This document shows positions 1 to 64,000 of a stretch of 64,000 nucleotides of DNA, in pieces; the first letter of the stretch is position 1, and each line of letters begins with the position of its first letter. The DNA comes from an uncultured Methanolobus sp. (GTDB lineage Archaea > Halobacteriota > Methanosarcinia > Methanosarcinales > Methanosarcinaceae). The position numbers were made by a program, and so were the translations under genes. The stretch lies in contig OY776215.1 in the NCBI GenBank assembly GCA_963675495.1, positions 2,272,001 through 2,336,000 of the forward strand. Reading direction: 5' to 3'. A model generated the notes under the pieces. It saw nothing but the letters and a program-made list of their open reading frames with translations. It was not told where the DNA came from and ran no database searches.

Positions 1-775
1 ATTTACTTCCAATTTCATTGTTGTCAACGTAGTTATCCTCCATTAGTAAAAACAGTTCCATGGGGAAATCTGCAGTTTGTAAATAAATGTCGAATCCACA
101 CCTATTCAGTAATTGGGTTAAACTGGAGAAATTAAAATAGTTGATGTGATCAGGTATTGCCAGCCAATAGTGGGATTTGCACAATTTATGTTTATGTGTT
201 TGTAACTGAAGAACATTGAAATCATTTGGAACTTCTATACAAATCATTCCTGATTCATTTAGTAAACCCTTACAAATATTTATTATTTCAGTAGGATTTG
301 GTACATGTTCGAGCACACATTTTAAATTAATAAAATCAAAGTAATCATGCCATTTATTTTCTATAAAATCCTCGAGTGTAGTATTAAAAATATTAGTGCT
401 TAAATAATTGGCTCTTTCGCTTGCTGTATAGGAAGGTTCTATACCAAATGCTTCCCATCCATTTTCCTCCATAAATTTAAGGAAAAGTCCATTTCCACAA
501 CCAACATCTAATAACCTTTTATTACCATGAATATCATTTACGTAATTATTCAAGATGTCTAATTTATCCAGATACCATAAATTTGACCATTTTGTTTCTT
601 TAATTTCTTTTTCATAATCTAAAAGTTTTGGTTTTTTTTCCTGATAGTATTCCTTTTCATAGTATTTTTGATTTTCTTTTTTTGATGGAATTGGATTCAA
701 GTGTTTGAATCCACAAAAGTCACATTCGATTATTTCTACTTTTCCAAATGTTGTCACAACTTCCCCTTTATGCAT
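1..775 (-). CDS. Class I SAM-dependent methyltransferase with N-terminal CxxC; 3' end runs off the window
   Basis: Absent from the ORF track. Manual translation from ATG 775 gives MHKGEVVTTFGKVEIIECDFCGFKHLNPIPS...KRLLDVGCGNGLFLKFMEENGWEAFGIEPS, which contains SAM motif I (LDVGCGNG). GGTGA RBS upstream. Confidence 0.88.
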   Translation of the reverse strand, partial: MHKGEVVTTFGKVEIIECDFCGFKHLNPIPSKKENQKYYEKEYYQEKKPKLLDYEKEIKETKWSNLWYLDKLDILNNYVNDIHGNKRLLDVGCGNGLFLKFMEENGWEAFGIEPSYTASERANYLSTNIFNTTLEDFIENKWHDYFDFINLKCVLEHVPNPTEIINICKGLLNESGMICIEVPNDFNVLQLQTHKHKLCKSHYWLAIPDHINYFNFSSLTQLLNRCGFDIYLQTADFPMELFLLMEDNYVDNNEIGSK

Positions 776-900
776 AACATTCACCCAAAGTTCATTTTGC
801 AGTTAAAATTTAAATGCACAGATTCTTTAATTAATATTAATATATGTATATATATATAATGGCAATTGAAAGTTCGCCAAGTTTTCCTTTTTATATTGAT

Positions 901-1947
901 TTACTCCACACAATCCCAGCTTAAAGGAGTTCCTTTTCGAATATCTTTTCTTGCTTTTTTCTTTAGTATTTCACTTAAAAATTTAGTATGTAACCCGAAA
1001 CCAGGCCTTATAGATTTAATGTTTTTTTCAGTGAAAATATCTCCAGTTTTAACATCTTCCACAATAAATAAGGATCTTGAAAAATCCCTGCTTTTTTTTG
1101 CTTTCTCTGTCAATTCATAGCTGACTTCGCCAAGTGCTTTTTCAGTTTCTCTTACAGACTTTACCATAGCTTTGAATTCCTGTGGTTCAAGTGAAAATGC
1201 AGCATCAGGCCCTCCCATATTCCTGTTCAATATAAAGTGTTTCTCTATTATTTTTGCTCCAAGTGCAACAGATGCAATAGCTGCAGATATTCCAAGGGTG
1301 TGATCTGATAGTCCAACAACAGTTTTAAAAGTATCTTTGATATTTGGAATTGTATTCAAATTAAGTTCTTCAAGTGGTGCAGGATATGCAGATGTACATT
1401 TTAGTAGTGCAATTTGAGTATTTCCCATTCTTTTGCAGGCATTAATGGCTTTTTCTATGTCTGAGAGTGTCGCGATACCGGTGGATATGATAACTGGTTT
1501 TCCTTTTGATGCAACATACTCTATCAGGGGGATATCTGTTATTTCAAAAGATGCAATTTTGTAGGCAGTAACTTTCATATTTTCAAGAAAATCAACTGCA
1601 GTTGTATCAAAAGGGGAAGAGAAACAGATTAATCCAAGCTCTTCAGCTATCTTTTTAAGCTCCGGTTGCCACTCCCATGGAGTGTATGCTTCTTTATAGA
1701 GATTATAAAGTGTTTTCCCATCCCACAGAGTTCCGTGTTCTATTTGAAAGAACTCATTGTCACAGTCAATTGTAATTGTATCTGGTGTATATGTTTGAAG
1801 TTTTACAGCATCTGCACCAGATTCCTTAATTGCTTTTATTGTATCGACAGCAAGGTCAAAATTCTGGAGATGATTTGCTGAAATCTCTGCTATTACAAAT
1901 ACTGGATTTTTGTCTCCAATATGTCTGTCATCTATTTTAATTTCCAT
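901..1947 (-). CDS. pseI: Pseudaminic acid synthase (NeuB family)
   Basis: IAEISANH, GADAVKLQTYTPDTITID, KIASFEITDIPLI, GLSDHT, IEKHF and a C-terminal SAF domain (IRPGFG); lies in a pseB/pseC cluster. Confidence 0.93.
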   Translation of the reverse strand: MEIKIDDRHIGDKNPVFVIAEISANHLQNFDLAVDTIKAIKESGADAVKLQTYTPDTITIDCDNEFFQIEHGTLWDGKTLYNLYKEAYTPWEWQPELKKIAEELGLICFSSPFDTTAVDFLENMKVTAYKIASFEITDIPLIEYVASKGKPVIISTGIATLSDIEKAINACKRMGNTQIALLKCTSAYPAPLEELNLNTIPNIKDTFKTVVGLSDHTLGISAAIASVALGAKIIEKHFILNRNMGGPDAAFSLEPQEFKAMVKSVRETEKALGEVSYELTEKAKKSRDFSRSLFIVEDVKTGDIFTEKNIKSIRPGFGLHTKFLSEILKKKARKDIRKGTPLSWDCVE

Positions 1948-1995
1948 GTTTCCCTCAGCTGTCTAATTGCATATTGTTTATTTGCTAGCACCGAT

Positions 1996-2658
1996 TTACC
2001 TTTGACTTTCCGCTCTATTTTCCTTATTGTATGCACTCAAAATGTGGGTAATTTGCTGTTTTTCATAATCATTCAACTCATTCTTGACTTGAAAATGCGG
2101 TATGCCCAGACTTTTCGCTCCCTGTATGTCTGCGATAGGGTCATCTCCGACCATCAAGGCTTCAGAAGCATCTATATCATAAAATTGCAGGACATGCATG
2201 AAGTATTTAGGATGAGGTTTTGCAAAATCCAATCCATCCTGTTGTGAATAAAAGACCGTATCAAAATATCTGTCAATCCTCAAAGCCTCAACTTTCATTT
2301 TCTGAGGTAATAACCATCCGTTGGTAAGCAGACAGAGTTTGTATTCCTTTGATAGTTCCAACAAGAATATTTTGATGTCTTCTCTCAGGAATATTTCAGG
2401 GCAGTGTTCTCTATAGACATTCACCAACTTGCTGAGAATGAGGCTATCAATATTTAGTTTCCTGCAAAGATAATCGAAATTGTTCCCTCTTCCATTGAGG
2501 ACAAATGATTCTAATAACGAAGAGTAAACTGTGCACTGATCCAGAGATTTTTCCTTCGCCAAGAAAAGAGCAACGGCTTTAAATCCGCTGATTACGTATT
2601 CCCTCTCATTGTACAGCGTGTTGTCCAGGTCAAAGATTATTACTTTTGTCATGTTCAT
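1996..2658 (-). CDS. HAD-superfamily hydrolase
   Basis: IIFDLDNTLY, LLTNG, KPHP, MVGDDPIADIQGA motifs. Start moved to ATG 2658 (track start 2676). Confidence 0.88.
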   Translation of the reverse strand: MNMTKVIIFDLDNTLYNEREYVISGFKAVALFLAKEKSLDQCTVYSSLLESFVLNGRGNNFDYLCRKLNIDSLILSKLVNVYREHCPEIFLREDIKIFLLELSKEYKLCLLTNGWLLPQKMKVEALRIDRYFDTVFYSQQDGLDFAKPHPKYFMHVLQFYDIDASEALMVGDDPIADIQGAKSLGIPHFQVKNELNDYEKQQITHILSAYNKENRAESQR

Positions 2659-3604
2659 CAATAAATATGTCCTCACTATACCGCAGCATCATGAGACCTT
2701 CTTTGAAAGGTTCTACTTCAATTTTCCTTTTATTCAGTAGTTTGATCAGGTAAAGAGGGGTACTCCTTCCAGATGCGAAACTTAAATTTGAAGCTCCTCC
2801 AAAGCGGGGATTCACTTCGATGAATTTAACTTCTCCTGATCCTGTTCTAAAACATTGGATTACATTATGACCTATTAACTTCATTTTTGTAGCAAGTGTA
2901 ATGCAAAGGTCTGTTATTTCCGAATCGTTCACTGTGACTCCTACTTTTGATTCTCCTGAAACCACCTTTACTCTCACCCTTGGGACCAAGCTGATATAAT
3001 TTCCATCAAAATCTGAAAAATAATCAATGCTGTACTCGTTTCCTTCTATATATTCCTGTATGATCGGGTCGTTGATATTGTCAATTAGTTCATGCAACTC
3101 TCCTTTGTCTTTGATGATATAAAATTTCCTTGCACCTGCGCCAGTTTTTGATTTCAGCACGCAGGGATATGTGATATCGTCAGAAATATGTGTCCATGAC
3201 ATTATTGCTGGCAGATCATGTTCCTGTAGGAATCTGAAGAATTCGAATTTATCTGAGCACAGATTTGCAACGTCAGGGTCCGGGACCATGACCTTTGCCA
3301 TAGTTCTGTCTTCAATGTGCCTTTTATGTTTTGACAGGTAAAGGACATCCTCATCCCTTGTTGGAACAATAAGACGCACTTTATTTTCGAGACACATTCT
3401 TTCTATGAAATCTATATAGTCAGGACTATCCAGTCTGGGGCATATTGTATACTCATCACAGAAGTAAAGCGCTGCAGAAAGGGGGTCAATATCTATTCCA
3501 ATAACTTTTCCTTTATCCTTTTCTTCTGCCAATGCCTTTTTGAACTCTTTTACAAGCAGTACTTTCGTAGAAACACTTGTAATAAGGACCGTAGTTTCAG
3601 TCAT
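2630..3604 (-). CDS. ATP-grasp domain protein (carbamoyl-phosphate synthase-like/PylC-like ligase)
   Basis: LCSDKFEF, PCVLKSKTGAGA, IIQEYIEGNEYSID, FIEVNPRFGG. Confidence 0.88.
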   Translation of the reverse strand: MTETTVLITSVSTKVLLVKEFKKALAEEKDKGKVIGIDIDPLSAALYFCDEYTICPRLDSPDYIDFIERMCLENKVRLIVPTRDEDVLYLSKHKRHIEDRTMAKVMVPDPDVANLCSDKFEFFRFLQEHDLPAIMSWTHISDDITYPCVLKSKTGAGARKFYIIKDKGELHELIDNINDPIIQEYIEGNEYSIDYFSDFDGNYISLVPRVRVKVVSGESKVGVTVNDSEITDLCITLATKMKLIGHNVIQCFRTGSGEVKFIEVNPRFGGASNLSFASGRSTPLYLIKLLNKRKIEVEPFKEGLMMLRYSEDIFIDEHDKSNNL

Positions 3605-4545
3605 CTCAGTAATCTCTTTTCATAATTGATTATTTCCTTTATTCCGGATTCGAGATCGTATTCCGGAGACCAGGAAAGTTCATTTCGCAGTTTACTGATA
3701 TCCGCACAACTTGATTCAAATAACTCTTCTCTGGATTCTATCGTATTGACATCGAAAATCTCAAGGTTATTTTTCAGGACCATGACAACGTCTTTTACTC
3801 TAGATGAAACACCCGTTCCCAGATTGTAGATGCCTTTAGCATTCTCATTCTCACCCAATTTTAACAGCCCTGCAGCTACATCTCTTGCAAATATGTAGTC
3901 AAAACGATTGTTCTCGTTAAATAATGTGATGTTTTCTTTTTGAAGTATAGCCCTGACCCATCTGGAGATCACATCACGTGATCCTTTTCCATATACTCTG
4001 AATATCCTTGCAGATACGCAATCGAAAGGATATTCATTATTCCTGCTAAGAAATTCTAGATCTGCCTCTGTTTGAAGTTTTGCCACACCTACAGTGTTCC
4101 TGGGGTTTATGGTAGAACTTTCATTCAAAAGGTTTTGTTCTTCAATGTTGTTATATTGCTTTTCGTCGTATATCAGGTAACTAGATGCGAAGATCACTTT
4201 CTTGAGGGAGGGACATTTGATAATCTGGTCGATCAGATTGTGGGATGCAAGGATATTATTCTTAAAATTTGACTCCCAAAAGTCCTTTCTTTCTTCAGTT
4301 CTTTCAAAATCGGCAGCTAAATGAAAAACATATTCCGGTTCAAAGCGGAAAAGGAACTGGTTATCGGTTCTTGAAAGGTCCATCTGGAAATATTCTATAT
4401 CACTCAGTTCTGAAGGCTTTTCTTGGAAATCCACACATCTTATTGTAGCTCCCTGATTTCTGAGCATATCAATGAGTTCTTTTCCAATTACTCCTGCTCC
4501 ACCCGTTACTAATACTCTTTTGTTCTTGAAAAACATGATGTTCAC
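3601..4545 (-). CDS. NAD-dependent epimerase/dehydratase (extended SDR)
   Basis: VLVTGGAGVIG, VFHLAA, FASS, RIFRVYG, YNLGTG. The usual YxxxK appears as VGVAK. Confidence 0.88.
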   Translation of the reverse strand: MNIMFFKNKRVLVTGGAGVIGKELIDMLRNQGATIRCVDFQEKPSELSDIEYFQMDLSRTDNQFLFRFEPEYVFHLAADFERTEERKDFWESNFKNNILASHNLIDQIIKCPSLKKVIFASSYLIYDEKQYNNIEEQNLLNESSTINPRNTVGVAKLQTEADLEFLSRNNEYPFDCVSARIFRVYGKGSRDVISRWVRAILQKENITLFNENNRFDYIFARDVAAGLLKLGENENAKGIYNLGTGVSSRVKDVVMVLKNNLEIFDVNTIESREELFESSCADISKLRNELSWSPEYDLESGIKEIINYEKRLLR

Positions 4546-4546
4546 C

Positions 4547-5089
4547 TTATAAATATTCAGATCTTAATATCGAATGTATTACACTGTCATGGTATTCACC
4601 ATTCTTGAAAACGTGTTTTCTGAGGATGCCATCTCTTTTCAGCCCGAAGCTTTCCAATGTTTTGATGTGACCTTCCCTGTAAACATAGGTTTCTGTATAT
4701 ATCTTATTCATATTGAGTTGCCTAAATCCATATTCTGAGAGCATTTTAAGGACTGAGAGCAGTGTTTTATCGTGTACGTCATTGTCACATTCATGATCAG
4801 TGTCTAATAAAAAAGATAATTCTCCTCTGGATGATATATAGTCGATATTGGTAAGACCACAATAACCACGCAGTTTTTCATTATCGTCAATAATTGAAAA
4901 AAGAACTGAATCAGTGCTATTGGCAATGATTTCCCAGTATTTGTCCTGATTCCTGTCAGTAAGAGGCTTCCATTGACGGAGTATGGACATTTGCTCATTG
5001 CGCCATTTTTTAATATTTTCCAGATCAGCAAATTCTATGTTCGATAAGTATAATCCATTTGCTTCGAATATTTTTGCTCTCAAGACCAA
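4547..5089 (-). CDS. GNAT/RimJ-type N-acetyltransferase (PseH-like)
   Basis: WRNEQ, GYCGLTNID, YGFRQLNMNKIY, GILRKHVFKNGEYHD; position in the pse cluster. Confidence 0.8.
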   Translation of the reverse strand: MVLRAKIFEANGLYLSNIEFADLENIKKWRNEQMSILRQWKPLTDRNQDKYWEIIANSTDSVLFSIIDDNEKLRGYCGLTNIDYISSRGELSFLLDTDHECDNDVHDKTLLSVLKMLSEYGFRQLNMNKIYTETYVYREGHIKTLESFGLKRDGILRKHVFKNGEYHDSVIHSILRSEYL

Positions 5090-5133
5090 ATCTCCTATAT
5101 TGTATTTAACGAAACAACATTATATTTTTACTA

Positions 5134-5868
5134 TTAATGTACTGTTTTTTGCATAATATGTTCGTTTATTTTTATTAAATCCGGTTGTTTAATCAATAAT
5201 TCTTTGATATCTTCCAGCAAAAAAGTTTTTTTTGTAGGGTGCAGATGCTGGTAGATTTTTGTGATTAAGTCAAAATCTTCTGCCGTGTCCAGTGTAAGTC
5301 GTAAATGACTCAAGTCCTCTTCATTTGATACATTACATTGCTTAAAAATATCGGGATGTTCTCTTATATATGGCGTTACATGTTCCCTTTCATAATCTTC
5401 CTTTGCTTCGTTCCATGCTTTTTCAAGAACATTGAAAGTGAAAATTTCCGTATCCATTCCTCTTGGATATGTAAGTTTTAAAGTGTTGGAACAATAATCA
5501 CATTTGTTATTCTGAAATTTTTCAATAACCTTATCGATTATGGTTGGGTCGATCAATGGGCAATCCGATGTGATTCTAACTATTATATCGGCCTCAGTCT
5601 GTACAGCAGCTTTGTAGTACCTGTCCAGAACATCACTCTCACTTCCTCTGGACACGATGATTTTGTCATTATATTGTCTTGTCGTGCTTTCAATAATGTC
5701 ATTTTCATCATCATATGGTATAGCGATGACAATCTCATCTATCAATGCTGAGCTAGATATTCTATCAATGTCCCACAGTATTATAGGTTTATCCAGAATA
5801 GTTCTCATTACTTTTCCTGGAAGGCGGGTGGATCCCATCCTTGCTTGAACGATTGCCACAATTTTCAT
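5134..5868 (-). CDS. SpsF-like cytidylyltransferase family protein (candidate CMP-Pse synthetase)
   Basis: AIVQARMGSTRLPGKV, RGSESDVLDRY, VRITSDCPLID, REHVTPYI, RLTLDT. Confidence 0.85.
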   Translation of the reverse strand: MKIVAIVQARMGSTRLPGKVMRTILDKPIILWDIDRISSSALIDEIVIAIPYDDENDIIESTTRQYNDKIIVSRGSESDVLDRYYKAAVQTEADIIVRITSDCPLIDPTIIDKVIEKFQNNKCDYCSNTLKLTYPRGMDTEIFTFNVLEKAWNEAKEDYEREHVTPYIREHPDIFKQCNVSNEEDLSHLRLTLDTAEDFDLITKIYQHLHPTKKTFLLEDIKELLIKQPDLIKINEHIMQKTVH

Positions 5869-5878
5869 ATTGAACGTC

Positions 5879-7018
5879 CTATCCCTTATTTTTAATAAAA
5901 TCCGATATTGAGGATGTAACGTATTCTACATCTTTCTCTTCCATGCTAGGGTACAATGGCAATGTAATTATTCTATTAAAAACATCTTCAGTTACAGGAT
6001 AATCTTTTTCTTTAAAGTCAAAACTCTCCTGATAGTAAGTATGTCTGTAAACAGGTATGTAGTGAACATTTGTCCCAATGTTCTTTTCGGTTCGTAGGTA
6101 TTTGAAAAGATCGTCTCTGTTTATCTTATCATCAAGTAAGATTGTATAGATATGCCATCCGTGCCTGATTCCTTCTTTCACAGAAGGAAGGCTTAATAAA
6201 TCTATATCTTGAAGTAATTCCTCATAATATGAGGCTATCTCGTTCCTTCTTTCTATAAAACGGTCAATCTTTTTTAGCTGGGATATTCCTAGAGAAGCCT
6301 GAATATCTGTCATACGATAATTCCGGCCAAGCATTTTCATATCGTATGCCCACCCGGCATTTGGCCCATATCGCGACATTGCGTCCCTGTCTATTCCATG
6401 GCTATGGAGCATTCTTGTTTTTTGTGCCAGTTCCGGATCATTGGTAACTACCGCCCCGCCTTCCCCTGTAGTGATAGGTTTTACCGGATGGAAACTGAAT
6501 ACTGTGATATCTGCAAAATTACCCACTTTTTGACCATGGTAGCTCGCTCCAAAAGAGTGGCAGGCATCTTCGATTAAATAAAGGTCATTTTCATTTGCAA
6601 TGTTCTGTATTTCTTCTATGTCACAGGGATGTCCAGCGTAATCTACATAGACTATTGCCTTTGTTCTTGGTGTGATCTTCCGTTCAATGTCCTTTAGGTC
6701 AATGTTACGTGTTTCTCTGTCTATATCTGCAAAAATAGGTTTTAGTCCATTGTAAAGAAGTGCATTGCTGGTGGCCGCAAATGTGAATGGAGTGGTAATA
6801 ACCTCTGAACCTTTGGGTAGATCAAGTGATGCTACTGCAATATCAAGTGCACTGGTACCGCTGTTTACAGCTATGGCATATTTGCATCCAATGTAGTCAC
6901 AAATAGCCCTCTCAAATTCTGATACCTTTGGACCCGTCGTTAACCAATCACTTTTCAGAACCTTTACTACTTCTTCTATATCTTCGTCATCGATAGTTTG
7001 GTGTCCATAAGGAATCAT
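5879..7018 (-). CDS. pseC: UDP-4-amino-4,6-dideoxy-N-acetyl-beta-L-altrosamine transaminase (DegT family)
   Basis: MIPYGHQTI, SDWLTTGP, IEDACH, FSFHPVKPITTGEGG, NYRMTDIQA, VHYIPV. Confidence 0.9.
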   Translation of the reverse strand: MIPYGHQTIDDEDIEEVVKVLKSDWLTTGPKVSEFERAICDYIGCKYAIAVNSGTSALDIAVASLDLPKGSEVITTPFTFAATSNALLYNGLKPIFADIDRETRNIDLKDIERKITPRTKAIVYVDYAGHPCDIEEIQNIANENDLYLIEDACHSFGASYHGQKVGNFADITVFSFHPVKPITTGEGGAVVTNDPELAQKTRMLHSHGIDRDAMSRYGPNAGWAYDMKMLGRNYRMTDIQASLGISQLKKIDRFIERRNEIASYYEELLQDIDLLSLPSVKEGIRHGWHIYTILLDDKINRDDLFKYLRTEKNIGTNVHYIPVYRHTYYQESFDFKEKDYPVTEDVFNRIITLPLYPSMEEKDVEYVTSSISDFIKNKG

Positions 7019-7422
7019 AATTCAACCTCATACGGAATCGTATCTTCTTTTTCCTCGGAGTTTTTACTAAACACTATTATGCTTGCTTCATAATTTGAAA
7101 TGTTTTTTACTGCATGAGCAATATATGGTGGGATGTAGATTATTTCGTATTTAATTGATTCCGAATCTAAAATTATCTCTTCATATTCATTGGAATCCAC
7201 ATCCTTTAAACACAACTTGACTTTTCCTGTAGCCAATGCTATCCATTCTTCCTTATTTTTATGATAGTGATTGGCTCTGGTCTTCATAGGTTTGATAGAT
7301 ACCACATAGGTATGCACGCAGTTGAATGGCTCGTCTTCATAGTTCATTGATACTATCTCTGAGAGCCATCCATCCTCCCTTTCATGTTTGATCCGTGGCA
7401 GTTTGGTATATAACATAAGCAC
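7015..7422 (-). CDS. WxcM/FdtA-like cupin (sugar isomerase/epimerase)
   Basis: EDGWLSE, RANHYH..KEEWI, IYIPPYIAHAVKN cupin motifs. Confidence 0.8.
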   Translation of the reverse strand: MLMLYTKLPRIKHEREDGWLSEIVSMNYEDEPFNCVHTYVVSIKPMKTRANHYHKNKEEWIALATGKVKLCLKDVDSNEYEEIILDSESIKYEIIYIPPYIAHAVKNISNYEASIIVFSKNSEEKEDTIPYEVEL

Positions 7423-7423
7423 A

Positions 7424-8404
7424 TTATAACATTTGCTTTAGTTCATCAACTGTGAGCCATTTATCATTTATTTCACTTGAATATCTGTAGTTATCAGGAA
7501 GGTTCCTGCCTGAAGAAGTAGTTTCCTTTTTCCAGAATGAAAACTCAGGTTCAATTACAAAGTAGTCATCAAACTCTTTTGCATGTCTTGATTCATCCTC
7601 AGTAATCATAATTTCGTGTAGTTTTTCCCCTGGTCTGATACCGGTGAATTTTTTTGTTGCTTCAGGAGCAATTGCACCTGCTAGATCTGTTATTTTCATA
7701 CTGGCTATTTTTGGGATAAAAATTTCTCCCCCTTGCATTCTTTGTATCGAATTCAGTACAAAATTAACACCTTGATCAAGAGTTAGCCAGAAACGTGTCA
7801 TTCTGTCATCGGTAATTGTCAGAACACCTTCTTTTTTCTGTTCATTGAACAATGGTATTACACTTCCACGGCTACCGATTACATTTCCATATCTTACACA
7901 GCTAAACTTGGTTTTCCCTTTTCCAGTATAGGTGTTACCCTGAACGAACATTTTTTCAGCAACCATTTTTGTTGCTCCGTAAAGATTTACAGGATGAACG
8001 GCTTTGTCTGTGCTGATAGCCATTACATTTTCAACGGAATTATCAATGGCCGCATCAATTACATTGACAGAGCCGTCAATATTGGTCTTCACTGCTTCTA
8101 TTGGATTGTATTCGCAGGCAGGAACTTGTTTTAGTGCTGCTGCATGGACAACGATGTCTATCCCATTCATTGCACGATATAGTCTTTCCCTATCCCTTAC
8201 ATCACCAATCAGAAAACGTAATCGATCATCATTGAATCTTTGTTTCATTTTATATTGATTGTATTCTCCTCTGGAATATATTCTCAGACTTTTAGGATTG
8301 TGGTTCTTGAGAACAATTTCTGTAAATTTTTGGCCAAAAGAGCCAGTACCTCCGGTAAGGAGTATATTTTTGCCTTCTAATGCATATCCATGGGTTTGTT
8401 CCAT
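7424..8404 (-). CDS. pseB: UDP-N-acetylglucosamine 4,6-dehydratase (inverting)
   Basis: TGGTGSFG, HAAALKQVPACEYNP, STDKAVHPVNLYGATK, VRYGNVIGSRGSVIP, GIRPGEKLHE. ATG 8404 preferred over TTG 8413. Confidence 0.93.
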   Translation of the reverse strand: MEQTHGYALEGKNILLTGGTGSFGQKFTEIVLKNHNPKSLRIYSRGEYNQYKMKQRFNDDRLRFLIGDVRDRERLYRAMNGIDIVVHAAALKQVPACEYNPIEAVKTNIDGSVNVIDAAIDNSVENVMAISTDKAVHPVNLYGATKMVAEKMFVQGNTYTGKGKTKFSCVRYGNVIGSRGSVIPLFNEQKKEGVLTITDDRMTRFWLTLDQGVNFVLNSIQRMQGGEIFIPKIASMKITDLAGAIAPEATKKFTGIRPGEKLHEIMITEDESRHAKEFDDYFVIEPEFSFWKKETTSSGRNLPDNYRYSSEINDKWLTVDELKQML

Positions 8405-8860
8405 ATTTCTCAACTATTCCTGCTATATAATGATGTGGATGTATTATCTTGTGGTTTGTAACATCAAATTTTTTATTCGGTATTTCCAATTTAATTATTT
8501 TCACTATCTGATAGTATAAAATACTGAATTGTCCATCCGTTTTTGTCTCAATTATTATTTATAACGCTGTTTGAATTATGAACGTTTAACGTGCAGAATG
8601 CATTAACAACTATGGATTGACTACCACATTGATTGAAATGTTTTCGTAACCATACTATAAGATATTCATTGTTATATATTTTATTATAAAAACCAATAAA
8701 AATATATCTAATCGTTACATCTTGGTGTAATATTGTATAATTGGAACTACATCTTAAAGGTCCACAATTATGTCATGTTCTATACTTAAATATCGAACCT
8801 GTCTATTGTGTGCTAATCAAATTAGTTTACGTTATTATTTTGTTTTTCCAGAATAAAGTG

Positions 8861-10048
8861 ATGATAATGGTAAGAAAGGGTTTGTTTTTTATATCAGATT
8901 ATAGGGATGTGACTTGTAAGCCTGGAAGAGATCCAGCTTATTGGATATTGAAATCACTTGATAAAAACGAAAACTTTGATGTTTATAGCACGGCTAACAA
9001 TATTATTAATAATAAATGCTTTGACAATATTTCATTTTCCAGTATCGCCTACAAAGGGACAGTTAATATTCAGGTACCTACTTACAATTGGGGTCTCTAT
9101 AAAAGCTTCAAAAAAGTTCAGGACAAAATTGATATTATTCATCACTGTGAAAAATTTCAGGTTGGTAAAGGCTATAATTTCATCCCCCTCATTTCTGATA
9201 TGCGTGACAAGAATTTTATTATAGGCCCAATAGAAGTCCCCCATGAACTTTTCAAAGATGATTTTTTAGGAAACAGTCAAAGTTCTGAACGTTTAATTAA
9301 ATCCCTTGTTTATCATAGCAGAAGCAGTATGGCTCTTCCTTTCAAGATATTATTTGATAAGACAGTTGAACATGCAGATAAATTTGTAGTACCAAACGAA
9401 TCCACCAAGTTTGAACTTGCCCGATATGTTAGCAAAAAATCTATTGAAGTCATTAATTTTGGTGTAGATCTTTCTCTTTACAAAAAATATGAATATCGTA
9501 ATGATGATAACAATCACAATATTATTTACGCCGGAGAAGCATCAGAAAGAAAGGGTGTTATGTATTTAATAAAAGCTCTTCCTCTAATTAAAAGAAATTA
9601 CCCAGATGTTACTTTACATTTAAGATCAGATGGGCTAAAGCTTGATGAATTTAAACAAAAAGTTGTGGAATTAGGAATACAGGATAGTGTTGTCTTCCAT
9701 GACAAATTGGATAAAGAGAATTATTTGGATTTAATTTCAAATTGTAGAGTTGTTTGTCTACCTACATTATCTGACAGTTATTGTTACATTGCTTTAGATG
9801 CATTATGTTTGGGTGTTCCTGTAGTTGCAACGACTGAATGCAAATGCGATGATTTGTTTGAGAATGGTGAGATTGGTATAAGGGTCGAACCAAAAGATTC
9901 CGAACAGTTGGCTGATGCAATACTAAATTTGTTTGGTGATTCTGAATTATGTCAGCTGTTCAGTGAAAACGGACTGAAAAAAAGGGACAAATTTGATTTT
10001 AAAAACATAGTTCCTAAATATTTGGATATTTATGAGCAATATATTTGA
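8861..10048 (+). CDS. Glycosyltransferase family 4
   Basis: GT-B motifs INFGVD, ERKGVMYLIKA, DALCLGVPVVAT, EPKDSEQLADAI. Start moved from track 8741 to ATG 8861. Confidence 0.87.
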   Translation: MIMVRKGLFFISDYRDVTCKPGRDPAYWILKSLDKNENFDVYSTANNIINNKCFDNISFSSIAYKGTVNIQVPTYNWGLYKSFKKVQDKIDIIHHCEKFQVGKGYNFIPLISDMRDKNFIIGPIEVPHELFKDDFLGNSQSSERLIKSLVYHSRSSMALPFKILFDKTVEHADKFVVPNESTKFELARYVSKKSIEVINFGVDLSLYKKYEYRNDDNNHNIIYAGEASERKGVMYLIKALPLIKRNYPDVTLHLRSDGLKLDEFKQKVVELGIQDSVVFHDKLDKENYLDLISNCRVVCLPTLSDSYCYIALDALCLGVPVVATTECKCDDLFENGEIGIRVEPKDSEQLADAILNLFGDSELCQLFSENGLKKRDKFDFKNIVPKYLDIYEQYI

Positions 10049-10060
10049 TGATGAGGTTTA

Positions 10061-11179
10061 TTGATGACACATGTATGCTTTATTGGTTCAGATCTCTGTC
10101 CACCATGGAATGAAGGGAGAAAGGTAGTATCAAGAAATATCATTCACTCATTAAAAGAAAACACAGATCTAGAAATCTCTGTAATTTCAGATTCTGGTAA
10201 AGATACAGATAGGATAGAAGGTATTAATTACGTTGAATCCACAAAGTTGACAACTCGTCTAAAAGGGTATGATCCTCTTTTATATCTGGATGTTGTAAGA
10301 GCGATTCATTCAGTTAACAAAAAAAATAAGATAGATGTTCTTCATTTACTTTACACTAATTTTTATACATCTTCACTTTATGGAAAATTAAACCGAATGA
10401 AAATTGTCGGGCAGTATTTTGGTAATCCTCATTTTAATTTGTTTGCTAAATATCGTGCACCAAAATTTGTAGATACCTATTTAAGTACGTCTATGGAAAG
10501 ATATTGGTTTAATGATCTAGGTATTAATAATCATCAATGCTTAAATCCTCCAATAGATACTTCTGTATATAAAAAAAGAGATAAGAGCGAGGCTCGAAGA
10601 TATTTTGATTTACCTGAGGATAAATTCATTCTTCTTTATATTGGGAATTTGGGAGCAGCTAGATTTTCTTCAGATTTCCTAAAAAGTAGTTCTTTTTTAA
10701 AGAAATCTGATAATTTAATGGTCGTGTATGGTAATTATGTCGATGGATATTGGGAGAATAACAGCTTACTCGCCGATTCAAATATTATTTTCAGGAAGCA
10801 AGTTTTGAATGAACATCAAAAATCTATGCTATATAGTGCAGCAGATGCTTTCATATTACCTTTTGCAAAAAGTGCTGCTGACTATAAAAGGGTATTCGTT
10901 ATTGATCCCCCTCTAACAATGCTGGAAGCTATGGCTTGTGAAACTCCTGTAATTGTTCCTGATATTTTTTCAATTCCCTATATAATTAAAGATTCTTCTA
11001 ATGGTTACCTGACAAAATTAGGGGATTTTAGTTCAGTTGACAATATATTAGTTGATATTTCTGAGAAAAAGAATTTGTATATAGGTCAAAATGCAAGAAG
11101 TACAATATTAGATGGTTTTTCTTTTACTGAAACAGCTTCAAAACTAACGGGAATATACAGAGATGTTTTACATGAATAA
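10061..11179 (+). CDS. Glycosyltransferase family 4
   Basis: PPWNEG N-terminus, LYSAADAFILP, PLTMLEAMACETPVI. Confidence 0.85.
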   Translation: MMTHVCFIGSDLCPPWNEGRKVVSRNIIHSLKENTDLEISVISDSGKDTDRIEGINYVESTKLTTRLKGYDPLLYLDVVRAIHSVNKKNKIDVLHLLYTNFYTSSLYGKLNRMKIVGQYFGNPHFNLFAKYRAPKFVDTYLSTSMERYWFNDLGINNHQCLNPPIDTSVYKKRDKSEARRYFDLPEDKFILLYIGNLGAARFSSDFLKSSSFLKKSDNLMVVYGNYVDGYWENNSLLADSNIIFRKQVLNEHQKSMLYSAADAFILPFAKSAADYKRVFVIDPPLTMLEAMACETPVIVPDIFSIPYIIKDSSNGYLTKLGDFSSVDNILVDISEKKNLYIGQNARSTILDGFSFTETASKLTGIYRDVLHE

Positions 11180-12836
11180 ATCAAATTTAGCTATATCTGA
11201 ACTCAAAATAATAGCTCTTCTTACTGATAGTTCAGATGATATTGAGTTGCCGGATGTTCTCCCTGTTAATTTTATAGTGGAAAACAAACTTTGCCTATTT
11301 TTGTATCAAAATTATAGAGATGTGTTTGAAAGAAAATATGATAATGAGGAATTAGCTTCTATTTGGCGTAAAGCTGAAAATATGCATTATACTCTTGATG
11401 AATTAAAAGCAGTTTCCTCCAAATTCGAAGAACATTCAATTGATTATCTTTATCTTTTTAAAGCGATAGAATCACAATGTGATAGCACTGATGTTGATAT
11501 TGTAATTGGAAATGGTGATTTTGATAAAACTTGTGCAGCACTTGAAGAAATAGGCTATTTCAGACCGCTTTATCCTTATGAAGATGATCATTTTGTTAGA
11601 TCCGAAAAGGGATATGTTGCTCAGTTAGATATTCGAACTGAAAAAGACAATATTCTTAGCCATTATCTTTTCGATGAAAAAAATAAAGATCAATTTTTGA
11701 ATCGAAGGCGAGTAAATGGCTTATATGTTCCTTCAGTTGAAGATGAGTTGATAACGTGTGTAAATCGTACGCTTGATAAAAAAGAGATTCCTCTATTGAC
11801 ATTGGTTCATATTGCTAAATTAATGGAAAGCTGCATAAGTGTAAGTGCTGTAACTACTCGAGTTTCAAAACATTGGGTATCTCCATTTTTGCAAACCTTG
11901 TTCATTATGAATAAAATCCACCAACAGATTTTTGGTATTGAGATTAATTCACCGTTAGTGCATGTTGCAAAAAAAACCTATAATGAGTCAAAAATATTAA
12001 AAATATTATTTGGTCGCGATGGTTACAAAATTAATTTTCCCTTTAAGGTAAAATCGTTTTATCATTACTGGTCCATCAGCATTTATATTAACGACTTGAA
12101 AAGCGGAAAGATGACAGATGTTTTACGTCGTTTATTCTCTATTCTATTACTAGGTAGGAATTACTTAAGACTTATATCCTGTGCAAGAAAAAAATCTCTC
12201 ATGATTTCTTTTTCAGGAATAGATGGTACAGGGAAATCCTCAAACTCTGAAAAGATGCTAAAAAGATTTAAAGATATGAGAATTCCATCTGGAAAAGCTT
12301 TGGGTCTTTGGTCTCCTAAAATATCTTATCCTTTAATGGGTTTTTTGTTCGTAACAATAGGTTGGAGGAGGAAAGATTACCGTAAAAGTACTATTCTGCG
12401 TAAATACTGGAATTACATTGTTATCCTTGATTACATATACATTTATATGAGAAGGGTGTGGCCACAGCGTTTAATTGGAAAAACTGTTTTTATGGATAAA
12501 TATACTTTTGATTTGATTACAATGCTTATTCATGACGGGTTATACTCTGAAAAGCCTTCTAATCTATTAATAAAAGCAGTTCCAAAACCTGATATCACGT
12601 TCATATTTGATATCCCTGAAGATGTTTCAACGGAAAGGAAAGATGATACTCAGGAATGGCTTGATAAACTTAGAATAGATCAAGATTTAATGGAATTCCT
12701 CAAGATAAAACGTGAAGGTTACATCAAAATAGCTAATTCATTGGATTTGCCCCTTATAGATTCGACTAGGGATTTTGATGAGGTCCATGAAGAGCTTTTT
12801 CAGCAGGTATTGGTCAGATATAGATTAGAGAATTAA
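11172..12836 (+). CDS. Nucleotidyltransferase-like domain fused to a thymidylate-kinase-like P-loop domain
   Basis: N-terminal FKAIE..STDVDIVI (DxD). C-terminal ISFSGIDGTGKS, FMDKY (DRY-like), PKPDITFIFD. Confidence 0.7.
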   Translation: MNKSNLAISELKIIALLTDSSDDIELPDVLPVNFIVENKLCLFLYQNYRDVFERKYDNEELASIWRKAENMHYTLDELKAVSSKFEEHSIDYLYLFKAIESQCDSTDVDIVIGNGDFDKTCAALEEIGYFRPLYPYEDDHFVRSEKGYVAQLDIRTEKDNILSHYLFDEKNKDQFLNRRRVNGLYVPSVEDELITCVNRTLDKKEIPLLTLVHIAKLMESCISVSAVTTRVSKHWVSPFLQTLFIMNKIHQQIFGIEINSPLVHVAKKTYNESKILKILFGRDGYKINFPFKVKSFYHYWSISIYINDLKSGKMTDVLRRLFSILLLGRNYLRLISCARKKSLMISFSGIDGTGKSSNSEKMLKRFKDMRIPSGKALGLWSPKISYPLMGFLFVTIGWRRKDYRKSTILRKYWNYIVILDYIYIYMRRVWPQRLIGKTVFMDKYTFDLITMLIHDGLYSEKPSNLLIKAVPKPDITFIFDIPEDVSTERKDDTQEWLDKLRIDQDLMEFLKIKREGYIKIANSLDLPLIDSTRDFDEVHEELFQQVLVRYRLEN

Positions 12837-12845
12837 GATGTGAAT

Positions 12846-14411
12846 TTATTGTTGATATAATTTCATAACAATATTTTTCACATTCTTTCCTTTTGTTCCA
12901 AACAGGTTAATGATAGAGTCGATAACTAAAATGTCTTCATTTTCAAATGGTTTTACTGCCAATAAGGAAACTATATAGAAGACACAAAAGATTAGCATAA
13001 TTGCTATCAAATGGAATATGGAATCCATTTCTACATAGTTTGCTACCATGTAAGATGGTATTAAAGGAATAGATGCTGCAAAAAAAAGTTTTTTGTATCT
13101 AGATATGTTAAATGATATTTTCCCTATCCTTCGAGCAAATTCTAAATTGAGTATACTTATTGTTGCCAATGAAATGCCAGTTGCAATTGCTGCTCCATTA
13201 ATTCCATATTCTGGTATTAAAAGATAGTTTAAAATCAAGTTCATTATTGCACCAAATATGCTACAGTTCATAATTATTTTAGTCCTTCCAAACGCAGTGA
13301 TGACTGAGGTAGTGGGTCCTACCAATGCAGTAATAAATATGCAAAAAGCAAGAATACTCATTGCAGTTGCTCCATACCTATACATTTCTCCAAATAGGAT
13401 TGTCAGTATTTGATTTGAGAAAATAACCATAAATAAAAATCCAGGAAATACAAGTAAAAAAATCCACTTGGTAACGGTAAAATATATTTGTTTCATATCT
13501 CCAAGCTTATTTTTTGCATATAATCCTACAATAACGGGCCCAAAAATATTTCCAAGGGGCCCAATAGGTATCCCTAACATTTTTGATGTTGGCAGTGCTG
13601 CATTATATATTCCAACTTCAAAAGCATTAGAAAAGTATCCAAGCATAAAAGTGTCCGACCAGGTAGTAACCATGTCCGTGACTCCTACAAAAATCAAAGG
13701 TACTGAAAATACTAAAAGTTCCCTATACATTGTAATATTTTTGTCTTTCCATTTCAACAGAGAATGGACTTTTGTTTCCAGAAAATAATATGAAAGTATT
13801 GACATTCCTATAATTGCAAGTACCCATCCAGAAGCAGCTCCTATCATTCCTTTTCCTAAAATAAGGAAAGCAACTATTGCTATTAACTTAAAAGAGTCCT
13901 TAAAAATATACATTGAATATATGTGGTATTGCATTTTTTGAAAACCAATTGATACTGAATTAAAAATGACTGTAAGTGTCCAGAAAGGGATTGCAATTGC
14001 AAAAATGGTTAAAATTGGTTGCATCTCAGCTTCTTGAAAAAGACGATTTGAAATCCATTCTGCATTATAAATGATGGCGGTTGTAAATAAAAAACTTAAA
14101 GGAATGCAGATTTTCAATGAAGATATAATTGTTCCATGAATTTTGTTTTCATCATTTTTGCCTACATAATAAGGGATAAATCTTTTAATCCCGCTATTTA
14201 GGCCCATTAATGAAAATGTTGCTCCTACCATCATTATAGCAAAACCCATTGAAATGAGCCCATACTCTTCGGGTCCAAGATACCTTGCTATGATCATTCT
14301 TGATAAATAACCAATTGCAGTACCTAGCATTGCACCTATAAGGCCTATGCTTGACCCTTTTGCTATGATTTTTATTGAGTCGCTTAAATCATTATTTTCT
14401 TTTTTCTGCAT
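12846..14411 (-). CDS. Wzx/AglR-like oligosaccharide flippase (MOP superfamily)
   Basis: Many TM segments; ARYLGPEEYG, DTFMLGYF..VGIYNAA, NLILNYLLIPEYGINGAAIAT. Confidence 0.92.
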   Translation of the reverse strand: MQKKENNDLSDSIKIIAKGSSIGLIGAMLGTAIGYLSRMIIARYLGPEEYGLISMGFAIMMVGATFSLMGLNSGIKRFIPYYVGKNDENKIHGTIISSLKICIPLSFLFTTAIIYNAEWISNRLFQEAEMQPILTIFAIAIPFWTLTVIFNSVSIGFQKMQYHIYSMYIFKDSFKLIAIVAFLILGKGMIGAASGWVLAIIGMSILSYYFLETKVHSLLKWKDKNITMYRELLVFSVPLIFVGVTDMVTTWSDTFMLGYFSNAFEVGIYNAALPTSKMLGIPIGPLGNIFGPVIVGLYAKNKLGDMKQIYFTVTKWIFLLVFPGFLFMVIFSNQILTILFGEMYRYGATAMSILAFCIFITALVGPTTSVITAFGRTKIIMNCSIFGAIMNLILNYLLIPEYGINGAAIATGISLATISILNLEFARRIGKISFNISRYKKLFFAASIPLIPSYMVANYVEMDSIFHLIAIMLIFCVFYIVSLLAVKPFENEDILVIDSIINLFGTKGKNVKNIVMKLYQQ

Positions 14412-15407
14412 TATTGAGTCTCTGGCACTATAGAAAAACGAATTCCTATTTTAATTTTCACATAATATCTTAATAATGATACGTATCAATTTTTATCAAA
14501 GTAATCTATTTAAGGACATTGATAAACATAGGATTTTCACAGATATATATTTGTGTTTCATATTTTTACTATTTAAGCGGAATTTTAATTTTAATTTCAA
14601 TTTCTTTATATCTGAAGTTTGACGGATTTTACTCATTGTTGGCGGAAATATATTCAAGTTCGGCATAAAAAATTTAGATTCTATCAAAAAATGCAACATA
14701 TAGTTAAAATAAAACAGTACATTTTCATCCAAATCACTAAAAAAAGCGTATTGGAGTTGACAATTACCGTCAATTTCAGTATCGTTTTCAATATGCATTC
14801 TTCTGGCTATCTTTTTAGTATTCTTCATGTAGTTATAGGCGAAACATAAACATTTAACATGTTTCCCCATCTACAATTAGTTATTAGAACAAAGAGAATA
14901 TCATTGATGACCTTACGGCCAGCAGTTATCTTTCGTCATTTTATTGGCTTTGGTGGAAAAAACGTTTAACCTACTTCCAGTGTTAATCAGGGAATTCTCT
15001 GAACTCCATTCAAACCCAATATATCATTATTGTATGCTGTACTTTTGAAATGAGTTCAATTATAGGTATGAATGTCTGGTTTTCCTGAATAAGGTAGTGC
15101 TGGACCAACAAATATTAAGTACTGTTATACAAAAAATAATAATTGTCTTCATGCTTTCTTGTAGTAAATAATAGCTAGGTTCTTGTCCCTTTAAATGATT
15201 GTATTTAAATAATATAAAAAATAGGTTTTTACAGCCGAAATTGAGGTTATTACGTAAAATTGGAAGTTAGGTAGAATTCAATTATTTAGTGTCCATTCTT
15301 ATTCTTGGATTAAATATATTTACAGACCGTTTACTCAATTTTTAAGTACTATTAACTCAATCATATCAAAAAATCAACCACCCCATCTACTTCTACAACG
15401 TGATCGT

Positions 15408-16256
15408 ATGTCATACAAAATTATCGAAAAAGAGGAACTAGCTCCTAATGTGCACCAGATGAAAATTCTGGCACTTGATGTTGCTAAAGCTGCAAAGGCA
15501 GGTCAGTTCATTATACTACGTATTGATGAGACCAGTGAAAGAATACCACTAACAATTGCTGATTTTGATGCAACTGAAGGTACAATCACAATAATCTTCC
15601 AGGAAATGGGCAAGACTACAAAAAAGCTTGCAAAGCTGACAACTTCAGATGAACTTCAGGATTTTGTTGGTCCTCTTGGAACACCTGCTGATGTGAGGGA
15701 ACTCGGCACAGTTATCCTTGTAGGCGGTGGAATCGGTATAGCTCCTATATATCCACAGGCTAAGGCATACCGCAAGGCTGGTAACAAAGTAATATCCGTG
15801 ATCGGTGCGAGGAATGAAACCCTCCTTATCTTCGAAGACGAGATGAAGGCCGAAAGCGATGAGCTCCATGTTGCAACAGATGATGGTTCTAAAGGTCACC
15901 ACGGCTTTGTGACCGACGTTGTAAAGAATATTCTTGACAGCGGTGAAAAGGTCGCAAGGGTAGTTGTCATAGGCCCTCCAATTCTCATGCGTGTGGCAGC
16001 AGGTATGCTGGAGCCTTATGGTGTGGAAACACTTGTAAGCCTTAATCCTATAATGATTGATGGTACGGGTATGTGCGGTGGATGCAGGGTTTCTGTGGGC
16101 GGCGAGACAAAGTTCGCTTGCGTGGATGGTCCTGAATTTGATGCGCATAAAGTAGATTTCAATCTTTTGATGAGCCGACTTGCTCTTTACAAGGATGAAG
16201 AAGCAAAGTGTCTTGATAATCATAACCACAAATGCACCTGCAGGGGCGAGAACTAA
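15408..16256 (+). CDS. sudB: Sulfide/dihydroorotate dehydrogenase-like FAD/NAD-binding subunit (SudB/NfnA)
   Basis: GQFIILR, ERIPLTIAD, GPLG, GGGIG, DGTGMCGGCRV..FACVDGPEFD. Confidence 0.9.
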   Translation: MSYKIIEKEELAPNVHQMKILALDVAKAAKAGQFIILRIDETSERIPLTIADFDATEGTITIIFQEMGKTTKKLAKLTTSDELQDFVGPLGTPADVRELGTVILVGGGIGIAPIYPQAKAYRKAGNKVISVIGARNETLLIFEDEMKAESDELHVATDDGSKGHHGFVTDVVKNILDSGEKVARVVVIGPPILMRVAAGMLEPYGVETLVSLNPIMIDGTGMCGGCRVSVGGETKFACVDGPEFDAHKVDFNLLMSRLALYKDEEAKCLDNHNHKCTCRGEN

Positions 16257-17626
16257 TGGTTGGAAGACAGGCAATGCCATTACAGGACCCTAAAGACAGG
16301 GCACAAAACTTCAATGAAGTTGCACTGGGTTATAATGATGAACAGGCACTTGCTGAAGCTTCAAGATGTCTTGAGTGCAAGAACCCTAAATGTGTGGACG
16401 GATGTCCTGTAAATATCGATATACCTGGTTTTATTGCCAGTATAAAGGAAGGGGAGCTTGACAGGGCGATAGATACTATTAAACTTACCAATGCACTTCC
16501 TTCAGTATGTGGACGTGTCTGTCCTCAGGAAGCCCAGTGTGAACTACACTGTATACTCGCAAAGAAGAGTAAGCCTGTTGCAATCGGACGGCTCGAACGT
16601 TTCTGTGCAGACTACGAGAGGAAAAGAGGTGTAACTCCTCCTGTGCGTGCTGAGTCTACAGGTAAAAAAGTTGCAGTTATCGGTGCCGGACCTGCAGGTC
16701 TTACGGCAGCAGCAGACCTTGCAAAAGAAGGCCATGAAGTTACAATATTCGAATCACTTCATGATACTGGCGGCGTACTGACCTATGGAATTCCTGAATT
16801 CAGGCTTCCAAAGGCAATAGTAAAGGAAGAAGTTGAATACATAAAACAGCTTGGCGTTGAAGTTAAGGTTGATTATGTCATTGGGAAAATAAAGACCCTG
16901 GATGAACTTGCAAATGCATTCGATGCTGTTTTCCTTGGGACCGGTGCGGGATTGCCAAGATTCATGGGTATTGAAGGCGAGAATCTCAATGGTGTTTACT
17001 CTGCAAACGAGTTCCTGACCAGGGTTAACCTGATGAAAGCATACCAGTTCCCAAATTATGATACACCTATTAAAAGAGGGAAGAAGGTCATTGTAGTTGG
17101 TGGCGGTAATGTTGCAATGGATGCTGCACGCAGTGCACTTCGCCTTGGTGCTGATGAGGTAAGTATAGTATACCGTCGAAGCGAGGCCGAACTCCCTGCA
17201 AGGAAGGAAGAGGTGGAGAACGCAAAGGAAGAAGGTATTGTGTTCAGACTGCTCAGCAACCCTGTTCGTATTCTTGAAGGCGAGAACATGACAGTCAATG
17301 GTGTGGAATGCATCAGGATGGAGCTTGGAGAGCCTGATGAGTCTGGACGCAGAAGCCCTGTTCCTGTGGAAGGTTCTGAACATGTAGTAGATGCTGATAT
17401 TGTTATCATAGCCATAGGTACATCACCCAATCCTATGATATTCTCAGGTTCAACCGGTCTGGAAACCAATTCAAGAGGGACCATTATAGTTGATGATTCC
17501 GGCAAGACCTCTCTTGACAATGTCTATGCAGGCGGGGATGCTGTGACTGGTGCTGCAACGGTTATTAGTGCCATGGGAGCAGGCAAGATCGCTGCACATG
17601 CCATAAATGAGTATCTGACTGACTAA
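16256..17626 (+). CDS. sudA: SudA/NfnB (often annotated NADPH-dependent glutamate synthase, gltA)
   Basis: RCLECKNPKCVDGCPV, CGRVCPQEAQCE, GAGPAGL, GGGNVAMD, AGGDAVTG. ATG 16256 overlaps the sudB stop (TAATG). Confidence 0.9.
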   Translation: MVGRQAMPLQDPKDRAQNFNEVALGYNDEQALAEASRCLECKNPKCVDGCPVNIDIPGFIASIKEGELDRAIDTIKLTNALPSVCGRVCPQEAQCELHCILAKKSKPVAIGRLERFCADYERKRGVTPPVRAESTGKKVAVIGAGPAGLTAAADLAKEGHEVTIFESLHDTGGVLTYGIPEFRLPKAIVKEEVEYIKQLGVEVKVDYVIGKIKTLDELANAFDAVFLGTGAGLPRFMGIEGENLNGVYSANEFLTRVNLMKAYQFPNYDTPIKRGKKVIVVGGGNVAMDAARSALRLGADEVSIVYRRSEAELPARKEEVENAKEEGIVFRLLSNPVRILEGENMTVNGVECIRMELGEPDESGRRSPVPVEGSEHVVDADIVIIAIGTSPNPMIFSGSTGLETNSRGTIIVDDSGKTSLDNVYAGGDAVTGAATVISAMGAGKIAAHAINEYLTD

Positions 17627-17634
17627 TTTTGATG

Positions 17635-17661
17635 TCCGGCTTTGTCCGGAACCTTTTTTTT
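17635..17661 (+). terminator. Hairpin + T-tract after sudA
   Basis: TCCGG-ctttgt-CCGGA followed by a T run. Confidence 0.55.
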
Positions 17662-17704
17662 ATTATTTTTCTCCTGAACATCTTTTTAAGCTGGTATACG
17701 CTAA

Positions 17705-19741
17705 ATGGTATCAATGAAAAAAGGCAGTTCATTTTCAAGTAGATCAAAAAGGTCACATCTGAAAAGTGTGAACAATTCTTCTGACAGAAACAAAGTTTCT
17801 GGGGACAAGATGCCAAAGAAGAGTCCTACTCAAAAAAAGCCAGGGCAGAGGTATGCGAGTAACGAGAAAGACTATATTTTCTGGTGCAAGGGCTGCAATG
17901 TTCCGCTTATAGAAAAAGGCTGTAATACTTGTGGAAAAGAAGGTGAAAAGATAAACCTTTCTCAACCTGCGGATGTGCGATTTTGTTCTCCTTATGAACG
18001 AAGTATCCTTCATGAGCTGCTTTTATCTTCATTTGCCTGTGATCCTTTCGGTGAAAGGGTCATTCTCCTGAATAAAATCCCTGGGGACGACAAGACAGAT
18101 GAGGTCATAGTTGACGGATTGTTTTTTGGAATCTTACGTTTTGATATGCAAAAAATGGATTATGCTTTCGAACCATCGGTTTTAGGTGCACACTTACTTC
18201 AGGAGCATACTCACCAAAAAACCATAGTCCTGAAAAAGAATTCCAGGCACCTTAACGGAAAAAAGGTAAATTTTGATCTGGTGGAATCCATTTCTTCCGA
18301 TGTCCGGAAAAACGATATTGTGCTTGTAAGGTCTGGAAAGCTTAGAGGGTTTGGGATAGCATACTGTGAGGCAAAGGATGCATCTTCTATAGAGGGCCCA
18401 GTACTGAGGGTTCGAAAGATCGATTCACAGCAGGTTTTTTTGAATGTAAAGGTTGCCACAATGGATGATGTAGTGGCTTCAAACGTTGTTCATATACGCA
18501 AGATCGGCAAGAATGCCATCAACACAATAAAAGGCATTGCAAACCAGAAGGATTACAAAAATCTACCTGTCAATGTATCATTCAGTGGTGGAAAGGATAG
18601 TCTTGTGATACTTGACCTGACCATTAGCGCACTTAAGAACAGGAAAGTTCAGGCATTTTTCCTCAATACCGGTATTGAGTTCCCTGAAACTGTGGATTTT
18701 GCTCACAAATATTGCAGGGATAACAACATCGAACTGATAGAAAAAAGGGCAGTTTCTGATTTCTGGGACAATGTGGATGCATTTGGTCCTCCTGCAAAGG
18801 ATTTTCGTTGGTGCTGTAAAATATGCAAACTTGCTCCTGCGAATGCAGCTATCGAGGAGTGTCTCGAGGAAGCTCCCACATGCATAACCGTAGATGGGAA
18901 AAGAAGGTATGAGTCATTTTCCAGAGCTAATATTTCCACAAGTGAAAAAAATCCTTTCGTTCCGGGTCAGCTTAATATTTTTCCTATAAAAGACTGGAAA
19001 GCAATAGAGGTCTGGCTGTACATCTATTGGAGAAAGCTCGAATACAACCCGCTTTATGACCTTGGGTTTGAACGGGTAGGGTGTTATTTGTGCCCTGCCG
19101 CCCTTTCGGCAGAATATGATCGTTTAAAGGACCTGCATCCTCAGTTACATGAGCGTTGGGAATCATTCCTTATGCAGTGGGCAGAAAAGAATGGGCTGTC
19201 TGAGCAATTCATTGAGCATGGTTTGTGGAGATGGAAGGAACTTCCCCCCAAGATGATAAAACTCTGCGAGGAAATGGGAATCTCTCCGTCAGCAAGTGTT
19301 AGTAATTCATCGTTCGGTGTAAATATCACTTCAGGAATCTCTCCATGTAAAGCTGGAGGTTATAGTATTGAAGCCTCGATACATGGATTTTCAATGAAAC
19401 GAACCATGAATGTCATGAACATTATTGGAAAGATGGTTTTTTCAGAAGAGCTTGGTCTTCTGATGCTAAAGACTGATTCCTCTACTGTAAAAATATTTTC
19501 ATCCGGCAGCCTTGTAATAAATTCTGAAAATAAGGATGTTGCAGATTCTCTTTTCAAGGAGGTCTCAAGCCAGCTGTTAAAGGCTCATAAGTGTACAGGA
19601 TGTGGTATATGCCTTAAAGCATGCCCTGTAAGTGCTATTACTATCAAAGATGGCTCTGTGCAGATAGATGATAGTTGCATCAGGTGTGGCAAATGCACGG
19701 ATTCATGCGTAGTACTCAAATATGCAAGCAAATTATCCTGA
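17705..19741 (+). CDS. Phosphoadenosine phosphosulfate reductase family protein with Zn-ribbon, PUA-like and C-terminal 4Fe-4S domains
   Basis: WCKGCNVP..CNTC, SFSGGKDS, RWCCKICK, RVGCYLCP, CTGCGICLKACP/CIRCGKCTDSC. True start may be ATG 17810. Confidence 0.88.
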   Translation: MVSMKKGSSFSSRSKRSHLKSVNNSSDRNKVSGDKMPKKSPTQKKPGQRYASNEKDYIFWCKGCNVPLIEKGCNTCGKEGEKINLSQPADVRFCSPYERSILHELLLSSFACDPFGERVILLNKIPGDDKTDEVIVDGLFFGILRFDMQKMDYAFEPSVLGAHLLQEHTHQKTIVLKKNSRHLNGKKVNFDLVESISSDVRKNDIVLVRSGKLRGFGIAYCEAKDASSIEGPVLRVRKIDSQQVFLNVKVATMDDVVASNVVHIRKIGKNAINTIKGIANQKDYKNLPVNVSFSGGKDSLVILDLTISALKNRKVQAFFLNTGIEFPETVDFAHKYCRDNNIELIEKRAVSDFWDNVDAFGPPAKDFRWCCKICKLAPANAAIEECLEEAPTCITVDGKRRYESFSRANISTSEKNPFVPGQLNIFPIKDWKAIEVWLYIYWRKLEYNPLYDLGFERVGCYLCPAALSAEYDRLKDLHPQLHERWESFLMQWAEKNGLSEQFIEHGLWRWKELPPKMIKLCEEMGISPSASVSNSSFGVNITSGISPCKAGGYSIEASIHGFSMKRTMNVMNIIGKMVFSEELGLLMLKTDSSTVKIFSSGSLVINSENKDVADSLFKEVSSQLLKAHKCTGCGICLKACPVSAITIKDGSVQIDDSCIRCGKCTDSCVVLKYASKLS

Positions 19742-19817
19742 GCTATATGTATTGTTTTTTACGGTGAGTTATTAATAGGTTAGTATATTATATAAATAAA
19801 AAAAGAACGGTTGAAGG

Positions 19818-20909
19818 GTGAAAATGGTTACAACAGGAAAGGATGGTCTTTCACGAATAATAGACAGCAAGTGGAAATTAGTTTCTCTTGTGGCAATTTT
19901 TTTCCTGTCTGTTCTATTCGTGTACATACTTTTTCCTTTGGCCGATGGTATCGTTCTTGGTCTTGTATTCGCTTATATTGCCCGTCCGATTTTCGTAAAA
20001 ATGAAAAGATTCAGGAAGATTGCCGCTCTTGTGGCAACTATGTGCATAGTTGTTCCTGTTGTTTTCATAATAGGTTCCGGAATTGTGGAAATACTTCGTC
20101 AGATAGTATGGATAATTGAGAATCAGGCGTATGTCATCAATACAACATTTGATTTTTTCAGGTCCATAGACATACCAGAAAGGTACAGTGCCGATGTACA
20201 ACAAATGGTATGGAATATATCAACATCTTTTTTTCCACTGCTTAGCAGGATTGGAATTATATCCTATGCCCAAAACCTGATGATGTTCGCTATAAACCTG
20301 CTTATTGCAATATTCCTCTGTTACTTTTTACTTGCAGATGGTAACAGTCTTTATAATTCCGTATTGCGGGTGGTTCCAGCCGAACATAAGTCTGCAGCAG
20401 TTCGATATATATTCCATCTTGATGTTATCCTGCAGGGCGTTTTCATAGGGAACGCATCAGCTGCATTGATTGCCAGTGTCCTTTCCCTGATAGTTTTCTA
20501 TGCATTCGGTTTTAGCCATATACTTGCTCTGTCAGCTCTTATATTTGTAGCATCTGTTATTCCTCTGTTTGCCGGTTACATGGTTTTGCTTGTTTTGTGC
20601 TTATATCGTTATCTGGGTCAGGGACTTGAAAGTGCTATTGTGTTTTTCGTAGTTTCATCCATAATCATCTATGGTCCGCCAGAACTCTTCCTGCGTCCTT
20701 ACCTTGCAAGTATAAAGTCTCAAATACATCCTTTCCTTATTCTTCTGGCATTTGCAGGTGGTGCATTTGTAGGTGGTATTGCAGGTTTCTTCATGGCTCC
20801 TATTGTGCTGGGCGCAATAATTGCAGCATACCGGGTATATACGGGTAATAATGGACCGGTTTGTGTTCAGAAGGGTGCCCCTTTCTGTGAGAAAGAAGTT
20901 AAAAAGTGA
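19818..20909 (+). CDS. AI-2E family transporter (UPF0118)
   Basis: Multi-TM; YFLLADG, LRPYL, IHPFLILLAFAGG...GFFMAP. Confidence 0.85.
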   Translation: MKMVTTGKDGLSRIIDSKWKLVSLVAIFFLSVLFVYILFPLADGIVLGLVFAYIARPIFVKMKRFRKIAALVATMCIVVPVVFIIGSGIVEILRQIVWIIENQAYVINTTFDFFRSIDIPERYSADVQQMVWNISTSFFPLLSRIGIISYAQNLMMFAINLLIAIFLCYFLLADGNSLYNSVLRVVPAEHKSAAVRYIFHLDVILQGVFIGNASAALIASVLSLIVFYAFGFSHILALSALIFVASVIPLFAGYMVLLVLCLYRYLGQGLESAIVFFVVSSIIIYGPPELFLRPYLASIKSQIHPFLILLAFAGGAFVGGIAGFFMAPIVLGAIIAAYRVYTGNNGPVCVQKGAPFCEKEVKK

Positions 20910-21026
20910 CAACTTTTTTAAAACGCTTTGCTTTCTGTTCTCTGACCTGTATTTGTTCTTGAAAACTCGAAAAAGGTTATTAACGATTGGTCTAATTAAG
21001 ATAGCAGATATCACAAAGGTGAATTT

Positions 21027-22937
21027 ATGCAATTATTACTGATCCATTCCGATTACATCGAATATGAAGTGAAAAAGAGTACTCCGGTTGCTGAAAAAAT
21101 AGAGGAGTCCTTTAAAAAAGGCAGACTCGAAGAAGCTCTTACTGCATTTATTGCAGTAGAAAAGATTGATGAGTCAAACATTGAAGGCTCCATTTCAAAG
21201 GCCGTAGACGAGATCAAAAGCGTAGCTTCACAGGTCAAAGCTGAAAGTATAATGGTCTATCCGTATGCTCACCTGAGTTCAGACCTCTCTTCTCCCAAGG
21301 CTGGAGTTGCCGTTCTCAAGGGAATAGAAGAAGCACTTTCCGGAGAATTCACTGTTAAGAGGGCGCCATTTGGATGGTACAAGGCTTTCAAAATAAGCTG
21401 TAAAGGGCACCCGCTTTCAGAACTTTCACGTTCAATCGTTCCTGATGAAGCAGCACCAGAGTCAGAGGCATCTTCATGTCTTGCATCTGTGAAGGAAGAA
21501 GTAGTTTCTGAAGCTCTGAAAGCCGAAAGTACTGCCAAGTCTTACTGGCATGTCCTGACGCCGGATGGTACTCTGCACGACGCAACTAACTTTGATTTTA
21601 CAGGCCATGAGAATCTCGAGAAATTTGTGGATTACGAGATATCCAAGAAGAGGGCTGTTGAGAAGGCACCTCCGCACGTTGAGCTCATGCGCAGGCTGGA
21701 GCTGGCAGATTATGAACCCGGGTCAGATTCAGGTAATATGCGCTACTATCCAAAAGGCCGTTTGATGAAATCATTGCTTGAGAACTATGTGCTCGAGGAA
21801 TCCTCAAAGGTTGGGGCAATGGAGGTCGAAACACCTCTAATGTATGATATGAATCATCCAACCCTGAAGAAATATCTTGACAGATTCCCTGCCCGCCAGT
21901 ATTCAATTGAGTCTGACAAAAGGCAGCTTTTCCTCAGGTTCGCCGCATGTTTCGGTCAGTTCCTCATGAATCATGATATGACCATCTCCTACAAGAACCT
22001 GCCATTGAAAATGATCGAGATGACCCGGTACAGCTTCAGGAAGGAGCAGCGCGGGGAACTTGTGGGCCTGAGACGTCTGCGTGCTTTCACAATGCCGGAC
22101 ATGCACAGCCTGTGTACTGATATGGATCAGGCAATCTCCCAGTTCGATGATCAGTATAACATGTGCATCTCTGTTCTCGATAAAGTTGGCATCAAGGTGG
22201 ATGACTTTGAGGTCGCCATCAGGTTCACCAGGGATTTCTACAATGAGAATAAGGATTTCATAACAAATCTTGCAAAGACCGTTGATAAGCCGGTTCTTAT
22301 TGAAATGTGGGATACCCGTTTCTTCTATTTCGTACTTAAGTTCGAGTTCAACTTCGTCGATGCTCTTTCAAAGGCAAGTGCACTCTCAACTGTACAGATA
22401 GATGTCGAGAATGCTGAAAGGTATGATATCAACTATATTGACTCCAATGGAAATGCCAACAAGCCTGTGATCCTTCACTGTTCTCCAAGTGGTGCAATTG
22501 AACGTTGTATCTACGGACTGCTTGAAAAAGAGGCAATGAAAGCTGAAGCAGGCGGGGTTCCAATTTTACCATTGTGGCTTTCTCCAACTCAGGTCAGGGT
22601 TATACCCATAGCAGAAAAGCACATGGATTACGCTCAAAAGGTATCTGAACAACTTAATTGCCGTGTTGATATTGATGACAGGGATGATACAGTAGGTAAG
22701 AAAATACGTGAGGCTGGCCGTGAATGGATCCCTTATGTTGTGGTTGTTGGTGACAGTGAAGTGGAAAATGGTACAATTAATGTTACCATTCGTGCAGAAT
22801 CACAACCCAAGAAACCGGTAAAGGTGGAAATGGCTCCAGAAGAACTTAATTCCAGAATTTCTTCTGAGGTTGAAGGGATGCCATATAAAGGACTCTGTCT
22901 TGCAAAGATGCTTAGTCAGAGGCCAAAATTCATATAA
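21027..22937 (+). CDS. thrS: Threonine--tRNA ligase (archaeal type, N-terminal editing domain)
   Basis: [51 protein letters not shown]. Confidence 0.97.
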
Positions 22938-22954
22938 GTCTTTCATACAAATGA

Positions 22955-23263
22955 ATGTGTATGCAGGAAGATACATCCTACGCAGAGGAATTATCCTCTG
23001 CAACTATAATTGTTAACGGCAAGGTACAGGGTGTTTATTTTCGTAAATTCACTATGGAAAGTGCCAGAAAACTTTGTCTTACGGGTTTTGCACAGAATCT
23101 GCCAGATGGCCGGGTCAAGGTTTTTGCTGAGGGCAAAAGACTCTCAATTCTAAAATTGATTGATTATTTGAATATAGGTCCGGCTTTAGCCAGAGTTGAT
23201 GATCTGGACATAACATGGTCTTCATTTTCTTCAGAATACTCGGATTTCAACATTAAAAGGTAA
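22955..23263 (+). CDS. acyP: Acylphosphatase
   Basis: GKVQGVYFR, GFAQNLPDGRV, GPALARVD. Confidence 0.93.
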   Translation: MCMQEDTSYAEELSSATIIVNGKVQGVYFRKFTMESARKLCLTGFAQNLPDGRVKVFAEGKRLSILKLIDYLNIGPALARVDDLDITWSSFSSEYSDFNIKR

Positions 23264-23340
23264 AGTCAACCCACTGTCTTCTTATTTTGAGATGACTTTC
23301 TCCGATTAACTTTAATAGTCCTATTACTGATTCTTTATTA

Positions 23341-24516
23341 ATGGGAAACATAATCATTGTAAGATATGGTGAACTTGCCTTAAAGAGTACAGGTGTTCGT
23401 AACTGGTATGAGAAGACTTTGGTGAACAATATCTCTGTAATGCTGGAACATCGTGGTATCCCGTATTCCCGCATAATGCGTGAGTGGGGGAGAATTTTCA
23501 TTGAAACGGATGATATGCGGGCTGCAAAGGCAGCAGCGGATGTTTTTGGAGTGGTGTCCACTTCTTTTGCACATGTAGCAGATGCTACTATCGAGTCTGC
23601 AGGTGCGTTGTGTGCAAAACTTGCTGATAGTTTTGTTGTTGAAGGCCAGTCATTTGCAATAAGGGCCAGACGTACGGGAAACCATAGTTTTTCTTCACGT
23701 GATATTGGAATGGGATGCGGCGATGCAGTATGGAGTATGCTTGAATCAAAAGGCATTACACCTTCTGTGGATCTATCAAATCCTGACAGAGAAATCTTCG
23801 TGGAAATGCGCCAGAGCAAAGCATATGTTTTCACAGAAGCCGTAAAAGGTGTAGGTGGACTTCCTATGGGAACTCAAGGGAAAATGATTTCCCTAATTTC
23901 AGGAGGTATTGATTCCCCTGTTTCCACCTGGCTTTTAATGAAAAGGGGTGTGGAGATCGTGCATGTCTATTGTAATAATTCTCCATACAATGAAGACCCT
24001 GCTCATAAGCGCACAATGGATTGCATAAAAGCACTTCAGGAATGGTGTCCAAGTCATCCGTTCAAGGTATATGAGGTTCCAAACGGTTCTAATCTCGGGA
24101 TTTTTATAGATAAGTGTTCCAGAAACAAAACATGTCTTCTATGTAAGAGAACTATGTACAGGATAGCTGCTGAAGTAATGAAAAAAGAAGGTGCTTCAGG
24201 TATAGTTACTGGTTCATCCCTTGGTCAGGTGGCTTCCCAGACTGCGGCTAATATGCATGCTGAAATTCATGGACTTTGTCTTCCTATATACCATCCGTTA
24301 ATAGGTCTCGATAAAAATGAGATCATCGATATTGCAAGGAAGATAGGTACTTTTGACATATCCATCCAGCCTGCAGGAAGTTGTGCCGCAGTTCCAATGT
24401 ACCCTGAGGTAAAAGCCGGTTTTGATTCTCTTCTTGTGGAAGAGGAAAAGATTGACATTGATGAACTTGTTAGAAAATCTGTTGAAAAGGCCAGAGTTAC
24501 GAATTTAGATATTTGA
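23341..24516 (+). CDS. thiI: tRNA 4-thiouridine synthase ThiI (THUMP + PP-loop, Cys-rich archaeal type)
   Basis: VRYGELALKS, GGLPMG, LISGGIDSPV, CLLCKR, GSSLGQVASQT, PLIGLDKNEII. Confidence 0.95.
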   Translation: MGNIIIVRYGELALKSTGVRNWYEKTLVNNISVMLEHRGIPYSRIMREWGRIFIETDDMRAAKAAADVFGVVSTSFAHVADATIESAGALCAKLADSFVVEGQSFAIRARRTGNHSFSSRDIGMGCGDAVWSMLESKGITPSVDLSNPDREIFVEMRQSKAYVFTEAVKGVGGLPMGTQGKMISLISGGIDSPVSTWLLMKRGVEIVHVYCNNSPYNEDPAHKRTMDCIKALQEWCPSHPFKVYEVPNGSNLGIFIDKCSRNKTCLLCKRTMYRIAAEVMKKEGASGIVTGSSLGQVASQTAANMHAEIHGLCLPIYHPLIGLDKNEIIDIARKIGTFDISIQPAGSCAAVPMYPEVKAGFDSLLVEEEKIDIDELVRKSVEKARVTNLDI

Positions 24517-24934
24517 CAAGGTTTGACTTTTATTTGTATGCTATTAATTTGCATAGTTATACATTGAAAAGTTTATTTTTTTATAATATTTCATCTACGT
24601 GCTGTAGTGTATGCTGTTGATTCATCGTACCTATACTCTATATTATTCTGCTTGAACCCTCTGTAAATCATTTATACGCCATTATTAATAATACACATTT
24701 AAGGCGCACAAATCCAAAGTAAATTGGGTTTAAGCATAAATGTCATTATTCGTCTTCCGTCCATTTCCTCAACAATTCCTGTGCGTTTAAACATTTTTTG
24801 AAACATTTTTGTTATTGCATTAAAGAGTTACATTTCAATAATATTATTTCAGTCGAGAGCAACTTTTATATAAATATTGAGCATATAATATTCGTGAGAT
24901 TATAATAATACTTTTTGATCAATAGTTGGTTTAT

Positions 24935-27640
24935 ATGAGTGAACTTCCCTGGGAGAATAAAAAAATAGCAGAGATTATGTCATCTGTAGTTGATAAGGCG
25001 GAGATGGCACCAGATGTTTCTGAAAAGAAAAATGGCTCAACTCCGCAAATTCCTGATATATTAGCAAGTGCTTTTGCTGATATTCCAATGGAAGAGGCAA
25101 AAATAGAGGTTCATGAACCCACTTCTGATGCAGGGGTAGGTTTGATTCCAGAGGCGAATGCTCCATTTGGAGATTTACCCGATCTATCTGCTTTAGGCCA
25201 AATTAAGAATGAGAACACAAAATTAAATTTAGAAGATATTTCTTTACCATCTTCTTTGCCTCCATTCATGAACACTCCTGATATTGATGTCACATCAGAT
25301 GAAAAAGAAAATATTGCTCCAGATATTTCTAAATCACTGTTTGATCCTGACCTTTCCGCTAAGAATACTGATCATTCTGTGGCTACTGGTGCTAATTTAC
25401 CTGGTCCTGATAATAAGCGTTCTCCTCCTCCACTATTTGAGCTTTTTATTCCTGAAAATACCGACACAGAGCATTTAGAGGGTCTTGAGGCATCTGTGCC
25501 AAATTTAAAGGAGTCTGAACAAAATGCTTTTCCTTCTTTTCCCCCATTGGTACCGTCCGATGGAAATTTTACTGTTCCTGATCAATTTGCTGTTGCTCAG
25601 TCTGCTAACACTCCTTCTTTAGGTGATGCTCTTTCTAATGGTGCTAATCCTGCTATTGCTTCCAATCCATTTGACCCTACTCATGCTACTGACTCTCCTT
25701 CCTTAGGTAATGGTCCTGCTGCTTACAATCCATTCGATGGTGGTCATGTAGCTAGTGTAAATCCATTTGAGTCCACTTCTAATGTTGAAGCCAATCCATT
25801 TGGCGAACCTTTACACAGTAATGAACAAATTTCTTCAAATGATAGTTCTAAAATGAAGAGGGCAACCAGATCCTCTGTTAATGTAGCTGCATTTAAGAAA
25901 AACATTGAAGGGGTATCTGTGGTTGCCAGAGGGTTTATCAAAAATCTGACAAAAGGAAAGAGCCTTATTGAACGAATGGAGGATATGAAGGGAGATACAA
26001 CATCAGATGAGTCTTCTTATAAAGGTTCTGTTGTTTCATCCTCACCTCAGTCGCCATTTGAAAATAAATCCGGTAGTTCCGTTAATCCTGTTATTTCGTC
26101 TCCTGTTAATCCTTTCTCCTCGTCTACAGAAGTTTTAAAGGAAAGAACGGATAATGTGCAGGTAAATCCTTTTGAAGTTGAAATGGGTGGTGTACCAGTT
26201 GATGATATTAGAAAAGTAACTCCAATTGACGATCCTATTATGGAATTGGAAGACAAATATTCTATTGATGATGTTGTTTCCTCTGAGAATGTTCTGGGCA
26301 ATGTTCCGGCTGATGATTCTGAGTTTATAGCTGTTAATTCTGAACTTGTAAAAATCACACCGGTTGTTGATTCCGTTGTTATGGATGTTGATAATGATGT
26401 TGATAATGATGCTTTTCTTGATTCTGTGATACTGCCGGATATTAACCCTGAGGTGTCCATTGCAGATGAAGTTGCAGGGCATCAGGATGAACCTGTTTTG
26501 TCTACTGAGAAATTAATATCTCATACTGAAGTTTCTGATCCTTCTAATTCTTCTTCTGGAATTGAATCACAATCAGAGGTTTTTTCAGTAGAACTAGGTT
26601 CTATGAAGGTTGCAGATGAAAGGTATGATGAGATCGAAAATGATATCAAGATTTTAAAAGACAATATTGGGGACATGGGCTTACAAGTTAACTCTGTCTC
26701 TAATGAAGTAGAAACATTTTCAAGTAAACTTTCGAATATGGATATGACCTTGTCTTCTCTTATAAAAGCTAACGAAGAGATAATTTCTTGGGAAAATGGG
26801 AAAGTTGCTGAACTTGAAACAAATATCGGAGTAGTTGGTCAGAAGCTGAGTAATTTTGAATCAACTCTTGTTGCAATAGAATCTGGTAATTCTTCTGTTA
26901 GTTCTGATCTGTCCCGGATGGATGATGACATTTCCGGGCTTGTGAATTCTTATACTGCTCTTCTTGCCCAATTGCATGAATCCTTACAGGAAAATGAATC
27001 AAAATTTTCCCGCATTGATGAAGTTTCAGGTAAGGTGGATATAATTGCTTCAAGTATAAGTTCCATGGAAAAATCCAATGACGATGCAAAATCAACTTCA
27101 ATGGAATTTTCAAGGTCGATATCTTCATTGATCGATAATATGGGTAATATCTCTTCAGAGTTTCAGGATTTCAGGCAGAAATCTGAACAGAAGAATGCTG
27201 CAATGCTTGAAAAGATAAATTCCACTACAGAGTATGTGGAAAGTGAATTGAAAAAACTTGGCGCAAAGAGTTACAAGGGATTCGGACAAAATGTCCACCT
27301 TTCCAACATAGTCAAGAATTCAGGCAACATGAAACTCTGTATGGAGTGGCTTGAGTTTTTGATGGAACTTGTCGGTCGCAATAACCTTCCTGACATACTC
27401 TCATACTATGAGGAACTTGGCTGGATAACTGAAAAGGTGAGAATGGAATTGCTCCACTATGCTGATGGTATTGATTTCTATATGGAGAAACCTGACTGGA
27501 AGCTCACACCCGATGACCATGTTAAATCTATATGGTTCATCGAGAGCCTTGCAGGTATGAAAGTTGATAAGAACAGGTTATCTGTCATCGAACGAGATAT
27601 TGAGAAGGTTAAAAAGGGATCTGAAATATACGGAATATGA
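24935..27640 (+). CDS. FlaD/FlaE (ArlD/E) domain protein with a long acidic low-complexity N-terminus and coiled coil
   Basis: C-terminal MEWLEFLMELVG...ILSYYEELGWI...LTPDDHVKSIWFIESL matches the archaeal FlaD/E domain. ATG 24935. Confidence 0.8.
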   Translation: MSELPWENKKIAEIMSSVVDKAEMAPDVSEKKNGSTPQIPDILASAFADIPMEEAKIEVHEPTSDAGVGLIPEANAPFGDLPDLSALGQIKNENTKLNLEDISLPSSLPPFMNTPDIDVTSDEKENIAPDISKSLFDPDLSAKNTDHSVATGANLPGPDNKRSPPPLFELFIPENTDTEHLEGLEASVPNLKESEQNAFPSFPPLVPSDGNFTVPDQFAVAQSANTPSLGDALSNGANPAIASNPFDPTHATDSPSLGNGPAAYNPFDGGHVASVNPFESTSNVEANPFGEPLHSNEQISSNDSSKMKRATRSSVNVAAFKKNIEGVSVVARGFIKNLTKGKSLIERMEDMKGDTTSDESSYKGSVVSSSPQSPFENKSGSSVNPVISSPVNPFSSSTEVLKERTDNVQVNPFEVEMGGVPVDDIRKVTPIDDPIMELEDKYSIDDVVSSENVLGNVPADDSEFIAVNSELVKITPVVDSVVMDVDNDVDNDAFLDSVILPDINPEVSIADEVAGHQDEPVLSTEKLISHTEVSDPSNSSSGIESQSEVFSVELGSMKVADERYDEIENDIKILKDNIGDMGLQVNSVSNEVETFSSKLSNMDMTLSSLIKANEEIISWENGKVAELETNIGVVGQKLSNFESTLVAIESGNSSVSSDLSRMDDDISGLVNSYTALLAQLHESLQENESKFSRIDEVSGKVDIIASSISSMEKSNDDAKSTSMEFSRSISSLIDNMGNISSEFQDFRQKSEQKNAAMLEKINSTTEYVESELKKLGAKSYKGFGQNVHLSNIVKNSGNMKLCMEWLEFLMELVGRNNLPDILSYYEELGWITEKVRMELLHYADGIDFYMEKPDWKLTPDDHVKSIWFIESLAGMKVDKNRLSVIERDIEKVKKGSEIYGI

Positions 27641-27660
27641 AAGTCTTTTTTACAAAATAG

Positions 27661-27693
27661 ATGTTTGTGGCCATTTTGACCAGCAAACATTTT
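27661..27693. terminator. Hairpin between convergent genes
   Basis: ATGTTTGTGG...CCAGCAAACAT inverted repeat followed by Ts. Confidence 0.5.
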
Positions 27694-27719
27694 ATTATTT
27701 TTAAAGTTGTAATTTTTGT

Positions 27720-28070
27720 TTAGAACATTGCTTCCAATTTGTCAGCATAATCTGCCAACATTGGGAGCCTGTACATCTCACCTGAAAATGCTTTGTACAT
27801 GAGGAAAATCCATAGCAAGAATATAGCCAGGTACACAAATATCGATAAAAGTGCAATTAGCCATCCAATAATTGGTATCCAACCAACCATCATAATAACA
27901 ATTGAAAATACAATTATGGCCATGCTCAATACTGTGGACTGGGCTGCATGGAAGCGTACAAACTTGTTGTCTTTCTCAATAACCAATATAATTATACCTG
28001 AAATTAAGCCAAAAAGATAGGCTATTACCCCAGCTATGTTTTCATTTACGCCTAATTTAGTTTCACTCAT
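27720..28070 (-). CDS. DUF4870/Tic20-like small membrane protein (copy 1)
   Basis: ENIAGVIAY, EKDNKFVRFHAAQS, MYKAFSGEMYRLP. Confidence 0.85.
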   Translation of the reverse strand: MSETKLGVNENIAGVIAYLFGLISGIIILVIEKDNKFVRFHAAQSTVLSMAIIVFSIVIMMVGWIPIIGWLIALLSIFVYLAIFLLWIFLMYKAFSGEMYRLPMLADYADKLEAMF

Positions 28071-28336
28071 AATAATTCTCCTTATAAATATGTATATGTT
28101 GTCATTGGTTTCTTTTCATGGAGATAAAATCACAATAAGAAGAACAACGACATATCTCAATATAACTTTGAAGTATTTTGTATCAAGGTACTATTAAAAC
28201 TCATCTAAAATCATTTATTTAATTCATATTGTTGAAAAAATTCTGCAATTTTGCGATTTGAACTTATTTAATGATTTATTAATAAAATAAATAGCTGTAA
28301 ACGAATGCTTACAGCATTTTGATCTTTCTATTTTAC

Positions 28337-28879
28337 TCAATTCTCTCCAAGCTCAAAAGTTGCATTTGCAAGGAATACTGTAGCAATAGGTCCTGTGATA
28401 AGCACACCGATTCCCAGAAGAATCATTCCGATTACAAAAAGGACAAGCGTTATGGCATATACTACTAAGCTTTCAACAGGATTAGCTTTGATAATTTCAA
28501 TACTCTCTGTTATTGCTTCAATGCCACCATATCCTTTTATTACGAGCAAAGGCAGCGCGAACATGAAAAGTATTCCTATTATTGTTGAGAGTATGGATGC
28601 GATCTGTCCAAGTATTCCGGCAATGACTAAGTAGATCAGCATATATACCCAGCTTCTTATAAAATCATCCTTGTTAAAACCGGCAAATACATCACTGATC
28701 TCTATTGTTTCTCCCCTTGCTCCCTTTACTGCCATGGAAGTAAATCCATATGCAAGAGGTGCAATGGTAAATATCAATATTGAGCCTACAGCGGCTATCA
28801 ATAAACCAACTATAAATGTTACGAGGTTCTCTTTCACAACATTCCACGATTTCTTTAAACCTGCTTCATAATCCAACAT
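28337..28879 (-). CDS. Hypothetical integral membrane protein
   Basis: About 4-5 hydrophobic segments; ISDVFAGF, EAITESIE, LLGIGVLITGP. Confidence 0.8.
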   Translation of the reverse strand: MLDYEAGLKKSWNVVKENLVTFIVGLLIAAVGSILIFTIAPLAYGFTSMAVKGARGETIEISDVFAGFNKDDFIRSWVYMLIYLVIAGILGQIASILSTIIGILFMFALPLLVIKGYGGIEAITESIEIIKANPVESLVVYAITLVLFVIGMILLGIGVLITGPIATVFLANATFELGEN

Positions 28880-28913
28880 ACCACTCCCTGAATATACTTA
28901 TTAACAAAGAAGT

Positions 28914-28947
28914 TGTGTATCTGGAATGTATATATACTTATCTAAAA
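28914..28947 (-). promoter_or_regulatory. BRE/TATA promoter block, duplicated at 29475-29508
   Basis: The two 34-nt blocks match at 32/34 positions; the minus strand reads TTTTAGATAAGTATATATA..TTCCAGATACACA. Confidence 0.65.
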
Positions 28948-29011
28948 TAGGTTTGCAGACCGGATTGGTCAGCAATAATTATATAATTTTATCAAAGTAG
29001 AATTGTAGCTC

Positions 29012-29362
29012 TCAGAACATTGCTTCTAATTTGTCAGCATAGTCTGCAATTACTGGCAATCTGTACATCTCGCCCTTAAAAGCTTTATACATAAGGAATA
29101 TCCATAGTACAAAGGAAATTAATGCCACAAGTATTGATATTAATGAAAAAATCAGTCCAACATATGCTATGCCACTAAGAAATCCAAGAACAATATTTAG
29201 TATAAATAAGCCAGCATATAATGCAGTAGACTGAGCTGCATGGAAACGTACGAATTTATTTTCCTTTTCTATAACTAATAAAATGAGGCCGGTAATCCAC
29301 CCAAGAATGTAGGCTATTACTCCAGCTATGTTTTCACTTACGCCTAATTTAGTTTCACTCAT
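29012..29362 (-). CDS. DUF4870/Tic20-like small membrane protein (copy 2)
   Basis: Paralog of 27720-28070 with identical MSETKLGV start and ADYADKLEAMF end. Confidence 0.85.
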   Translation of the reverse strand: MSETKLGVSENIAGVIAYILGWITGLILLVIEKENKFVRFHAAQSTALYAGLFILNIVLGFLSGIAYVGLIFSLISILVALISFVLWIFLMYKAFKGEMYRLPVIADYADKLEAMF

Positions 29363-29474
29363 AATAATTCTCCTTATAAATGTATATAATATATTTTATG
29401 GTATTTCAGGAATTTTCTAATAAATATTCATAATTCAATATGCTACTTCCTGAATATAATTATTTACAAGAATG

Positions 29475-29508
29475 TGTGTATCTGGAAACTATATATACTT
29501 ATCTAAAA
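29475..29508 (-). promoter_or_regulatory. BRE/TATA promoter block (copy of 28914-28947)
   Basis: tgtgtatctggaaactatatatacttatctaaaa. Confidence 0.6.
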
Positions 29509-29520
29509 AAATCGGAGTGC

Positions 29521-29552
29521 AAAAAAAGAAAAGATGACGCTTAATGCGTCAT
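29521..29552 (-). terminator. Hairpin + T-tract downstream of the pilin gene
   Basis: ATGACGC-ttaat-GCGTCAT, then T-rich on the minus strand. Confidence 0.6.
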
Positions 29553-29563
29553 TAAATTTAAGT

Positions 29564-30058
29564 TTAGAATCTGACGTCGATGTCAGCAACCATTTGCTGG
29601 CTTGCTACATCAATCATTTTTACACTTGCAGTCTCACCTGATGAAGCAACATTGGATGAAGCAGCATCTGTTGTTGTCATATTAGTCTGGGTTCCGATAA
29701 TATACTCAGCAGAACTGTTTATATACAGATACATAGTTTCGCCAGCTTCAAATCTTAAGTCAGTGTCGCTTGTCAAAAGATAGGGGTCAACTGTATTTCC
29801 ATCAACGCTAATTCTTGTATTTGTTGTAGAAAGCGTGATTTCATCCCCGCCCTGATGCTCAAGTTTGATGACATTAGTGCTGTTATCAACAGCAGCACTT
29901 CCTCTAAGACTTGCCTGTGGTGCCTGTTCTGGTGGGCCCATGCCGAATACGAATGCTGCAATAACTGCAGCAAGGATAACAGTGATTGCGACCATCAGGA
30001 TAACGCCAATGACCGGGGATACTGCATCCTCGTCTAAGAATTGGTTTGCTTTACTCAT
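29564..30058 (-). CDS. Archaeal type IV pilin (DUF1628/Pilin_N, class III signal peptide)
   Basis: DEDA|VSPVIGVILMVAITVILAAVIAAFV, LEHQGGD. Confidence 0.92.
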   Translation of the reverse strand: MSKANQFLDEDAVSPVIGVILMVAITVILAAVIAAFVFGMGPPEQAPQASLRGSAAVDNSTNVIKLEHQGGDEITLSTTNTRISVDGNTVDPYLLTSDTDLRFEAGETMYLYINSSAEYIIGTQTNMTTTDAASSNVASSGETASVKMIDVASQQMVADIDVRF

Positions 30059-30083
30059 AGTTTGTTCCTCTCTTGTTCAGAAG

Positions 30084-30290
30084 TTATAGTTTCTTCTGTT
30101 TCTTTTTTTGGACCACTTTTTCAAGTTTCTTGGTCCACATTTTATCGTCGAGGTCGGTATATTCGCACTCGAGATAATGTTGCACCGCCATACTCAGGGC
30201 TTCTTTAGTTGACGACTCATTACATTTCTTCTTTAAAGCCGCAAGTTCATCTTCCGTAAGTACAGTTTGTGCGTGTACAATTTTGACCAT
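30084..30290 (-). CDS. Small conserved protein (DUF5371-like, possible ribbon-helix-helix)
   Basis: KIVHAQTVLTEDELAALKKK...TKEALSMAVQHYL; GGAG RBS upstream; immediately upstream of the pilin. Confidence 0.75.
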   Translation of the reverse strand: MVKIVHAQTVLTEDELAALKKKCNESSTKEALSMAVQHYLECEYTDLDDKMWTKKLEKVVQKKKQKKL

Positions 30291-30724
30291 TGTATCTCCT
30301 GATTGTTTGAATCATCTGATGAACATATTCTTTCAAACCATCATCATAATAATCATAATGAAATTTATATATAAACTTTATTGCCTACTTTCAATTAGGT
30401 TTGTTAAGACTCTTTCTTTTGTGTAGATAATTATATATTTGTACTAATATATTCAATTTGTGAATTTATTCATACAAAATAAATCAAAATATTCATTTTA
30501 TTCAGCAGATTATATATATTTTTCATGTAGATGAGGTTAGTCCATCAGAATGATTTTATTTTTCTTTAACCTTAAATGATTCTGTTGGTACCAAAGGTAC
30601 TTTTCATTTGAGCATGTTTAAGGACATCTTTTTAACAGAGTATTCCATTAGCAAAGTCAAAATAGCATCCTGTATATTATGCTATCTGGTAGCCTCTTAA
30701 AAATGATTAAAAGAAGGAACATCC

Positions 30725-31003
30725 ATGTCATCTAGTCGATTTATAATCACAGTTATTGGTATTGATAAGATTGGTATCGTTGCGGGCATCACGCAGGTCA
30801 TGGCACTATATAATGTCAACATTGTGGACATCAGCCAGACTATCATGGACGACCTGTTCACAATGATAATGCTGGCGCAGATAAAGGAAGAGAACTTTGA
30901 TCTGGCAGCTTTCCAGCAAGCTATGTCTGATAAAGGTGCAGAGTTTGGTGTTGAGGTAAAAGTCCAGCATGAAGATGCATTCCATTTCATGCATAGGATC
31001 TGA
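30725..31003 (+). CDS. ACT domain protein (UPF0237)
   Basis: [37 protein letters not shown]. Confidence 0.92.
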
Positions 31004-31008
31004 GGTGT

Positions 31009-32376
31009 ATGTCCATGCTGCTTCATCCTGAAGAAATACTTGAAACAATTAAAATGGTGAGCAACGAGAACCTTGACATACGGACTGTCACCATGGGCAT
31101 CAATCTGCGAGGTTGTAGTCACCCTGATATAGATACTTTCAATGAGAATGTCTACAACAGGATAATGTACTATGCAGAGGACCTCGTGAAGACAACCAAT
31201 GAAATACAGAACCTTTACGGGATCCCAATAATCAATAAAAGAATATCTGTGACTCCAATTGCAATAGTTGCGGAAAGTTGCGATGCCACAGACCTCACAC
31301 CTGTAGCACAGACACTGGACAGGGCTGCCGAGGATACAGGCGTTGATTTCATAGGCGGATTCAGTGCCCTGGTGCAGAAGGGAATGACTCCGGGTGATCT
31401 GAAACTTATTAATTCTATCCCCAAGGCTCTTGCGAGTACCAATAAAGTCTGTTCTTCTGTAAACGTGGCAACCACTAAGGCAGGTATCAATATGGATGCT
31501 GTTGCTTTGATGGGCAAAGTCATAAAAGAGACAGCTGAGCAGACAAAAGATTATTCAGGAATCGGCTGTGCTAAACTTGTTGTCTTTGCAAATGCTCCTG
31601 AAGACAATCCGTTCATGGCAGGTGCTTTCCACGGAATTGGCGAACCTGATTGTGTTATCAATGTAGGTGTAAGCGGTCCCGGGGTTGTTAACTCCGCAGT
31701 GCGTGCGCTCAAAGACCCGACACTTGGGGATATCTCAGAGTGCATTAAAAAGACTGCTTTTAAGATAACCCGAATGGGTGAAATGGTAGGCAAAGAAGCT
31801 GCCCGTAGGCTTCATGCACAGTTTGGCGTACTCGACTTGTCTCTCGCTCCAACTCCTGCAGTGGGTGATAGTGTGGCTGCTATTCTGGAAGCTATGGGTT
31901 TGGAGAGTTGTGGGACCCATGGAACCACCGCCGCACTTGCTCTTCTCAATGATGCAGTCAAGAAAGGAGGGGCTATGGCATCATCTTCCGTTGGTGGACT
32001 CAGCGGTGCATTCATTCCTGTGAGTGAGGACGAAGGTATGATCCGGGCTGTACAAAGAGGCTCTCTTTCACTGGATAAACTTGAGGCAATGACCAGTGTA
32101 TGTTCTGTAGGCCTTGATATGATCGCAGTCCCAGGTGATACTCCATCATCAACTCTTTCTGCTATAATTGCAGATGAGATGGCAATAGGAATGATCAACA
32201 GGAAGACAACTGCTGTAAGGGTGATACCTGCACCAGGGACAAATGTAGGAGATATGATCGAGTTTGGCGGTCTTCTTGGAAGTGCTCCGGTTATGCCGGT
32301 ACACAAGTTCAGTTCAGAGCAGTTCATCTCAAGAGGCGGTCGAATACCTGCTCCGATACAGTCACTTACAAATTGA
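31009..32376 (+). CDS. PFL-like UPF0210/DUF711 family protein
   Basis: [44 protein letters not shown]. Confidence 0.92.
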
Positions 32377-32411
32377 ATCCCTGACCTTTAATTAGTACAG
32401 GAGGCGTTCAC

Positions 32412-32933
32412 ATGATAATCACTCTTATAGGTATGCCTGGTGCAGGCAAAAGTTCCGCAGGACAGAAGCTTGCATCCTTTCTGGGGTATGGGTTTATCGA
32501 TACAGATAAACTTGTGATAGATGGATCAGGTACAGGTCTGCAGAACATTGTCAATGATATGGGTGATGTGGCTCTTGTACGTGCAGAAGAGCAAAGTATT
32601 CTTGGACTTGAACTAAAGAACAACTGTATAATTGCAACAGGTGGAAGTGTAGTTTATTCTGAAAAAGCAATGCAATTTCTGAAATCAAGGTCAGTTGTTG
32701 TGTATCTGGATGTTCCCTTTGGTACTATTGTAATGAGGTTGTCCAATCTTGCTACAAGGGGTGTAGTAGGTCTGAAAGAAAAAGGATTGAACGGTTTGTA
32801 TGAAGAAAGAACTGTCCTTTACAGGTCATTTGCAGATCACATTATCGAAGTTGATAGAAAAGATAAAGTAGTGGACGTTGCAAAAAAAATAATGGCAAAG
32901 GTTCTGCCCGAACACGAAGCAAATACCAGATGA
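32412..32933 (+). CDS. aroK: Shikimate kinase (bacterial AroK/P-loop type)
   Basis: LIGMPGAGKS, FIDTD, IATGGSVV, ER..LY. Confidence 0.85.
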   Translation: MIITLIGMPGAGKSSAGQKLASFLGYGFIDTDKLVIDGSGTGLQNIVNDMGDVALVRAEEQSILGLELKNNCIIATGGSVVYSEKAMQFLKSRSVVVYLDVPFGTIVMRLSNLATRGVVGLKEKGLNGLYEERTVLYRSFADHIIEVDRKDKVVDVAKKIMAKVLPEHEANTR

Positions 32934-32936
32934 ATA

Positions 32937-33779
32937 TCAGTCATTCTGTGTGTTCCACCACATCTTCACTCTTGTGGAACGTGCATCATAAATGTAATTG
33001 CCATTCTCCTTTCTGAGATTCTCTTCCAGGTATTGTTCGAGTATCTCCCGCTGTTTTTCTGTTGTTAGTGAAAAATGATTTGCCAGATCATCTATTGCTT
33101 CATCCATATCTGTGTATATCTCAGTGCGTCCAAGTGTAAAAGTTTCCATGCTAGGGTAGATTCCCATCTGATACAGCAAGTTATAGATTATATTGCACTT
33201 AGGTGTGCAGTGGTATTCCTTTCCGTGTAGTTGGGGCCAAATTTTCTTTGAATGCACATCCCATGATGTATCACCTGCAAACCAGTATAGGTAGATATGT
33301 CCTGAAGATGCCGACTGCATATCCTCAATTGCTTTGCGGATGTCTGGCATACTGAGGGAGAATGATGCGATAATTGTATCGTACGGTCCATCGAGGTCAT
33401 TTTCAACATCGATGTCTTCCCATCTCTTTTTGACAATGGAGATATTATCGCGTCCATACTCGGTCATGTTCTCTTCCATGACTTCTATCATACCCTTTGA
33501 AGGCTCAATAGCAGTTACGTGCTTCACTTTTTCAGAAAGGGGAATTGCAAGTGTTCCTGGTCCCGCTCCAATATCAAGCACTCTGGACTGCGGGGTGATT
33601 TGGAGACTTTTGATAGTTTCCCTGGCTCTTTTCTGGTTATCTTTCTGTGACATTTCCCAGAATCTTTTAGCACTCTTTTTATCTTCCCATATGGAGCTCT
33701 TCTTTTTGTTCCCGCTTTCAAGATGTCTTTTCATTTGCTCTATCCAGACATCACTCCAATCTATACTATTATAATCCAT
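32937..33779 (-). CDS. Class I SAM-dependent methyltransferase
   Basis: VLDIGAGPGTL, TAIEPSKGM, KRWEDI. Confidence 0.88.
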   Translation of the reverse strand: MDYNSIDWSDVWIEQMKRHLESGNKKKSSIWEDKKSAKRFWEMSQKDNQKRARETIKSLQITPQSRVLDIGAGPGTLAIPLSEKVKHVTAIEPSKGMIEVMEENMTEYGRDNISIVKKRWEDIDVENDLDGPYDTIIASFSLSMPDIRKAIEDMQSASSGHIYLYWFAGDTSWDVHSKKIWPQLHGKEYHCTPKCNIIYNLLYQMGIYPSMETFTLGRTEIYTDMDEAIDDLANHFSLTTEKQREILEQYLEENLRKENGNYIYDARSTRVKMWWNTQND

Positions 33780-33818
33780 GATGATTCCCTTTTAGTTTTT
33801 GCTGATTTATTTTTTTTC

Positions 33819-34571
33819 TTAAACTGGTATTACCACTGACATATTCTGGTAGTTTTGTATAGTTACAGGTACCCCATACACCTCTTTGATAATTTCCGGT
33901 GTAATGTCTCCCATATTGCCTGCCGCAAAGATGGTACCATTTTTCAGGAACAGGAATTTATCAGAATACCTGAAAGCAAGGTTAAGGTCGTGCATTGTCA
34001 TGATGGCAGACACATTTTCCTCTCTGACAACATCCCTTACAGTGTCCAGTATTTCAAGCTGGTTCTTAAGGTCCAGGCTACTTGTGGGTTCGTCCAGCAA
34101 AAGCAGTTTTGGATTCTGTGCGATTGCACGTGCGATGCCAACTTTCTGAAGCTCTCCTCCGCTGAGTTCATCTATGTACCTCAGGGCAATGTCTTCAAGA
34201 TGTAATTTCTTAATAGTATCTTCTACTATCATTACATCTTCCGGGCTAATGTTCCATTTCATATGCGGCATCCTTCCAAGAAGTATTGCATCAAAGGCAG
34301 TTAGTCTGGCGGGCTCGCATCTCTGTGGAACATATCCAAGTCTTCTTGCAATCTCTATCTGCTCCAGCTTAAGGATATCCTCGTCTTCTATAAGCACTGT
34401 TCCTCTTTTTGGCTTGAGGATAGCATTCATGCATTTGAGCAGTGTGGTTTTACCTACACCATTAGGTCCTAGTATTGATAATATCTCATTCCTTTTGAGT
34501 TGGAATTTGATATCCTTCAATACTTCCTTGCTTTTATATTGGAATTCCACTCCGTCCACATCAAGTATCAT
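33819..34571 (-). CDS. Iron-chelate/cobalamin/metal ABC transporter ATP-binding protein
   Basis: GPNGVGKTT, LSGGELQ, LLLDEPT, MHDLNLA. Confidence 0.93.
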   Translation of the reverse strand: MILDVDGVEFQYKSKEVLKDIKFQLKRNEILSILGPNGVGKTTLLKCMNAILKPKRGTVLIEDEDILKLEQIEIARRLGYVPQRCEPARLTAFDAILLGRMPHMKWNISPEDVMIVEDTIKKLHLEDIALRYIDELSGGELQKVGIARAIAQNPKLLLLDEPTSSLDLKNQLEILDTVRDVVREENVSAIMTMHDLNLAFRYSDKFLFLKNGTIFAAGNMGDITPEIIKEVYGVPVTIQNYQNMSVVIPV

Positions 34572-35644
34572 ATTCTTCTCCCTCCGAGTATCAGGTAAAT
34601 AAATGTAGGTGCACCCAAAAATGACGTAAGAACCGCAACCGGTAATTGGTATGGTTCAATCATCACCCTTGCTACGGTATCTGCACAAAGCAGAAGTAGT
34701 GCCCCTATAAGAAGACTTCCTGTTATCAGGAAACGATGGTCATCACCGATTATCCGGCGTGCCATATGTGGGCATATAAGTCCTACAAAACCGATAACAC
34801 CAAGGAATGCAACAATGATAGCCGTTACCAGAGAGGCGCACATCATTCCTCTGAGCCTTACTTTTTCCACGTTCACACCCAGACCCTTTGCAGTTTCATC
34901 TCCGGCATCTATGGCATTGTATTTCCATCGGTTCAATATAAAGTAGAGTGTCGACCCTGCCACAATGAGAGTTATCAGTCCCAGTTCTTCCCAGCTTGCC
35001 CTTGAAACATCTCCAAAGGTCCAGAAGACCATGGATGCAAGTTGCACATCATCTGCAAAATATTGCAGGAACATTGTCCCTGCTGTGAATAGGGAACCTA
35101 TAGCTACACCCACAAGGATCATTATTTCAGGTGTGTTCCCTCTGATCCTTGAAAATGCCAGAATGACCACTGTGACAAGGAGTGCGAACACAAAAGCTAC
35201 AACAGTGGTGGTATATGGGTTGCTAATGGTAACTGCATCACCAACATGGCTGTGTGTGGCACCTGTTCCAAGAACCATCACTGAAAAAGCCGCTCCAAAG
35301 GCTGCAGCATTTGATATTCCCAGGGTGAAAGGAGATCCAAGCGGGTTTCTGAGTATTGACTGCATTACCACGCCGGCTACAGACAGGCCGGCACCTGCCA
35401 CGATGGCTGTGAGTACCTGTGGCAGACGTATGTTCCATATGATACTATTCCATCTGTCACTGTGTCCTGTGAGTGTCTGTATAACTTCCAGTAGTGGGAT
35501 GTCTACGGGTCCTACTGAGATAGAGATTATCATCATTACAAACAGAAGCACGGCTGCTGACAGGATGTATTTAGTTTTCCTGCCGGTGTGGTCTCTGTAA
35601 CGACGGGCTATTTCACCTTCTGTTCCAGTCATTCCTTTCACCAT
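34568..35644 (-). CDS. FecCD/BtuC family ABC permease
   Basis: IRLPQV, MQSILRNPL, GVIGFVGLICPH..R, LPVAVLTSFLGAP. Confidence 0.93.
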   Translation of the reverse strand: MVKGMTGTEGEIARRYRDHTGRKTKYILSAAVLLFVMMIISISVGPVDIPLLEVIQTLTGHSDRWNSIIWNIRLPQVLTAIVAGAGLSVAGVVMQSILRNPLGSPFTLGISNAAAFGAAFSVMVLGTGATHSHVGDAVTISNPYTTTVVAFVFALLVTVVILAFSRIRGNTPEIMILVGVAIGSLFTAGTMFLQYFADDVQLASMVFWTFGDVSRASWEELGLITLIVAGSTLYFILNRWKYNAIDAGDETAKGLGVNVEKVRLRGMMCASLVTAIIVAFLGVIGFVGLICPHMARRIIGDDHRFLITGSLLIGALLLLCADTVARVMIEPYQLPVAVLTSFLGAPTFIYLILGGRRI

Positions 35645-35666
35645 TCTCTCTTAGCTGTAAGGATGC

Positions 35667-36839
35667 TCAGACATCCATTTTCGTAAATGCAGGAGTTCCA
35701 GAAGCATTGATCATTTGAGCATACACTTGCTTTCCGAGTTCCTCATCTCCATCGCACACCAGGAATGTGTAGATATCTGTTGTTTTTTCTTCAAGGCCAA
35801 TGTCCTCAAACCTATCAGGATAGAGTAACTTTCCTGCGAAGTACGAATCCGCAAGCACTGACCCAAAGTTCTGTGTGTACCAGTTATAAGGTAGCATTCC
35901 GTACACGTTACCTGCTCGCACTGCCTGAAGTTGTTGATAGGATTTGTCATTCTGCAACTGGTAAAGGGCACTGTTCTCATCTTCTGTTTGCAGTGTGGAC
36001 AGATCAACAAATATGATCTCAGGGTCCCAATCAATTATTTTCTCTCTGGAAACTTCTGCAGTGCTGAGGTCCATGTCATCGTGTGCAACATTCAGCGCGT
36101 TTGTGAAAAGCAGTGGTGGATATGTTGGTTCGGTGGACTGAAGGCCATGTGGTCCTGAGAGTGCAATACCGCCTATATAACATGTAGTTTTTTCATCTTC
36201 AGGCACACTTGCAGTTCGTTCATTGAGGTCTGCTATGTTTTCTTCAAAGAATGAGATTACTTCTTCAGCACGTTCTTGTTTATCCATTACTTCACCCATT
36301 ATCCTCAGGCTCTGGTACATATTTTCCCTGTTGTTTACCATGTCTCCATAATTGAGTACAACCACAGGAATGCCTGTTTTTTCCTGAAGCTCTGCCGGGT
36401 CATAACCTGATGCTGAATATGTTTTGAGTATAACATCAGGTTGCGGGTCGAGTGCAAGTATTCTTTCTGGATTGTCATTTCCCCTGAATTCTCCAAAAAC
36501 TGCGTAATCCGTACTGAACTGTGGATTTGCAAGGGCATAGGGTCTTGGGTCGTATGTCGATTCTCTTGTTTCGCGACTGTCCACGGCAATTATTTTGTTT
36601 TCTTCTTCAAGATATGTCAGAAGCCTGAGTGCTCCGGAACCTGAACATATTACATGCTCGAGTGATTCCGGGATTTCTACTGTCCTGCCTAGAGCATCCG
36701 TGACGGTTATTGTTGCTACTTGATCCTGTGTATGGATGCTTTGGGATGTTGATGTACTGTCCATGCAACCCGAAACCGATGTTGCAACGCTTATTAGCAA
36801 GAATAAACATGCTATGGTCCTGATTCTGATTCTTTTCAT
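35667..36839 (-). CDS. ABC transporter substrate-binding lipoprotein (FepB/BtuF-like)
   Basis: Lipobox VSGC, TVTDALGRTVEIP, ERILALDPQPD, WDPEIIFVD. Confidence 0.9.
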   Translation of the reverse strand: MKRIRIRTIACLFLLISVATSVSGCMDSTSTSQSIHTQDQVATITVTDALGRTVEIPESLEHVICSGSGALRLLTYLEEENKIIAVDSRETRESTYDPRPYALANPQFSTDYAVFGEFRGNDNPERILALDPQPDVILKTYSASGYDPAELQEKTGIPVVVLNYGDMVNNRENMYQSLRIMGEVMDKQERAEEVISFFEENIADLNERTASVPEDEKTTCYIGGIALSGPHGLQSTEPTYPPLLFTNALNVAHDDMDLSTAEVSREKIIDWDPEIIFVDLSTLQTEDENSALYQLQNDKSYQQLQAVRAGNVYGMLPYNWYTQNFGSVLADSYFAGKLLYPDRFEDIGLEEKTTDIYTFLVCDGDEELGKQVYAQMINASGTPAFTKMDV

Positions 36840-36894
36840 TTTTGAATCTCTCTTATCATATTATTATGTAAAATAAGCTGATTAAATATTAAAA

Positions 36895-36917
36895 TATTAC
36901 TGTTTAGTAATACTAAA
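36895..36917. promoter_or_regulatory. Possible metal-regulator operator (NikR-like half sites)
   Basis: TATTAC-tgttta-GTAATA overlapping TTTAGTA-A-TACTAAA, upstream of the ABC operon. Confidence 0.35.
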
Positions 36918-37164
36918 TATTATGTTTTTAAATTTATGTTGCGCAATTACTCGGTGAAAACATTCCTGTAGTGCAAAAAAAGAAGGAACTAAAAGTTTAG
37001 TCTCCATAGCAGATGAAACTGAAGTTTCATTAGGTGTTGATGATAAAGAAAATATTTCGGTGAAGAAATTCTCAGATGGACTGAGATTCAAACTTCTCTA
37101 TGGTTTTAAGAAATGGTTATAGCAATCAGTTAATAGTGGCAGATTGCGAAAAAAGATGAAGATA

Positions 37165-37189
37165 AAAGGTTGGAACAATTCCAACCTTT
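37165..37189 (-). terminator. Hairpin downstream of the FmdE gene
   Basis: AAAGGTTGGAA-caa-TTCCAACCTTT, a perfect 11-bp stem. Confidence 0.65.
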
Positions 37190-37204
37190 ATTCAATTGAC
37201 TCAG

Positions 37205-37855
37205 TTACCATCCTCTGTTATAATCCTCAAAGCAAGGGATGCAGACGAATTCTCTATTATGGACCCTTGCACGGGATTCTCCCATCATCTCTCCGCACTT
37301 TGCACATTTGACTGAGTTGAATATCCTTGCTTTTACGGGAATCTTAGCATCAACAAATTTTATGTCAAACATTTCTTCAACGGGGGTGTTCCTCATGGTT
37401 ATGGACACTCCATCCCTGCGCTTTTTGTATTCTTCTGTTTCTTCTTCTGTTGCTGTACCGGCCATAACTTTTGGACGCATTTTGCTCATTTCAGGGTCAA
37501 TATCTTCGATGTTGAAACTTGCTTTCAAGGCAATCCTGACTGCTTTGTTGCTATCTCTGCATATGAATGTGAAGACTTGCTTGGCATGGTCTTTGTAAAT
37601 GAGGTTGCCTTTTCCAATAGTACAACCTGTGAGGACCTGTACTGCATCTACTCCACATGCATCGTTCTCCACAATTGTGACGAGCTCCTCATCTCTGTCT
37701 CTCTCGGTTCCCAGTTTTTCTATTCCTGCTTTAGCAGCAATGTAACCAATAGTAAGTCCAGGGCATACATGTCCATGGAATTTTGCAGCTTCTTCAAAGG
37801 TGGGTATTTGGAGGGGTTTGCTTTGAGTTGAAGTTTTAGATGACATATTTATCAC
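37205..37855 (-). CDS. FmdE/FwdE family protein with C-terminal Zn finger
   Basis: FHGHVCPGL, ENDACGVDAVQVLTGCTIGKGNL, CAKCGE..CIPC. Confidence 0.92.
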   Translation of the reverse strand: MINMSSKTSTQSKPLQIPTFEEAAKFHGHVCPGLTIGYIAAKAGIEKLGTERDRDEELVTIVENDACGVDAVQVLTGCTIGKGNLIYKDHAKQVFTFICRDSNKAVRIALKASFNIEDIDPEMSKMRPKVMAGTATEEETEEYKKRRDGVSITMRNTPVEEMFDIKFVDAKIPVKARIFNSVKCAKCGEMMGESRARVHNREFVCIPCFEDYNRGW

Positions 37856-38250
37856 GGAGGATAAAGTTGAGTAATATGTTTAATACTTTTCGTGTTATTA
37901 ATTATTCCACAATTAATTTTTTGTAAACATGATTAAAAGTATATAGTGCTAAAATTTTGTGCTAGTAGCTTAGGTATTCTTTACTACCTTAGAATAAGAA
38001 CGAGCTTTCGAAACAACAATATGTTTTTCAGCTAAATACTCGTGAGACGGATTTATCCGAGTGTTTTTCTATATGGTGCCTAATGTTTTTTTCTTCTCTG
38101 GTTCTGCGAATGGGAACCCTTGTTAATGATTCATTGAGGGTAATGTATCATGACCTTGTCTTAAGCAGAACTCAGCTAAGGGGACCTATATATCGCATTT
38201 ACATAAAATTACAACTAGTGTTTGTGAGTTGTATCAAAAAAGTAGAATAG

Positions 38251-38325
38251 TGCTCCGATGGGGATTCGAACCCCAGTCGCAGGAGTGAGAGTCCTGCATG
38301 ATTGGCCGTGCTACACTATCGGAGC
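38251..38325 (-). tRNA. tRNA-Glu (CTC)
   Basis: Reverse complement GCTCCGA...GCAGGA CT CTC AC TCCTGC...GGTTCGAATCCC..TCGGAGCA folds as a cloverleaf. Confidence 0.96.
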
Positions 38326-38411
38326 AGTCTGATTTGCTAACAGCACCCTTGAAAGTAACTCAAGATTTATTAACCTTTCGTTTAGGGTGAAAAAAGGTGT
38401 ATGTTTGGGGT

Positions 38412-39650
38412 TTAGGCAAACATACTATGAGGCATATTTGGATCTTCTTCTTCATCTGCAACTACTTTTTCGTAAGCATCCATCATATCTTGCATGGTGA
38501 CGCTTTCACCGCGTCTTCTCAGGACGAACATTCCTGCCTCTTTAGCAATTATCTTCAGGTCGGCACCGCTAAGGCCATCTGTCATCTTTGCCAACTTATC
38601 AAAGTCTACATCTTCAGCGATGCTCATCTTGCGCGCATGTATCTTCAGGATTTCCAGGCGCCCCTTTTCATCGGGTATTGGAACTTCGATAACACGGTCA
38701 AAACGTCCCGGGCGAAGCAATGCAGGATCTAGCAGGTCTATTCTGTTGGTTGCAGCAATGACCTTTACATTCTGTGTTGCGTCAAATCCATCCATCTCAG
38801 CCAGAAGCTGAAGCATAGTACGGTTAACTTCCGCAGAGCCTGTGGTGCCGTCGTGTGTGCGCATACCGCCCACTGCATCGATCTCATCAATGAACAGGAT
38901 GGATGGGGACTTGTCGCGAGCCATCTGGAACACATCCTTGACCAGTCGTGCACCTTCTCCTACGAATTTCTGCACAAGATCGGAACCTGACATGCGTATG
39001 AATGTAGCATGTGCTCTTGAGGCGACCGCCTTTGCGATAAGGGTCTTGCCTGTTCCGGGGGCACCGTAAAGCAGCACACCGGTTGGTGGTTCGATACCTA
39101 TCTTTTCAAAGAGCTCTGGTTCAAGTAGTGGGAGTTCCACAGATTCTATGACCTCTTTGAGCACGTCATCCAGACCGCCTATCATATCATAGTCGATTCC
39201 CGGGGAGTTGATAAGTTCCATTACCTGGGCGCGCACATCGGCTGCTCTGGATATAATAGATATAATAGAGAATGCGGCATTAACACAAACTCTCATGCCC
39301 GGTTCTACATTCAGGTTGGCTGGTATCTTTGTTACAACTTCCTGGTTATTTCCGTGCTGCCTGATGAGTGCCTGACCGCTGTCAACTTCCATTACTGTGG
39401 CAATGAATAGGGGTGGGGTGGTCAGTTGTTCTATCTGCCTTTTGAATTTGTTAGTTTCTTCAAGGTAATTATTAGCTAACATACTTGCTTCAAGTAACTT
39501 AGCACGCATGTTCTCATTATTGACTTTAAGTATCTCGATTTCGTGAAGTAATGATTCTACACTTTTTTCTTCAAGGCTATCAGATTCGATCTGCGCCTTC
39601 ATTTTTGAGCCATTGGTGTCAATTGGTGATTCAGCACTACTATTTGACAT
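38412..39650 (-). CDS. pan: Proteasome-activating nucleotidase
   Basis: Coiled coil + OB fold; GAPGTGKT, ILFIDEID, ATNRIDLLDPALLRPGRFDR; C-terminal HbYX-like MFA. Confidence 0.95.
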   Translation of the reverse strand: MSNSSAESPIDTNGSKMKAQIESDSLEEKSVESLLHEIEILKVNNENMRAKLLEASMLANNYLEETNKFKRQIEQLTTPPLFIATVMEVDSGQALIRQHGNNQEVVTKIPANLNVEPGMRVCVNAAFSIISIISRAADVRAQVMELINSPGIDYDMIGGLDDVLKEVIESVELPLLEPELFEKIGIEPPTGVLLYGAPGTGKTLIAKAVASRAHATFIRMSGSDLVQKFVGEGARLVKDVFQMARDKSPSILFIDEIDAVGGMRTHDGTTGSAEVNRTMLQLLAEMDGFDATQNVKVIAATNRIDLLDPALLRPGRFDRVIEVPIPDEKGRLEILKIHARKMSIAEDVDFDKLAKMTDGLSGADLKIIAKEAGMFVLRRRGESVTMQDMMDAYEKVVADEEEDPNMPHSMFA

Positions 39651-40147
39651 AGATTCCTACTATAGTTATCATCGGATATAAAACCAACCGAATTTAAGCA
39701 TAGTGTTTTTGCCTTCTGAATGCCATTTTCTTTATTATTGTGATGTTTTTTCATTTTTAGGCTTATTCACTGAAAACATTGTTAATCTGTTTAATTATGG
39801 TCTTTTTGGTGAAAGAAGCTTTAAAAACAGATTTTTAATATTATTTGTATATAGTTACAGTCTGTTGGTATTATAATGCGTATTATAGTCCTAAATTCGA
39901 CAAATAACGAAATATTTATCTATCATCATTACAGTTGTTCTATTGTAGACGTGTTCTAGGATGTGTTTGCATTGCTTTATGGCTGTGTTAAATGTTTTAA
40001 TTCCAAAAAAAAGCTTTATTAAGGCTTTGATTTATCTCAAAACATTTGCATACTATTATTAGAGCAAATATTTATATAATATTAAATACATGTTAGTAAT
40101 TGTGAGTCACATAGTAACAACGTGTTCCTGATGTGTTCACAAAACAA

Positions 40148-40234
40148 CGGATCAAGATTAAAAAGAGCAACACCATTGTCTGAGGGGATAAATGGTTTGT
40201 GTGTCCATCAAATCTGAGGGGATGGATGGATCCG
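40148..40234 (+). promoter_or_regulatory. Candidate structured 5' leader: twin hairpins with identical UGAGGG loops
   Basis: TCTGAGGGGAT at 40179-40189 and 40213-40223, each within a stem. CGGATC/GATCCG could close a multiloop. Confidence 0.55.
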
Positions 40235-40250
40235 CAACGAGGCAAAAAAG

Positions 40251-41213
40251 ATGAAGGTTCGGCTTGAGATCATCGATGACGATGGAATTGAAATCGCAAC
40301 TTCAACATTTGGAGGAAAGCACTGGAAAAGGCGCCTTCTTGCATTTATTGACACGGTCGAAGACGAAACAGACATTAATACCGGACCTTCATCTAATTCA
40401 TCTTATTCTGAAGTTCCCGTAGCTGAGCAGCATGCATACCAAGCACAATTTGTTCAGCAACAGGTGCCTAATTTACAACAACCAGGCCAGCAGGCTGCTT
40501 CAACACAACCGTCTCAGGGACCAGTTCAGCAACAACAGGTTCAACAGGCAGTTCCGCAGCATTTTGTTCAACAACAGCAGGTCCAGCAACCGATGCAACA
40601 GGTAACTGTGCCGCTACAGTACAATCAGCAATTCCAGCAATCTCAGATTCCTGCAATGCAACAGAATTTCCAGCAGGCTTATCCACAATACCCTGCAAAT
40701 CAAAATAATCAACAACCTATATACTTACAACCTACTACCCTACCTCCTGTAGGAATGCAGCAGTATGGGCAGCCGGCACAACCTTTGTCATCTACGGTTC
40801 ATCAACCTCTTACTTCTAATCAACAGGTTCCTCTGGCTGTTTCTAATCTTAATCAACCTGTACAGGCAGAAGTACGTTCAGCTCCGACTCGTCGCAGAAC
40901 ACCGATGCTTCAGGACAGGCTAAATGATATGTCTCTGACGATAAGTGAACGTCTTGAGCTTTTCCTTAGATATGAATATCCTCGTGTATGGTTCTCTTCA
41001 CAGGATGTCCAGCAACACTATGAAAGGATATACGGTACAATAAAGCAAAGCACTGTGTCCACATATCTGTCTCGCATGTTCCGCAAGGCTCTTCTTGAAC
41101 GCAGAGGCAACAGGACGCAGCGTGAATATCGTTACATAGCTGACGAACCTGAATCCACTTACAAGATGGAAGAAGTGCCAGGCGCACCAGTGTATCATGG
41201 GATCCAATATTAA
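40251..41213 (+). CDS. Hypothetical protein: small N-terminal domain, Gln/Pro-rich linker, C-terminal winged helix
   Basis: QQQV repeats over aa ~60-200; C-terminal WFSSQDVQQHYERIYGTIKQSTVSTYLSRM..LERRG..REYRY. Confidence 0.8.
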   Translation: MKVRLEIIDDDGIEIATSTFGGKHWKRRLLAFIDTVEDETDINTGPSSNSSYSEVPVAEQHAYQAQFVQQQVPNLQQPGQQAASTQPSQGPVQQQQVQQAVPQHFVQQQQVQQPMQQVTVPLQYNQQFQQSQIPAMQQNFQQAYPQYPANQNNQQPIYLQPTTLPPVGMQQYGQPAQPLSSTVHQPLTSNQQVPLAVSNLNQPVQAEVRSAPTRRRTPMLQDRLNDMSLTISERLELFLRYEYPRVWFSSQDVQQHYERIYGTIKQSTVSTYLSRMFRKALLERRGNRTQREYRYIADEPESTYKMEEVPGAPVYHGIQY

Positions 41214-41260
41214 TTCGATATTGGCAGCTATTTAATAGTCCTATAGCTATATCTGTTCAT

Positions 41261-41497
41261 ATGCGTTCATCTCAGAATCTTTTCAATATAGGTTTTACTC
41301 TTATTATTCTGGGATTTGTTCTTGTTTTTGTAGGTTTGCTTGTTTCAGCCTTTAGCGGAGCAGGTGAATTCGGTGGCGTTATCCTTATAGGTCCTATTCC
41401 AATAGCATTTGGCTCCTCTCCTGAGATCACTTTATCAATGCTATGGGCAGGTGCTCTTATTACTGTTGTATATCTTCTGCTGCGGAGGCGACTCTGA
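41261..41497 (+). CDS. DUF131/TIGR00304 membrane protein
   Basis: GGVILIGPIPIAFGS signature. Confidence 0.85.
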   Translation: MRSSQNLFNIGFTLIILGFVLVFVGLLVSAFSGAGEFGGVILIGPIPIAFGSSPEITLSMLWAGALITVVYLLLRRRL

Positions 41498-41817
41498 TGA
41501 TAGGTTCATATCTTGTGATCATTGGTATGTTGATGTTCATCTCCGGCTTTTTCCTGATATTTGTGGCAAGCTTTTATGGGGTTGGAAATTCGGAAAAAGG
41601 GGATGAACACACTTCTTTTCAAGGGGGTCATAATTCATGGACTTCGTCCCCTTACACGGGTCAGGAGTCAATTCCAAACAAAAACAAAGTTCAGGGTAGC
41701 GGAATTATCATGCTTGGTCCTATTCCCATTATCTTTGGTTCGGACAACAAAAGTACTTCGACTATGGTCGTATTGGCAATTGTCCTCATGGTGCTGTACT
41801 TTCTGATATTCATGTAA
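41497..41817 (+). CDS. DUF131/TIGR00304 membrane protein
   Basis: GSGIIMLGPIPIIFGSD. ATG 41497 overlaps the upstream stop (TGATG). Confidence 0.85.
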   Translation: MIGSYLVIIGMLMFISGFFLIFVASFYGVGNSEKGDEHTSFQGGHNSWTSSPYTGQESIPNKNKVQGSGIIMLGPIPIIFGSDNKSTSTMVVLAIVLMVLYFLIFM

Positions 41818-41932
41818 TGCTGTGGTGAGCCTGTGATTCTGTTAAGCTGTTGTTTGTCGTTAACAGTTCGGGAATCCGTATGCATCTAAGCTGTGAATAT
41901 GTTTATAGGCATTCGGTTCAATACAGATATTA

Positions 41933-43915
41933 ATGCGTCCTTTCAAACTAGTCTCAGAGTATAGTCCAAAGGGTGACCAGCCAAAAGCAATAGCTCAGCT
42001 GACCGAGGGTTTGCTGTCAGGCAAGAAGCACCAGACCTTACTTGGTGTGACCGGTTCAGGAAAAACGTTTACAGTTGCCAATGTCATTCAGAATGTACAA
42101 AAGCCTACTCTTGTGATGGCTCATAACAAAACTCTTGCAGCACAGCTATTCTCAGAGTTCCGTGAATTTTTCCCTGACAATGCAGTGGAATATTTTGTCA
42201 GTTATTATGATTATTACCAGCCAGAGGCTTACATACCTACAACGGACACATATATTGAGAAGGATTCCTCCGTTAACGAAGAAATTGACCGCCTCCGGCT
42301 GTCTGCTACTAAATCTTTGCTGGAGCGCAAGGACGTAATAGTCGTTTCAAGTGTATCCTCCATCTACAACCTTGGTTCGCCTGATGAATGGAGGGCTATG
42401 TCTGTGATGCTTACTCCGGGTGCTGAGATAGACAGGCCTGCTTTTCTTGAGTCTCTTATCAACATACAGTATGAGAGGAATGATATTGACTTCACTCAGG
42501 GTACTTTCCGTTTAAGGGGCGACACGATTGAGATTTTCCCGGCCCAGGAAAAGAATGGTATCCGGGTTGAATTGTTTGGTGATGAGATGGAGAGGGTTGC
42601 TTATTTTGACCCGGTTACAGGAAAGGTGCTGGAGGAAGTGCTTCCCGGTGAGAGTATTGGTATCTATCCTGCAAAGCATTTTGTGATGCCTGAAGAGTAC
42701 ATTGAAAATGCGCTTGTGACCATCGAGGCAGAACTTCAGGACAGGCTGGCTGTGTTGAATTCTGAGAACAAGCTCCTTGAAGCACAGAGACTTGAGCAGA
42801 AGACCAAGTTTGATCTGGAAATGATTCGGGAGCTTGGTTATTGCAGTGGTATCGAGAATTATTCCCGGCATTTTGACGGCCGCCGTCCCGGCGAGCCTCC
42901 ATCTTCCCTTCTGAATTTCTTCCCTGATGATTATCTTGTGGTAATAGACGAGTCGCATGTTTCGATACCTCAGATACGGGGAATGCATAACGGTGACAGG
43001 GCAAGGAAGGAGTCGCTGGTAAATTATGGTTTCCGCTTGCCTTCAGCTCTTGATAATCGTCCCCTGCGTTATGATGAGTTTGAGAGGCGGCTCAATGATG
43101 TCATCTATGTTTCCGCAACTCCTGCAGAGTATGAAGTTAATAAGAGCAAGGCTGTTGTGGAGCAGATCATTCGCCCCACGGGTCTTGTGGATCCTGAAGT
43201 TACCATCAGGCCGGTGGAGAATCAGGTGGACGACCTTATCGGTGAGATCCGTAAGGTGACTGCTGAGGGTTTCAGGACTCTTGTGACAACTCTTACTAAA
43301 AGGATGTCAGAGGACCTTACTGAATACCTGCTTGAGTTGGGTATCAAGGTGCGTTACATGCATTCTGACATTGATACTCTTGAACGCGCAGAGATCATCA
43401 GGGATCTGAGAAAAGGGGAGTTCGATGTGCTTGTGGGTATCAACCTCCTGCGAGAGGGACTTGACCTGCCTGAAGTTTCCTTTGTTGCCATACTGGATGC
43501 TGATAAGGAAGGTTTCCTGCGCTCGGAACGCTCTCTTATACAGACCATCGGCCGCGCTTCCAGAAATTCGGAAGGCCGTGTTATCCTATACGCAGACAAG
43601 ATAACAGGTTCCATGGAGCGCGCCATGAAGGAGACTGAAAGACGTCGCGAGCTCCAGACAAAATACAATGAAGAGCATAATATCACTCCAACCACCATCC
43701 AGAAGTCCCTGCAAAAAGAACTCGTGGAATCTGAAAAATACCACCCAACATCAGGTGTCATGGCAATTGCCGAAGATATGTCCAAAAGAGAGATCTCGGA
43801 TGTCATCATCGATCTTGAAGCTGATATGCACCTCGCCGCCAAGAACCTTGAATTCGAAAGAGCCGCAGAACTCCGCGACAGGATAAAGGAGTTACGTGAA
43901 AGTTACTCCTTATAA
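41933..43915 (+). CDS. uvrB: Excinuclease ABC subunit B
   Basis: [43 protein letters not shown]-terminal UVR domain. Confidence 0.98.
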
Positions 43916-43982
43916 CCTCACAATATTCATCATCAGGCGAAAACGTTATATCTTAAAAAAGACTGTATTGGTTGTTCACCAT

Positions 43983-44054
43983 GCGCTGGTGGTTTAGTGG
44001 CTATGACTGAGGCCTTCCAAGCCTTAAACCCGGGTTCGAATCCCGGTCGGCGCA
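43983..44054 (+). tRNA. tRNA-Gly (TCC)
   Basis: GCGCTGG...GAGGC CT TCC AA GCCTT...GGTTCGAATCCCGG TCGGCGCA. Confidence 0.95.
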
Positions 44055-44131
44055 TTCAACTTTTTTTAATTGTTTTTTAACACTCGTTAGATGTATCTTT
44101 TTTGTAATTTTATGTTGCTGCTGTGGTTTGA

Positions 44132-44302
44132 TTAAGTATTTTTTTCATCACTCAAATGCAAAGAGCAGGGATGCAGGAAGTTTATATAAAATGGCTCAGG
44201 GGAGATTCATTAAAGAAAAAGACCTGGGCTAATAATTACCTGGAATTTGATCCGGAATTGGTGAGGAAAGAGTATTTGTCATGTGTTCCGGAATTGATAT
44301 AA
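44132..44302 (+). pseudogene. C-terminal remnant of a tyrosine recombinase/integrase
   Basis: Manual translation FFITQMQRAGMQEVYIKWLRGDSLKKKTWANNYLEFDPELVRKEYLSCVPELI* resembles the Methanosarcinales integrase C-terminus (F.T.L.RAGM...I..LRGD...Y...D...R..YL..IP.L). It begins about 80 nt after tRNA-Gly. Confidence 0.72.
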
Positions 44303-44365
44303 ATTTCCTAAAATGAATAATCTTGCTTAAATAACATACTAAACAAAGAGGAGTGTCCTTGGTTA

Positions 44366-45115
44366 TCAAAAATCATCAAACGTAACTAATTTAGAACGTT
44401 TTGGTACGTTGTTAAAATTAGTTATATTTTGAGTTAATTTATGAGATATTTCATTATAGATACTAATCATATCTAAGTTACTTAGCTTATTTTGGGTTGA
44501 AATTCTGCCTTCTGAATTCAGAATTAGCTGAACTGTTTTTTCCTTATATTCATAATCAATATTCATAGAAGTAATTGATGGATATTCATCATCAGCTATT
44601 TCAGTAGTAACATCTTTTCCAAATCTTGCTATTTTGGTAATGGCACCATCTGATGTTTCCCAAAAACCCCATGCACTAATAAGTTTTTCCAGATGTAAAA
44701 TCGATGAAAAGTTAAAAGGTATGTCACTGCACGATAGCTTCTTTTCTTTATTTGCTAATTTAGTAAAGCTACTAGCAACTTTTTTTGGTGCAAATAAGTA
44801 AACATACTTATAATCAGAATCAATTAATAATTGAAAAGAATCAACTTTAGAATAGCCTCTGTCATAATATTCGAAAAAGTTTTCAATTTTGTCAAGGACA
44901 TAAATTGGTTCCTTTATCAATCGTGAAGCCGAACTAACGTTATAACGTATAAATCCAAATTTTTTACCTTTGTATTCTACACTTGTTTTGGGAATAGAAC
45001 CGTGATCTTCACTCCAGTCGCTTAAAGCTTTCTGATTATCGAATGCAAAATCAAGTAAATTTTTGAATTCAGAACAAATATTCTCAATTCCATGTACTGT
45101 TAAACTGTTCGACAC
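44366..45115 (-). CDS. Hypothetical protein (island cargo)
   Basis: 249-aa ORF in AT-rich DNA, GTG start, own TATA element upstream; family not recognised. Confidence 0.75.
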   Translation of the reverse strand: MSNSLTVHGIENICSEFKNLLDFAFDNQKALSDWSEDHGSIPKTSVEYKGKKFGFIRYNVSSASRLIKEPIYVLDKIENFFEYYDRGYSKVDSFQLLIDSDYKYVYLFAPKKVASSFTKLANKEKKLSCSDIPFNFSSILHLEKLISAWGFWETSDGAITKIARFGKDVTTEIADDEYPSITSMNIDYEYKEKTVQLILNSEGRISTQNKLSNLDMISIYNEISHKLTQNITNFNNVPKRSKLVTFDDF

Positions 45116-45128
45116 AAAACTAATTATG

Positions 45129-45156
45129 AAAACATTACTTAAAAGCGTAATGTTTT
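45129..45156 (-). promoter_or_regulatory. Palindromic operator straddling a TATA box
   Basis: AAAACATTAC-ttaaaagc-GTAATGTTTT; the minus-strand TTTTAA lies about 25-30 nt upstream of GTG 45115. Confidence 0.55.
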
Positions 45157-45173
45157 TTTAACCATATTTGCAT

Positions 45174-45860
45174 CTAATTGAAAGATTTTACAACACTTAA
45201 TACGTCATTTTTTTGTACTGAAGTGATTTTCATATAATTGCGATTAAGAATTATTTTACTTGTAGAAGGAGTATGAATCATAGATAATTCATAAGAATTC
45301 ACATCAACATTTTTAGGGGCATGAAATTTGAAATAGGCATTTTCAAAAGAAAAATACAAGTAGAATGTATAACTGTTGACATTGATTCGCCAGCCATTTA
45401 AAGAAACATCTCTTTGAAAATTATCTAAATACTCAATTATACTATTTACATCACTATCTTTTGTTTTCATTGTAGATTTTCTCTGACTCATTTGTATGGT
45501 GAAAGAGTCTTCAGATGCTGAATCGATAATGACATGAAATGAATCATTTACAATAACATCTAATTGGTATTCAGTATCTTTATAAGTTCGGAATTTACAA
45601 CCTGTGTTTGACAGACTACTTAAAATAATATCTTTCAAATCATTAAATGGTATATCTGAATTATAAGATACAATAGGTTTCAAAGATAACTCAGATCTGT
45701 AATGTTTTAATCTTATGATTTTCTCTGATATATTCCATTTGTATTCTATGTAGAGGGAAAGAATAAAAGATGTTAAGGCAGCAGCTACAATAGCATAAAT
45801 ACTTTCTAATAACAGGCTGCCAGTACCATTAACTATATTCGTTGCGTTCACTCTTAGCAC
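45174..45860 (-). CDS. Hypothetical protein with N-terminal TM helix (island cargo)
   Basis: 228-aa ORF; hydrophobic IYAIVAAALTSFILSLYI. Confidence 0.75.
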   Translation of the reverse strand: MLRVNATNIVNGTGSLLLESIYAIVAAALTSFILSLYIEYKWNISEKIIRLKHYRSELSLKPIVSYNSDIPFNDLKDIILSSLSNTGCKFRTYKDTEYQLDVIVNDSFHVIIDSASEDSFTIQMSQRKSTMKTKDSDVNSIIEYLDNFQRDVSLNGWRINVNSYTFYLYFSFENAYFKFHAPKNVDVNSYELSMIHTPSTSKIILNRNYMKITSVQKNDVLSVVKSFN

Positions 45861-46243
45861 TCTTTGTTTAATTAATAACTGTTCTTACGCTTTTTATTCT
45901 AAGGTGATTTATATTTTGGACAGATTGTAGGCAATATTCTATTTTTAACGCGTGGAATCCACTCATGACCACATCTTTCACATTTGAAACCATCAACCAC
46001 AATTTTTATTTTTACCATTAGTTTATACCATCAAGTAGAATATTTAAAATTAATTAACTTTAACGTTTTTCATGAGTAATGTTTAAAGCAATCTTTTTCT
46101 TCTCTAATATTCAATAAAAAATCAATTAACATCACGACTCCATACGTCGCATTATCCTTCGGTATAAAGAGCATAGGGGAGCCAGCCTGAAGGCCGGCTT
46201 CCTAGAGTTAAATACAGCCTTATTTTTCCATAGATAAAAATGA

Positions 46244-46987
46244 CTAATAAACAGGATCTTCTTTTAAATTCGATTGATAGACACCTTTGTTCAAATTGTA
46301 CTTTTCCACAATAGACTCTGTTAACTCAAAAAACCAATCAGGAGCAGTCGGTGACACGTATATTTTGTCAATAAGCATATCTAAATCAACAGGCACATAG
46401 GTTCCCATTTCTGGTATATCTCCTCCAAGAGTAGGAATCCCTTCTTCATCGTCTGAAACCTTTAACGTAATAGCCCTAAGCTCTTTTTCATATTCATAAC
46501 TTTTTCTTTTATGAAGAAAAGGTTGGAAAATATCAATTTCTGGAATTAAATCCGACTCATAATCTATATATTTAACAGCACCGACAGAAACATTATCAGG
46601 CGCTTTATCAAAACTGTTTTTAAATCTACTTAGGGTGGATTGAATTGCAATTCCCTCATTATTGGTTAAAAAAAGACTCCACATAGCAGCAGATTCAAAA
46701 TCGTTAATATGCCAACAATTCACATAAAACTGATTTCGAAATATGCGTAAAGTGTTACTTATTTCATCTGCGAAATCGGGAGATAACTCTTTCTTTTTTG
46801 TAAAATCAATTCTTTTTTTTATATTAGCTTTTGGTGTAGATCCTTCAAAGGGATCAGGCAGCTTATCTGTTCTGCAAAAAAAGAGACACCCAGTATCCAA
46901 TAAAGAGACAAATTTAGTAAAATCTAGATATCTCCAGATTTTAGATGAATCACTGGGCTGATCTAAAAAAAATTGTTCAAAATACAT
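46244..46987 (-). CDS. DUF2971-like protein
   Basis: IWRYLDFTKFVSLL, DPFEG, VNCWH..ESAAMW, HKRKSYEYEKELR, IYVSP. Confidence 0.8.
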   Translation of the reverse strand: MYFEQFFLDQPSDSSKIWRYLDFTKFVSLLDTGCLFFCRTDKLPDPFEGSTPKANIKKRIDFTKKKELSPDFADEISNTLRIFRNQFYVNCWHINDFESAAMWSLFLTNNEGIAIQSTLSRFKNSFDKAPDNVSVGAVKYIDYESDLIPEIDIFQPFLHKRKSYEYEKELRAITLKVSDDEEGIPTLGGDIPEMGTYVPVDLDMLIDKIYVSPTAPDWFFELTESIVEKYNLNKGVYQSNLKEDPVY

Positions 46988-47103
46988 GATTGAGCCTCAC
47001 AAGCCTAAATAAAACAGATTTATGATAAGCATTTCTAAAACCCACAACTATTTTATTCTTGCCCATAATTTTATTTAGAACTAGATTTGGATGCAACAGC
47101 TAA

Positions 47104-47319
47104 TCACAGATGCTTTTTGACATGACTTCTCCTTTCTTTTATCTCATCTGAATAGATCAGGAATATAGAAGTAAGCCCACATCCCATGGTAAAACCTATC
47201 AAGAACATAAAGAGAATTACCTTCAGGTATTCCATAGTAAAAGCATGGGAAAGAAAGACCTGATCATTTGATAACAGGAAATCATTTCCATATTGTACGA
47301 GTGTAGTGTTTTGATACAT
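47104..47319 (-). CDS. Small hypothetical membrane protein
   Basis: One TM (VILFMFLIGFTMGCGLTSIFLI). ATG 47319 preferred over track start 47331. Confidence 0.45.
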   Translation of the reverse strand: MYQNTTLVQYGNDFLLSNDQVFLSHAFTMEYLKVILFMFLIGFTMGCGLTSIFLIYSDEIKERRSHVKKHL

Positions 47320-47488
47320 TTTATTCCACAATTGTTATTTCTAAATCGTTGTCCTTGGTTTCCTAGGCGTTGAGCTTATCTAGGCCATGCTTGGAATGAA
47401 ATCCTCTTTTCCATTTGCACATAAACGCAACGTTAATATCAGTAGCAATATATTAATTAATTATATATTTTCAAATAGAGGATTTAAG

Positions 47489-50400
47489 ATGAAAAATTTA
47501 ATGCTATTGGATAAGTTGCTTCTTATATGTGGGCTTGTGCTGATCTTAGCTGCAATTCCCGCGAACGCAGCAGAGCTTGATGTGGATGTTGGGTTTAATT
47601 CCACCGGGGTTAATGTTGGGTCGCAAATATCCGTAGCGCCTCTTAATCCTGCATTCGTACAATATCAGGAAGAGATGGAACAGAGTCAAAACGATGTTTC
47701 CGCTGGTGTTGATACAAACACCGATAATAACACATATTCTCCTTCAAGTGTCATATTGCCGAATAGTTCCGAGGAGAACTCACATCTGAACCTTTTGAGC
47801 AACATTTCTTTTTTGCAGGAAGATGGTTTGGCTGATGAGTTCACACATCCCATGGGGTTGATGCCATCACCTGTGGACCTTTCTCATTTATCTCCTGTGA
47901 ATATGGAAGAACTGTTGGCAAGTGAAGGATCTGGTTTTAGTCCTTCCGGTGTCATGCCAACAGGTTTTATGGGATATCCGTCCCGTTATGATCTGCGTGA
48001 TGTTAATGGTGTTACAGCAGTAAAGGATCAGGGTTCTTCCGGGAGTTGCTGGGCTCACTCATCAATTGCTTCTCTAGAGTCCTATCTTCTCCACAACAGA
48101 TCTGAAACCTGGAATTTTTCCGAGAACAATGTTAAGAATGTTCTTGTATCAACTGATCCAGATGGGTATGATCGTCCCCACGATGGTGGGGGATTTGATT
48201 TGTTCCCAGCTGCGTATCTCACCAGATGGAGTGGTCCTGTGCTGGAATCCGATGATTCATATGATGCTACATCCGGTGTGTCTCCAGACAACCTTCCAGT
48301 GGCAAAACATGTTCAGGAAATCATGATCCTGCCAGGATTTGAAGGCAATGATACTCTTCACAAATGGATGCTTACCAATTATGGCGCTGTGTCCGTAGCT
48401 TTATGGTATGGTAATTCATATTTCGATTCAAATAATAGCAGCTATTATTACAATGGTACTGTTCGCTATGCGAATCATGCTGTAGCTCTGGTAGGCTGGG
48501 ATGACAATTACTCTGCTTCCAATTTTACACCTAAAGCACCGGGAAATGGAGCTTATATCATTAAGAATTCATGGAGTGACAGCTGGGGCGAGGATGGATA
48601 TTTCTATGTTTCTTATTATGACACTGTGATGGGAAACGATGAAGGTATAAATGGTCTGAATACTAAGCCATATGGTGGTAACTTCATGTTCACTGCAGAG
48701 AATGTCAGTGATTACGATAGCATATATCAGTATGACGGACTTGGATGGACCGCCTGTACGGGTTATAACAATACCACCTCCTACGGAGCTAATATCTTCA
48801 CTGCAAGTTTTAATGAGACTCTAAAAGCTGTGAGCTTCTACACAGTGGATTCGAATGCTCTCTACAACATTTCTGTTTATCTGGAACCTGAATCTGGTCC
48901 AATCAATAGTTCGGGTCCGGTTTCTATGCAGAATGGATCAATTGCAATAGCAGGATACCATACCATAGACCTTGATACAAATGTTTCATTTAATGCCGGA
49001 CAGAAGTTCTCGGTAGTTGTAAAATTCACAACACCGAATTATACTTATCCAATAGCTATTGAAATGCCTATAGATTATTACAGTAGTAATGCTCATGCAG
49101 AAGCAGGGCAGAGTTATATGAGTCTCAATGGTAGCCAGTGGGACGATATTTCTGAATCTGATAATAATGTGTGCATCAAGGCTTTCACAAAAGAGGAAAA
49201 AGAACCTGAAGCAGCATTTGTAGCAAGCACAAGGTACATTCATGTTAATGAAACAGTGAATTTCCATGATGCCAGTCTCTTTTCTCCAACTATGTGGGAA
49301 TGGGACTTTGGAGACAACAATAGCTCCACGTTGCAGAATCCATTGCACACTTATACAAACCTCGGAGTCTATAATGTTTCTCTCAATGCAACGAACTCTG
49401 TTGGCAGTAATGTTTCAGTAAGAAGTTCTTTAATTCATGTACTCAATTCGACCATTATTGTGAACAGCAGTGGAACTGCTGATTTTATGACAATTAAAGA
49501 TGCTCTGAGTGCTGCATCTGATGGTGATACGATATTGGTTGAGCCAGGAGTTTATAATGAAAGCCTGCAGGTCAAGAATGATAATATTAGTCTTGTTTCA
49601 TCTACTGGCAACCCTGCAGATGTCAGTATTATTTCTCTGGAATCCTATAATGCTGCTATTACCATAATGGCAGATAACATCTCTATTTCGGGAATTAATG
49701 TTTCAGGTAGTAATATAGGCATAGAAGTTTTTTACTCAAGTGGATGTAACATAATTAACTGCTATGCTGCGGATAATTTAGTTGGTATCTATCTCTATTA
49801 TTCACAAGGTACCAATATATCGAATTGTACCATGAGCGATAATGTATATGGATTATATGTGCTGGAATCCAGCAATAACTATCTTGCAGACAATTCCATT
49901 GAGAACAATACCTTTAATTGTCGTTTTGGCACAGAATCAAATGTCGTGGGCACAAGCAATACTGTGGATGGCAAGCCTGTCTACTATCTTGTAAACAGTT
50001 CTGACATGACCCTTAATTCCAGTTCAAATGCCGGACTTGTACATCTCATTAATTGTTCAAACATAACTTTACAGGATCTGGATGTTGAAAGTAATTACTA
50101 CGGACTTTATCTTTACAACAGCAGCAACATCACTATCACGAATTGCACATCCACTGAGAACAGATATGGTGCTTACCTTTCATCTTCCGACAACAATACT
50201 ATTTACGGTTGCAATATCAGTGATATTGCCAGTTATGGTATCTCACTCACAGGATCCAGTGACAACCTGATCTATAATAACTATTTCAACAATAGTCACA
50301 ATGTCCGTGTTTCCGGTGGAGCATCCAATGAATGGAACACCACAATGATAGCTGCTAACACTAGCAACAATATCATCAATGGAACTTACCTTGGCGGCAA

Positions 50401-51274
50401 CTTCTGGGCAAAGCCAGACAGTACGGGTTGGAGCCAGACACATTACTCAGTTGGAAATGGTTTCTGTCAGCAGTATGAGATAACAGATGACGGTAACAAC
50501 ACTGACTATCTTCCACTGACCAATAATGGACAGCAACCAGAACTTGTTGAGAGTACTGCTCGCAGTGATGATGATGGGATACATGTTCGCATTGGTGCAA
50601 GTTCTGTCTCAACTTCAAAAGTAGCTGCAGTGGATTCAAGTATTCGATTCGTAGGTCGGGGTGCTGAGGTACAGTATATTTTCACAGATGAGAAAACCCC
50701 TGTAACCGACATAAGATTTGAATCAGAAACCAACGAAGGGTATGTTATGGCGACTGTCAATTTGTTGGATGAGCCTTCAGAGGAAATGCCTGTGTCTCCT
50801 ATGGTAAAACAATACCAAAGTATGGACATAGTTGTGGGAGATGAGAGATTATCATCTTCAGGCTGCATGGAAGGTGCAGTAATAGGATTTACTGTCTCAA
50901 AAGAATGGATCTTATCTAACAATATAGACAAGACAAGTATTCGTATGGAACACTATTCTGGCAGTGCTTGGGACAAATTACCCACTACTGCAATTAGTGA
51001 GGACGATGAGAATCTCTATTTAGAAGCTATAACAACCAGCTTCTCACCTTTTGTTATATGTGCAGATACAATTGATACAAATGTAAATGTTGGAAGCCCG
51101 GATACAGAAATCCCTTCGAGGGATGATTATGAAGTATTCTCAGTAACAGACGAAAATGTTCAGGATACTGATAAGAATGGGCAAGGGAAAAAAGCATTGA
51201 TTTTACCTTCCTTTGGTCTTGTCGTATTCCTTGGTTTGGTTTATTGGAAGAAGGGGTCAAAAGGAAAACTTTGA
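47489..51274 (+). CDS. Cell-surface C1A (papain-like) cysteine protease with lectin-like, PKD, NosD beta-helix and PGF-pre-PGF domains
   Basis: Signal peptide; QGSSGSCWAH, NHAVALVGWDD, IIKNSW; WEWDFGD; PbH1 repeats; TTSFSPF; C-terminal TM. Start ATG 47489 after GAGG. Confidence 0.9.
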   Translation: MKNLMLLDKLLLICGLVLILAAIPANAAELDVDVGFNSTGVNVGSQISVAPLNPAFVQYQEEMEQSQNDVSAGVDTNTDNNTYSPSSVILPNSSEENSHLNLLSNISFLQEDGLADEFTHPMGLMPSPVDLSHLSPVNMEELLASEGSGFSPSGVMPTGFMGYPSRYDLRDVNGVTAVKDQGSSGSCWAHSSIASLESYLLHNRSETWNFSENNVKNVLVSTDPDGYDRPHDGGGFDLFPAAYLTRWSGPVLESDDSYDATSGVSPDNLPVAKHVQEIMILPGFEGNDTLHKWMLTNYGAVSVALWYGNSYFDSNNSSYYYNGTVRYANHAVALVGWDDNYSASNFTPKAPGNGAYIIKNSWSDSWGEDGYFYVSYYDTVMGNDEGINGLNTKPYGGNFMFTAENVSDYDSIYQYDGLGWTACTGYNNTTSYGANIFTASFNETLKAVSFYTVDSNALYNISVYLEPESGPINSSGPVSMQNGSIAIAGYHTIDLDTNVSFNAGQKFSVVVKFTTPNYTYPIAIEMPIDYYSSNAHAEAGQSYMSLNGSQWDDISESDNNVCIKAFTKEEKEPEAAFVASTRYIHVNETVNFHDASLFSPTMWEWDFGDNNSSTLQNPLHTYTNLGVYNVSLNATNSVGSNVSVRSSLIHVLNSTIIVNSSGTADFMTIKDALSAASDGDTILVEPGVYNESLQVKNDNISLVSSTGNPADVSIISLESYNAAITIMADNISISGINVSGSNIGIEVFYSSGCNIINCYAADNLVGIYLYYSQGTNISNCTMSDNVYGLYVLESSNNYLADNSIENNTFNCRFGTESNVVGTSNTVDGKPVYYLVNSSDMTLNSSSNAGLVHLINCSNITLQDLDVESNYYGLYLYNSSNITITNCTSTENRYGAYLSSSDNNTIYGCNISDIASYGISLTGSSDNLIYNNYFNNSHNVRVSGGASNEWNTTMIAANTSNNIINGTYLGGNFWAKPDSTGWSQTHYSVGNGFCQQYEITDDGNNTDYLPLTNNGQQPELVESTARSDDDGIHVRIGASSVSTSKVAAVDSSIRFVGRGAEVQYIFTDEKTPVTDIRFESETNEGYVMATVNLLDEPSEEMPVSPMVKQYQSMDIVVGDERLSSSGCMEGAVIGFTVSKEWILSNNIDKTSIRMEHYSGSAWDKLPTTAISEDDENLYLEAITTSFSPFVICADTIDTNVNVGSPDTEIPSRDDYEVFSVTDENVQDTDKNGQGKKALILPSFGLVVFLGLVYWKKGSKGKL

Positions 51275-51605
51275 TTTCCCTTTTTTTTAGAGGTTTTGTG
51301 CAGCTATTATTTGAAAGGTCGATTGGCTCGTAGAAAACCTCTGAAAATCAACATATTCTAAATGAAATTGACACATTTTTTCCAATATCAGGTCATATAT
51401 TTGGAATGATTGTATGCCAGGATTCTCGTTAAAAGATTGAGGTTTTGTCCTTTTTAAATTATGATGTTAGAATAACATAGAAGATTGGCTTTCTATAGGG
51501 TCAATTTCATATCAGTAGTAAAACAAGTTGCATCAATCATCACAAACGTCGCGATCTATTGGAAACACAACTATGAAGGTGCTGCCTAAATAAAAAAAGT
51601 ATTAA

Positions 51606-51625
51606 AAGGACAGATAACTGTCCTT
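51606..51625 (-). terminator. Hairpin immediately after the stop of the NosD gene
   Basis: AAGGACAG-ataa-CTGTCCTT. Confidence 0.55.
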
Positions 51626-54600
51626 AATCTGATTTCAGTTTTCTGATCACAAGGAAGGCAATAGATACAATTACAATTCCTGCAAGACCGGCAAATCCGG
51701 GAGTATCCTTTGTTTCTGTGTTTTCTGGTTCAGTATCTTTATCTGCAGGTATAGAATATCCTGTTTCTTTCTCTGCGACCACTTCACCTTTTTTATAGCC
51801 CACTACGTTGAAAATTGAGAATCCGGGTGTTTCAGCTGTGAAGTAGATGAACTCATCGTCTTCTTTTGCCTGGATTGTCGGGAGGTTCTGCCACTGCTGA
51901 TCATGGAATCTTGTCATGTGTATGGTGGATACATCAATATCATTCTCTTCTATCCATTCCCTGCTTACCTTGAAATTGATAAGAACATTGTCGGCATTAT
52001 CTGTTGAGATAGTACCTTCGGTTCCGATATCGATGCTCATTAACTGATAGGAAGTTCCTGAGGGAGATGGTATCTCTTCAGGTGAATCCGATAGTACCTG
52101 AACTTTGGCAACAACAAGACCTTCATCATTCTTCGCATCAAAACTTACACCAAGAACAGGAGTATCGCTGTCAGAGAAGTCATAGTTTACTTCTGTTCCC
52201 TTAGTAACACGCAATGTAGATGCTGCGGTCGTCTTAACTATAGCAGGATCCTGACCCTGGCTGACTGATGCACGACTTCCTGAGCTACCGGAACTTGAAC
52301 TGGAACTTGAAGACGATTCTGAGGTTTTGAAAAGTCCAAATGTACCGAATTCAGAAAGGGTTGCAGACAAATAATTTCCACTTGTGTTGAGTGAAGTATT
52401 TGGAACTTCTGCCCATGTAGAACCGTCCAACCTGTACAGAGCCACAGAAGATTCACCTGAACTGCTCATTCCGGAATCATCGTAGAAGAAAGTAACATTC
52501 AGATCACCTGACCGGTCAATACTTGCATAGCCATTTACATTTGTTTTTCCGGAAAGGGCATTAGCATTTGTTTCAGATCCACTTATACTGGTCGATGATG
52601 AATCTGCGAAGAAAGAGAGTTGTGCCAAATTATTGGTTAGTACAAATCGGTCTACTGTGCAACTAGCAGAGTAGCGCACATAAAGATCTTTTTCATTGTT
52701 ATTATTGGCAGTGTTGTTCGTCAGATTAGTGTAGTCTGAAGACTTAATGTAAACACCGTAATCATTGTTATTGTTGGCATTATTGCCTGTCAAATCATTA
52801 TAATCTGAAGCCCAAAGATGAATGCCATCATCATCGTTATTATTGACATCATTACCTGTCAGTTCATTGCTGTGTGAGAAAGAAAGGCCAATACCATTAT
52901 TATTGTTAGTATCGCAGGTATTGTTAATCAGATCATTATACTCTGAATATTGAAGGTCAATGCCATTATTATTGTTATTGTTTGCATCATTGCTTGTCAG
53001 ATTATTATAGTCTGAATGCTTAATGTAAATACCGTAATTACATTCCGATGTTGTAACATTTTCTATTGTTGAATTAGTGGTGTATGCAAACGTAATTCCA
53101 TTGTATTCATTTGTCACTTCAATATCTTTTACAGTAACATTGATGGAATTGACCACATACACAACTCCTGCCGAGGAAGGTACTTCTTCATCTGCACGTT
53201 TTGTCCAGTAGTAAACAGGTTTATTATCAACCGTATTGCTATCATCAATATCATTAATGTAATCATCCAGATTTGAACTTGATACATAGAGATTATAGAC
53301 ATTTGATGACATTGTATTACTTGTAAGATTATTGTTGTTTGAAGAATAAAGCCATATACCTCTATTATTGTCACTGGCATTATTGCCTGCCAGATTGTTG
53401 TTGTCTGAATATCTAATGTTAATACCTTGATTATTATCATTGGCATTATTGTTTACTAGATTGTTATCACTCGAAGAAGAAAGATAAATTCCGTCTTCAT
53501 TGTTATTACTGGCATTATTGCTTACTAGATCATTGCTGCTTGCCGAAGCAAGGTAAATACCGTAATCATTGTCGCTGCTAATATTATTGCTTGCCAGTTC
53601 GTTGTTGTCTGAGTTAGAAAGGTAAATGCCATGTTCATTGTTACTGGCATTATTGTTTGTCAGATTGTTGTTGTCTGAGGAGGAAAGGCGAATACCACGT
53701 CCATTGTCACTGGCATTATTGCTTGTTAGGTTATTATTACTTGATGACGAAAGATAAATTCCGTAATTATTGTCACTGGCATTATTGTTTGTCAACTCAT
53801 TGACATTTGAGTTATAAAGGTAAATACCGCTAGCACATTCTGATGTTGTGGTATTTTCTATTGTTGAATTAGTTGTATATACAAAATTAATCCCACTGTA
53901 ACCATTTGTAACTATAGTGTCTTTTACAGTGATATTGGTAGAGTTCACCACATACACAAGCCCTGCATCAAAGGGCACTTCTTCATCTGCACGGTTTGTC
54001 CAGTAGTAAATAGGCTTACCATTGACCTTATTGCTATCATCAATGTCATGAAGTAGATCATTTAGATCTGAATCAAATACATTAACATTAAAATTATAGG
54101 TATTTGCTGACATCACATTCCCTGTCATGTTGTTACTATTTGAGGAAAAAAAGCGAATCCCGAAATCATTGTTACTGGCATTATTGTTTGTCAGATTGTT
54201 GTTGTCTGAGGAAGAAAAGAGAATCCCACAGTTATTGTCACTTGCATAATTGCTTGTTAGGTTACTGCTGCTTGAAGAAGTAAGGTAAATTCCATAAGAA
54301 GGGTTATCCACTGCAGTATTGCCTGTCAGTTCATTGTTGTTTGAACTAGAAAGAGCAATACCGTGAACATCATTACAACTGGCATTATTACCTATCAGTT
54401 CATTGCTATCTGCGTAATAAAATTGAATGCCATAATAATCGCCACTGGCGTTATTACCTGTTAGTTTGTTGTCACTTGAGCGTGAAACAGAAATCCCATA
54501 ATTATGGTTGTCTATTGCATTGTTTCCTGTCAAATTGTTGTTGCTTGATGAATCAAGGACAATACCTGATTTATCATTACTGTTCACATTATTGCCTGTC

Positions 54601-55073
54601 AGACTATTGTTGTTTGCCGAATCAAGAACAATGCCATAATAATTTCCAGTCACTATATTATTTGAAATAGTACAGTTAGAATTTGAGTTCAAATAAATAC
54701 CAACCAGAGAAGAGGCAGATGCACCTGTGATAGTAAATCCATTGATAGTGACATTGCTGGCTGTAATATTGACTGCATCGCTATCTGATGATGAATTTAC
54801 AATCGTGTCTGCTGCACCGCTCTGAGAACGTATGGTCACTTCATGGTCGACAACTATGTTCTCATTGTAAGTACCGTCACTTACAGTAATGATGTCACCA
54901 TCAGTTGCATTTGCAAGTGCAGAACTGATGCTCGAATAGTCTTCACCAGCAGAGCCTACTGTAATCTCTGCAGCTGAAACAGTTGCTACGCATGAAAATG
55001 ATAATAAAAAGATAATTGCTATTATCCGATATTTTAAACTGGGGAACTTGATCTTTTTCATAGTGAACACCAT
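51624..55073 (-). CDS. Cell-surface NosD/beta-helix repeat protein with PGF-pre-PGF and PGF-CTERM
   Basis: Signal peptide, many 22-23 aa GIYLxxSxxNxLxxNxAxxN repeats, AETPGFSIF, TPGF-TM-RK. Confidence 0.92.
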   Translation of the reverse strand: MVFTMKKIKFPSLKYRIIAIIFLLSFSCVATVSAAEITVGSAGEDYSSISSALANATDGDIITVSDGTYNENIVVDHEVTIRSQSGAADTIVNSSSDSDAVNITASNVTINGFTITGASASSLVGIYLNSNSNCTISNNIVTGNYYGIVLDSANNNSLTGNNVNSNDKSGIVLDSSSNNNLTGNNAIDNHNYGISVSRSSDNKLTGNNASGDYYGIQFYYADSNELIGNNASCNDVHGIALSSSNNNELTGNTAVDNPSYGIYLTSSSSSNLTSNYASDNNCGILFSSSDNNNLTNNNASNNDFGIRFFSSNSNNMTGNVMSANTYNFNVNVFDSDLNDLLHDIDDSNKVNGKPIYYWTNRADEEVPFDAGLVYVVNSTNITVKDTIVTNGYSGINFVYTTNSTIENTTTSECASGIYLYNSNVNELTNNNASDNNYGIYLSSSSNNNLTSNNASDNGRGIRLSSSDNNNLTNNNASNNEHGIYLSNSDNNELASNNISSDNDYGIYLASASSNDLVSNNASNNNEDGIYLSSSSDNNLVNNNANDNNQGINIRYSDNNNLAGNNASDNNRGIWLYSSNNNNLTSNTMSSNVYNLYVSSSNLDDYINDIDDSNTVDNKPVYYWTKRADEEVPSSAGVVYVVNSINVTVKDIEVTNEYNGITFAYTTNSTIENVTTSECNYGIYIKHSDYNNLTSNDANNNNNNGIDLQYSEYNDLINNTCDTNNNNGIGLSFSHSNELTGNDVNNNDDDGIHLWASDYNDLTGNNANNNNDYGVYIKSSDYTNLTNNTANNNNEKDLYVRYSASCTVDRFVLTNNLAQLSFFADSSSTSISGSETNANALSGKTNVNGYASIDRSGDLNVTFFYDDSGMSSSGESSVALYRLDGSTWAEVPNTSLNTSGNYLSATLSEFGTFGLFKTSESSSSSSSSSGSSGSRASVSQGQDPAIVKTTAASTLRVTKGTEVNYDFSDSDTPVLGVSFDAKNDEGLVVAKVQVLSDSPEEIPSPSGTSYQLMSIDIGTEGTISTDNADNVLINFKVSREWIEENDIDVSTIHMTRFHDQQWQNLPTIQAKEDDEFIYFTAETPGFSIFNVVGYKKGEVVAEKETGYSIPADKDTEPENTETKDTPGFAGLAGIVIVSIAFLVIRKLKSD
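53635..54212. repeat. 47-bp exact intragenic direct repeat (53635-53681 / 54166-54212)
   Basis: tcattgttactggcattattgtttgtcagattgttgttgtctgagga occurs twice, 531 nt apart. Confidence 0.85.
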
Positions 55074-55417
55074 AAATAAAAAAAACTAATATATTTTGAC
55101 TGAAATGCATATCGGTGTGAATATTATATATGCATTATCCTGTTATGTTGTGTTTTTCTTTTATTGTGGGTGCTATTTTCAAGAATTGCTAATTTTGTTT
55201 CCTGTTATTCTTGTTAATCTCCTCAGGAGGTACAATGTGTTTCTTTCTCTCTCATATTCTTCACTTTCTCTGTTCCTTTGTATCGCTACCCCGCTCCTTA
55301 TATAACTACAAATCCGTTCGAAGTTTAGACAATTCTTTAATATGTGCATGTCATACTCTATATTATGCGATAACCGGTCAAATCACCGGCAAAACATCGA
55401 ACAAGGAGAATGTGAAA

Positions 55418-56158
55418 ATGTCACAGGAAAATAAAATATCATATTTAGCTATTATTGCATTATCAGTAGTATTGGTGGTGATGTCGTTAACGATATACGC
55501 CATCTCACAGGATGGGTCTGAAACAGACTCAATGAACACAATATCCATGAGTGGTTCCGCTGAACAGAAGGTCGTTCCCGACACCGCAAGCATTAGCATC
55601 GGTGCCGTTATCCAGGCTGACACCTCAGAGCAGGCAACCAGCGAGAACGCAGCCATCATGAGTGTCGTCATAGAAGAACTCAAAGCCCTCGGTCTTGAGG
55701 ACAATGAGATACAGACATCCTATGTATCCGTGTATCCTATCTACAACTACGATAAGGAAAGAACCATCACAGGCTACTCAGCCTCCAACAGTGTAGAGGT
55801 CACAACCACAGACCTCGATGTCCTGAGTGATGTCATTGACAAGTCAGCAGCTGCCGGGGCCAATCAGATTGGAAGTATATCCTTTTCAGTATCTGATGAC
55901 CAGCAAAAAGAGCTTCGTGAAGACCTCATGGACGAAGCCGTAGCTGATGCATCCTCAAAGGCTGACTCTCTTGCAAGCAGTCTGGGAGTTAAGATAACCG
56001 GCGTGAAGACCTCATCCATATACGAAGGTGGAAGTCCCAGAATCTATTACGCAATGGCAGATGAAGCAATAGAGGAAGAAGCAGCATTTGAAACTCCGAT
56101 CCAGCCGGGAGAGTCCACAGTATCAATGTCAGTAGAGGTCACATACTACATTGCATAA
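55418..56158 (+). CDS. SIMPL (DUF541/YggE) domain protein
   Basis: N-terminal TM; ISMSGSAEQKVVPD, GYSASNSVEV, AGANQI, TPIQPGE. Start ATG 55418 after GGAG. Confidence 0.9.
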   Translation: MSQENKISYLAIIALSVVLVVMSLTIYAISQDGSETDSMNTISMSGSAEQKVVPDTASISIGAVIQADTSEQATSENAAIMSVVIEELKALGLEDNEIQTSYVSVYPIYNYDKERTITGYSASNSVEVTTTDLDVLSDVIDKSAAAGANQIGSISFSVSDDQQKELREDLMDEAVADASSKADSLASSLGVKITGVKTSSIYEGGSPRIYYAMADEAIEEEAAFETPIQPGESTVSMSVEVTYYIA

Positions 56159-56340
56159 ACTCACCGGACAGAACGAGAATTGAAACTTAATGCTTAAAAA
56201 CAATATCTAAAAAACGTCCACTCTAAAAACGACCTGAAGCTGCAGATGACATGTATTATGACGAGTATGTTGTCTGCAACTTCTCCGGTGTACACGACAA
56301 CCAAGCACAAACCAACTTCTTTATCCGTACACCAATCCTA

Positions 56341-56369
56341 ACCACCGGTAGATGCCGGTGGTCTTTTTT
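56341..56369 (+). terminator. Intrinsic terminator-like hairpin
   Basis: ACCACCGG-tagatg-CCGGTGGT followed by a T-tract. Confidence 0.7.
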
Positions 56370-56831
56370 CTTTATTCCTGTTTGTTTTTTCTCTGTAAGT
56401 TTCCATAAGCTGCAAATTTGTTGTAAGAAATGATTATAAAAATAATGATTACAATAATAATCATTACGTGATTTTACGGTTCTGTAGAGATCCTGCTAAT
56501 TGCAAATTTGAACACGGCAATTTCAAACAACTTCATTATTTCAAGAGTCTTGGTGGTATCGAAGTAATGTGCCGCCTGCGGCGTGTGGTCGCATTGTTCT
56601 TTGTTTGTCAATGATCATTGCAGACCTATCAGAAACACAGGGACACAGGAGACAATAAGTTAGATCAACCGCAAGTCGTGAATAACTAAGATCATCCCGG
56701 AGGGTCCCGGCGAAGCCGGCACGATCCGAAAAGATGAAAAAAGAATATGTTTCCTTCAGCTCTTTTTCTGCAAGTACAATTTCACGCAGATAAATTGTGT
56801 TTTTGAGTTTTTGTACCAGCTGTACTTAAAT

Positions 56832-57983
56832 TCAGGGATCTGGAACTATTTTCTCTTCAATCATCTTCCTAACAGCCCCCGCTCCGTCCAGCTCCAATGC
56901 CATCTCCTGCATCTCAGCAAGCCTATTCCTGTATCTCTCGTCGTCAATAAGCAATTTTATATTCTCAAGTATATCTTCAGGAGATGCGGAGTAGTCCAGT
57001 TTCTTTCCCAGTTCATCCTCTTCGATAACAATGGCATTGTTCTGCTGTTCGCTATGGTTCTTGTCGGGGATGGTGATCATGGGAACTGCGAAGCTCATGG
57101 CTTCCATCATGGTGCTGTGACCGCCAGGGGCTATAATAACATCAGAAGCCTTCAGGTATGGGAACTGGTTGTCTATGAACTTGAGGATCTGTACATTATC
57201 AGGGATTGTGCCAAAGTCTGAAGGATCAATACTTGGTCCGCAAAGAAGGGTGTAATTGATATTGCTATCTATGCCAGCGGCTTCAATGACCTTCCTGAAA
57301 ATAGGTTCCCTGTGGCCAAAACCTCCGATGGTGCAGAGCACATGGGGCCGATTCAACTCTTTGGCAATAGTTTCTTCAAAGCTCTTACCGACTAGTGGAC
57401 CACTAAAGGAAACCTTCTTCCACATCTGTTCCTTGAATTTCAGGTTCTTCCGACATACTGTATGCGGAAGTGGGTAATCTGGAATGATCACTCCATCTGC
57501 CAGCTTGAACATACCCGTGCAGAACTGTTTGACGATCTCAGCCAGAATCTTGTTTAAGACTCCTTTTGCTTTAAAGAAATTTTCCATGTCAGACTGGTTT
57601 ACTATTATATAGCAAGGTATGCTGTGTAATCTTGCGCTCAATATTCCCATGAAATAACTGTCTGATATAACAACATCTGGTCTTTCTTTTTTGAGAAGCC
57701 TTCTGAGTTCGACCAGACCCCACCTTGAAGGGCTGTACTCCCATTTCTTAAAAGTTGCAATAATAGACTTTTTTATATTCAGGGAACCTGCATTGCCTAC
57801 AAGTGTTATCTCAGGAGGAATCTCCTGTGTGATGAAACCGTTGCGTTCAATAAGCTTTCTGGAATACCCATAAGCACCAAAGTAAACCTCATTCCCGGTA
57901 GATGCCAATTCTCTTCCTATTGAAATACATCTGCTTGTGTGGCCAAGTCCCTCACCACAGACTATTATCATTACTCTCATCAT
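56832..57983 (-). CDS. GT-B glycosyltransferase (MJ1255/MurG-like family)
   Basis: CGEGLGHTSR, PDVVISD, GGHSTMMEA, HSEQQNNA. Confidence 0.88.
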   Translation of the reverse strand: MMRVMIIVCGEGLGHTSRCISIGRELASTGNEVYFGAYGYSRKLIERNGFITQEIPPEITLVGNAGSLNIKKSIIATFKKWEYSPSRWGLVELRRLLKKERPDVVISDSYFMGILSARLHSIPCYIIVNQSDMENFFKAKGVLNKILAEIVKQFCTGMFKLADGVIIPDYPLPHTVCRKNLKFKEQMWKKVSFSGPLVGKSFEETIAKELNRPHVLCTIGGFGHREPIFRKVIEAAGIDSNINYTLLCGPSIDPSDFGTIPDNVQILKFIDNQFPYLKASDVIIAPGGHSTMMEAMSFAVPMITIPDKNHSEQQNNAIVIEEDELGKKLDYSASPEDILENIKLLIDDERYRNRLAEMQEMALELDGAGAVRKMIEEKIVPDP

Positions 57984-58626
57984 AACACCAAAAAATAGCT
58001 ATATCAAAAAAATAGACTGGCATTCATATGTTTTTATCTTTTAAAAATACTTTTATCACAATTATTTATATGTTTTTCAAAAAAGCCATGTTGCAAAGCA
58101 TTATACTCAACTTTTAATGATGCACCCAATTCTGGATACCTATGGCTGTTTTGATATCCTGTATGGCAGGAAGGGCAATCCTGAAGCAGAGAACTGCTGC
58201 GCCAGGTGCATTATCATATTGTTGAAATGTGTATGTTTCTCCATTTTTTCGGTGCCATCTTTTTCATAATATTTTGTGGATTTGTACACGTGTTGGGGGT
58301 ACATCACATGAGCAACTGGTATGCACGTGCAGATCAGCTTACACCAGCCATCTCCAAGGAATTCTGCCGCTTTGTCGGACGAAATTATTTTTTGTTTTGC
58401 ATTGTCCAGTTTCTGAAACAATTTATCGCATCCGTGATGTTGGTTTATTTTACTTCCTTCTCGATATGTATATTTTTCAAGTCTGAAATAAATATTTAAC
58501 CACATATATATAGATATCTCTATTTTCTATATAATAAAGACCTAAATATTACTGGCATAAAGTTATCAATATGTCTATATTCTCGCACGTAGTTAGATTG
58601 TATGGAAGCATTTTCTTAGAGGTTGA

Positions 58627-59754
58627 ATGAAATTCCTTATTTTCGTATGTGGAGAGGGTCTGGGACACACCGGCAGATGTATCTCGCTGGCAAATGAGTT
58701 GCTGGCTGCAGGGCATAGTGTACACATTGGTGCATATGGTTATTCTAAAGAGCTGATCGAAAAGTCAGGCCATAAGGCAACAGAGATTCCGCAGGAACTT
58801 CAGCTAGCAGGAAAGAATGGTTCTCTGGACTTGAAAAGTTCCATATTGTTAACAGTAAAAAGCATTTCTCCTGATAAAATAAGGACGGTTCAGAACCTGC
58901 TTAAAAAAACCAACCCGGATTTTGTTATCTCAGATGGCTACTATCTGGGTATCATTGCTGCAAAACTGAAAGGCGTGCATAGGTCTATGATAGTGAACCA
59001 GTCCAGTATGCAGGACTTTTTCAAGGGCAAAGGGTTTGCCGTAGGATTGGCAGGGTCTGTTGTCAAAGGATTCTATACGTGGATCTATAATAACATAGAC
59101 ATAATCTTCGTCCCTGACTTCTCTCCTCCATTTACAATATGTGGCTCTAACCTTGCGTTTCCTTTGGGAGTTGAGAAGAAAGTTGAGTTCAGTGGACCTG
59201 TATTAAGAAAAAGATTCGATGAAGTGGTCCCAAAGGAAAATGTAAAAAGACCCCATGTACTTTGCAGTATCGGGGGCTTTGGATATCGTCTCCAGATATT
59301 CAAAACCATAATTAAAGCTGCAGCAATGGATCAGAATATCAATTACACTCTAATAGGAGGCCCGGATCTTGATTACGATGTGCTGGAAAATGTGCCTGAG
59401 AATGTGGACATTTGCAGGTTTGTGGCAGATCCGTTCCCTTACTACAGATCAAGTGACCTTATTATTTGTACAGGAGGGCATGGAACGCTTACAGAGTCCC
59501 TTAGCTTTGGATTACCGGTCATTTCCTTCCCGGATCAGTCACATAATGAGCAGGAGAACAATGCCAGTCTTTTAGAAAAGAATGGATGTGGGCTGGCATT
59601 TTCATACTCTGCATCTCCTGGTGAATTAATGGATTCAATTCATTTTCTTATAAATGATGAAAAATTCAGGTCAAACACGTCTGAATTGAAAAAGCAGGCA
59701 CAACTAATGGATGGTCCTGCTTATATCAGAAAAAGACTGGAAAAATATGGGTGA
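58627..59754 (+). CDS. GT-B glycosyltransferase (MJ1255/MurG-like family), paralog
   Basis: CGEGLGHTGR, GGHGTLTES, HNEQENNA. Confidence 0.88.
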   Translation: MKFLIFVCGEGLGHTGRCISLANELLAAGHSVHIGAYGYSKELIEKSGHKATEIPQELQLAGKNGSLDLKSSILLTVKSISPDKIRTVQNLLKKTNPDFVISDGYYLGIIAAKLKGVHRSMIVNQSSMQDFFKGKGFAVGLAGSVVKGFYTWIYNNIDIIFVPDFSPPFTICGSNLAFPLGVEKKVEFSGPVLRKRFDEVVPKENVKRPHVLCSIGGFGYRLQIFKTIIKAAAMDQNINYTLIGGPDLDYDVLENVPENVDICRFVADPFPYYRSSDLIICTGGHGTLTESLSFGLPVISFPDQSHNEQENNASLLEKNGCGLAFSYSASPGELMDSIHFLINDEKFRSNTSELKKQAQLMDGPAYIRKRLEKYG

Positions 59755-59781
59755 TATGTAAAATATGAATCATGCGTCAGT

Positions 59782-60301
59782 TCATATCCGTATTAATAGC
59801 TCCATAAATTTGGTCAATTCCTCGTGATTCTGCAGAACAATATCTGCATGTACAAGCTCTTTTCTATCAAGATGTGTGGGCAGCCCTACAGAAAAAACCC
59901 CTGCATTTTTAGCAGATGTGACACCAAGTATGGCATTTTTTATAACGATGCATTTCTCATTTTCAGTTCCCAGCATCTTCACATCTTTATTATAAGGGTC
60001 TGGGACTGGTTTGCCGTTGATGGTGTCATCACCGTTGACAATTACATCAAAAGTTTCCGGGAAACATTTGTCCATCATGTTTTCCACGGTAGTTCTGTCT
60101 GAACTGGGAACAATGGAAAGTTCAAATCTCTTTTTCAATGAATGAAGACATATATCCATTTCCTTGAACATGGTAACAGCATATCTTTCAAAGATCGATA
60201 CCTATTCCTTTTTCCATAAAAGCAATTTTCCAGGCTATTGCATGCTGGTGCATTGAATCAATTAGCACGCCATCCATATCAAATATCAGGGCTTCGATCA
60301 C
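59782..60301 (-). pseudogene. Disrupted HAD phosphatase (beta-PGM-like)
   Basis: GTG 60301 gives MIEALIFDMDGVLIDSMHQHAIAWK...GIDL* (stop 60188-60190). The C-terminal part is in another frame (GKPVPDPY, CIVIKNAILGV), with the catalytic E replaced by K and the middle missing. Confidence 0.8.
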
Positions 60302-60466
60302 ATTCAAGAACAGGGTAAATTTGCATATTTAATTAATCGAGGGAATTAATATAGATTTGTGATGGATTATAATATCTATATAGTGATTATATTTAGTTAT
60401 CTTTGGATTTTCTTTTCTTGATTGTGATTAATAAAAGATTTTTAAACCTCAGGGTAATCTATTATT

Positions 60467-61051
60467 ATGGATAAAATGGGAGCCATTTTTGCAATGCTGG
60501 TAATAGCTAGTGTAGTAATTGTTATGTGGTTTATATATGGGGTGTATGTTTCTATGGCATCAGAACAAGTGGAATACGATGTAATTAATGAATTAGACAA
60601 TGATGTGGAAATACGACAGTACAGGGAAGTAACTGTGATATCAACAGTAGCAGACGATTCCGGAAAGGCTTTTTCAAGGCTTGCGGGCTATATTTCGGGT
60701 ACTAATAAAGAAAACTTGAAAATAAATATGACTGCACCTGTGCTTTCCACAAAGGATAAATTGTCTGTCAATCTGTCCTTTGTGCTGCCGTCTGGTTACA
60801 ATATGAGCAATGTTCCTGAGCCAGAAAGAAGTGATATTTCAATTCATACTATTCCTTCCCGGAAAGTGGCAGCAATAAAGTTCCCGGGTTACGCCAATGA
60901 TGCTGCAATTGAAAATAACAAGGCTATTCTCATGGCTCAGCTAGATGAGCATGGTCTGGTTACTAAAGGGGACTTTTTCCTGATGCGTTATAATCCTCCA
61001 TGGATACCTCCAGCTCTTATGCGCAATGAAGTCGCTATTGAGGTGGAATGA
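60467..61051 (+). CDS. SOUL heme-binding protein
   Basis: VEIRQY, AFSRLAGYISG, INMTAPV, YNPPW..RNEV. Confidence 0.9.
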   Translation: MDKMGAIFAMLVIASVVIVMWFIYGVYVSMASEQVEYDVINELDNDVEIRQYREVTVISTVADDSGKAFSRLAGYISGTNKENLKINMTAPVLSTKDKLSVNLSFVLPSGYNMSNVPEPERSDISIHTIPSRKVAAIKFPGYANDAAIENNKAILMAQLDEHGLVTKGDFFLMRYNPPWIPPALMRNEVAIEVE

Positions 61052-62434
61052 TTGGTAAAAAAATACAAGCGTTCTCTTTTCATATTCAGGCGTGACCTTC
61101 GTGTGGACGATAACACTACTTTGAACAAGGCACTGGAATTCTCTGATGAGGTGATTCCTTGTTTTATATTCGACCCGAGGCTTGCGGACGAGAAAAGGAA
61201 ATATTTTAATTACAATTCTTTCCAGTTCCTGCTGGAAAGCCTGGAAGACCTTAAAGTACAATTGGAATTAATTGGTGGGAGGCTGTTCATTTTCTCCGCC
61301 CTACCTGAAAATGTCATTGTGGAGCTTAAGCAAAACAATGGTATTGATGCTGTCTTCTTCAACAAGGACTATACCCCATTTAGCAGGAAGAGAGACTATC
61401 TAATAAATGTGGCATGTGCTGATGCAGGAATCGATGCAATAAGTTTTCATGATGCTCTCCTTCATGAGCCGGGCACTGTGCTTACTAATGAAGGAAAACC
61501 TTATCGTGTGTTCTCCCAGTTCTTCAGGAAAGCTTCAAAAATAGAAGTACCTCTGCCGGTTACGCAAGAAGGGGGAAGATTTTATTCTCATAATCTGGGG
61601 CAGAAGGAGATCAAGCTTTCAGACTTCTCTTCCCTTAGCAAAAATCAGTTCCTCTTTACCAAAGGTGGCAGAAGCTATGCTCTATCTGTTTTGCAGGAAC
61701 TTCGGGATTACAGAAATTATGATGATGAACGTAATTTTCCATCAATACAGGGGACGACCGGGCTATCAGCACACAATAAACTAGGTACCGTCTCAATACG
61801 GGAATTCTATCATTATGTTAGGGATGAGCTGGATGTGGGTCATACTCTTATTAATGAACTTCACTGGCGTGACTTTTTCACTCACATTGCCATCGATTTT
61901 CCTTATGTTTTCCAGAAGGCTTTCAAACAAAAGTTCGATGCTCTTTCATGGTCTGATAATAAAGAACTCTTTGATGCGTGGTGCAAAGGGCAAACTGGCT
62001 TCCCGATCGTCGATGCTGGCATGAGGGAGTTGAACACTACCGGGTATATGCATAATCGTGTAAGGATGATAGTCGCTTCCTTTCTTGTGAAGGATCTGCA
62101 TATCGACTGGCGCTGGGGAGAGAGGTATTTTGCAAGCAAGCTTGTGGACTATGATCCCTCTGTGAATAATGGTAACTGGCAGTGGGCAGCATCTACTGGT
62201 GCAGATTCACAGCCATACTTCCGTATTTTTAACCCATGGACCCAGCAGAAGAGGTTCGATCCTGAATGTCTGTATATTAAAAAATGGATTCCTGAGTTGG
62301 CAGATGTTCCTCTTAAAACAATTCATTCCCTGAACACAGGGCAACAGCTTCTGGGAGTGGATTATCCACAGCCGGTCGTAGATCATTCTAAGGAGAGGAA
62401 TGCAGCACTTGTGGCATTCAAGTCTGTAGGCTGA
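61052..62434 (+). CDS. phrB: Deoxyribodipyrimidine photolyase (class I-like)
   Basis: FRRDLRVDDN, TGFPIVDAGMREL, MHNRVRMIVASFL, DYD..NNGNWQW, FRIFNP. Confidence 0.93.
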   Translation: MVKKYKRSLFIFRRDLRVDDNTTLNKALEFSDEVIPCFIFDPRLADEKRKYFNYNSFQFLLESLEDLKVQLELIGGRLFIFSALPENVIVELKQNNGIDAVFFNKDYTPFSRKRDYLINVACADAGIDAISFHDALLHEPGTVLTNEGKPYRVFSQFFRKASKIEVPLPVTQEGGRFYSHNLGQKEIKLSDFSSLSKNQFLFTKGGRSYALSVLQELRDYRNYDDERNFPSIQGTTGLSAHNKLGTVSIREFYHYVRDELDVGHTLINELHWRDFFTHIAIDFPYVFQKAFKQKFDALSWSDNKELFDAWCKGQTGFPIVDAGMRELNTTGYMHNRVRMIVASFLVKDLHIDWRWGERYFASKLVDYDPSVNNGNWQWAASTGADSQPYFRIFNPWTQQKRFDPECLYIKKWIPELADVPLKTIHSLNTGQQLLGVDYPQPVVDHSKERNAALVAFKSVG

Positions 62435-62536
62435 TAGTTTCTACAACTTTGATTTTTTCCATTGTTTTTCTATTTTCAATTCAAAAAATACTTATTTATT
62501 GAAACAGCTAACACAGTAAAGACTGAGAGGGTTGAT

Positions 62537-62989
62537 ATGAGCAAAGAACTGGTCAGGAGAATATTTGATAAGCATCTTGAACATGATTGTTTTTTTGATA
62601 AAAAGGCAATTAATGCTGTTGAAGATTCCTCTTCTGTGACGTTTAATACTCTGCCAAACAAGGCCATAAGAGTTATTCACTTTAAAAAAGGGATAAATCC
62701 TTCTAAACTGGGAAAAATATTGGGTGTTGGGAAAAGTACCATTACTTCTACGATAGATACCCTTGAAAAAAATGACCTTGTCATTAGAAAAAACGACCCG
62801 GATGATATGAGAAAACAGATAATCTCACTGACTCCTGCCGGGGAGAACTATCATTTGGAGCTTATGGATATAATTACAGAGCGAGTTGCTTTGCTTTCGG
62901 ATTCTTGTGGGATCAGTGAATCAGAACTTGGAGAGTATCATGAGCATCTGTCTCAAATGGTTTCCATTCTGGACAAGCATATTTCCTAG
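62537..62989 (+). CDS. MarR family transcriptional regulator
   Basis: KSTITSTIDTLEKNDLVIR..DPDDMRK..ISLTPAG. Start ATG 62537 after GAGG. Confidence 0.9.
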   Translation: MSKELVRRIFDKHLEHDCFFDKKAINAVEDSSSVTFNTLPNKAIRVIHFKKGINPSKLGKILGVGKSTITSTIDTLEKNDLVIRKNDPDDMRKQIISLTPAGENYHLELMDIITERVALLSDSCGISESELGEYHEHLSQMVSILDKHIS

Positions 62990-63150
62990 TACTTTTTTGT
63001 AGTTTCCTGAACTCGATGGTTTTATAATTATTTCAGTGATCTGTTATGTATTTCTCTATTTTAGATTACATATGTTAAATTTAATAGTTTTTTAGTTCAC
63101 ACTGAGAACACAATTCTTTCTTTTACAATTCCATCTGTAAACCAATTAGC

Positions 63151-63177
63151 TTATATAATAGTTCATATATGAACTAT
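63151..63177 (+). promoter_or_regulatory. TATA box followed by a perfect 20-bp palindrome (putative MarR operator)
   Basis: TTATATA at 63151-63157, then ATAGTTCATATATGAACTAT at 63158-63177. Confidence 0.7.
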
Positions 63178-63225
63178 GTTGTAGATTCAATTGTCATAAA
63201 TCAAGTAATATTGAGTAGTGGTGTT

Positions 63226-64000
63226 ATGAACATAAAATATATGTCAAAAAGAGCATTTTTCTTATCCATGCTGATGCTTGTGTTATTTGCCTTTACTGTT
63301 TCCTCAGTTTCGGCAAATGATTCAGAAGTCAGTGATGTGACCAGAACACTACCTGATTCAGTTACACCAAACACTGTATTTACTGTGGTACTGGATATTG
63401 AAGGTAGTACTCCGCTAGTTGTTGGGATTGTTGAAAACATTCCTCAGGGATTGTCTTTCCCGGATGATGACGAAGATATAAGTTCTTCATGTGATTTCAC
63501 AGTAGACCGGAATAATATGACAATCGCTTTTTCAGTAATAGATGTTGATACAATAAGTTACAATCTGGTTTCTTCTTCAACGGGTGTTTATGATTTTTCA
63601 GGCCAATGGGTTGATCTGCTTTACCAGGATGTAGAGATTGATGACTCTGCAGAGCGTCTGGATGAACTAAGTGGGGATAGTGTTTTTGAAGTTGCAGAAA
63701 ACTCCGTCACCGATTCAGATAGCAATTCCGGTAGTAGTTTTTCCGGAAGCAGCACTGGCTCCAGCTTACCGGCAGTTCCGGCAGATGGAACTGAAACAAC
63801 AGAAGTTGTCACAGTAGATATGAGTGCAGCATCTGAGGATGAAAAAGATGTTCTAAAGAACACAGATGAGTCAGGTGAAGGTGTTGAAGATGGTACCGGA
63901 AGTTCTGCTGATAAGTCTGCAGAAAGCAATGCAGGTGTGGAAAGCTCTGTAAACTCTGCTCCTGGTTTTAGTATTGCATTGAGCTGTCTCGCATTCGTGC
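63226..64000 (+). CDS. PGF-CTERM cell-surface protein; 3' end runs off the window
   Basis: Manual translation MNIKYMSKRAFFLSMLMLVLFAFTVSSVSA-NDSEV..., acidic S/D/E linker, ...NSAPGFSIALSCLAFV. Confidence 0.85.
   Translation, partial: MNIKYMSKRAFFLSMLMLVLFAFTVSSVSANDSEVSDVTRTLPDSVTPNTVFTVVLDIEGSTPLVVGIVENIPQGLSFPDDDEDISSSCDFTVDRNNMTIAFSVIDVDTISYNLVSSSTGVYDFSGQWVDLLYQDVEIDDSAERLDELSGDSVFEVAENSVTDSDSNSGSSFSGSSTGSSLPAVPADGTETTEVVTVDMSAASEDEKDVLKNTDESGEGVEDGTGSSADKSAESNAGVESSVNSAPGFSIALSCLAFV

What the first reader, a model, noticed from the sequence alone, without database searches (positions are those of the whole stretch)
40148..40254. Twin UGAGGG-loop hairpins plus a translationally coupled uORF in the leader of an orphan regulator
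Seen: two stem-loops share the same core. Hairpin 1 is ACCATT-GTC[TGAGGG]GAT-A-AATGGT (40172-40196) and hairpin 2 is TCCATC-AA-ATC[TGAGGG]GAT-G-GATGGA (40204-40230). The outer stems differ in sequence yet both pair, which looks like compensation. CGGATC (40148-53) and GATCCG (40229-34) could close them into a multiloop. Each copy also reads GAGGGG-N4-ATG with the ATG buried in the stem. ATG 40192 opens a 20-codon uORF (MVCVSIKSEGMDGSATRQKR) whose TGA overlaps the main ATG (ATGA, 40251-54). ATG 40226 opens an out-of-frame overlapping ORF. A TATA at 40071-78 would give a ~150-nt leader. Inference: a cis-regulatory RNA with paired protein-binding loops, or a thermometer/switch controlling translation through the coupled uORF. 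I do not recognise it as a described family.
Basis: partly seen in the sequence, partly recalled or inferred. Interest (0 to 1): 0.8.

Follow-up and report, generated by a model that had tools for sequence, protein, structure and literature searches.

The report
Conserved twin-hairpin leader RNA in archaea
Two small RNA hairpins with the same G-rich tip, just upstream of a winged-helix protein gene, are the core of a strongly conserved and apparently undescribed regulatory leader found wherever this gene occurs in many methane-cycling archaea.

Summary
Both hairpins are at the stated coordinates, and each carries UCUGAGGGGAU at its tip (40179-89, 40213-23).

Folding energy alone is unremarkable (z -1.6 to -1.8). 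Conservation is not:
- Both cores are identical in 30 of 30 Methanolobus genomes.
- The hairpin region is 89% identical, against 49% at third codon positions.
- A covariance model finds about one copy per genome in 90 of 151 Methanosarcinaceae. In all 20 non-Methanolobus cases checked it lies 11-16 nt upstream of the same gene.
- Genera that lack the gene lack the RNA.

Related leaders in other families keep a GGGGAUGG core inside hairpins whose stems have quite different, compensating sequences. These include Methanoperedenaceae, ANME-2c and Methanocellales. No Rfam family matches.

My best reading, at about 0.4, is a gene-specific translational operator bound by a trans-acting factor, most plausibly the gene's own product. 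Rivals are a ribosome decoy or uORF device, a small riboswitch, an L7Ae K-loop and a DNA operator. The partner and the direction of control are inferred, not shown.

The parts
40071..40078 (+). TATA box (TTTATATA). The inferred transcription start is about 40098-40103, giving a leader of about 150 nt.
   Evidence: The sequence is. The block aTaTTTATATA is conserved in 30 of 30 Methanolobus leaders. The start position is inferred from the usual archaeal TATA-to-start distance (my own knowledge), not measured.
40100..40142 (+). 5' part of the leader with TGTGAG...TTCACAA repeats. It folds as a 5' stem-loop in this genome. TTCACA-type repeats recur in the leaders of the other families examined.
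   Evidence: MFE fold; alignments and leader listings.
40148..40153 (+). 5' strand (CGGAUC) of the possible closing helix P1.
   Evidence: 98.8% of cells paired. Pair 66-163 shows GC 20, AU 4, GU 3, other 1.
40167..40200 (+). Hairpin 1, extended form (GCAA.ACCAUU ... AAUGGUUUGU).
   Evidence: fold; helix 1: 91.8% of cells paired in 61 leaders.
40179..40189 (+). Loop motif copy 1, UCUGAGGGGAU.
   Evidence: GAGGGGAT is invariant in 61 of 61 aligned Methanosarcinaceae leaders.
40197..40237 (+). Hairpin 2, extended form (UUGUG.GUCCAUC ... GAUGGAU.CGCAA). Its foot ends one base before the main SD.
   Evidence: fold, -17.8 kcal/mol, z -4.1 against flank shuffles; helices 2 and 3: 90.7% and 92.9% paired.
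40213..40223 (+). Loop motif copy 2, UCUGAGGGGAU.
   Evidence: In 62 twin leaders the last motif begins 33-39 nt before the AUG and 31-38 nt after the previous copy.
40229..40234 (+). 3' strand (GAUCCG) of the possible closing helix P1. It overlaps the base of hairpin 2.
40192..40254 (+). A nested 10-codon uORF starts at 40222. Neither is conserved as a coding unit.
   Evidence: The 20-codon form occurs in 5 of 32 Methanolobus leaders. The 10-codon form ends on ATGA in 19 of 32. Elsewhere the frames shift, or the ORF runs into the main ORF.
40239..40242 (+). Main Shine-Dalgarno (GAGG), 8 nt before the start codon.
   Evidence: An SD-like 4-mer lies at -18..-3 in 96 of 100 leaders.
40251..41213 (+). 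The regulated gene: a 320-aa protein with an N-terminal beta-beta-alpha unit, a disordered Q/P-rich linker of about 180 aa, and a C-terminal winged helix.
   Evidence: (Penicillinase_R 19.8 bits, below the 22.6 cut-off).

Best explanation
The two hairpins are the conserved sensor part of a gene-specific cis-regulatory RNA. It lies in the roughly 150-nt 5' leader of a winged-helix protein gene.

Each hairpin presents the same purine-rich sequence at its tip: UCUGAGGGGAU here, with a core GGGGAUGG across families. The tips sit about 35 and 69 nt before the start codon. The foot of hairpin 2 abuts the ribosome-binding site.

I take the loops to be operator sites for a trans-acting RNA-binding factor. 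The most plausible candidate is the product of the gene itself, which would make this autogenous translational control. Binding would fix the hairpins next to the Shine-Dalgarno sequence and hinder 30S loading.

The parts downstream of the hairpins differ by lineage and would act as read-outs:
- an SD-adjacent helix in Methanolobus;
- an SD hairpin in Methanococcoides;
- a GC hairpin plus U-tract in Methanoperedenaceae.

Shown: conservation, hairpin structure, strand specificity, single copy, and strict linkage to the gene.
Inferred: that a factor binds, which factor it is, and the direction of control.
For: (1) Selection on the nucleotides. In 30 Methanolobus genomes the hairpin block is 88.8% identical pairwise, with 41 of 87 columns invariant. 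Upstream of the TATA the figure is 58.6%. Third codon positions of the conserved C-terminal domain are 48.8% identical.

(2) RNA structure.
- 91.6% of cells are paired in 61 Methanosarcinaceae leaders, against 27-59% when the partners are slid.
- 133 of 137 unique motif instances lie inside a hairpin of at least 5 bp. The median z against flank shuffles is -2.6.
- Stems are replaced while the loop is kept: CCAU/AUGG becomes CCCC/GGGG (L099), CCACC/GGUGG (L121) and CCGU/ACGG (L120).
- L025 has a third copy with stem CAGAAC/GUUCUG.
- Stems in other families include GCCAUA/UGUGGC, CACUAUC/GAUAGUG and CAUCAUC/GAUGAUG.
- G-U to A-U exchanges (GU 37, AU 23 at one pair) fit the + strand RNA only.

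(3) Gene specificity.
- Model R1 gives 1 hit in the own genome (E 3e-18), and the next best is E 0.86.
- It hits 90 of 151 family genomes, nearly always once each.
- In 20 of 20 non-Methanolobus genomes present in both lists, the hit ends 11-16 nt before the protein match.
- Genera without the RNA also lack the gene: 0 of 8 genomes, with 2 positive controls. Genus g19 is 0 of 13 and g25 is 0 of 4.

(4) It is not an ordinary SD. Real ORF upstream regions use GAGGTGA 21 times and GAGGGGA 2 times. Yet G at that position is fixed in the motif.

(5) Fixed geometry relative to the start codon, with variable downstream structures.
Against: - No binding or expression data exist.
- Covariation inside Methanosarcinaceae is thin because the sequences hardly vary. 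Only 9 cells in 4 pairs changed on both sides.
- The product has a generic winged helix. Its nearest folds are mostly DNA-binding repressors (BlaI/MecI, RosR, Fur), all at weak E-values of 0.02-0.1.
- TTCACA repeats in the same leaders are a better candidate for its DNA site. Self-binding to RNA is therefore a guess that rests on co-occurrence.
- The register of the pairing around the G-run differs between families. That would also fit recognition of a single-stranded G-run by the ribosome.
- The transcription start is not mapped.
Confidence: 0.4

Rival explanations
1. Ribosome-directed device. The loops are Shine-Dalgarno look-alikes, each with an AUG just downstream. They would act as decoy or standby 30S sites, or would start tiny uORFs whose translation and termination set how many ribosomes reach the main start.
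For: - GAGGGGAU matches 7 of 8 positions of the complement of the 16S 3' end, read from the genome as GGATCACCTCCT.
- Several TGAGGGGAT sites in this genome are followed within about 12 nt by an ATG that could be a gene start. I did not check that these are real genes.
- An AUG follows the G-run within a few bases in nearly all instances.
- UGA inside motif 2 ends the hairpin-1 uORF in 7 of 32 Methanolobus leaders. A 10-codon uORF ends on ATGA in 19 of 32.
Against: - uORF frames, lengths and peptides are not conserved, even between close species.
- Two AUGs 4 nt apart cover two of the three frames, and the conserved ATGA start puts a TGA in one of them. The ATGA overlap may therefore arise without selection; I did not calculate an expected rate.
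- Real SDs prefer U where the motif has a fixed G: 21 against 2.
- Distant families lose the GAGG part and keep GGGGAUGG.
- The AUGs are paired in the stems, with P(unpaired) between 0.00 and 0.35.
Confidence: 0.22
2. A small ligand- or ion-sensing riboswitch built from one or two like hairpins, of the tandem-hairpin kind seen in guanidine-II. The loops would bind the ligand or dock on each other.
For: - A conserved 'sensor' is joined to lineage-specific downstream structures. These include a covarying GC hairpin followed by U6 right before the SD in Methanoperedenaceae, which looks like an attenuator.
- Two like loops sit at a fixed spacing of 31-38 nt.
Against: - There is no Rfam match at E up to 10 in the window or at E up to 1 in 8 distant loci.
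- Several lineages have a single copy.
- The conserved part is only about 8-11 nt.
- The regulated gene is a putative regulator, not a transporter or an enzyme that would point to a ligand.
- The neighbouring genes vary outside Methanosarcinaceae.
Confidence: 0.13
3. K-loops bound by the general archaeal protein L7Ae. CUGA-GGG-GAUGA reads like box D' and box C' joined by a 3-nt loop.
For: - Hairpin 2 in most Methanosarcinaceae reads UCUGA GGG GAUGA.
- L7Ae family genes are present in the genome.
- L7Ae is reported to bind a k-turn in the 5' leader of its own mRNA and to regulate translation in archaea (PMC5539422, PMC6298567). I saw the search listing and abstract starts only.
Against: - Hairpin 1 in Methanolobus reads GAUAA, which breaks the C-G pair.
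- Family f10 (UCAGGGGAUGG) and family f15 (GGGAUGGAUUGG) lack the 5' GA.
- An A-U to U-A exchange (AUCU/GGAU to UUCU/GGAA in L095) fits the Watson-Crick inner stem, not the K-loop register.
- A global factor does not explain one site per genome.
- The L7Ae gene's own leader here has no such motif.
Confidence: 0.08
4. DNA operator. The direct repeats TCTGAGGGGAT would be binding sites on DNA for the winged-helix product, acting as a roadblock downstream of the promoter.
For: - The product has a winged helix of the kind found in BlaI/MecI-type repressors.
- The motif is repeated 1-4 times between the promoter and the start.
Against: - The stems flanking the motif covary and use G-U pairs that would be A-C on the other strand.
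- In every leader examined the motif lies on the sense strand and close to the RBS.
- TTCACA repeats spaced about a helical turn apart are the more general repeat. They persist in family f16, where no G-rich hairpin motif was seen upstream of the start.
Confidence: 0.07
5. RNA thermometer. The hairpins would melt with temperature and so set translation.
For: The motif AUGs are buried in moderately stable hairpins (-8.9 and -12.2 kcal/mol). The genus includes cold-adapted species, a point seen only in the paper listing.
Against: The main SD and AUG lie outside the hairpins, and the main AUG has P(unpaired) 0.93. A thermometer needs pairing strength, not an invariant 8-11-nt loop sequence kept across families.
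Confidence: 0.05

Closest known systems
CsrA/RsmA-bound leaders and their decoy sRNAs (bacteria)
   Same: Purine-rich GGA-containing loops sit on short hairpins, in two or more copies a few tens of nt apart, with the last copy next to the SD. A look-alike copy of hairpin 1 lies in a separate conserved non-coding element of the same genome, which recalls a decoy RNA.
   Different: No CsrA gene is found in this genome, although the controls ring in E. coli, B. subtilis and T. maritima. There is one target per genome instead of a regulon. The comparison with the CsrA site consensus is recalled, not tested.
L7Ae binding to k-turns in archaeal 5' leaders (PMC5539422, PMC6298567; listing and abstract starts only)
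   Same: An archaeal 5' leader hairpin is bound by a protein to control translation. The hairpin 2 sequence resembles a box D'/C' K-loop.
   Different: The GA pairs that define a K-loop are not kept in all lineages. The element is specific to one gene. The L7Ae leader here lacks the motif.
Autogenous operators with two like hairpins, such as the E. coli thrS operator (recalled)
   Same: Two similar stem-loops lie upstream of and next to the RBS of the gene whose product is proposed to bind them. The proposed mechanism is competition with the 30S subunit.
   Different: There is no evidence of mimicry of another RNA. The product here has a winged helix and no known RNA-binding activity.
Guanidine-II (mini-ykkC) riboswitch
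   Same: Two small hairpins with identical conserved loops lie before an RBS.
   Different: The loops here are GAGG/UGAGGG, not ACGR (the ACGR consensus is recalled). There is no Rfam hit. Some lineages have a single copy.
Shine-Dalgarno sequence of this organism
   Same: GAGGGGAU differs by one base from GAGGUGAU, the complement of the 16S 3' end.
   Different: That one base is fixed as G in the motif. Real upstream regions prefer U by 21 to 2. No conserved ORF follows.

Membership tests
Any Rfam 15 family | Covariance-model match at or near the gathering score. | tested here: not met
   In window 39600-40600 the best hits are E 2.3-8.9, far below gathering. In 8 leaders from other lineages the only hit at E up to 1 is a tRNA elsewhere in one locus.
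Guanidine-II riboswitch | Two hairpins, each capped by an ACGR tetraloop (consensus recalled). | tested here: not met
   The loops read GAGG or UGAGGG. No Rfam hit.
CsrA/Rsm target | GGA motifs in hairpin loops near the SD. | tested here: met
   GGGGAU lies in or at the loop in 133 of 137 instances. The last copy begins 33-39 nt before the AUG.
CsrA/Rsm target | A CsrA protein is encoded by the organism. | tested here: not met
   PF02599 gives 0 matches in the complete own genome. The controls ring in 3 bacteria.
L7Ae K-turn/K-loop | Tandem G-A/A-G pairs (CUGA ... GAUGA pattern) kept in all orthologous elements. | tested here: not met
   Hairpin 2 fits. Hairpin 1 of Methanolobus reads GAUAA. 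The f10 and f15 leaders lack the 5' GA.
L7Ae K-turn/K-loop | Binding by L7Ae. | not testable with these tools
   The L7Ae genes are present. No RNA-protein tool is on hand.
Functional Shine-Dalgarno plus start | Complementarity to the 16S 3' end. | tested here: met
   7 of 8 positions.
Functional Shine-Dalgarno plus start | A conserved reading frame follows. | tested here: not met
   uORF frames and lengths vary. The 20-codon form occurs in 5 of 32 Methanolobus leaders.
RNA thermometer (ROSE / fourU type) | The main SD and/or start codon is sequestered in the temperature-labile helix. | tested here: not met
   The main SD (40239-42) and AUG (40251) lie outside both hairpins. P(unpaired) of the AUG is 0.93.
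Hairpin-plus-U-tract attenuator | A GC-rich hairpin followed by a U run in the leader. | tested here: not met
   None in window 39650-41300. One is present in Methanoperedenaceae leaders only.
BlaI/MecI/CopY repressors (the protein) | Pfam Penicillinase_R match above the gathering score. | tested here: inconclusive
   The score is 19.8 bits against a cut-off of 22.6. The winged-helix fold is confident, pLDDT 93-96. Structural matches are generic, at E 0.02-0.1. There is no PDB or NCBIfam relative by sequence.

The most novel reading that the evidence does not exclude
An ancient archaeal ribonucleoprotein feedback switch spanning several families of the phylum. In it, a winged-helix 'transcription factor' family controls its own translation by binding G-rich hairpin loops (GGGGAUGG) in its mRNA. 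It would also bind TTCACA repeats on the DNA.

In Methanolobus, a separate conserved non-coding RNA carries a copy of hairpin 1 and would act as a decoy. Together these would be a functional analogue of the bacterial Csr/Rsm system, built from unrelated parts.
Probability: 0.15. Interest if true: 0.85.

Novelty: new variant of a known kind. Interest (0 to 1): 0.72.

Why it matters
Few cis-regulatory RNAs are known in archaea. This one is short and sharply defined. It is present once per genome and strictly tied to one uncharacterised protein family that is found in 157 of 401 sampled genomes of its phylum.

It comes with natural experiments:
- lineages with one, two, three or four motif copies;
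- a lineage that kept the hairpin-2 stem but lost the loop motif;
- different downstream read-outs in different lineages.

The Methanosarcina-like genera g19 and g25 lack both the gene and the leader. If the genetically tractable Methanosarcina species are the same, they would give a clean host for reporter tests. If the product binds its own mRNA, that would show a winged-helix regulator acting on both DNA and RNA.

Tried and rejected
- RNA evidence for the transcription start. Only Logan contigs were on offer. Three metatranscriptome contigs from relatives (90-95% alike) cover 39983-40178 and 40042/40057-40211, plus about 30 nt of unaligned sequence that reads like hairpin 2 of a relative. 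They also begin upstream of the TATA, so they show neither a start nor transcription proper.
- Earlier notes of this scan: nothing by place or by sequence.
- Paper searches found nothing on this motif. The terms were 'GAGGGGA' with 'archaea' (91 papers, 10 listed) and cis-regulatory RNA / archaea / Methanosarcinales terms.
- The bacterial-type promoter and terminator scan is uninformative for an archaeon.
- uORF coupling and N-terminal extension were considered and dropped.
- A G-quadruplex, an anticodon-arm mimic, and a box C/D sRNA spanning the two motifs were considered from the sequence alone and dropped as poorly fitting. None was tested.
- Search for a complementary RNA. Other GGGGAT(G/A)(G/A)AT sites in the genome look random.
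- Gene neighbourhood as a clue to function. PAN and two TIGR00304 genes flank the gene in Methanosarcinaceae only.
- The protein atlas gave only unnamed archaeal clusters.
- Six weak R1 matches (E 0.0037-0.0072) were not examined.
Full report
**What is there.** Two hairpins lie at 40172-96 and 40204-30. Each has UCUGAGGGGAU at its tip (40179-89 and 40213-23), and each has an AUG in its 3' strand. CGGAUC (40148-53) and GAUCCG (40229-34) flank them. A TATA box sits at 40071-78, the main SD (GAGG) at 40239-42, and the start of a 320-codon ORF at 40251.

On its own the fold is ordinary. The hairpins score -8.9 and -12.2 kcal/mol, with z -1.8 and -1.6. They are weaker on the reverse strand. No Rfam family matches.

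**The gene.** The window comes from a 2.87-Mb, single-contig Methanolobus genome. The product is annotated in relatives as 'hypothetical' or as 'BlaI/MecI/CopY family'.
- Pfam Penicillinase_R scores 19.8 bits, below its cut-off of 22.6.
- There is no PDB or NCBIfam relative by sequence.
- AlphaFold2, run with 44 aligned sequences, gives a confident N-terminal beta-beta-alpha unit (residues 1-36). Residues 39-217 form a disordered Q/P-rich linker, and residues 220-300 a confident winged helix with pLDDT 93-96.
- Foldseek returns only generic winged helices at E 0.02-0.1, namely BlaI/MecI, RosR, Fur and Z-alpha.
- The family is not orphan. A profile finds it in 157 of 401 sampled genomes of the phylum, and the search for related loci counted 535 relatives.

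**Conservation within the genus.** All 30 Methanolobus loci fetched carry at least two exact TCTGAGGGGAT copies upstream of the orthologue, and one has three motif copies. Mean pairwise identity in these 30 genomes:

| Region | Identity | Invariant columns |
|---|---|---|
| Hairpin block | 88.8% | 41 of 87 |
| First 30 nt of the ORF | 93.7% | 23 of 30 |
| Upstream of the TATA | 58.6% | 14 of 136 |
| Third codon positions, conserved C-terminal domain | 48.8% | not counted |

The TATA block is conserved. By the usual archaeal spacing, which I recall rather than measured, it places the start near 40100.

**Structure.**
- In 61 distinct Methanosarcinaceae leaders, 91.6% of cells form pairs in the two-hairpin structure. 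The figure falls to 27-59% when the partners are slid.
- Changes on both sides are few, 9 cells in 4 pairs, because the sequences hardly vary.
- The stronger evidence is stem replacement around a constant loop. CCAU/AUGG becomes CCCC/GGGG, CCACC/GGUGG or CCGU/ACGG in other genera.
- The inner AUCU/GGAU becomes UUCU/GGAA in L095.
- The third copy in L025 has stem CAGAAC/GUUCUG.
- Other families use GCCAUA/UGUGGC, GCCACA/UGUGGC, CACUAUC/GAUAGUG and CAUCAUC/GAUGAUG.
- Of 137 unique motif instances, 133 sit inside a hairpin of at least 5 bp. The median z against flank shuffles is -2.6, and 91 instances have z below -2.
- G-U to A-U exchanges (GU 37, AU 23 at one pair) fit the sense-strand RNA only.
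It is limited to Methanolobus and competes with an extension of hairpin 2 (UUGUG/CGCAA) whose foot ends one base before the SD.

**Distribution.**
- A covariance model of the twin hairpins finds one site in the own genome (E 3e-18), and the next best is E 0.86.
- It hits 90 of 151 Methanosarcinaceae genomes, nearly always once each.
- In 20 of 20 non-Methanolobus genomes present in both lists, the hit ends 11-16 nt before the protein match.
- Genera without the RNA also lack the gene. The RNA counts are g19 1 of 34 (one weak hit), g24 0 of 11 and g25 0 of 6. The protein was found in 0 of 8 such genomes, with two positive controls. In one search, g19 was 0 of 13 and g25 was 0 of 4.
- Outside the family the leader persists in altered forms. 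ANME-2c-type genomes have one copy.
- Methanoperedenaceae have a GGAGGGGAA hairpin, followed by a covarying GC hairpin and U6.
- Methanocellales read CU(G/A)GAGGGGAUGGG.
- Other unnamed families read AUCUGGGGGGAUGGG, or carry AGGGGAUG loops, or have 3-4 copies of GGGAUGGAUUGG. The shared core is GGGGAUGG.
- 82 of 100 unique leaders carry GGGGAT within 120 nt of the start, and 65 carry it twice. Of the other 18, 16 are Methanoperedenaceae with the GGGGAA variant, one is cut by a contig end, and one has no motif.
- The control is 45 of 2210 ORF upstream regions of this genome with one copy, and 2 of 2210 with two.
- In families f16 and f7 I saw no clear motif.
- Eight distant leaders have no Rfam match.

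**What it is not.**
- The 20-codon uORF occurs in 5 of 32 Methanolobus leaders. Elsewhere the same AUG gives 3, 8, 10, 16 or 24 codons, or runs into the main ORF.
- The 10-codon uORF that ends on ATGA occurs in 19 of 32. Frames slip by single-base indels, and the main ORF always begins ATGA, so I give the overlap no weight.
- The motif is SD-like, matching 7 of 8 positions against the 16S 3' end. Real upstream regions, however, use GAGGTGA 21 times against GAGGGGA 2 times. The motif's G is fixed.
- The main SD and AUG lie outside the hairpins. This argues against a thermometer.
- CsrA is absent.
- L7Ae is present, but its own leader lacks the motif. The K-loop pattern also fails in several lineages.

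**How it most likely works.** Four things are shown:
- a constant loop on variable stems;
- a fixed position next to the RBS, with the last motif 33-39 nt before the AUG and the copies 31-38 nt apart;
- one copy per genome, tied to one gene;
- lineage-specific structures downstream.

These are the marks of an operator or sensor RNA. I infer that a trans-acting factor binds the loops and controls 30S access. The only factor known to travel with the element is the gene's own product, so I favour autogenous translational control at about 0.4.

Two points weigh against that partner. The winged helix looks DNA-binding, and TTCACA repeats in the same leaders are the likelier DNA site. The rivals are listed with their odds in the rival explanations.

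**Limits.**
- RNA runs gave contigs only, so there is no start site.
- Only 80 of about 535 loci were returned.

Noticed in passing
Own genome G000:C1:2200659-2200909, minus strand (outside the window; loci L049, L050): A conserved intergenic element of about 95 nt lies between an RtcB-like ORF and a PUA-like ORF (both labels are my reading of the translations, not tested). It matched in 24 of 24 other Methanolobus genomes searched. It has a closing stem GAGGAAACGGG/CCCGUUUCCUC with compensating changes. It also carries GAGCAAC...UGUUUGAGGGGAUGAAUGGUUUUG, a look-alike of leader hairpin 1. No conserved ORF, no Rfam hit, and model R1 scores it only E 1.7. It may be a small RNA related to the leader.
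   Followed up: partly
window 40100-40142; also leaders in L031-L048, L133-L154, L185-L204: TTCACA / TGTGAA repeats lie between the TATA box and the hairpins. In several families they are direct repeats about 11-12 bp apart. They are present even where no G-rich hairpin motif was seen (f16). They are a candidate DNA operator for the winged-helix product. In this genome they also fold as a 5' stem-loop.
   Followed up: partly
L031, L034-L035, L038-L039, L048, L133-L154 (Methanoperedenaceae leaders): Between the motif hairpin and the SD lies a GC-rich hairpin whose stem covaries. In most of these leaders it is followed by a run of 5-7 U right before the GAGG of the SD, which looks like an attenuator. 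This window has nothing of the kind.
   Followed up: no
L116, L119 (Methanohalobium): The hairpin 2 stem is kept (AUCCACC/GGUGGAU), but its loop is a plain ACCA or UUCU and the G-rich motif is gone. Hairpin 1 is intact.
   Followed up: no
window 40251-40280: The first 30 nt of the ORF are 93.7% identical across 30 Methanolobus genomes, with 23 of 30 columns invariant, synonymous sites included. The conserved RNA may therefore reach into the coding region. GAUC palindromes at 40150, 40230 and about 40269 can pair with one another.
   Followed up: partly
P0096, P0068, P0051 (public gene models of orthologues): Some deposited gene models start at a motif AUG (MVCES..., MNGYTRH..., MDLSRG...) and not at the conserved MK(V/I)RLEI start. 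Those N-termini are probably over-extended.
   Followed up: no
window 38412-39650 (-), 41261-41497 (+), 41443-41817 (+): The order PAN-type AAA ATPase (divergent), this gene, then two TIGR00304/DUF131 membrane protein genes (ORFs overlapping by 55 nt) is kept across most Methanosarcinaceae loci fetched. It was not found in the other families.
   Followed up: partly
L195-L198 (family f16) against the other families: In f16, where I saw no G-rich hairpin motif upstream of the start, the recognition helix lacks the otherwise conserved Arg (YLSRM becomes YLASM, YLADM or YLSGM). The wing also reads RKGSR instead of RRGNR. This is a possible co-variation of protein and leader, based on four loci only.
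   Followed up: no
window 39983-40244: Short contigs (192-242 nt) from three metatranscriptome runs of at least two studies, 90-95% alike, cover just the promoter-leader stretch of a relative. Those of two runs end shortly before the start codon. Contigs cannot show RNA ends, so I give this no weight.
   Followed up: no
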